From Horticoccus luteus (GTDB lineage Bacteria; Verrucomicrobiota; Verrucomicrobiia; Opitutales; Opitutaceae): 32,000 nt of DNA. Positions 1 to 32,000 of this stretch are shown here, in pieces; the first letter of the stretch is position 1; each line of letters opens with the position of its first letter. Made by a program: the position numbers and the translations under genes. A model generated the notes under the pieces. The model had not been told where the DNA came from. It ran no database searches and was given only the letters and a program-made list of their open reading frames with translations. The DNA lies in the NCBI RefSeq assembly GCF_019464535.1, contig NZ_CP080507.1:3000001-3032000 (forward strand). Reading direction: 5' to 3'.

Positions 1-248
1 TGCGGATCGACGCCCAGAATGATGAGCGAGACGCTCGTCGCCAGCTTGTTGCCCCGCGCGTCGAGAATGTCGCCCCGCCGCGCATGCTCCACGATGATCT
101 GCCGCCGGGCCTTGTCCACATACCGCACCAGCTCGTCGCGATCGATGACGTGCAGATAAACCAGGCGCGCACCCAGACCCCCGAAACACGCGACCAGCCC
201 CAGCGCGAGCAAACCTAAGCGGTAATTGGATGCGAAGCCTCGCGACAT
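1..248 (-). CDS. ftsI: Peptidoglycan D,D-transpeptidase FtsI / PBP, N-terminal fragment; the gene runs off the window
   Basis: Reverse translation from ATG at 248-246 gives MSRGFASNYRLGLLALGLVACFGGLGARLVYLHVIDRDELV...RRGDILDARGNKLATS. This shows a TM anchor plus the RGxIxDRxGxxLA motif typical of the FtsI N-terminus. The position after ftsL in the dcw cluster fits. Confidence 0.75.
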   Translation of the reverse strand, partial: MSRGFASNYRLGLLALGLVACFGGLGARLVYLHVIDRDELVRYVDKARRQIIVEHARRGDILDARGNKLATSVSLIILGVDP

Positions 249-257
249 GGTCGGTTG

Positions 258-650
258 TCAGGGCGTGCCCGGGAGGCGGAAAACGACGGAGGCGCCCCCC
301 GTGTCGGAGAACAGCGTGCGGTTGCGCTTGGCCGCGAGGCGGAAGACGGGATCTTCGTTCACGCGCACAACGTTTTCTTCCCGCGGTTGCACCAGTCCGA
401 GACGCATCTCCACGTTGCGCCGCGCCAGCACGTCGGGCGACTTCTCGGCTTGGATCGTGGCGTTGGTCTCGTCGATGTGGCGGCGCACCTCGGCGATGCG
501 ACCTTCGATGTCGCGCGCCGCGTTGGCCGTCACGGAAATCTGATGACGCAGCCAGACGGTGCCGAGACCGACCGAGCCGGAGAAACAAATCATCACGAGC
601 GTATAGACCAGCATCTGGTTGACGAACGCACGGGTGTCTTGGGTGAACAT
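258..650 (-). CDS. ftsL: FtsL-like cell division protein (single TM followed by a coiled-coil-like region)
   Basis: 130-aa ORF with one hydrophobic segment (MLVYTLVMICFSGSVGLGTVWL). It sits between rsmH and ftsI with 9-12 nt gaps, the canonical dcw position. There is no strong sequence motif, so the call is positional. Confidence 0.55.
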   Translation of the reverse strand: MFTQDTRAFVNQMLVYTLVMICFSGSVGLGTVWLRHQISVTANAARDIEGRIAEVRRHIDETNATIQAEKSPDVLARRNVEMRLGLVQPREENVVRVNEDPVFRLAAKRNRTLFSDTGGASVVFRLPGTP

Positions 651-662
651 GGTCGGATGGGG

Positions 663-1583
663 TTACAGCTTGCGGAGCGCGCGCAGTTTCGCGGAGCGGC
701 TCCGGGGGTTCGCAGAAAGTTCGTCGTCGCTCGCGGTCCACGGCCGGCGAGTCAGAGGTTCCGCGCGCTTCACCCGCAAATCCTGCGGCGTGGCGTCATT
801 CTCGCTCTCGGGCTGGCCGCACCAGCGGCGAAACGCCTGCTTCACGATGCGATCCTCGAGCGAATGAAAACTGATCACGCACAGCACGCCGCCCGGCGCG
901 AGGCGCGCAAATGCCACCGGCAACGCGCGCTCGAGCGCGCCCAGCTCATCGTTCACGGCGATGCGGATGCCTTGGAAGGCGCGCGTCGCCGGATGAATCT
1001 TCGCGCCGAAGCGATCGCGCGCCGGAATCGCCTGGCTGATCACCTCCGCCAACGCCGCCGTGCGCGCCAAAGCACCTGTGCTCCGCGCCGCCACGATCGC
1101 CTGCACCACCCGCCGCCAATGCTTCTCTTCGCCGAAATCGCGCACCGCGCGCACGAGCATCTCGTTCGTCGCCGTCTCCAGCCACTGGCTCGCCGGCACG
1201 CCGCTGCGCGGATCCATGCGCATGTCCGCCGGCGCGTCATGACGAAACGCGAAGCCTCGCGCCGCTTCATCGAGTTGAAATGACGACACGCCGAGGTCGA
1301 ACAACACGCCATCCAGCGCGCCCGTCTCGATGTCGGCCAGTCGTCCAAAGTCCCGGTCCACCAGCTGAAACCGGGCGCCAAATTCTTCGCTCAGCGCCGC
1401 GGCCCGCGGCTGCGCCGCCGGATCGCGGTCGAGCGCGATCACCTGCACCTCCGCCGCCGCATCGAGCAACGCCCGCGTGTGCCCGCCGCCGCCAAACGTG
1501 CAGTCGAGGTACCGCCCGCCCGCGCGCGGCGCGAGCAACTGCAGCACCTCGTTGAGCAGCACAGGTTGATGGCCGGGCGTCAT
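663..1583 (-). CDS. rsmH: 16S rRNA (cytosine1402-N4)-methyltransferase RsmH (MraW)
   Basis: [17 protein letters not shown]...[16 protein letters not shown]...[10 protein letters not shown]...[12 protein letters not shown] are hallmark RsmH motifs. The start was chosen at internal ATG 1583 by comparison with the usual N-terminus. ATGs at 1616 and 1673 are alternatives. Confidence 0.9.
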
Positions 1584-1819
1584 GGTCGCCGAATGGGTTT
1601 CAACGCGCGCCTGCATCGTCGGCCCGCCGTTTTTCGCCGCGCCGTTTCGCGACGGAGCGCAACACCAGTCCATCCCTCACTCGTGGCGTCGCCACCGCCA
1701 AAGGCACCGGCATGAGGCGGTCCTCGCCCTCGATCCACGCGGGAAATCCCGCGGCATCGGCCCGCGTCTCTTTCGGCAGCAACCGGAGAGTCGTTTTGAC
1801 GTTCGCGCGTTGCATCGGA

Positions 1820-2272
1820 TCAAATCCCCAACCGGCGCATGATGTCGCCGAAGTTTTCGCCCGAAGTCCGCGCCTCGACCTTCTGCCAACGCGACGGCTC
1901 GTAGATGTTGAACTTCGTCAGTGAACCGACGAGCACCGCATCCTTCGAAATTCCCGCGTGCTGCAACAGCTCCGCGCTGACGCTCATCCGCCCTTGCTTG
2001 TCGAACCACAGCGACAGCGTCTGCGCGAAAAACCGCGCCACGAAGTCCTGCCCCGCCCCGTCGCTCAAGGCCAACGCCGCGATCTTGGCGCGCAGCTTCT
2101 CCACCTCCGCTGGCGGCAACACCGCTATGTAACCGTCCGGATGTGGCGTCGCCAGAAACGCGTCGTCTGCACCGTGCGCAAACCGCCACGCCGACGGAAT
2201 CGTGAGCCGATTCTTGTCGTCCAGCGTGTGCCGGAAAAGCCCGGTATAGAGCGGTGAGACGGATTGCGACAT
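1820..2272 (-). CDS. mraZ: Transcriptional regulator MraZ
   Basis: Duplicated DxxxR-type motif (LDDKNRLTIPSAWR and FDKQGRMSVSAELL), 150 aa, first gene of the dcw cluster. The start is set at ATG 2272 because the longer ORF (to 2308) would swallow the upstream TGGG operator repeats. Confidence 0.88.
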   Translation of the reverse strand: MSQSVSPLYTGLFRHTLDDKNRLTIPSAWRFAHGADDAFLATPHPDGYIAVLPPAEVEKLRAKIAALALSDGAGQDFVARFFAQTLSLWFDKQGRMSVSAELLQHAGISKDAVLVGSLTKFNIYEPSRWQKVEARTSGENFGDIMRRLGI

Positions 2273-2293
2273 GGGCGTTGGAGCGGTAACTGC

Positions 2294-2327
2294 CCCAAAG
2301 TGCCCCATTTCGTCCCAATTTTACCCA
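2294..2327 (-). promoter_or_regulatory. Putative MraZ operator: four direct TGGG boxes at exact 10-bp spacing upstream of mraZ
   Basis: The plus strand has CCCA at 2294-2297, 2304-2307, 2314-2317 and 2324-2327. The minus strand reads GTGGGTAAAATTGGGACGAAATGGGGCACTTTGGGGCAG. This matches the TGGGN direct-repeat, 5-nt-spacer architecture described for the E. coli MraZ operator. Confidence 0.5.
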
Positions 2328-2607
2328 CGTCCGTCAAGGTAAAGCGCATGGGAGAATCCCCTTTCTTGTTCACAAAATGTTGTGAATAACCCGTTCAGAG
2401 TTTCACGAGAGTCCGGCCGCGGCCCCCAGCGTGAGCGCGAGGGACGACCATCGACCCCGGAACGTCCTGTCTCCGAGCATGCGCCAGGCCGGCTTGCCAG
2501 GCCCGCCCAAGACTCCATCGCCCGCGGTCCGCGGTTCCGGCGCCAGCGCCCAACAACGTGTCGTGGGCGCTCCGGCCAACCTACGAAATCGGCGCGCCTT
2601 CCCCCAT

Positions 2608-4650
2608 TTAGGGCGCGGTCGTGTCGAGCAAACGCCGCAGCTCGGCTTCGTCGATCACGCGAATTTGCAGGGTTCGGGCTCGCTCCAACTTCGCCCCTGC
2701 TCCTTCGCCGGCCACCACGAAATCCGTTTTCTGGCTCACCGAGCTCGCGACGCGTCCGCCCGCCGCCGTTATCCGCGCCGCCGCTTCCTCGCGCGTCAGC
2801 GTCGGCAGCGTGCCGGTTAACACAAAGGTCTTTCCCGCGAGCACCCCCGCCCTCTCTGCGGGCGTCGCTATCGCCCGCTGCACCGGCATTACCCCGGCCG
2901 CCCGGAAATCCGCCAGCATCGCCCGGGTCTGCGGCGCGGCAAAGTAATCCGCCACCGCTTGCGCCGTCGCCGGCGCAAATCCGCGCGCCTCCAAATCCTC
3001 GGCGCTGGCCGCCGTCAACGCGCCCAGCGTCTCATAGGCCGCCCCGAGCCGTTGCGCCGTGGCCTGCCCGACCTGCGGGATGCCGAGGCCATGCACCAGC
3101 CGCCACAACTCCGCGCGCTTGCTCGCCTCGATCGCGGCCAGCAGTCGATCGGTCGACCGCTCCACATTTCCTCCCAACGTGAGCAAGTCCGCTCGTTGCA
3201 ACCGATACAGATCAGGAAACCGCCGCACCCAGCGGTGCGCCACCAAAGTCTCCACCATCGCCGGCCCCAGCCCGTCGATATTCATCGCCGCTTTCGACAC
3301 GAAATGCTCCACGCGCCGCCGCACTTGCACCGGACAATCGCCGTTCGGGCAACGCACGGCGGCTCCGTCCTCCACCACCTTCGTCCCGCACGCCGGACAC
3401 GTCTGCGGAAAAACAAACGTCGTGCTCGTCGCTGGCCGACGCCCAAGATTTATGCCCACAATCGCCGGAATGATCTCGCCCGCCTTTTCCAGATACACCG
3501 TGTCGCCGATTCGCAAATCCCGGCGCGCGATCTCGTCGCGATTGTGCAACGTGGCGCGCGCGACCCGCGAACCCGCAATCTCCACCGGTGCAAGTTCCGC
3601 GACAGGCGTCAGCACGCCGCTGCGTCCCACTTGGATCGTGATGCCGCGCAGAGTCGTTTCCACCCGCTCCGGCGCGTATTTGTAAGCAATCGCCCAGCGC
3701 GGCGCGCGGTCGGTCTCTCCGAGCTCACGCTGGCCCTTTACGTCATCCAGTTTCACCACGGCCCCGTCCGTCGGAAAAGCATACGCGCCGCGGACACGTC
3801 CCATGGCTGCGATCGCCGCCCAGATTTCATCGGCGCTCCGGCCCACGCTCACCTGTTCGACTCCGGGCAACGCCCAACTCCGGATCAAGGCATGCAATTC
3901 CTGTTGCGAGGCAGGTGCCGCCGACGCCGGTTCGACCGCGCCCCAACCGTAAAACACCACCGCCAGCCCCCGCGCCTTTACCTCCGCCGGATCCTGCTGC
4001 TTGATCGTGCCGGCCGCCACGTTGCGAGGATGGGCGAACGGCGTTTCGCCCGCCGCTTCGCGCTCGCGATTGATGCGCTCAAACTCCGCACGCGGCAGAT
4101 AGATTTCTCCCCGCAATTCGATCAGATCGGGAATCGGATTCCGCGTGCCATCCGCGGTCGCCCGACGCAATTCCCGCGGCAGATGCCGCAACGCGAGCGC
4201 GTTGGCCGTGATATCGTCGCCTTCGCGGCCATTCCCGCGCGTCACGGCGCGGACCAGCCGCCCGTGTTCATACGTCGCACTCACCGCGAGACCGTCGAAT
4301 TTCGGCTCAATCACGAATCCCAAATCATCGCGTCCCAGCGCCGCGCTCACCCGGGCGTGAAACGCCCGCACGTCCGCCGCAGAATACGTTTTATCCAGGC
4401 TCAGCATACGCACGCGATGGCGATATGTTTTAAATCCCGTCGCGCGATCGTCGCCGATGTCGCCCTTCGCCTCCGCCCACTGCGGAAACGCCCGCTCCCA
4501 GGCGGCGAGTGTCAGCTTTAATTGATCATATTCATAGTCGCTGATCTCCGGGGCCGCTTGTCCAAAATAAAGCTGATCGTGGTGCGCGATCTCCGCACGC
4601 AGACCTTCGATTCTCTGCCGCGCCTCTGTGGCGGTCGCGTGGGCGATCAT
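2608..4650 (-). CDS. ligA: NAD-dependent DNA ligase LigA
   Basis: Full-length match to LigA architecture: N-terminal Ia domain (ISDYEYDQL), adenylation motif EPKFDGLA, Zn finger CPACGTKVVEDGAAVRCPNGDCPVQ, HhH region and C-terminal BRCT (GKTFVLTGTLPTLTREEA). The start was chosen at ATG 4650 (MIAHATATEARQRIEGLRAEI). Upstream in-frame ATGs at 4737 and 4818 are possible. Confidence 0.93.
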   Translation of the reverse strand: MIAHATATEARQRIEGLRAEIAHHDQLYFGQAAPEISDYEYDQLKLTLAAWERAFPQWAEAKGDIGDDRATGFKTYRHRVRMLSLDKTYSAADVRAFHARVSAALGRDDLGFVIEPKFDGLAVSATYEHGRLVRAVTRGNGREGDDITANALALRHLPRELRRATADGTRNPIPDLIELRGEIYLPRAEFERINREREAAGETPFAHPRNVAAGTIKQQDPAEVKARGLAVVFYGWGAVEPASAAPASQQELHALIRSWALPGVEQVSVGRSADEIWAAIAAMGRVRGAYAFPTDGAVVKLDDVKGQRELGETDRAPRWAIAYKYAPERVETTLRGITIQVGRSGVLTPVAELAPVEIAGSRVARATLHNRDEIARRDLRIGDTVYLEKAGEIIPAIVGINLGRRPATSTTFVFPQTCPACGTKVVEDGAAVRCPNGDCPVQVRRRVEHFVSKAAMNIDGLGPAMVETLVAHRWVRRFPDLYRLQRADLLTLGGNVERSTDRLLAAIEASKRAELWRLVHGLGIPQVGQATAQRLGAAYETLGALTAASAEDLEARGFAPATAQAVADYFAAPQTRAMLADFRAAGVMPVQRAIATPAERAGVLAGKTFVLTGTLPTLTREEAAARITAAGGRVASSVSQKTDFVVAGEGAGAKLERARTLQIRVIDEAELRRLLDTTAP

Positions 4651-4826
4651 CGTCGGATCCGCCGCTTCTCTCGTCACCCCGGCCAGACTCATGCCGCCAC
4701 ATAATAACCAAAGCGCGAGCCGGGGTATGCTCTTCATAACGCGCTTATATTCTTTTAATTCCGACTGGAGCAACCTGTTTCTCCCGCGGTGGCACCACCG
4801 CTCTGACGTGCGGTCCATGGTGCCGC

Positions 4827-5261
4827 GTGAAGAAAAAACCTCAGCCGGTCGTGTCTGATACTTGGTTCGGCCGTTTTGCGCGCTGGACCGCGCGCGCCTC
4901 CGGCCGACCCGCAGCTTTCCTCGTCGCCGTTTTCGTCATCGCGGCCTGGGCGGTCACCGGCCCCATTTTTCACTACAGCGATACTTGGCAATTGGTTATA
5001 AACACCGGCACCACCATCGTGACCTTCCTCATGGTGTTTCTCATTCAACACACGCAAAACCGCGACGGTCAGGCCATCCAAATGAAGCTCGACGAGCTCA
5101 TTCGCGCGGTCAAAGGCGCCAAAAATACGCTGCTGAATCTCGAGGAATGCTCCGAGGAGGAAGTCGAGGAATTGCGCCAGCGTTACGCCAAACTCGCCGA
5201 GCAGGCGCGCCGCGGTAAAATCGGCCAGCCGCCGCCAGCCAAAGCCTCTCGCCCGGCATAA
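4827..5261 (+). CDS. Low-affinity iron permease family (Fet4-like, PF04120-type) small membrane protein
   Basis: Contains the family signature SDTWQLVINTGTTIVTFLMVFLIQHTQNRD followed by KLDELIRA. GTG start at 4827. Confidence 0.75.
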   Translation: MKKKPQPVVSDTWFGRFARWTARASGRPAAFLVAVFVIAAWAVTGPIFHYSDTWQLVINTGTTIVTFLMVFLIQHTQNRDGQAIQMKLDELIRAVKGAKNTLLNLEECSEEEVEELRQRYAKLAEQARRGKIGQPPPAKASRPA

Positions 5262-5384
5262 TGCCACCAGTCCGCGACGGCACGCGCGCCGTCGAGAGCG
5301 GGCGACGCTTCAACCACTCCGTCCGTGCCAGACGCCCCAGCTCGCGTCCCTCGGCTGAGGCGCGGGCACCGCGTGCGGTGCGCG

Positions 5385-6488
5385 TCAGGCATCGAGCACA
5401 TTCGGCGCCACGCCCGGCGGAAGCATGGCCGGACGCTCGCACGTGCTCGTGATCATCACGTGTTGATTGGCGTTCGAGGATTTTTCAAACGCCGCCATCA
5501 CCTCCACGACATGATGCGCCAGCTCGCCGCTTGCGCGATGCGGGCGGCCCGCGCGAATCGCGTAGGCCATGTCGGCGACGCCCGTCCCGCGCGCTCGTTC
5601 CACCGAGTGCGTCAATGGCATCTCAACGAACTCTTTTTCCCCCGCCTTCCGCACGCGAACCGGCCCGCCAAACGTGTTTGGATCCGGCACCTCCATCGTG
5701 CCTTTCGTGCCGTAAACCACGAGGCACGGGAGCGGATAAGGCGTTACATCAAAACTCATCACCATCGTCGCCGTGGCACCGTTGGCGAAATCGATCGCAC
5801 CCGTGATATGCGTCGGCGTTTGCACCGCGATTTTCTGCCCCGCCCGCTTTGCTTCCGTGATCGTGCGTTCGGGAAACGTGATCTTCGCCGAGCCGCTGAC
5901 CCGCTTGGCGGGACCGAGCAAATTTACCAGCGCCGTAATATAATATGGCCCCATGTCGAACATCGGTCCGCCGCCCTGCTGATAATAAAATTCCGGTGCC
6001 GGGTGCCACGACTCGTGCCCCGGACACATCATGAACGCCACCGCCGCCACCGGATCGCCGATCGCGCCTTCGTCCAGCAACTGGCGGCAGGTCTGGATCC
6101 CACCGCCCAGAAACGTATCGGGCGCACAACCGACGCGCCGGCCTTGCGCCGCCGCCACCTCGAGGACTCGCCGGCTGGATGTGGTGTCGAGCGCGAACGG
6201 CTTTTCCACATACGCGTGTTTGCCCGCGCGCAATACCTGCTCGTTCACCGGCGCGTGCGCCTGCGGCACGGTGAGATTGACGACGATCTCGACGGCCGGA
6301 TCCGCGAGCAACTCCGCCGGCGTGCACGCTTTCGCGATGCCGTGCTGTCGCGCCTTCGCCTGCGCGCGCGCCAGATCGAGATCCGCACACGCCACAATCT
6401 CGAGGATGTCGTAGGCCGCCGCGCCTTTGAAATACGCGTCGCTGATATTGCCGCAGCCGATGAGGCCGATTTTCACTTTGGAGAGCAT
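5385..6488 (-). CDS. Gfo/Idh/MocA family NAD(P)-dependent oxidoreductase
   Basis: N-terminal Rossmann motif KIGLIGCGNISDAY and the family EKP motif (HAYVEKPFAL). 367 aa. Confidence 0.85.
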   Translation of the reverse strand: MLSKVKIGLIGCGNISDAYFKGAAAYDILEIVACADLDLARAQAKARQHGIAKACTPAELLADPAVEIVVNLTVPQAHAPVNEQVLRAGKHAYVEKPFALDTTSSRRVLEVAAAQGRRVGCAPDTFLGGGIQTCRQLLDEGAIGDPVAAVAFMMCPGHESWHPAPEFYYQQGGGPMFDMGPYYITALVNLLGPAKRVSGSAKITFPERTITEAKRAGQKIAVQTPTHITGAIDFANGATATMVMSFDVTPYPLPCLVVYGTKGTMEVPDPNTFGGPVRVRKAGEKEFVEMPLTHSVERARGTGVADMAYAIRAGRPHRASGELAHHVVEVMAAFEKSSNANQHVMITSTCERPAMLPPGVAPNVLDA

Positions 6489-6593
6489 GAAGAAAGAGCG
6501 TGGCCGGCGAACTCGCCGACTCCGCGCGGCGACCGTGGACGGGCCGCCGCCCGTTGTAAATCCCGCGCGTGCCCCACCGCGCTTTTCTGCGCC

Positions 6594-7895
6594 CTACGCC
6601 GCGTTCGCCGGCGGTCCGCCGGCCACGCCCGTGATCACCCGCGCCCCGCGCTTGAATGTGAAATACGAAAACGTCCACTGGAGCAGCACCGACAGCTTGT
6701 TGCGAAAACCGATGAGGAACGTGATGTGCACCGCGAGCCAAGCCACCCACGCGGCGAATCCGCTGATGTGCACCTTGCCAAACTGGCCCACCGCTCGCGA
6801 CCGGCCGATCGTCGCAATCGACCCTTTGTCGAAATACGCGAACGCCTGCCGCCCCGCCGGCGAAAACTTTTCTCCGCGCAACTCCCGCACGATCAACTTC
6901 GCCACATGGCGGCCCGTCTGGATCGCCCCCTGCGCCACCCCCGGCACCGTCACGCCCTTTGCATCCACGAGCGACATCGCGTCACCAATCGCGAACACTT
7001 CCGGATGCCCCGGCACGCTGCAGTCCGGCAACACCTTCGCCCGCCCTCCCCGGTCCAATTCCACTCCCAGTTGTTTCGTGAGCGGCGACGCCGCGACGCC
7101 CGCGCCCCACACGATGTTGCGGGCCCGAATCGTCTCGCCCCCGGCCACCACTTCGCCGTCGCGAATCGCCTCGACGCGCGTGCCCGTGCGGATCTCGACG
7201 CCCAACGTTTTGAGCTGACGCTCCGCGCTCGCCGACAAATCCGGCGGAAATGCCGCCAGGAGCCGGGGACTGCCCTCGATCAGCAAAATGCGCGTCTTGC
7301 GCGGATCAATGTGATCGAAGTCCTTGCGCAACGCCCGGTGGGTGAGCTCGGCGAACGTCCCCGCCAACTCCACGCCCGTCGGTCCGCCGCCGATCACCAC
7401 GATCGTCATCATCTCGCGGCGCCGCGTTTCATCCGGCTCTGTCTCCGCACACTCAAACGACGTCAGAATCTTGCGCCGAATCGTGAGCGCGTCATCGAGC
7501 GATTTGAGTCCCGGCGCAAACTCCGCCCATTCATCGTGCCCGAAATAACTCGTATGCCCGCCGGCGGCGATCACGAGATAGTCGTAAATCAACTCGCCGC
7601 GAGCGTGCACCACCCGACGGTTCGCCAAGTCGAGTTCCGTCACTTCCGCCATCAACACCTCCAGATTCGGCCGCGAACCAAAGATCGCGCGCACCGGCTG
7701 CGCGATATCCACCGCCGACAGTCCCGCCGCCGCCACTTGATAAAGCAGCGGTTGAAAAACATGGTGGTTCTGCCGGTCGATGATCGTGATTCGCGCCAGG
7801 TTTGGCGGCATTTGCTGCACGAAATTCAGTCCGCCAAAGCCTGCGCCCACGACGACGATATGCGGCAATTTCCGTCCGCCGGGTGTAGTCTTCAT
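6594..7895 (-). CDS. ndh: Type II NADH dehydrogenase (NDH-2), FAD-dependent pyridine nucleotide-disulfide oxidoreductase
   Basis: Two dinucleotide-binding motifs (HIVVVGAGFGGL and IVVIGGGPTGVELAG), QPLLYQVA, GDA motif (FAIGDA) and a C-terminal amphipathic/membrane tail. The start is set at ATG 7895 (MKTTPGGRKLPHIVVVG). Confidence 0.85.
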   Translation of the reverse strand: MKTTPGGRKLPHIVVVGAGFGGLNFVQQMPPNLARITIIDRQNHHVFQPLLYQVAAAGLSAVDIAQPVRAIFGSRPNLEVLMAEVTELDLANRRVVHARGELIYDYLVIAAGGHTSYFGHDEWAEFAPGLKSLDDALTIRRKILTSFECAETEPDETRRREMMTIVVIGGGPTGVELAGTFAELTHRALRKDFDHIDPRKTRILLIEGSPRLLAAFPPDLSASAERQLKTLGVEIRTGTRVEAIRDGEVVAGGETIRARNIVWGAGVAASPLTKQLGVELDRGGRAKVLPDCSVPGHPEVFAIGDAMSLVDAKGVTVPGVAQGAIQTGRHVAKLIVRELRGEKFSPAGRQAFAYFDKGSIATIGRSRAVGQFGKVHISGFAAWVAWLAVHITFLIGFRNKLSVLLQWTFSYFTFKRGARVITGVAGGPPANAA

Positions 7896-7990
7896 TGGTG
7901 CGTAGCGTGATGCGCACCTGCACGATGGCAAACATCCGCGGCGACAAATTTGCTGTTCCGCCTCTCCGGCGAAACCCTTAACGCTTTCCC

Positions 7991-8299
7991 ATGCACGCTC
8001 CGACGAACATCCAACTCATCGGCCAGGAGGTCGCCATCGCCTGGAGCGACGGCGCCGAAACCTACTGCACCTTCGAACGCCTGCGCGCCGCTTCGCCCAG
8101 CGCCGAGACGCAAGGCGAACGCGACGTGCTCGGCCAGTTGCACGGCGGCGGCGGCAGCCGCCACTTCCCCGGCGTGCAAGTGCTCGCCTGGGAACGCGTG
8201 GGAAACTACGCGATTCGTTTCGATTTCAGCGACGGCCATCGCACCGGTCTCTACAGTTACGATTATCTTCGCCACGTCACCGCCGCCCCTTCCGCGTAA
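7991..8299 (+). CDS. DUF971 family protein (gamma-butyrobetaine hydroxylase-like N-terminal domain)
   Basis: About 100 aa with LRAASPSAE...W...GNYAIRFDFSDGHRTGLYSYDYL, the typical DUF971 pattern. Confidence 0.7.
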   Translation: MHAPTNIQLIGQEVAIAWSDGAETYCTFERLRAASPSAETQGERDVLGQLHGGGGSRHFPGVQVLAWERVGNYAIRFDFSDGHRTGLYSYDYLRHVTAAPSA

Positions 8300-8401
8300 C
8301 GGCTTCGCGAGCTCCGTCCGCGCGGGTCGCCGCTGCCGCCGCCACCTGCGTACTTTTTTCCTCTACTCACTCCCCGCTACTCGCTACTCGCTACTTTTCC
8401 T

Positions 8402-8863
8402 ATGAGCGCATCTGTCTTCCCGAGCCGCACCCAAACCGCCGAAATCGAACTCGGCACCACCCTGCAGCCGAAGTTCGGGCCCGATGGCCTGATCCCCTGC
8501 ATCACCACCGACCATCTCACGAATGAAGTGCTCATGTTCGCGTTCATGAATGCCGAAGCGCTCGCTCACACCATCCGCACGAAAAAAGCCACGTATTGGA
8601 GCCGTTCGCGCAACAAACTCTGGGTGAAAGGCGAAGAGTCCGGCCACGCGCAACTCGTGAAAGATCTTCTCGTCGACTGCGATCAGGACGTGGTTCTGCT
8701 CAAGGTCGAAAACGTCGGCGGAGCCGCGTGCCACAACGGCTACAAGTCCTGTTTCTACCGCAAACTCACTCCCGGCGCGGACGTCGATCAGGCCGCTTCG
8801 CTCACGCTCGAGTTTGCCGCCCGGCGCGTCTTCGATCCCGCCACGGTTTACAAAAAGAAATAA
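8402..8863 (+). CDS. hisI: Phosphoribosyl-AMP cyclohydrolase HisI (monofunctional)
   Basis: GLIPCITTD...VLMFAFMNAEAL...TYWSRSRNKLWVKGEESGH...VDCDQDVVLLKV...ACHNGYKSCFYR are canonical HisI motifs, including the metal-binding Cys residues. Confidence 0.9.
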   Translation: MSASVFPSRTQTAEIELGTTLQPKFGPDGLIPCITTDHLTNEVLMFAFMNAEALAHTIRTKKATYWSRSRNKLWVKGEESGHAQLVKDLLVDCDQDVVLLKVENVGGAACHNGYKSCFYRKLTPGADVDQAASLTLEFAARRVFDPATVYKKK

Positions 8864-8903
8864 CCGCCGCGCCCGCCGCCTCGGTCGTTTCGCCTCCGCC
8901 GCC

Positions 8904-9629
8904 ATGCCCGAGGATACTTTCTCACTCGCGAGCGCTCATTTGCAAAACGAGCGCCCCATCTGGGTGCGGCTTCCTCGCGACCTGCACGCGCCCTGTCATC
9001 TCGCGGTCGTGCTCGATGGTGAACTCTATCGCGGCGGCGTAGAAGCGTTGGCGACGATCGATCGGCTGGATCGCACCCAGCGCATCGGGCCCACGCTCTT
9101 CGCGTTCGTTTCGCACCACAGCGAAGCTGCTCGCTGGCGCGAGTGCCCGTGCCATCCACCCTTCGCCGCGTTCCTCCACGCCGAACTCCTGCCTGCCCTT
9201 GCCGCCCGCTATCACGCCGTCCATGCCAACCGGCAACGCGCGCTCATCGGCCTGAGTTACACCGGTCTCGCCGCCGCGTTTGCCGCGCTGCAACCGGAGA
9301 ATGAGTTCACGCGGGTCGTCGCGCAATCCGGCTCGTTCTGGTGGCACGACGGCTGGCTCTCCGACCACGTTCCGCCGGCCCCGGCGGCGCGGCCGCCGGC
9401 GTTTTATCTTGAGGTCGGCCGCAAGGAGACGGCCGACCGGGTCGAGCATCGCCCCGACGTCATCCAACGCATTTCCCAAATCGAGGGCGTGCAGCGTTTT
9501 CACGCCGCGCTCCGCACGGCCGGCTACGCCAGCGCATATTCCGAATATCCCGGCGGTCACGATTTCGACGGCTGGCGGCAATCTCTCCCGCGCGCCCTGG
9601 CCTGGGCGTTGCCACCATTCGGGCACTGA
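8904..9629 (+). CDS. Alpha/beta hydrolase, putative esterase (enterochelin-esterase-like, PF00756-type)
   Basis: GxSxG-like nucleophile elbow (LIGLSYTGLAA) and a C-terminal GGHDF His motif. The start was chosen at internal ATG 8904. The longer ORF from 8814 overlaps the end of hisI. Confidence 0.6.
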   Translation: MPEDTFSLASAHLQNERPIWVRLPRDLHAPCHLAVVLDGELYRGGVEALATIDRLDRTQRIGPTLFAFVSHHSEAARWRECPCHPPFAAFLHAELLPALAARYHAVHANRQRALIGLSYTGLAAAFAALQPENEFTRVVAQSGSFWWHDGWLSDHVPPAPAARPPAFYLEVGRKETADRVEHRPDVIQRISQIEGVQRFHAALRTAGYASAYSEYPGGHDFDGWRQSLPRALAWALPPFGH

Positions 9630-9637
9630 CCACGACG

Positions 9638-11008
9638 TCACGCCACCGTGCACCACCACACTTTGTTCGTCAGAATATCCTTCAGGCCCCCGCCCGCCGC
9701 GCCCGCTGTATAAATTACGCCCGGCGCATCCGGCACACGATTAAAGCCCGTGGGTCGCTCGATATTCGGCAGCCAGTGCGGCTCGTGAGCATTCGCTTCA
9801 CTCAGGAGTGAAAACGAAAAACGCTCGCGCGCAGCGTTCGCGCGAAAGCACGCAATCTCGCTGCTCGCAGCTCCCCAATAGCCATTTTTCACGCCCGCGG
9901 GCGGGCGCGCCACGGCCAAAACCCCGACGAGCTGCCCGCTCCCACCAAACGTCAGCGCACCCGGCAGATACAACCCGCCTTCCTCCCTCCACGTCGCCGG
10001 CAGAAACGCGTTCAACTCGCACGCCGCCCATCGCCCCGCTGCCGGCGTCGACACGAACGCCCGGCCGTGCTCGTGCTCGATCAGATTGTGCACGACATAC
10101 GGTTCACCCTCGGGCGACACCGCAATCCCGCCAGCCGCGATCGTGCGACCCGACGCTCCGCCGCCTTGGGCGATGACGTCGATCGTCTCCGCCGTCACCG
10201 GCAATGTGACCGCCGTCCCATCCGCCTTCGTCCACGTGTGCCCCGCATCCGTGCTGCGCAAGTAGCCCACCGTTTGCCATGCCTCTAATTTCTTCTCCTC
10301 GGCCGTTTCATAAATGCGGCAACTCAGGTGCAAGGTCTGATGATCCGGCCCCCACGCCAACGATTCGCCGAACTGCGCATAGTCGGGAAAACGCGAACGC
10401 ATCAACGTCGAGCGCAGCCGCCACTCCCCGCCGGCAGGTTTTTCCCAAAGTTGCGCCTCCGTCGTGCGCTTTCCTTCCGTGTAACGCCGCGCCGTCATCA
10501 ACAACGTGCCGTCTTTCGCGCAGACCACGACCGGATAAGACAGCAGCGCGCCGAACTCGATCTCCGGCTCCCATTCCGACGCATCGTTCGGCCGCACCGA
10601 CCGCCGATAGCGCATCGGCGCGTGATGCGGATAATATAGAACATGCAGATGCCCGCTCGGATCGATCGTCATCGCCGGCCCGCCATGATTGTCCATCGCC
10701 TCGCCGACCGTCACCGTCGCTGACCACTCGTTTGTCGCGCGATTCAACGAGCGCACGCGCACGCGAAACCCCTCCGGCGTCGAGTCCAGCCACGCAACGT
10801 GCGTGCGGTCGCCCGACGTGATGATCTTGCTCGCCGGATCGTAAGCCGTCGCTCGGCCTGACCCCAGCTTCGACAACAAAAAAGATCGCCTCGCCGCCGC
10901 TGCCGCGGTGTCCGTCCCGGCCTCCGCGCGCAACCGACGCGTCACCATCATTCCGGCCGACCCAGCGAGTAACGTGGCGAGAAACGCGCGGCGATTTTGC
11001 GGGGGCAT
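9638..11008 (-). CDS. Secreted (TAT-type signal) BNR/sialidase-like beta-propeller protein, function unknown
   Basis: N-terminal QNRRAFLATLLAGSAG twin-arginine motif. Repeated SxDxGxTW-like element (STDAGHTWTK) and DNHGGPAMTIDPSGHLHVLYYPHH resemble the BNR-4 family. The family assignment is tentative. Confidence 0.5.
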   Translation of the reverse strand: MPPQNRRAFLATLLAGSAGMMVTRRLRAEAGTDTAAAAARRSFLLSKLGSGRATAYDPASKIITSGDRTHVAWLDSTPEGFRVRVRSLNRATNEWSATVTVGEAMDNHGGPAMTIDPSGHLHVLYYPHHAPMRYRRSVRPNDASEWEPEIEFGALLSYPVVVCAKDGTLLMTARRYTEGKRTTEAQLWEKPAGGEWRLRSTLMRSRFPDYAQFGESLAWGPDHQTLHLSCRIYETAEEKKLEAWQTVGYLRSTDAGHTWTKADGTAVTLPVTAETIDVIAQGGGASGRTIAAGGIAVSPEGEPYVVHNLIEHEHGRAFVSTPAAGRWAACELNAFLPATWREEGGLYLPGALTFGGSGQLVGVLAVARPPAGVKNGYWGAASSEIACFRANAARERFSFSLLSEANAHEPHWLPNIERPTGFNRVPDAPGVIYTAGAAGGGLKDILTNKVWWCTVA

Positions 11009-11093
11009 CCGTCGACGATGCGCGCTTGTCCGGCGATATCAACCGGCTTCAACCGACCGGTGCGCCAAGCTGTCGCCGCGCGCCGGCCTGAAC

Positions 11094-11879
11094 TCAACTG
11101 GCCGACGCCAACCCGCGCTCGCTCGTTTGGGCAAACGCCACCATCCGCTGAAACTCCGCCGTGGCCGCCTGCGGATGCGCGGTCAACTTTTCGAGCGCCT
11201 GCGTGCGGTTGAGCCCGTCCCGATAGAGGATGCGGTGAATCGATTTCACCCGCTCCACTTGTTCGGCCGTGAAGCCGTTGCGTTCCAGGCCGACTTTGTT
11301 GATCGCCCGAATTTCCGCCGGCAACCCGTCAGCGATGAAATACGGCGGCAAATCCTGCACGAGCTTCGCCTTCGCCGACAGCAGGGAATACTCGCCCAAG
11401 CGGCAAAACTGATGCACGCCGCCAAACGCGCCGATGACCACGTGATCGCCCACGATCACATGTCCCGCCAGCCCCGCGTAGTTGCTCATGATGATGTGGC
11501 TGCCGAGCTGGCAGTCGTGCGCCACATGACTGTAGGCGAGGATCAGATTGTCGTCGCCGATCACCGTGAACTCCCCGTCGTTCGTCGCGGCATGCACGCT
11601 CACGTATTCGCGCAGCACGCAACGATCGCCGATGCGCAGGCCGGGATTGCCGCCCGTGAACTTCAAGTCCTGCGTCTTGCCGCCCACGCAGGCGAAAGGA
11701 AACACCTCGCCCGCCCGCCCCAGCACCGTGTTGCCCTCGACGCATGCGTGATGATGCAACCGCGTGCCGTCGCCCAGCCTCACCCCGGCCCCGACAAACG
11801 CGTAAGCCCCCACGCTCACGTCCGCGCCGAGTTGCGCGCCGGGCTCGATGATCGCGGTGGGATGAATCGTGACAGCCAT
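11094..11879 (-). CDS. lpxA: Acyl-ACP--UDP-N-acetylglucosamine O-acyltransferase LpxA
   Basis: Left-handed beta-helix hexapeptide repeats from the N-terminus (IHPTAIIEPGAQLGADVSVGAYAFVGAGVRLGDGT). Also GGKTQDLKF, a C-terminal helical domain, 261 aa, and immediate adjacency to lpxC/fabZ. Confidence 0.9.
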   Translation of the reverse strand: MAVTIHPTAIIEPGAQLGADVSVGAYAFVGAGVRLGDGTRLHHHACVEGNTVLGRAGEVFPFACVGGKTQDLKFTGGNPGLRIGDRCVLREYVSVHAATNDGEFTVIGDDNLILAYSHVAHDCQLGSHIIMSNYAGLAGHVIVGDHVVIGAFGGVHQFCRLGEYSLLSAKAKLVQDLPPYFIADGLPAEIRAINKVGLERNGFTAEQVERVKSIHRILYRDGLNRTQALEKLTAHPQAATAEFQRMVAFAQTSERGLASAS

Positions 11880-11886
11880 CGCGCGC

Positions 11887-13221
11887 TCAGGGCTGCTCGT
11901 TCTGCGACACGAGCGCGAACATCAACTCGGCCGAGGACACCACGGTGCCACCCACCGTGCAGGTGCACTCCGCCACCCCAATCTTGGTGCCGCGCGTCTT
12001 CGTGAGCTTCGCGTTGATCACCAACTGGTCGCCCGGAATCACCGGCCGCCGGAACTTCACTTTGTCCGCACTCATGAAAAACGGCGTTTTTCCTTCGGCC
12101 GAGATGTTGCGCAACATCAGGATCCCCGCCGCCTGCGCCATCGACTCGACCTGCAACACGCCCGGCATCACCGGCTCGCCCGGATAATGCCCTTGGAAAT
12201 ACGGCTCGTTGACCGACACGTTCTTGATCGCGATCAGCTCCGTGTCCGCAATGAATTCCAGCACGCGATCGATCATCAGAAACGGATAACGATGCGGCAA
12301 AGTGTCGAGGATGCGTTTGATATCGAGCGACGTCTCGCCTGGCTGCACCTGCTTCGGCCGCTCCGCCTTCTTTTTCGCCGGCGTCTTCTTCCGGGCTTCC
12401 AGCTTGGCGAATAACACTTTCGTCAGCTCCGCGTTGATCGCGTGGCCCGGTCTCGTCGCGACGATGTGCGCCTTCAACGGCATGCCCAGCAGCAGCACAT
12501 CGCCGATGATATCGAGCATCTTGTGCCGCACGAACTCGTCTTTGAACCGCAACGGCTCCTTCGAAATGATTTTGTCGCCGCGGATGACCACGGCGGAATC
12601 CAGCGACCCGCCCTTGATCTTGCCGAGTTTCAACAGCTCCTCGATATCCTCGTAAATCGTGAACGTCCGCGCCGCCGCGATCTGCGTCATGTAAACATCG
12701 GGATCGATCGTCAGCGAAAGATGCTGCGTGTGGATGCCGCGATCGTCCGCCGACGTGCACGTGATCTTGAATTCGTTCGACGGCAGCGCGATGACCGAGC
12801 GATTGCCGTCGGTGACCGACACCGCCTCGTCGAGGACGAAATACTCCCGCTCCTTCTCCTGCTCCACCGGCTCGCCTTGGAGGATCATGTTCACAAACGG
12901 CCGGGCCGAGCCGTCCATGATCGGCGGCTCCGAGGCGTTCATCTCGATCGTCACGTTGTCCACGCCGCAACCGTGCAACGCGCTCAACACATGCTCCACC
13001 GTGTGGATTTTGGCGTGCCCGTTTTGAATCGTCGTCGCGCGCACCACATCCGTCACTTGATCGACCCGCGGACGAATCTCCGGGGCCCCGTTCAGATCGA
13101 TTCGGCGGAAGACCACGCCTTGGTCAACCGGCGCCGGTTTGAGCGTGAGCGTGACCGCTTCACCGGTGTGCAAGGCGCTGCCTTGGATGGAGACTTCGCG
13201 CGCGAGAGTGCGTTGTTTCAT
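11887..13221 (-). CDS. lpxC/fabZ: Bifunctional UDP-3-O-acyl-GlcNAc deacetylase / 3-hydroxyacyl-ACP dehydratase (LpxC-FabZ fusion)
   Basis: The N-terminal half carries LpxC motifs ([35 protein letters not shown]-like). The C-terminal half carries FabZ motifs ([31 protein letters not shown]). True start ATG at 13221 ([10 protein letters not shown]). The 924-aa ORF in the track is an upstream run-on. Confidence 0.92.
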
Positions 13222-13283
13222 TGAGCTTGGCGTCGGAGTGTCGGAAAGGCGTTGGAAATGACAAGACCGCGATAGGGCCCCCA

Positions 13284-14783
13284 TCAATTCCCCGCCGCGC
13301 TCATCGCCACCCGCACCCGCCCGACGGCGGTTGCGGACACAAATCCCGCTGGCCGCTCGCCGGTCCCGCGCGTCGCCGCGGCGCCCGCCCCTTCCGCCTG
13401 TAGATCGATCTCCAGCTCCGCGCCTCGATAACCCAGCCCGCCCAACCGCACTCGCGTCAAACCCGCCGGCAGCACAGGCGAAAAAGTCACGCCATCCTCC
13501 GCGAACCGCGCGCCGCACACGCCCTTCAAAACCATCCTCACCAACGCCGTCGCGCTCCACGTCTGCCGCGCGCACGAAGCCCAGCGCTGCATCCCGCCCT
13601 CGCCCGTCGGGTGCTCCTGCACTCCCCCGTATTCCCCGCCCGTCACCGGATGATAAATCTCCGAAAAATGCCCGTCGCGGCAGGCATGTCGCGCCAGGCT
13701 GAACAACTCGCGCCCCAGCAAATCCGCCCGCCCATGCCGCGCCGCCGCCTCCGCCCAAAACGCCTGCAACGGCGGCCACACCACCCCGCTGTGCCGGCCG
13801 AACGCGCCTTCCGCGTAAGTCGGGTAGTGCGCGTAATCCGGCCAGCCGAGCACGGGTAACTCCCGTTCCTCCGCCGGCGCGTAGCGCGTGTAACGCTCGT
13901 AGCTCGGCCACACCCCCGGCAGACCGGCCGGTGTCACGGGTTGATTTTGAAAAATCGCCGCGCGTTGCGCCGGCGTGGCCACGTCGAACAGGATCGCGAA
14001 CGCGTGCCCCACGCCCTCCAGCCGGTCGCTCCCGCCCCACGGATCCACGAAAAAGCGAAACACGCCCCGTGCCTCGTCCCACAATTCCGCCCGCACCGCC
14101 GCTGCGATCGCGTCCGCGCGGATTGTCCACGCCGGATCGGCCGCCACCCCGAGCTCCCGCGCCATCCGCCCGAGCACGCGATACGCCGCCACGTAGAGAC
14201 AGTTCGTCGAAAGCGCCATCATCGGCAGTCCTTCGCCCTGCGCCGCCCGCTCCGCCGGATGATGCCGGGCCCAAAATTTGATCCCGCTGCTCGGCATGTC
14301 GGCGTAACGATCGGGAAACGCCGCCACGCCATCCTGGATCGCCGCCGAGCCGCGAAACAACCCGCGCATCGCGTCGAACTCCGTCGCTTCCAGGCAACGC
14401 AGCGTGTGCGCCACCGCCGCCATCGCGACGCGCAGAAACTCCCGGTCGCCCGTGAACAAATAATACGCCCACGCTCCCTGCGCCCACACGATGCTGTCCC
14501 AATATTCCCCCGTGATCCGCGGCTCGCCGTCCACCTCGTCCAAGACCGCCAGCAGCGAGTTCCGCGCGACGTCCGGGTAAAGCAACCCGCCGCCATTCCA
14601 CGTGTTGATCGCGTTGTCGCGCGTCCACTGCTGCGGATAGTCCAACCCCGCCCGAAAACAAGGGCCGCTGGTCTCCATCAAGCCCGCGTGATCGGGGAAA
14701 ATATTGCCCGCGATGTCCCCCAGTGCGAGGCGGAAGGCGCGGTTCAACTCCGCGTGGTCGGTCTCAAGATACGGCAGCGTCAT
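13284..14783 (-). CDS. Six-hairpin (alpha/alpha)6 glycoside hydrolase, amylo-alpha-1,6-glucosidase / GH63-like family
   Basis: QQWTRDNAI, repeated aromatic-rich helices, EIYHPVTGG and QTWSATAL near the C-terminus resemble GDE_C/GH63-type catalytic domains. The start was chosen at ATG 14783 (MTLPYLETD). The exact family is not resolved. Confidence 0.55.
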
Positions 14784-14966
14784 CGGAAAAGGTTTCGCAT
14801 GTGCGCCTCGCATTTGCCGCAGCCGGCGGACTCGCGCCACCCTTTTTCGCCCGGTGTTGCCGCCCGCGCTCTATCGTGCCGCGATGCTTGACAGCGCCGA
14901 GCCCCGCTCGTTACTCCATGACCCTTTTACACAACTCGAAACCGTCCCTCCGCAACCCTTCCCGTC

Positions 14967-15524
14967 ATGCCCGCAGCTAACGATATTCGCAAAGGTCAGG
15001 TCATTAAATTCAACGGCGAGCCCCACCTCGTCATGGAAACGCAGCATCGCACGCCGGGCAATCTGCGGGCTTTCGTGCAGGTGAAAATGCGCAACCTCCG
15101 CTACGGCAAGGCGCTCGATCAACGCTTCGCGTCCACCGACACCATCGAGGTTTTGCCCACCGACAAACGCACGCTCGAGTTCAGCTACGCCGACCGCGAC
15201 AGCTACGCGTTCATCGATCCCAACACGTTCGACCAAATCGAAATCTCCGAGCAGACGCTCGGCGACGTGAAGAACTACCTCACCGCCGGCGGCCGCGTTG
15301 ACATTCTCTTTGTGGACGAAAAGCCGCTCACCGTCGAATTGCCCAGCGCCGTTTCCCTCAAAGTCGTCGAGAGCGCCGATGGCATCAAAGGCGATACCGC
15401 GAGCAACGTCCAGAAACCCGCCAAGCTCGAGACCGGCCTGATCGTGCAGGTGCCGCTCTTCGTGAAAGAAGGCGAACTCATCCGCGTCTCCACCGCCGAC
15501 GGTTCTTACCTCGGCCGCGCCTGA
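14967..15524 (+). CDS. efp: Translation elongation factor P family protein (atypical loop tip)
   Basis: 185 aa. DIRKGQVIKFNGEP, IKGDTAS, KPAKLETGLIVQVPLFV and the C-terminal YLGRA align along the whole length with EF-P/YeiP. Confidence 0.9.
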   Translation: MPAANDIRKGQVIKFNGEPHLVMETQHRTPGNLRAFVQVKMRNLRYGKALDQRFASTDTIEVLPTDKRTLEFSYADRDSYAFIDPNTFDQIEISEQTLGDVKNYLTAGGRVDILFVDEKPLTVELPSAVSLKVVESADGIKGDTASNVQKPAKLETGLIVQVPLFVKEGELIRVSTADGSYLGRA

Positions 15525-15549
15525 ACCGCTCGCATTCAAACCCACCTTC

Positions 15550-15578
15550 GCCCGCGGCTTGATTCCGCGGGCTTTTTT
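15550..15578 (+). terminator. Rho-independent terminator downstream of efp
   Basis: GCCCGCGG (15550-15557), a 7-nt loop, CCGCGGGC (15565-15572), then TTTTTT (15573-15578). It lies 26 nt after the efp stop. Confidence 0.7.
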
Positions 15579-15702
15579 GCGCCCTGGTTCTCGTCTGAAC
15601 GTGCGCCGGTTGGTTACGACGCGGACGAAGAATCGCAAAACCGCTCTCGGGTTGCGCGCCACGTGCGGCACCCCCGCACCTCACATGGGTCTGCATCCTC
15701 CC

Positions 15703-16608
15703 ATGCGCGTCATCGCCCTTTTGAATCGCTCCGCGGGGACGCTCACCGGTAACCCTCATTCCGACCCGCTTTCCCCCGCTGCGCTGACCGCTGCCTTCCG
15801 CGCCGCCGCCGTCGATGCCGATGTGCGCCTCGTCGCACCGCAGGCCATGCGCGACGAAGTCGCCCACGCCGCCGCGCTCCAACCCGATGCTGTCGTCGTC
15901 GGTGGTGGCGATGGCACTCTCAATACCGCCGCAGGCGTGCTCGCCGGCGGCGCCACTCCCCTCGGCGTGCTCCCGCTCGGCACGCTCAATCACTTCGCTC
16001 ACGACCTGGGTCTTCCGCTGGAAATCGATGACGCCATTCGCGTGATCGCCCGAGGTCGCGTCCGCGCCATCGACGTCGGCGAAGTCAATGGCCGCGTTTT
16101 CCTCAACAACTGCTCTCTTGGTGCCTATCCCGCCGCCGTCCAACGCCGCGATTCCCTGCGCCGCACCCGCGGCTTCGGCAAATGGCGCGCCATGGTCGTC
16201 GCCTCGCTCGACGTGTTTCGACGCGTGCGTCGCCTGCGCGCCCAAATCGAAATCGACGGCGCGCCCCATTCCTGCCGCACGCCCCTGCTCTTTGTATCGA
16301 ACAACCACTACGACGGGCGGCTCTTCGCCTCCTCCCTTCGCGAACATCTCGACGAAGGCCGCCTCTGGCTTTACGTCGCGCGCACGCATCGCTTTTTCCC
16401 GCTCCTCCGTTCGGCGTGGCAGGCGCTCGTCCGCGGACTCGACGCCGCCGACGCTCTCGACACCCACTCCGCTCAACAGGTCACCATCGACGTCGGCCTG
16501 CCCAAAATCACCACCGGCCTCGATGGCGAACTCGTCACCTTCGCTGCGCCGCTCCGCTTTCGCATCCGCCCCCACGCACTGCGCGTGCTCGCTCCGCCGG
16601 CATCATGA
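15703..16608 (+). CDS. Diacylglycerol kinase family lipid kinase (YegS/BmrU-like)
   Basis: MRVIALLNRSAG..., the DAGK catalytic motif VVVGGGDGTLN, and GVLPLGTLNHFAHDLG. The start is set at ATG 15703. Confidence 0.8.
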   Translation: MRVIALLNRSAGTLTGNPHSDPLSPAALTAAFRAAAVDADVRLVAPQAMRDEVAHAAALQPDAVVVGGGDGTLNTAAGVLAGGATPLGVLPLGTLNHFAHDLGLPLEIDDAIRVIARGRVRAIDVGEVNGRVFLNNCSLGAYPAAVQRRDSLRRTRGFGKWRAMVVASLDVFRRVRRLRAQIEIDGAPHSCRTPLLFVSNNHYDGRLFASSLREHLDEGRLWLYVARTHRFFPLLRSAWQALVRGLDAADALDTHSAQQVTIDVGLPKITTGLDGELVTFAAPLRFRIRPHALRVLAPPAS

Positions 16609-16750
16609 CCGCTCCGATCTTCGCTTCACCGCCCCGCTGCCCGGCGCTCGCGGCCAACTCGCCGGCGTCGCCACGCCTCTCCGCCGCGCCGCTCTCTCCG
16701 GCCACGCCAACGTCGCACACTCCATCGGCACCCACCCGCCCTGTCGGCAC

Positions 16751-17560
16751 GTGAGAACGATCGTCCATCTTTCTGATCTGCACTTCGGCACCGAAGACCC
16801 CGTGCTCGCCGCCGCCGTCGCGCGCGACTTGCAAGCATCCCCGCCTTCGCTGCTCGTCGTCAGCGGTGATTTCACCCAACGCGCCCGGCGCCGCCAGTTC
16901 GCCGCCGCGCGCGCTTACCTCACCCAACTTCCATCGCCGCAACTCGTCATCCCCGGCAATCACGACGTGCCGCTCTACGACGTGATCCGCCGTTTCGCTG
17001 CGCCCCTCAACCGCTTCCGTCGCTACATCAGTCGCGACCTCGACCCGGTTTACCGCGACACCGAAATCATCGTTGCCGGCCTCAACACCGCCCGCTCCCG
17101 CACTTGGAAAAGCGGCCGGATCTCCCCCGCGCAACTCGCCCGCCTGCGCGCCACCTTCGGTCCCGCCGATGAACGTTTCAAAGTCGTTGTCACGCATCAC
17201 CCGTTCATCCCGCCGCCCGGCAGCGAAGCCGATGGTCGGATCGATCTCGTCGGTGGGGCTAACGCCGCCCTCACCGTGCTCGACGAGTGCGGAGTCGACC
17301 TCCTCCTCGCCGGCCATCTCCATCACGGCTACGCCGGCGACACGCGCACGCACTACCCTCATTCGCGCCGCTCAATCATCTCTGCGCAAGCCGGCACGGC
17401 CATCTCCCGCCGCATCCGCACGGAACCCAACGCCTATAATTTCCTCACCCTTGAGCGCACCCACATTGTGATCGAAATTCGCACGTGGAACGGCACCGCC
17501 TTTGCCCCCACCGCCGTCACCCACTACGATCTTCACGACGACGCCTGGATCGCGCGTTGA
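16751..17560 (+). CDS. Calcineurin-like metallophosphoesterase
   Basis: All MPE motifs appear in order: SDLHFG, SGDFT, PGNHD, VTHHP, AGHLHHG. GTG at 16751 is the first conventional start after the upstream stop. The start is uncertain (see findings). Confidence 0.72.
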   Translation: MRTIVHLSDLHFGTEDPVLAAAVARDLQASPPSLLVVSGDFTQRARRRQFAAARAYLTQLPSPQLVIPGNHDVPLYDVIRRFAAPLNRFRRYISRDLDPVYRDTEIIVAGLNTARSRTWKSGRISPAQLARLRATFGPADERFKVVVTHHPFIPPPGSEADGRIDLVGGANAALTVLDECGVDLLLAGHLHHGYAGDTRTHYPHSRRSIISAQAGTAISRRIRTEPNAYNFLTLERTHIVIEIRTWNGTAFAPTAVTHYDLHDDAWIAR

Positions 17561-17610
17561 CGCGCCGGCCCGGCGCGCACCGGTCGCGTTTTCCCGAGTC
17601 CAAGGCTTTC

Positions 17611-19308
17611 ATGCCACCGCGTTCTTCCACCTCGTCTCGCTCTTCTGCCACCCGCCGGAAACGCTCTTCCGCCCAGTCCGGCAATTCGCGCCAGCGCGCC
17701 GCGGCGCCCAAATCTTCGGCCGCCGCCCAACCGCGCGCCGGCACCCGCTCCCGTTCCACCCGAGCACCCGCGAACGCCGCCGCGGTGCCCTTCACCAATC
17801 TCGACAAAGTCCTCTTCCCCGCGAGTGGCACCACGAAAGGCGACGTCATCAAATACTACCTCGATGTCGCCCCCGTGCTCATCCCGCATTTCCGCGCCCG
17901 CCCCGTCACGCTCATCCGTTTTCCCGACGGCGTCACCGGCGAAAAATTCTACGAGAAAAACGCCCCGCGCTTCGCTCCGGCGTGGATCAAGACCGCCCCG
18001 GTCCCGCGCAGCGACGGCGGTGCGATCAATTACATCGTCATCAACGATGCCCGCACGCTCGCCTGGTGCGCCAATCTCGCCGCCTTGGAGCTGCATCCGT
18101 TTCTCCATCACGCCCGCGCCGTCCAACGCCCCACGCACCTCGTCTTCGATCTCGATCCCGGCGAAGGCGCCGACTTGCTCACCTGCATCGAGGTGGCGTT
18201 CCACGTCCGCGAAGCGCTCGGCCAGCTCCAGTTCAAAGTCTTTCCCAAAGTCTCCGGCTCGAAAGGCCTCCAGCTCTACGTCCCGCTCAACACCCCCGTC
18301 ACTTACGCCACCGCGAAACCTTTCGCCAAGGCCCTCGCCGAACTCCTCCGCACGCAGCACCCCGACCTCATCGTCAGCGACATGTCGAAGGCCCTCCGCC
18401 GCAAAAAGGTCCTCATCGACTGGAGCCAGAACGACGAAAAGAAAACCACCGCCGGCGTCTATTCGCTCCGCGCCAAACGCGATGAGCCCTTCGTTTCGCT
18501 CCCCGTCACGTGGGATGAACTTCGCCGCGCCGCCAAAAAAGACTCCGCCGACGCCCTTTTCTTCTCTCCCGCCGACGCGTTGAAACGCATTGCACGGCAA
18601 GGCGACCTATTCGCGCCCGTCCTCACGTTGAAGCAACGGCTTCCACGCGATTTCACCACCGCCGCCCGCTCCGCTCCGGCCGCCTCCTCCCGCCCGAAAT
18701 CCGCCGGGCGCGCGCCGGATTCTGCATCCACGGGCCTCGCCCGCTACCGCGCGAAACGCGATTTCACCCGCACCGCCGAGCCCTCGGGCAAGACGCCATC
18801 GCGTTCGCGGGCGCGCGGCGCGCAGCAGCTCCGCTTCGTCATCCAGAAACACGCCGCCTCGCGCCTCCACTACGATTTCCGCCTCGAGCTCGACGGCACC
18901 CTCAAATCCTGGGCCGTGCCCAAAGGCCTTCCCTACGAGCCCGGCATCAAACGCGCCGCCTTCGAAGTGGAAGACCATCCGCTCGATTACATCGACTTCG
19001 AAGGCACGATTCCGCCGGGCCAATACGGCGGCGGCACCGTGATGGTGTGGGACACCGGCACCTACGAACTCCTCTCCGGCGACCACCGCCGCGGTGATCT
19101 CAAACTCATGCTCCACGGCCAGAAACTGAAAGGCGAATGGCACATCTTTCGGATCAAGAGTGAAGACGACAAACCCGTGTGGCTGATCGTGAAAGCCAAA
19201 CCCGCCATGAAGCCGCTCAGCGCGCGACGCGAAAACCAATCCGTTCTCACGCAGCGCACGATGGAAAAAATCGCCTCCGACAACGACGCCGTGTGGGAAA
19301 GCCACTGA
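17611..19308 (+). CDS. LigD-like NHEJ end-processing protein: primase-polymerase (PolDom) + 3'-phosphoesterase (PE) domains, no ligase domain
   Basis: PolDom motifs: [49 protein letters not shown] motifs: [60 protein letters not shown]. The ORF ends right after the PE domain. Confidence 0.85.
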
Positions 19309-19498
19309 CGAGCGCCACGACGTTCTCGCGCGAGCCCTCGGCGTAAACACGTCTCGCCGACTCCCGCGCGCGAAGCGCACGGTCCACTTCGTTCCGTGTC
19401 AGAATTTCCCGCGCGCCGCGATCGCCGCCCGCCGCCGCCGCTCGCGCCACCGCTTTACTCGCGCCGCGAAACATGGCACGGTCGCGCCCTCCTTTTCC

Positions 19499-21142
19499 AT
19501 GCCTACGCCGCCGTTCACCTACCAAGAACCGTTCCCCCTCGGGCCGGATGAAACTGTCTACCGTTTGCTGTCCAAGGAAGGTGTTGCGACGACGACATTC
19601 GAAGGCCGCGAGATCCTGAAAGTCGCCCCCGAAGCCCTCGCGTTTCTCGCGCAACAGGCGTTGCACGACTGCTCGTTCATGCTGCGTCCGAAGCATCTGG
19701 CGCAAGTGGCGGCGATCCTCGACGACCCCGCCGCTTCGACCAACGACCGCTACGTCGCCCTCACCCTGCTCAAAAACGCCGAGATCGCCGCGCAGGGCAT
19801 CCTGCCGTTTTGCCAGGATACCGGCACCGCCACCATCATCGGAAAAAAAGGCCAGCAGGTCTGGACCGACGCCAACGACGCCGAATGGCTCAGCCGCGGT
19901 GTTTACGAGTGCTACACGAAGGAGAATCTCCGCTATTCGCAGACGGCGCCACTCGACATGTGGCGCGAGACCAACACCGGCACCAACCTCCCCGCGCAGA
20001 TCGATCTCTACGCCACCGAGGGCGCGAAATACGAATTTCTCTTCGTCGCGAAAGGCGGCGGCTCCGCCAACAAGACGTTCCTGTTTCAAGAGACGAAAGC
20101 GCTCCTCAATCCGAAGAGCTTCGAAAAATTCGTCACCGAAAAACTCAGCTATCTCGGCACCGCCGCGTGCCCGCCGTATCATCTCGTGTTCGTCATCGGC
20201 GGCACGAGCGCCGAAGCCTGCCTGAAGACGGTGAAGATGGCTTCGACCAAATACCTCGACGCCCTCCCCACGACCGGCAACGAGCACGGCCGCGCGTTTC
20301 GCGATCTCGAGAGCGAGGCCCAAATTCTCCAGCTCGCCCAAAGCACCGGCATCGGCGCCCAGTTCGGCGGCAAGTATTTCGCGCTCGATGTGCGCGTCGT
20401 CCGCCTGCCGCGCCACGGCGCCAGTTGCCCCGTCGGCGTCGGTGTCTCCTGCAGCGCCGATCGCAACATCAAGGCGAAGATCACCCGCGACGGCATCTTC
20501 CTCGAACAGATGGAAACGAATCCCGGTCGCTTCATCTCCGCGGACCAGCGCACGCTGAAGGAAGACAACATCGTTCACGTCGACCTCCGCCGTCCGATGG
20601 CGGAGATCCGCGCGGAACTCTCGCGTTATCCTGTAACCACGCGCCTCTCGCTCACTGGTCCGATGATTGTCGCCCGCGACATCGCGCACGCGAAACTCAA
20701 GGAGCGCGTCGATGCCGGCCAAGGCCTGCCGTCCTATTTCAAGGATCATCCCGTCTACTACGCCGGGCCGGCGAAAACTCCGCAGGGTTACGCGTCCGGC
20801 TCGTTTGGGCCCACGACCGCCGGCCGCATGGATAGTTACGTCGATCTCTTTCAATCCCTCGGCGGCTCGATGGTCATGCTCGCGAAAGGCAACCGCAGCG
20901 CGCAGGTGACCAACGCGTGCAAAAAACACGGCGGCTTTTACCTCGGCTCGATCGGCGGTCCCGCTGCGATTCTCGCCAAGGAAAACATCCGCCGCGTCGA
21001 GGTGCTCGAATATCCCGAACTCGGCATGGAAGCCGTGTGGAAAATCGAGGTGGAAAACTTCCCCGCGTTCATCCTCGTCGACGACAAGGGCAACGATTTC
21101 TTCGCCAGCGGCTGCGGCGCCTGCTTGCCCGCGAAGAGCTGA
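19499..21142 (+). CDS. fumA: Class I (Fe-S dependent) fumarate hydratase
   Basis: 547 aa, collinear with E. coli FumA by eye: [89 protein letters not shown]-like C-terminus. Confidence 0.93.
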
Positions 21143-21247
21143 TCGCCGCCTTCGCCCATCCGCACGCTCGCGCCACCACGTCTCGCGCGCGCCGTTATTC
21201 GGCCGCCTGCCAATCGGACCGCCGCGCCAACCGAACCTACAGCCGCG

Positions 21248-22558
21248 TCAGCCCAGCTTCGCCACGTCCACGCCCAGCGCTTTCGCCGCCGCCACTTTGT
21301 CGCCATGGCAGACGTGCAACACCATGTCGGTGTAGCGCCGCTCTTGTCCCGCCAGATAATCCGCAAGGGTCGGCCAGCTTTTTAATTCGCGCAGCCGCAG
21401 CGGCAGTTGCTCCGAGGTCACGACGCGCGACTCCGCCGTCGATGCGATTCGCGTCACCACCTGATGCAGCTCCGTGAGATTGCCGGCCCAGTGATAGGCC
21501 TGCATCACGGCCAGCGCGTCCTCCGTGAAGTTGATCAACTTCGCGTCGACCTGCGGATTCAACGCCTGCGCGGCGTAGTGTTTCACGAGCAGCGGCACGT
21601 CTTCGCGCCGTTCGCGCAAAGCCGGCATCTGCACCGGCAGCGACGCCACGCGGTAGAATAACTCGTCGTGAAACTTGCCCTCGTCCGTCAGCCCCTCGAG
21701 GTCGACGGTCGACGTGCAGATCAACCGAAACGTGTGCGCGTTGTTCCGCAGCACGCTCACCAATTCCTTCTGCACCTCGAGGGTGAGGCACTGCAGGTGT
21801 TGCAGAAAAAGCGTCCCGCCCCGCGCCTGCTCGACCCACGTGCCGCCCGCGCCGTTTTGGCCGAGCAATCCGCTGCGCACGTTGGTCTCCGAACTGAGCG
21901 AGCAATCGATGCGCACCAGTTGCGCGTTGGGCTCGCTCCCCGCTTGATGCAGCAGTTCCGCCACATCGATTTTTCCGGTGCCCGGCTCGCCTTGCAACAG
22001 CACCGGCGTGCGCACCGTCGCCAGCTTCTTCACCTGCTGCACCAGCTTTTTGATTTTCGGGCTCTGGCCGATCAAGCGCCCTTCGACATCCACCGCCTGC
22101 GCACCCGGCGCGATGGGATTGTTGAGCCGCTCCGTTTGAAAACGCCGGAACTCCAGCCCGCGCTTCAACGTGGCAATCAACTCGTCGACGCGAAAAGGCT
22201 TTTGCAGGTAATCGAAAGCCCCGAACTTCAACGCCTGAATCGCGCTGTCCGTGCTCGCGTAGGCCGTCATGATGATGATCACCGCGCTCGGATCGTAGAG
22301 CTTCAACTGCTTCAACAGCGTGATCCCATCCATCGGCTTCATGTCGATGTCCGCCAGCACCAGGTCGAACTTCTCCGTCTTGTAACGCGCGAGCGCCTTT
22401 TCGCCATCGGTCGCAAACGACGTGACAAAACCGGAGGGCTGGATGACCGCATCCAACATCTCGTGGATGGAGAGAAGGTCGTCGACGATGAGGACCGAAG
22501 GCATGGAGGGAGCGAGGTTCCGCGCTGCTTCGCGGATGTCAACCGCCGCCAAACTCAC
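21248..22558 (-). CDS. NtrC-family response regulator (REC + AAA+ + Fis-type HTH) with degenerate sigma54-interaction/ATPase motifs
   Basis: REC: VLIVDD, DLVLADIDMKPMDG, IIMTAY, LQKPF. AAA+: GEPGTGK, ALRERREDVPLL. HTH: AAAKALGVDVAKL. The GTG at 22558 overlaps the pilC stop (GTGA). An ATG at 22504 is an alternative start. Confidence 0.85.
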   Translation of the reverse strand: MSLAAVDIREAARNLAPSMPSVLIVDDLLSIHEMLDAVIQPSGFVTSFATDGEKALARYKTEKFDLVLADIDMKPMDGITLLKQLKLYDPSAVIIIMTAYASTDSAIQALKFGAFDYLQKPFRVDELIATLKRGLEFRRFQTERLNNPIAPGAQAVDVEGRLIGQSPKIKKLVQQVKKLATVRTPVLLQGEPGTGKIDVAELLHQAGSEPNAQLVRIDCSLSSETNVRSGLLGQNGAGGTWVEQARGGTLFLQHLQCLTLEVQKELVSVLRNNAHTFRLICTSTVDLEGLTDEGKFHDELFYRVASLPVQMPALRERREDVPLLVKHYAAQALNPQVDAKLINFTEDALAVMQAYHWAGNLTELHQVVTRIASTAESRVVTSEQLPLRLRELKSWPTLADYLAGQERRYTDMVLHVCHGDKVAAAKALGVDVAKLG

Positions 22559-23733
22559 TGCAATCCGCCTGCGACCGCACCGAGTTGGAAGATCGGCAAG
22601 AACATCGCCATGACGATGCCGCCGACCACCACCCCGAGAAAGACGATCAGCAACGGTTCGATCAGAGACGTCAGCGCCGAGACCGTCGCTTCACACTCCG
22701 TGTCGTAGAAATCCGCAATCTTGTTCATCATCCCGTCCACGTTGCCCGTGGATTCACCCGCCTTCACCATGTGCTTCATCATCGGCGGGAAAAACGGATC
22801 GGACGCCAGCACCTCCGACACCTGTCCGCCCTGGCTCACGTGGCGCGTGATCTCGGCGCACGCATCCTCCACCTGCACTTTGTTGCTCGCCGCGGCGACA
22901 ATCTCCAGCGTCCGCAAAATCGGCACCCCCGAACGGATGAGCGTTGCATACGTCCGGCAGAATCGGGACAACGCGATTTTGTGCACCAGATTGCCGAAGA
23001 TCGGCGCCCGCACCAAAAACTTGTCCTTCGCCCGCCGTCCGCCCGGAGTCGCGACAAATTTGCTGAACACGAAAAACACCCCGTAAGCCGCGAGCGCGAT
23101 CGCCCACCAGTAGTGCTTCATGAAATTGCTCAGATCGATCAGCATCTGCGTCGGCGCCGGCAGCTTGGCCCCGAAATCGTCGAACATGGCGGCAAACACC
23201 GGAATCACGAAGATCAGCAACACGTTGACCAACGCGATCGCCAGACCGATGACCGCGATCGGATACGTCATCGCCGATTTCACCTTTTTCGTCAGCTTGA
23301 CCGTCGATTCAAAGTAACCCGCCACCTTGCCGAGAATCTCTGCCAGACCGCCGCTCGCCTCACCGGCCTCGACCATGGAGATGAACAACGAATTAAACGT
23401 CTTCGGAAAACGTTTCACCGCCGCGGAAAACGAGTTGCCCGACGAAATGTCCGCCCGCACATCGCGGATCACGATCCGGAAACAGGGATCTTCCGTCTGA
23501 TCCTGCAACGCCTCCAAGCATTGCACCAACGGCAGCCCCGCCGTGAGCAACGACGCGAGCTGCTGCGTGAAAATCGCCAGCTCACCGAGCGGCAGCTTGT
23601 ATTTCTTCGCCCGCTTCTCCAGCGACTTCTGCTTCGCCAGTTGCTGCGCCGCTTTGACGTTGACCGCCTTTTTCGCTGGGGCGGCACGACCGCCCAACGC
23701 CGTCGCCGTGGGGGAAGAAGAGATCAAAGCCAT
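22555..23733 (-). CDS. pilC: Type II secretion / type IV pilus platform protein, GspF/PilC family
   Basis: Two GspF repeats (LAIFTQQLASLLTAGLPLVQCLE...FISMVEAGEASGGL and RFCRTYATLIRSGVPILRTLE...MMKHMVKAGESTGNV). Three TM segments and a C-terminal LPIFQL. The start was chosen at ATG 23733. In-frame alternatives at 23745 and 23769. Confidence 0.85.
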   Translation of the reverse strand: MALISSSPTATALGGRAAPAKKAVNVKAAQQLAKQKSLEKRAKKYKLPLGELAIFTQQLASLLTAGLPLVQCLEALQDQTEDPCFRIVIRDVRADISSGNSFSAAVKRFPKTFNSLFISMVEAGEASGGLAEILGKVAGYFESTVKLTKKVKSAMTYPIAVIGLAIALVNVLLIFVIPVFAAMFDDFGAKLPAPTQMLIDLSNFMKHYWWAIALAAYGVFFVFSKFVATPGGRRAKDKFLVRAPIFGNLVHKIALSRFCRTYATLIRSGVPILRTLEIVAAASNKVQVEDACAEITRHVSQGGQVSEVLASDPFFPPMMKHMVKAGESTGNVDGMMNKIADFYDTECEATVSALTSLIEPLLIVFLGVVVGGIVMAMFLPIFQLGAVAGGLQ

Positions 23734-23887
23734 GAGGGAGACCATTAGCTCACCCCACCGGCCCCGCAATCTGTTTCCTGCCGCGGACCGGCGGGCCGAC
23801 CGCCCCCGACGATGTTTTCCACCGTCCCCATCTCACGCCTCTGCACTTGACCGCGCCGCGCCGCGCAGAACACTAGCGGCCGTGCGG

Positions 23888-23961
23888 GCGGCTGTAGTTT
23901 AGGGGTAAAACCCCTGCCTTCCAAGCAGGTGTCCGGGGTTCGATTCCCCGCAGCCGCACCA
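23888..23961 (+). tRNA. tRNA-Gly (anticodon UCC), CCA encoded
   Basis: Hand-folded cloverleaf. Acceptor GCGGCTG/CAGCCGC, D stem GTTT/AAAC, anticodon stem CCTGC/GCAGG with loop CTTCCAA. T arm CGGGG-TTCGATT-CCCCG, discriminator A, then CCA. 74 nt. Confidence 0.9.
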
Positions 23962-24277
23962 TTTTTTTGCCCCGCCTCTCGCTCCGGACCGCAAATCGCC
24001 GAGGGTTTTCTCCGCTCGTTTTGCCGCCCTGCAAAACATCGTAAAAATCTCCGCGCGCCTCCGTCGCCGCGTTTTTCACGCCCCACGCAACCCTTTTCCG
24101 CGGGTCCGCAGGTCTCTCCCACGTTCCGGCGCTCGCCGCCCTTCGACCGGAAATGCGCGCTGCGACCCCAACCTGACACGTTTTCCACTGGCGCTTTTCA
24201 AGTGCGCGCTTTCGCTGCATTTGCCTCCCCTCCACGTTTGGTGTCAGCCCGCCCCGCCCGCTAGCTTTCCGTTTCCC

Positions 24278-26566
24278 ATGTCTGTCGAAACCTCCGCCGC
24301 CTCCCCGTCCGCCGCCACTTCGCCGCCCGCGCTCGACTACAGCCTCACCGGCGTCAACGCCACCCGCGCGATCGAGCTCGGCCTCGCGGAAGCCGAGTGG
24401 TATCAAAGCCCCGTGCCGCGCGACACGATGCGTGCGCTCCTCGAACGTCGCAACGGCCCCGCCCTTCGCGACACGCTCATCTGGTTCTCGCTGCTCTTCA
24501 TCACCGCCGCCGCGACCTATCTGCTCTGGGGCTCGTGGTGGGCGGTCCTGCCTTACCTCGCCTACTGCGTCCTCTACTCGCAGACCTCCGATTCTCGCTG
24601 GCACGAGACGAGCCACGGCACCGCGTTCAAAACCGATTGGATGAACAACGCGCTCTACGAAATCGCCTCGTTCATGGTGAAACGCGAAGCCACCCTCTGG
24701 CGCTGGAGCCACACCCGCCACCACAGCGATACGATCATCGTCGGCCGCGATCCCGAGATCAATTTCCCCCGCCCGCCTGACCTCAAGGGACTCTTCCTCG
24801 GCCTCTTTTCCCTCCATCCCGATTACTGGCAACGCCTCTGGCTCCACGCCACCGGCCGCATGCGAGCGGACGAGAAAGTTTTCGTCCCGCCCACCGAGTT
24901 CGGCAAAGTCTACTGGCGCGCGCGTCTCTATCTGGCGATCTACGTCGGCTCGCTCGCCCTTTCGTTCTACTGGCGCACGCCCCTGCCGGCGCTCCTCATC
25001 ATTTTCCCTAACGTCTTCGGCACCTGGCTGCTTTACGTTTACAACCTCACCCAACACGGCGGCCTCGCCGAAAACGTCCTCGATCACCGCCTCAACTGCC
25101 GGACCGTCTACATGAATCCCGTGAACCGCTTCATGTATTGGAATATGAACTATCACGTGGAGCATCACATGTTCCCCCTCGTCCCCTATCACCGCCTGCC
25201 GCAGTTGCACGCGCTCGTGAAGGACGACATGCCGCCGCCCTACCCCAACATCCTCTCCGCGTGGCGCGAAATCATCCCCACCGTCCGGCGCCAGCTCCGC
25301 GATCCCGGTTACTACGTCCGCCGTCCCCTCCCCGCGCCGAAGACCCACGCCGCCGCCGCGTATCCGGTTTCCACCGCGCAACCCGATTCCGCCGGCTGGC
25401 TCGACATCTGCCCCGCCGCCGACCTCACCGCCGCCAACGCCCTGCGCTTCGATCACGGTCGCCGCACCTACGCGCTCTACCGCACCGCCGACGGCGCCCT
25501 CTTCGCGACCGACGGCGTCTGCACCCACGGCAACACCCATCTCGCCGGCGGACTGGTCATCGGCACGCAAATCGAGTGTCCCAAACACAACGGCCGTTTC
25601 CATCTCCACGACGGCTCGCCCGCGCGCCCGCCCATCTGCCGCGGCCTCGCCACGTATCCGATCGAGGAACGCGCCGGCCGCCTCTGGCTCAACGTCGCCC
25701 ATCCCGGCGGCGCCGGCGCCCGCGCGCCCAAAACCTACCGCCTCCGCGTCGTCTCCAACCGCTCCGTCGCCACCTTCATCAAGGAACTCGTCCTCGAACC
25801 CATCGACGCCGCCGAGAAAATCGCGTTCACGCCCGGCGATTATCTCCAGCTCGATATTCCCGCCTACGAATTGATCCGCTTCCGCGAATTCGACATCCCC
25901 GCGCCCTACGCCGCCGTGTGGGAAGCTCAGCACGTCTTCGATCTCGTCGCGCGCAACCCCCAGGCCGGCCGCCGCAACAACTACTCGCTCGCGAGCAATC
26001 AGCAGACCGAACGCACGCTCCGCTTCAACGTCCGCATCGCCACGCCCCCGCCCGGCCAGGATTGCCCGCCCGGCGTCGGCTCCGCGTATGTGTTCAACCT
26101 CAAACCCGGCGACACCGTCACCGCCGTCGGCCCGTTCGGCGATTTCCATCTCAAGCCCACGCAAAAAGAAATCGTCTGCATCGGCGGCGGCGCCGGCATG
26201 GCTCCGCTCCGCGCGCAGCTCTCGCATCTTTTCGAAACCGAGTCCACCGCCCGCCGCGTGAGCTACTGGTATGGCGCGCGCTCGCGGCAGGAGATTTTCT
26301 ACGCCGACTATTTCGAGCAGCTCGCCGCCGCGCATCCCAACTTCACCTTCCACCTCGCGCTCTCGTCTCCGCTTCCCGAAGACAACTGGACGACGCACAC
26401 CGGCTTCATCCATGACGTCGTCTACGAGCAATATCTGCGTTCTCACCCGCATCCGCAGGCCGTCGAGTATTACCTCTGCGGCCCGCCGCAAATGATCCGC
26501 GCCTGCACCAAAATGCTGGCCGCCCTTGCCGTGCCGCAGACTCAGATCGCGTTCGACGAATTCTAA
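24278..26566 (+). CDS. Fusion protein: membrane fatty-acid-desaturase-family di-iron oxygenase + Rieske [2Fe-2S] ferredoxin + NqrF-like FAD/NAD(P)H oxidoreductase
   Basis: His boxes HETSH, HTRHH, HVEHH with TM segments (about nt 24278-25320). Rieske motif CTH-x16-CPKH (about nt 25397-25696). Reductase motifs RNNYS, NVRIATPPP, GPFGDF, GGGAGMAP, YWYGARS, CGPP (about nt 25730-26563). Single open frame, ATG at 24278. Confidence 0.85.
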   Translation: MSVETSAASPSAATSPPALDYSLTGVNATRAIELGLAEAEWYQSPVPRDTMRALLERRNGPALRDTLIWFSLLFITAAATYLLWGSWWAVLPYLAYCVLYSQTSDSRWHETSHGTAFKTDWMNNALYEIASFMVKREATLWRWSHTRHHSDTIIVGRDPEINFPRPPDLKGLFLGLFSLHPDYWQRLWLHATGRMRADEKVFVPPTEFGKVYWRARLYLAIYVGSLALSFYWRTPLPALLIIFPNVFGTWLLYVYNLTQHGGLAENVLDHRLNCRTVYMNPVNRFMYWNMNYHVEHHMFPLVPYHRLPQLHALVKDDMPPPYPNILSAWREIIPTVRRQLRDPGYYVRRPLPAPKTHAAAAYPVSTAQPDSAGWLDICPAADLTAANALRFDHGRRTYALYRTADGALFATDGVCTHGNTHLAGGLVIGTQIECPKHNGRFHLHDGSPARPPICRGLATYPIEERAGRLWLNVAHPGGAGARAPKTYRLRVVSNRSVATFIKELVLEPIDAAEKIAFTPGDYLQLDIPAYELIRFREFDIPAPYAAVWEAQHVFDLVARNPQAGRRNNYSLASNQQTERTLRFNVRIATPPPGQDCPPGVGSAYVFNLKPGDTVTAVGPFGDFHLKPTQKEIVCIGGGAGMAPLRAQLSHLFETESTARRVSYWYGARSRQEIFYADYFEQLAAAHPNFTFHLALSSPLPEDNWTTHTGFIHDVVYEQYLRSHPHPQAVEYYLCGPPQMIRACTKMLAALAVPQTQIAFDEF

Positions 26567-26588
26567 TGACACCAGGCGCGCTTGAAGA

Positions 26589-27248
26589 ATGACTATCTCT
26601 GTTTCCATTCGCCCAGTCGAAATGTCCGACGCGGATTGTGTGCAGCGATACGCCGCAGACGTCCGACTTCATGCTACATGCAATTTGCCGTCTCCATACC
26701 CGGAGGGAGGTGCGGCCTCTTTCATCGATTTAACTCTCAAGGCCAACGATGCGGGAAAACAATTCACCTTCGCTGTCCTGAATTCTGGTGAGTTTGTCGG
26801 GCTTATTGGACTCAACGACGTCCATCTGGAAGAGAGAACTGCGGAGTTGGATTACTGGATCGGATTTCCGTTTTGGAATAGAGGGATTGCGACCTGCGCC
26901 GCTTCCTTGGCGATTGGCTATGCGTTTCAGAGCATTGGTCTGCAGACGTTGTTCAGCAGTGCTTTGATTCGAAACCCTGCGTCTCTCCGGGTCTTGGAGA
27001 AGAATGGATTTATTAAGGTCGGTGAACATTTTTATAACGGTCTTTGGAAGGATCGCTTCAGAGGAGAAATGTTAGCACGCCATCGTATCCTCAAATTTGA
27101 ACACCCTCCAAACCAGCGCATCGAATGCTCGGGGCCGTGTAGAAGTCCTCATGAACGAGCATCTCGTCGATTGAGCGACGATGAAACTCCATGGCACCAT
27201 CGGCAGCGGCCAAGGCGACTTCGCGCAGTGGATCGCGAAGCTCGGTGA
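26589..27248 (+). CDS. GNAT family N-acetyltransferase (RimJ/RimL, Acetyltransf_3-like) with an unusual 3' extension
   Basis: IRPVEMSDA..., AELDYWIGFPFWNRGIAT (acetyl-CoA P-loop-like Q/RxxGxA region) and NPASLRVLEKNGF. The last 45 aa or so look non-GNAT and overlap the next gene. Confidence 0.78.
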   Translation: MTISVSIRPVEMSDADCVQRYAADVRLHATCNLPSPYPEGGAASFIDLTLKANDAGKQFTFAVLNSGEFVGLIGLNDVHLEERTAELDYWIGFPFWNRGIATCAASLAIGYAFQSIGLQTLFSSALIRNPASLRVLEKNGFIKVGEHFYNGLWKDRFRGEMLARHRILKFEHPPNQRIECSGPCRSPHERASRRLSDDETPWHHRQRPRRLRAVDREAR

Positions 27249-27552
27249 TTACTACGAGTGCAAAACCGGTCTGCGGCTCTTTCCCGGCACGCTGAATATC
27301 CACTTTGCTCACGACGATCGCCTGCCCGCTAACTGCCTCCGCCTCGAAGGCCGCGAATACGGCGGATCCGTGAACATCAATCTCGTCCCTTGCAATATCT
27401 TCGGTCGCCGCGCGTTCATCCTGCGCACCGACGGCAACGAGGCGGGCGCGGGCGACCATCCCCGTTCCATCATCGAGATCGCGACCGACATCAAACTCCG
27501 CGACGCCTTCAATTTAACGGACGGAAGCCCGGTCGAAATTGAAATCGATTAA
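27181..27552 (+). CDS. DUF120 / archaeal-type CTP-dependent riboflavin kinase (RibK) homolog
   Basis: 123 aa. GTIGSGQGDF, FPGTLNIHF and HPRSIIEIATDIKLRDAFNLTDGSPVEIEI line up by eye with M. jannaschii RibK ([49 protein letters not shown]). Confidence 0.68.
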   Translation: MKLHGTIGSGQGDFAQWIAKLGDYYECKTGLRLFPGTLNIHFAHDDRLPANCLRLEGREYGGSVNINLVPCNIFGRRAFILRTDGNEAGAGDHPRSIIEIATDIKLRDAFNLTDGSPVEIEID

Positions 27553-27729
27553 GTGCGCTGACGCGCTTCTCGCCTGCGAGCCGGATCCCGTCCGCAGATT
27601 TCGGCTTTGAGGTCTCGCAGAAATTCCTCAAGGTCGCCGCCCTTCCTCCGATTAAAGACCATTCCAGCTCCCTCTACTCCCCGCCCGCGACCGATCGCTC
27701 CCGCGTGCAGACCGGTTTTTACCGCACCC

Positions 27730-28344
27730 ATGAACCTGCTCCGTTCCATTGCCCTCACCGCCCTCCGTCGGGCGTTGCTCCCGCTTGCCATCGTGGCCTT
27801 CACCGCCAGCGCGTCGGCTCAAATTCTCACCATCAACGTCAGCCAGCCCGACGCGGTCGTCTTCACCGGCACCGGCGCGTTCGCCAGCACCAACTATAGT
27901 TCCAACGACATGGTGATCGTCGCCCTGAAGGGCTTCTTCACCTCCAGTGCGCCCACCGGCCAGTTCCTGAGCAACACCGACACCTCCACACTCATTCCCG
28001 CCGGCTCCAGCTCGACGGTGACCATGGCGCACCCGTCCTACCAGATTTCCAACTGGCCCAACGTCGTGGATTTGGAGCTCAGCCATGGCTTCGGCAGCAC
28101 CGCCGTCAGCTACACCACGACGACCGCCGCCCTGCTGGGTTATTCCACCTTCAATTTGTCCGGCTACGCGCTCCCTTCGGCCGGCGCCACCGGCAATGTT
28201 TACGGCTTCGATTATACGACGGTGATCGGCACGTATGTCGTAACGACCGGCGCCATTCCCGAGCCTGCAACCTACGCGCTCGGCTTCGGCGCCTTTGCCC
28301 TTCTCGGCGCTCTCCTGCATCGCCGACGTCTCAAACAAAGCTGA
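27730..28344 (+). CDS. PEP-CTERM sorting-domain secreted protein
   Basis: N-terminal signal peptide (LLPLAIVAFTASASAQ) and a Ser/Thr-rich body. C-terminal IPEPATYALGFGAFALLGALLHRRR gives the PEP motif, TM helix and basic tail. Confidence 0.82.
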   Translation: MNLLRSIALTALRRALLPLAIVAFTASASAQILTINVSQPDAVVFTGTGAFASTNYSSNDMVIVALKGFFTSSAPTGQFLSNTDTSTLIPAGSSSTVTMAHPSYQISNWPNVVDLELSHGFGSTAVSYTTTTAALLGYSTFNLSGYALPSAGATGNVYGFDYTTVIGTYVVTTGAIPEPATYALGFGAFALLGALLHRRRLKQS

Positions 28345-28487
28345 CCACCGCACCCCGCATTCGCGCCATCGGGGCCGATCACTCCGATCGGACATTCGCC
28401 GCCACTCCGGTGGGACCTGCCGTCCTCCACCGTCCGCGCCCGAAACTCAGCTCGCGTCGGCCCTCCATGCTCGAGTAGTTTCGCGTC

Positions 28488-29009
28488 GTGTCTCCCTCTC
28501 CGACCGCACTCCCCGCACCTCAACCTGGCCAGCCCTGCTCCTGCGGCAGCGGACGCCTCTTCGACGATTGCTGCGGGCCGCTGCTCGCGGGCACGCGTCA
28601 ACCCGCCACCGCCGAGGAGTTGATGCGCTCGCGCTTCACCGCTCACGTCGCGCGCGACGACGCCTATCTTCACCGCACCTACCAGCCCACCGCCCATCTG
28701 CCGTTTAAGGACGATGAACGCCTCGCGCCCCTGGGCTGGACGCGCCTCGTCGTCCACTCCCACGAACCCGGCCGCAATCCTGATCACGCCTTCGTGGATT
28801 TTTCCGCTTACTTCGTCGACGAGGGAATCGAGCAGGCGCATCAGGAGCGTGCGGAGTTTAACCGCATCAACGGCCAGTGGCTCTTCGCCCGCCCAGTCCG
28901 CAGCGGTCCCGCCCCGATCAAATCGTCCGCGCCCAAAATCGGCCGCAACGATCCCTGCCCGTGCGGCAGCGGGAAAAAATACAAGCACTGCTGCCTCGCG
29001 AAAGCGTAA
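28488..29009 (+). CDS. ychJ: YchJ family protein (UPF0225, SEC-C motifs at both ends)
   Basis: N-terminal CSCGSG...CC, central [11 protein letters not shown]-terminal [18 protein letters not shown]. Collinear with E. coli YchJ. GTG start. Confidence 0.85.
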
Positions 29010-29186
29010 CGCTTTCCCTCGCCTCGCCGCGTCCTCGCCTCGCCGGCGCGCGTGCCTCGCCGCGACTGCGCCTCGCGCCTGGCCGCCGCCAGCCGATCCG
29101 CGCGACCAGTCTTCCCGTCGCGGCGCCGCCCATCCTATAGCGTTGCCGCCACCCGCCCGCGGCGCATGCTTTCGCGCCTACCCATC

Positions 29187-30575
29187 ATGAAACGTCTGTC
29201 CTTGCTCTTGCTGGCGGCTCTCGCCCCGGCATTCGCGGGCGCCGCGGATTCTCCGGCCGCGCCCGCCACCCCCGAAGGTTATTCCTTCGTGAAAACCGTC
29301 GGCGACATCTCGGAATATACGCTCGATTCGAACGGCCTCGACGTCCTGCTCATGCCCGACCATTCGAGCCCCACGCTCACCTTCATGGTCACCTACCACG
29401 TGGGCTCGCGCAACGAGGTCACCGGCACCACCGGCGCCACGCACTTGCTCGAACATCTCATGTTCAAAGGCAGCCCCAACTACAACGACGCCAAGGGCAA
29501 CAGCGTGAAACAGTTTCTCGAAAGCGTCGGCGGCAACTACAACGCCTCCACCTGGCTCGACCGCACCAACTACTACGCCAACATCGGCAGCGAACACCTC
29601 GAAGGCTACATGGCCATTGAGGCCGATCGCATGCGCAACCTCTGGCTTCGCGATTCCGACCGGAAGCCCGAGATGACTGTCGTGCGCAACGAATTCGAAC
29701 GCGGCGAAAACTCCCCCTTCCAGGCGCTCATCAAGGAAATTTTTCAAGCCGCCTACGTCGCGCATCCTTATCACCATTCCACCATCGGCTGGCGCAGCGA
29801 CATCGAGAATGTGCCGATCGAAAAACTGCGCGCGTTCTACGACACGTTCTATTGGCCCAACAATTCCACCGTGTCCGTCATCGGCGACTTCGAGCCCGCT
29901 GCCGCGCTCGCGCTCGTGAAAAAATATTACGGCGTCTACCCGCGTTCGCCGCATCCGATTCCGCAGATCTACACGACGGAGCCGGAGCAAACCGGCGCAC
30001 GCCGCGTGATCGTCAAACGCGCCGGCCAGCTCGGCGTCGTCTGCATCGCCGATAAAATCCCCGCCGCCACGCACCCCGATTTCGCCGCCATTCAGGTGCT
30101 CGGCACCATCCTCGGCGACGGCAAAAACAGCCGGCTCTACCGCGCGCTCACCGACAAAAACATCTCCACTGGCGTCAGCGTGTTTCCCTTCGCGAATCAC
30201 GACCCCTCGCTGATGTTCACCTTCATCCCGCTCGCGCCCGGCGCCACCCACGAGCAGGCCGAAAAAATCGCCCTCGAGGAGATCGCCCGCCTCCGCACCG
30301 ACGGCGTCACCGATGAAGAGGTGAAGACCGCCGCGGCGAAAATTCTCGCCGACGCCGCCTTCCAACGCGACGGCTCCTTCGCCATCGCCGGCAACCTCAA
30401 CGAGTGCATCGCCGCCGGCGATTGGACGCTCTATTATTCCCTCGAAGACGCCACGCGCAAAGTCACCGCCGCCGATGTGAAACGCGTCGCCGACAAATAT
30501 CTCAACGTCGATCAAAGCACGACCGGCTGGTTCATCCCGACCAGTTCCACCCCGGCCGCCGTCGCGAAGAAGTAA
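29187..30575 (+). CDS. M16 (pitrilysin/insulinase) family zinc peptidase, catalytic subunit, secreted
   Basis: Signal peptide MKRLSLLLLAALAPAFAGA. Inverted zinc motif HLLEHLMFKG (HxxEH) and a downstream NASTWLDRTNY region. Confidence 0.85.
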   Translation: MKRLSLLLLAALAPAFAGAADSPAAPATPEGYSFVKTVGDISEYTLDSNGLDVLLMPDHSSPTLTFMVTYHVGSRNEVTGTTGATHLLEHLMFKGSPNYNDAKGNSVKQFLESVGGNYNASTWLDRTNYYANIGSEHLEGYMAIEADRMRNLWLRDSDRKPEMTVVRNEFERGENSPFQALIKEIFQAAYVAHPYHHSTIGWRSDIENVPIEKLRAFYDTFYWPNNSTVSVIGDFEPAAALALVKKYYGVYPRSPHPIPQIYTTEPEQTGARRVIVKRAGQLGVVCIADKIPAATHPDFAAIQVLGTILGDGKNSRLYRALTDKNISTGVSVFPFANHDPSLMFTFIPLAPGATHEQAEKIALEEIARLRTDGVTDEEVKTAAAKILADAAFQRDGSFAIAGNLNECIAAGDWTLYYSLEDATRKVTAADVKRVADKYLNVDQSTTGWFIPTSSTPAAVAKK

Positions 30576-30588
30576 ACCTCAGCCGACC

Positions 30589-31926
30589 ATGAAAACACTC
30601 CTTCTTCTCTGCCTCTCCGCCGCGCTTGTCTCCGTGCCCGCGGCCGTCGCCGCCGACAGCATCGCCAGCCGCGCCGTGCGCACCACGATCGATGGCATCG
30701 ACGTCATCGCATATCCCACCGGCGTCAAAGACGTCGTCACCATCCGCGGCGCCCTCCCCGCCGGCGATGCGTTCGCCGATGACAACGTCGCCGTCGCCAC
30801 GCTCACCGGCATGATGCTGGACAAGGGCACGACCTCCGCCGACAAATTCGCCATCGCGCAAAAACTCGAAAGCGTGGGCGCCACGATCTCGTTCGACGTC
30901 GGCACCCAGATGGCCGAGGTCAACGCCAAGTGCCTCAAGAAAGACGCTGCGCTCGTCATCGGGCTCATCGCCGAGCAACTGCGCTCCCCGGCGTTTTCCC
31001 CTGAAGAGTTCGACAAAGTGAAGAAGCAGTTCGCCGGCGGTTTGAAGCGCCAGCTCGAAAGCACCGAGTTTCGCGCCGCCGACGCATTCACCCGCGCCGT
31101 CTATCCCCTCGGGCACCCCAACCGCCAGCCCGCGCCAGACGAACTCCTCGCCGCCGCCGCGAGCGCCAAACTCGATGACGTGAAGGCGTTTCACGCGAAA
31201 TACTACGGCCCCGCGCACATGACGCTCGTCATCGTGGGCGACCTCGACATCCCGCAACTCCAGCAGGACATCACGAAATCCTTCGCCGGCTGGACGGGCG
31301 GCGTCGACGTCATCCACCCCGCGAAGGCGAAGATGACCGATGCCGCGCGCGACCAAAACGTATTCATGGCCGACAAGACCAGCGTCACCGTGATCATGGG
31401 CGAATCGAGCGGCTTGCGTTACAGCGATCCCGACTATCAGGCATTGCGCGTGGGCACCGCGATCCTCGGCAGCGGTTTCACCGGTCGCTTGATGTCCACC
31501 GTTCGCGACAAGGAAGGTCTCACCTACGGCATCGGCTCCAATCTGGCGCACGACACGTTTAGCGATGGCGACTGGAAGATCAGCGCGACCTTCGCTCCGG
31601 CGCTCCTCGACCAAGGCCTCGCTTCCACGAAACGCCAGCTCGACCTTTGGTATGAGAACGGCGTCACGGATCAGGAACTCGCCCACCGCAAGACCGACCT
31701 CATCGGTTCGTTCAAGGTCGGCCTCGCCACCACCGACGGCATGGCGGCGAGCCTTCTCAACACGATTCATCGCGGCTACGACCTGAACTGGCTCGACGAA
31801 TATCCGAAGAAAATCGATTCGCTCACGACCGCGCAGGTCAACGGCGCCATCAAGAAATACGTGCGGCCCGATGAAGTCTATATCATCAAGGCTGGCACGA
31901 TCCCCGGCGCGACCGCTGCACCCTGA
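30589..31926 (+). CDS. M16 family peptidase-like protein lacking the HxxEH motif (probable non-catalytic partner), secreted
   Basis: Signal peptide MKTLLLLCLSAALVSVPAAVA. M16 fold signatures are present, but the zinc-motif position reads LTGMMLDKGT. It lies 13 nt downstream of the catalytic paralog. Confidence 0.8.
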   Translation: MKTLLLLCLSAALVSVPAAVAADSIASRAVRTTIDGIDVIAYPTGVKDVVTIRGALPAGDAFADDNVAVATLTGMMLDKGTTSADKFAIAQKLESVGATISFDVGTQMAEVNAKCLKKDAALVIGLIAEQLRSPAFSPEEFDKVKKQFAGGLKRQLESTEFRAADAFTRAVYPLGHPNRQPAPDELLAAAASAKLDDVKAFHAKYYGPAHMTLVIVGDLDIPQLQQDITKSFAGWTGGVDVIHPAKAKMTDAARDQNVFMADKTSVTVIMGESSGLRYSDPDYQALRVGTAILGSGFTGRLMSTVRDKEGLTYGIGSNLAHDTFSDGDWKISATFAPALLDQGLASTKRQLDLWYENGVTDQELAHRKTDLIGSFKVGLATTDGMAASLLNTIHRGYDLNWLDEYPKKIDSLTTAQVNGAIKKYVRPDEVYIIKAGTIPGATAAP

Positions 31927-32000
31927 CCGCCGCCCTGCGCGCCTCCGCGCCGGCTCCTCTGCGCTGCCGACGCAGTAACTTCACCTCAACGCCCGCCGGT

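What the first reader, a model, noticed from the sequence alone, without database searches (positions are those of the whole stretch)
24278..26566. Self-sufficient three-domain oxygenase: desaturase-like di-iron domain + Rieske ferredoxin + NqrF-type reductase in one polypeptide
One uninterrupted 762-aa ORF combines three modules. (a) A membrane fatty-acid-desaturase/hydroxylase-family domain with the three His boxes HETSH, HTRHH and HVEHH. (b) A Rieske [2Fe-2S] module (CTH-x16-CPKH). (c) A C-terminal domain matching the FAD/NADH domain of Na+-NQR subunit F nearly motif for motif (RxYS, NVRIATPPP, GPFGDF, GGGAGMAP, YWYGARS, PEDNW..TGFIH, CGPP). An entire NAD(P)H -> FAD -> Rieske -> di-iron electron chain would therefore sit in one protein. 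The same three roles are separate proteins in the rhizopine catabolism system: MocD (desaturase-like oxygenase), MocE (Rieske ferredoxin) and MocF (reductase). Ordinary bacterial membrane desaturases depend on trans-acting ferredoxin and reductase. The substrate cannot be read from the sequence; lipid desaturation, hydroxylation or O-demethylation are all possible. This is the strongest candidate in the window for an uncharacterised system.
Basis: partly seen in the sequence, partly recalled or inferred. Interest (0 to 1): 0.7.

Follow-up and report, generated by a model that had tools for sequence, protein, structure and literature searches.

The report
Fused MocDE-like oxygenase with NqrF-type reductase
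One 762-residue protein joins a membrane di-iron oxygenase, its iron-sulfur electron carrier and an NADH-using reductase; databases call it a sodium-pump subunit (NqrF), but it is most likely an uncharacterised self-powered enzyme that modifies (probably de-methylates) sugars in polysaccharide-degrading bacteria.

Summary
Window 24278-26566 (+) is one intact 762-aa gene of Horticoccus luteus (QYM78110.1). It has three well-supported domains: a MocD-like membrane di-iron domain, a MocE-like Rieske ferredoxin domain, and the FAD/NADH domain of NqrF.

It is not an assembly artefact. The same colinear architecture occurs in at least 520 species genomes of Verrucomicrobiota, Acidobacteriota, Planctomycetota, Lentisphaerota and Bacteroidota.

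The first two domains are 54-55% and 41-46% identical to the separate MocD-like and MocE-like proteins of split mocDEF-like operons. The third domain is unrelated to the MocF-like reductase and was taken from NqrF. All database names ('NqrF') are wrong: the protein lacks NqrF's membrane helix and ferredoxin domain and is never in an nqr operon.

In other genomes the gene usually sits in small AraC-regulated sugar operons. Partners include a mutarotase, a TIM-barrel protein shared with the split systems, GFO/IDH/MocA oxidoreductases and transporters, and some copies lie inside polysaccharide-utilisation loci. This points to a sugar or cyclitol substrate rather than a lipid. Oxidative O-demethylation is the most likely reaction, by analogy with MocDEF.

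I found no characterised member. The window copy itself lacks the conserved neighbours. I rate it a new variant of a known kind, of moderate-to-high interest.

The parts
24278..26566 (+). Complete gene for the 762-aa three-domain protein (QYM78110.1 / WP_220161214.1, Horticoccus luteus), stop codon included
   Evidence: GC3 0.82 in this frame
24335..25333 (+). MocD-like membrane di-iron oxygenase domain (aa 20-352; Pfam FA_desaturase core aa 86-324)
   Evidence: Pfam 117.5 bits; 54-55% identity over aa 20-352/369 to stand-alone MocD-like proteins
24470..24592 (+). First hydrophobic helical hairpin (aa ~65-105), predicted membrane anchor
   Evidence: Kyte-Doolittle segments 65-91; AlphaFold2 helices 59-82 and 87-101, pLDDT 90-97
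24602..24616 (+). His box 1, H109-E-T-S-H113
   Evidence: H109, E110 and H113 invariant in 75 homologues
24710..24724 (+). His box 2, H145-T-R-H148-H149
24920..25048 (+). Second hydrophobic hairpin (aa ~215-257)
   Evidence: Kyte-Doolittle segment 234-257; AlphaFold2 helices 205-231 and 244-260
25154..25168 (+). His box 3, H293-V-E-H296-H297 (the further invariant H260 and H270 lie upstream)
25334..25396 (+). Poorly conserved linker between the oxygenase and Rieske domains (aa 353-373)
   Evidence: Lowest conservation of any segment, 0.50; pLDDT dip to about 60
25397..25693 (+). MocE-like Rieske [2Fe-2S] ferredoxin domain (aa 374-472); cluster ligands C415, H417, C434, H437 are encoded at 25520-25588
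   Evidence: Pfam Rieske 53.6 bits; TIGR02377 MocE_fam_FeS 109.4 bits; 41-46% identity to MocE-like proteins; PDB Rieske ferredoxins 2qpz and 1vck
25730..26563 (+). NqrF-type FAD- and NADH-binding reductase domain (aa 485-762), ending in the invariant D-E-F762
   Evidence: TIGR01941 326.9 bits covering model positions 128-403 of 405; PDB NqrF 131-406; Foldseek TM-score 0.96-0.98, rmsd 1.0-1.2 A, 44-47% identity

Best explanation
The gene encodes a self-sufficient, membrane-anchored, NADH-dependent di-iron monooxygenase. It descends from a split MocD/MocE/MocF-type three-component system.

The inferred electron path is NADH -> FAD (NqrF-type domain, aa 485-762) -> Rieske [2Fe-2S] (aa 374-472) -> the histidine-ligated di-iron site of the MocD-like domain (aa ~20-352). 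That site would activate O2 on the cytoplasmic face of the membrane.

The substrate is most likely an imported, modified monosaccharide or cyclitol, not a lipid. The most likely reaction is hydroxylation of an O-alkyl (O-methyl) carbon. The resulting hemiacetal would collapse to the free sugar hydroxyl plus formaldehyde, as proposed for MocDEF on 3-O-methyl-scyllo-inosamine.

Shown here: domain identities, conservation of cofactor ligands, homology to MocD-like and MocE-like proteins, the NqrF origin of the reductase, and gene-neighbourhood statistics. Inferred: the electron path, the membrane topology, the substrate class and the reaction.
For: Domains pass curated cut-offs. All metal and cofactor ligands are invariant in 75 homologues of 51-84% identity.

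The N-terminal domain is 54-55% identical, and the Rieske domain 41-46% identical, to the products of adjacent genes in LacI-regulated mocDEF-like operons of S. meliloti pSymB and Acidiphilium pACMV1. The literature treats such clusters as mocDEF, a demethylating oxygenase system for rhizopine (PMC3538637, PMC13434037, PMC10107442).

In a neighbour-joining tree of the N-terminal domain, the 75 fused proteins are monophyletic, and their sister clade holds the split-operon MocD-like proteins.

The C-terminal domain superposes on NqrF FAD-domain crystal structures (TM-score 0.96-0.98, rmsd about 1.1 A), including an NADH complex, 8ad4.

Context in 84 loci: a GalM-like aldose 1-epimerase lies immediately upstream in 25, an uncharacterised TIM-barrel protein immediately downstream in 22, and an AraC regulator is present in 26. 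In all, 59 of 82 loci carry at least one gene of the sugar cassette. The same TIM-barrel family follows the split operon in Acidiphilium (E = 2e-49).

A second cassette recurs in Lentimonas, Algisphaera, Luteolibacter and Roseibacillus: AraC / fusion / aldo-keto reductase / CE4 deacetylase / GFO_IDH_MocA / AP_endonuc_2 / SSF or MFS transporter. The Lentimonas copy lies among eight or more sulfatases. The Flavobacterium gilvum copy lies next to GH120-like genes and SusC/D. Locus L004 carries GH127, a sugar MFS transporter, Fe-ADH and ALDH.
Against: No member of the fused family, and no close split homologue other than the rhizobial MocDEF (genetic evidence only), has a demonstrated substrate. 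I did not have the sequence of the genetically studied MocD of S. meliloti L5-30, so it was not compared.

The window copy has none of the conserved neighbours. Its flanks are tRNA-Gly, a divergent pilC-like gene and a GNAT gene. A relative of the H. luteus paralogue also lacks them upstream.

Many Acidobacteriaceae copies sit in a different context, with membrane proteins, Yip1 and SulP.

Pfam places the catalytic domain with fatty-acid desaturases, so lipid chemistry is not excluded. The domain arrangement in the AlphaFold2 model is uncertain (pTM 0.58). No coordinates were available, so cluster-to-cluster distances could not be measured.
Confidence: 0.6

Rival explanations
1. It is the same self-sufficient oxygenase acting on sugar- or cyclitol-like substrates, but the reaction is not O-demethylation. 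It could be C-H hydroxylation of a deoxy sugar, desaturation, or cleavage of a different ether such as a lactyl or carboxyethyl group.
For: The substrate class is supported by context, but nothing in the sequence fixes the reaction. The CE4 deacetylase, aldo-keto reductase and GFO/TIM-barrel partners would also suit an acetylated or amino-sugar substrate that carries no methyl ether.
Against: The only family member with functional (genetic) evidence is proposed to be a demethylase (PMC13434037).
Confidence: 0.2
2. It is a self-sufficient lipid desaturase or hydroxylase acting on acyl chains of membrane lipids.
For: The Pfam FA_desaturase match, three His boxes and membrane hairpins. The window copy and many Acidobacteriaceae copies lack sugar genes and sit next to membrane proteins.
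Against: The closest stand-alone relatives (54-55% identity) lie in LacI-regulated operons with inositol- or sugar-type enzymes, not lipid genes. Most fused copies lie in sugar cassettes or polysaccharide loci. No acyl-carrier, acyltransferase or lipid-synthesis neighbour recurs.
Confidence: 0.12
3. It is a hydrocarbon or aromatic side-chain monooxygenase like AlkB or XylM, with fused electron-transfer partners.
For: It belongs to the same class III di-iron superfamily. A three-domain ferredoxin-reductase/ferredoxin/AlkB fusion is known and active (PMC8918992). One locus, L001, has two VanA-type Rieske oxygenase genes downstream.
Against: No AlkB model appears among the 25 NCBIfam matches shown. 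No alkane or aromatic catabolic genes recur in 84 loci. The host taxa found are mostly Verrucomicrobiota, Planctomycetota and Acidobacteriaceae, which I know as polysaccharide degraders rather than hydrocarbon degraders; that characterisation is background knowledge, not a tool result.
Confidence: 0.05
4. It is what the databases say: subunit F of the Na+-translocating NADH:quinone reductase.
For: TIGR01941 scores 326.9 bits against a curated cut-off of 295. NCBI, UniProt and IMG name it NqrF.
Against: The match covers only model positions 128-403 of 405, so NqrF's membrane helix and plant-type [2Fe-2S] domain are absent. About 480 residues of unrelated MocD/MocE-like sequence precede the match. 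No nqrA-E neighbour appears in the window or in 90 related loci.
Confidence: 0.01

Closest known systems
[quoted passage not shown]
   Same: The oxygenase domain (54-55% identity) and the Rieske ferredoxin (41-46% identity) are homologous. The logic is the same: reductase -> Rieske ferredoxin -> membrane di-iron oxygenase. A TIM-barrel partner gene is shared, and both sit in sugar/inositol-type contexts.
   Different: Here the three roles are one polypeptide. The reductase is an NqrF-type FNR-fold domain, not the FAD-dependent oxidoreductase encoded in the MocF position (no detectable similarity). The regulator is AraC-type rather than LacI or MocR. The hosts are Verrucomicrobiota, Acidobacteriota, Planctomycetota and Bacteroidota rather than Proteobacteria.
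ferr_ferrR_AlkB, the three-domain alkane monooxygenase with fused ferredoxin reductase and ferredoxin (Nie 2014 and Williams 2021, as reviewed in PMC8918992)
   Same: It is a self-sufficient class III membrane di-iron oxygenase with both electron-transfer partners fused. It is also mis-annotated in databases.
   Different: The catalytic subfamily differs (AlkB versus MocD-like). The domain order is opposite: the partners are N-terminal there and C-terminal here. It uses a plain ferredoxin rather than a Rieske ferredoxin, its reductase has a different origin, and its substrate is an alkane.
NqrF FAD/NADH domain of Na+-NQR (PDB 4u9u, 7qty, 8ad4, 7xk3 chain F)
   Same: The C-terminal 278 residues are 44-47% identical and superpose at about 1.1 A. 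By inference they bind FAD and oxidise NADH in the same way, including a C-terminal aromatic residue (F762).
   Different: There is no N-terminal membrane helix and no plant-type [2Fe-2S] domain; a Rieske domain occupies that position. It is not part of an nqr operon.
Cytochrome P450 (CYP236A) / ferredoxin / ferredoxin reductase system that demethylates 6-O-methyl-D-galactose in marine Flavobacteriia (PMC6292453, PMC10033563, PMC9400963)
   Same: This is a functional analogy only. It is an NAD(P)H-driven oxidative demethylation of a polysaccharide-derived methyl sugar, encoded in polysaccharide-utilisation loci and producing formaldehyde.
   Different: The catalyst is unrelated (a soluble haem-thiolate enzyme), it has three separate proteins, and its activity is demonstrated, whereas the activity here is only inferred.

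Membership tests
Membrane (class III) di-iron fatty-acid desaturase/hydroxylase superfamily, Pfam PF00487 | Profile match above the curated threshold | tested here: met
   117.5 bits against a cut-off of 29.7, aa 86-324 covering profile positions 2-248 of 253
Membrane (class III) di-iron fatty-acid desaturase/hydroxylase superfamily, Pfam PF00487 | Three histidine boxes (HxxxH, HxxHH, HxxHH) providing eight His ligands | tested here: met
   H109/H113, H145/H148/H149 and H293/H296/H297, all invariant in 75 homologues
Membrane (class III) di-iron fatty-acid desaturase/hydroxylase superfamily, Pfam PF00487 | Hydrophobic hairpins that anchor the domain in the membrane | tested here: inconclusive
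   Two hydrophobic regions (aa 65-91 and 234-257) and long helices in the AlphaFold2 model. No dedicated topology predictor was available.
Membrane (class III) di-iron fatty-acid desaturase/hydroxylase superfamily, Pfam PF00487 | Bound di-iron centre and O2-dependent catalysis | not testable with these tools
   Needs metal analysis, spectroscopy and an activity assay
MocD-type (rhizopine-oxygenase-like) subfamily | Close sequence relationship to the oxygenase gene of mocDEF-type operons | tested here: met
   54-55% identity over about 335-350 aa to proteins encoded upstream of a MocE-family ferredoxin and an FAD oxidoreductase. These are the sister clade in a neighbour-joining tree without bootstrap.
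MocD-type (rhizopine-oxygenase-like) subfamily | Similarity to the genetically characterised MocD of S. meliloti L5-30 or R. leguminosarum 1a | not tested
PMC5789663 reports that mocDEF homologues in another rhizobium are 59.7-79.3% identical to it.
MocD-type (rhizopine-oxygenase-like) subfamily | Cognate MocE-family Rieske ferredoxin (TIGR02377) | tested here: inconclusive
   It is the best Rieske model, with full-length coverage (2-100 of 101), but 109.4 bits is below the curated cut-off of 136.15. Identity to MocE-like proteins is 41-46%.
MocD-type (rhizopine-oxygenase-like) subfamily | Cognate MocF-type FAD-dependent ferredoxin reductase | tested here: not met
   No significant similarity to the MocF-position proteins (best E = 0.25). 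The reductase domain is NqrF-type instead.
MocD-type (rhizopine-oxygenase-like) subfamily | O-demethylation of a methylated cyclitol or sugar | not testable with these tools
   Supported only by gene context
NqrF, subunit F of Na+-NQR (TIGR01941) | Score above the curated equivalog cut-off | tested here: met
   326.9 bits against 295. This explains the database name.
NqrF, subunit F of Na+-NQR (TIGR01941) | N-terminal membrane helix plus plant-type [2Fe-2S] ferredoxin domain (model positions 1-127) | tested here: not met
   The match starts at model position 128 and at NqrF residue 131 of 7xk3_F/8a1t_F. The preceding 484 residues are MocD/MocE-like.
NqrF, subunit F of Na+-NQR (TIGR01941) | Encoded in an nqrABCDEF operon | tested here: not met
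   No nqr neighbours in the window or in about 90 related loci
Rieske non-haem iron oxygenase (catalytic alpha subunit) | Rieske domain followed by a mononuclear-iron catalytic domain | tested here: not met
   The Rieske module is only about 100 aa and matches ferredoxin components (2qpz, 1vck, HcaC, AndAb). No catalytic-domain family was hit.

The most novel reading that the evidence does not exclude
This fused family would be the main aerobic route by which Verrucomicrobiota, Planctomycetota, Acidobacteriota and some Bacteroidota remove O-methyl (or other O-alkyl) groups from monosaccharides released from plant, algal and microbial polysaccharides. It would be a membrane di-iron counterpart of the P450 6-O-methyl-galactose demethylase, hidden in databases under the name NqrF.
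Probability: 0.3. Interest if true: 0.75.

Novelty: new variant of a known kind. Interest (0 to 1): 0.6.

Why it matters
Methyl ethers block sugar catabolism. Only one enzyme system for removing them from carbohydrates, a P450 in marine Flavobacteriia, has been characterised biochemically (PMC6292453). A widespread self-sufficient di-iron enzyme that does this job in soil, freshwater and marine polysaccharide degraders would fill a gap in carbon-cycle biochemistry.

Such an enzyme would be a single-gene biocatalyst for selective O-dealkylation or C-H oxidation. It would also be a tractable model for electron delivery to class III membrane di-iron enzymes.

Independently of function, hundreds of genomes carry a wrong 'NqrF' annotation. 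This can lead to false inference of Na+-NQR respiration.

Tried and rejected
- **Single-sequence AlphaFold2** gave an unusable model (pLDDT 37). It was replaced by a run with a 75-sequence alignment (pLDDT 83.9).
- **The H. luteus paralogue** (P0002, 84% identity) could not be located on a contig. A near-identical relative on a 5.8-kb contig showed no sugar genes upstream.
- **A second three-domain subfamily.** Searching with the divergent fragment P0135 (40% identity) returned only the main family, so P0135 is an isolated outlier.
- **Literature.** Nine full-text searches for a characterised fused member or a MocD-type sugar demethylase found none.
- **Transcription signals.** The promoter and terminator scan around the gene found nothing.
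- **Readings rejected.** An assembly artefact is ruled out by colinearity in at least 520 genomes. A true NqrF is ruled out by the missing domains and missing operon. A catalytic Rieske oxygenase is ruled out by the absence of a catalytic domain.
Full report
**1. The observation**

Window 24278-26566 (+) is an uninterrupted ORF of 762 codons plus a stop. It is identical over its full length to the deposited Horticoccus luteus protein QYM78110.1/WP_220161214.1 (Opitutaceae, Verrucomicrobiota). Third-position GC is 0.82 in this frame. The 911-aa ORF on the opposite strand does not pass the GC3 > 0.75 filter, so I read it as a high-GC shadow.

- FA_desaturase, aa 86-324, 117.5 bits
- Rieske, aa 374-461, 53.6 bits
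- FAD_binding_6, aa 550-624
- NAD_binding_1, aa 635-744

All listed motifs are at the stated places. The one exception is the FAD motif, which here reads RRNNYS (R-x-x-Y-S) rather than a strict RxYS.

In an alignment of 75 full-length homologues (51-84% identity), these residues are invariant:
- the eight box histidines
- two further histidines, H260 and H270
- the Rieske ligands C415, H417, C434 and H437
- the glycine-rich NADH motif
- the C-terminal F762

The same colinear three-domain protein is encoded in at least 520 species-representative genomes. A frameshift or assembly join is therefore excluded.

**2. What the three domains are**

*N-terminal domain.* By tblastn and blastp it is 54-55% identical over about 335-350 residues to stand-alone 'fatty acid desaturase family' proteins of rhizobia, Ralstonia and Acidiphilium. 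In S. meliloti pSymB and Acidiphilium pACMV1 those genes head the operon LacI< / oxygenase / 'MocE family 2Fe-2S ferredoxin' / FAD-dependent oxidoreductase. This is the arrangement the literature calls mocDEF (PMC3538637). [quoted passage not shown]

*Rieske domain.* It is 41-46% identical to those MocE-like proteins. It matches TIGR02377 end to end, although below that model's cut-off (109 versus 136 bits). In the PDB it matches only ferredoxin-type Rieske proteins.

*C-terminal 278 residues.* These show no similarity to the MocF-position reductases. Instead they match NqrF:
- TIGR01941 model positions 128-403 of 405
- V. cholerae NqrF residues 131-406
- NqrF crystal structures, on which the AlphaFold2 model (pLDDT 83.9) superposes at TM-score 0.96-0.98 and rmsd 1.0-1.2 A with 44-47% identity

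NqrF's own membrane helix and plant-type [2Fe-2S] domain are missing, and the Rieske domain sits exactly where they would be. The protein is thus MocD + MocE + the FAD/NADH half of NqrF.

**3. Evolution and distribution**

When a library of 1.84 billion proteins is clustered at 50% identity, the full-length architecture collapses to essentially one cluster (P0121, 62% identity). There is also one divergent fragment, P0135, at 40%. The other hits fall into four groups:
- fragments
- two-domain oxygenase-Rieske proteins of about 470-500 aa (33-44% identity)
- stand-alone MocD-like proteins
- genuine NqrF

In a neighbour-joining tree of the oxygenase domain, all 75 fused proteins form one clade, and their sister clade holds the split-operon proteins of S. 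meliloti and Acidiphilium. The two-domain fusions branch elsewhere (no bootstrap, so this is indicative only). This fits a single fusion event in which the original reductase was replaced.

Members occur in these groups:
- Opitutaceae, Chthoniobacterales, Terrimicrobiaceae, Akkermansiaceae and Methylacidiphilales
- Acidobacteriaceae
- Phycisphaerae
- Lentisphaeraceae
- Flavobacterium gilvum

Identity of about 70% between Verrucomicrobiota and Acidobacteriaceae suggests transfer between phyla.

Every named copy is annotated 'NADH:ubiquinone reductase (Na+-transporting) subunit F' or 'MocE subfamily Rieske protein'. The first name arises because a partial match exceeds the TIGR01941 cut-off.

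**4. Gene context and likely function**

I called ORFs in 84 loci, clustered them and annotated the recurrent clusters.

*Most common arrangement.* AraC< [MtaA/URO-D-like] / GalM-like aldose 1-epimerase / FUSION / roughly 300-aa TIM-barrel protein (weak PF01261) / [HIBADH-like, GFO_IDH_MocA, sugar-phosphate isomerase/epimerase, MFS].
- The epimerase is immediately upstream in 25 loci.
- The TIM-barrel gene is immediately downstream in 22.
- AraC is present in 26.
- 59 of 82 loci carry at least one cassette gene.
- An HMM of the TIM-barrel family also hits the gene that directly follows the split mocDEF-like operon of Acidiphilium (E = 2e-49), as well as genes in F. gilvum and Pelagicoccus. The split and fused systems therefore share a partner.

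*Second arrangement.* Lentimonas, Algisphaera agarilytica, Luteolibacter algae and Roseibacillus persicicus share a tightly conserved operon: AraC< / FUSION / aldo-keto reductase / CE4 deacetylase / GFO_IDH_MocA / AP_endonuc_2 / SSF or MFS transporter.

*Placement in polysaccharide loci.*
- The Lentimonas copy lies among eight or more sulfatase genes.
- The F. gilvum copy lies beside two GH120-like genes, an MFS transporter and SusC/D.
- Other copies lie near GH127, GH130, Fe-ADH and ALDH.

No lipid-synthesis, alkane or aromatic catabolic gene recurs. I therefore favour an imported sugar or cyclitol substrate. By homology with MocDEF, oxidative O-dealkylation that releases formaldehyde is the most likely reaction.

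This is inference, and the window copy does not support it directly. It is flanked by tRNA-Gly(TCC) at 23888-23961, a divergent pilC-like gene with a sigma-54 response regulator, and a GNAT gene. It has none of the conserved partners.

**5. Mechanism**

The inferred sequence is as follows:
1. NADH reduces FAD in the NqrF-type domain. The invariant C-terminal Phe is expected to stack on the flavin, as in NqrF.
2. Single electrons pass to the Rieske cluster.
3. The Rieske domain is tethered by a variable linker (aa 353-373, the least conserved segment). It delivers the electrons to the di-iron site formed by the three His boxes.

The two hydrophobic hairpins (aa ~65-105 and ~215-257) would place both termini and the His boxes on the cytoplasmic side, which is compatible with cytoplasmic Rieske and reductase domains. 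The inter-domain geometry could not be tested. The model's pTM is 0.58 and no coordinates were available.

**6. Comparison with known systems and novelty**

- *Closest relative by descent.* The split MocDEF-type system. This protein differs by fusion and by reductase replacement.
- *Closest architectural precedent.* The ferredoxin-reductase/ferredoxin/AlkB fusion, which has been expressed and shown active and is likewise mis-annotated (PMC8918992). Self-sufficiency in class III di-iron enzymes is therefore not new in principle.
- *Closest functional analogue.* The P450 system for 6-O-methyl-galactose.

I found no paper describing this architecture or a substrate for it. The library omits most subscription journals.

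Verdict: this is a real, widespread, uncharacterised and systematically mis-named enzyme family. It is a new variant of a known kind, with a testable role in carbohydrate demethylation. Interest 0.6.

Noticed in passing
window 23888-23961 (+): A tRNA-Gly(TCC) gene lies 316 bp upstream of the fusion gene. The window copy also lacks every neighbour conserved in other genomes, so it may have been inserted at or relocated to a tRNA locus. GC content of the gene (0.65-0.66) is not anomalous, but 26-28 kb downstream it drops to 0.59.
   Followed up: partly
window 24278-26566 and homologues P0001-P0120, P0271-P0385: The family is systematically mis-annotated as Na+-NQR subunit F in NCBI (PGAP), UniProt and IMG. 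A partial match to TIGR01941 (model positions 128-403) exceeds the equivalog cut-off. This could cause false inference of Na+-NQR in these genomes.
   Followed up: yes
L024 12377-13288; L087 12512-13327; L006 10646-11467; L089 15120-15932: An uncharacterised family of roughly 270-300-aa TIM-barrel proteins (only a weak PF01261 hit, no NCBIfam or PDB match) accompanies both the fused gene and the split mocDEF-like operon. It is a candidate second enzyme of the pathway.
   Followed up: partly
L001 12377-13426 and 14322-15308: In one Verrucomicrobial contig the fusion gene is followed by two VanA-type Rieske oxygenase genes (PF00355 + PF19112) with no reductase gene visible nearby. Whether they borrow the fusion protein's reductase is unknown.
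   Followed up: no
L031 7599-8867 and nine other loci: A 422-aa URO-D-fold protein distantly similar to MtaA/CmuA methylcobamide methyltransferases recurs upstream of the epimerase-fusion pair in 10 of 84 loci. That is intriguing next to a putative demethylase.
   Followed up: no
H. luteus genome, outside the window (P0002 = QYM79392.1): A second copy, 84% identical, exists in the same genome. Its context could not be retrieved. A close relative on a 5.8-kb contig (L093) has a divergent glyoxalase, DUF6498 and OGG genes upstream.
   Followed up: partly
P0130, P0137, P0145, P0149, P0156, P0174 (not in the window): Two-domain MocD-MocE fusions without a reductase (about 456-498 aa, 33-44% identity) exist and branch apart from the three-domain clade. 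This suggests independent fusion events.
   Followed up: partly
window 16088-17560 (+) and 17485-19308 (+): A LigD-like protein has primase-polymerase and 3'-phosphoesterase domains but no ligase-domain hit. It overlaps by 76 nt a 490-aa calcineurin-like phosphoesterase gene upstream. An NAD-dependent LigA lies at 2608-4818 (-).
   Followed up: no
window 27607-28344 (+): A 245-aa protein with a C-terminal PEP-CTERM sorting motif, followed by a YchJ/SEC-C protein and two M16 peptidases. None is conserved next to the fusion gene elsewhere.
   Followed up: no
L021-L023, L026-L027, L030, L032-L033 and others (Acidobacteriaceae): Acidobacteriaceae copies are about 70% identical to Verrucomicrobial ones, suggesting transfer between phyla. 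They often sit in a different conserved context: a convergent 332-aa multi-pass membrane protein with no Pfam match, plus Yip1, SulP and phospholipase-C-like genes.
   Followed up: partly
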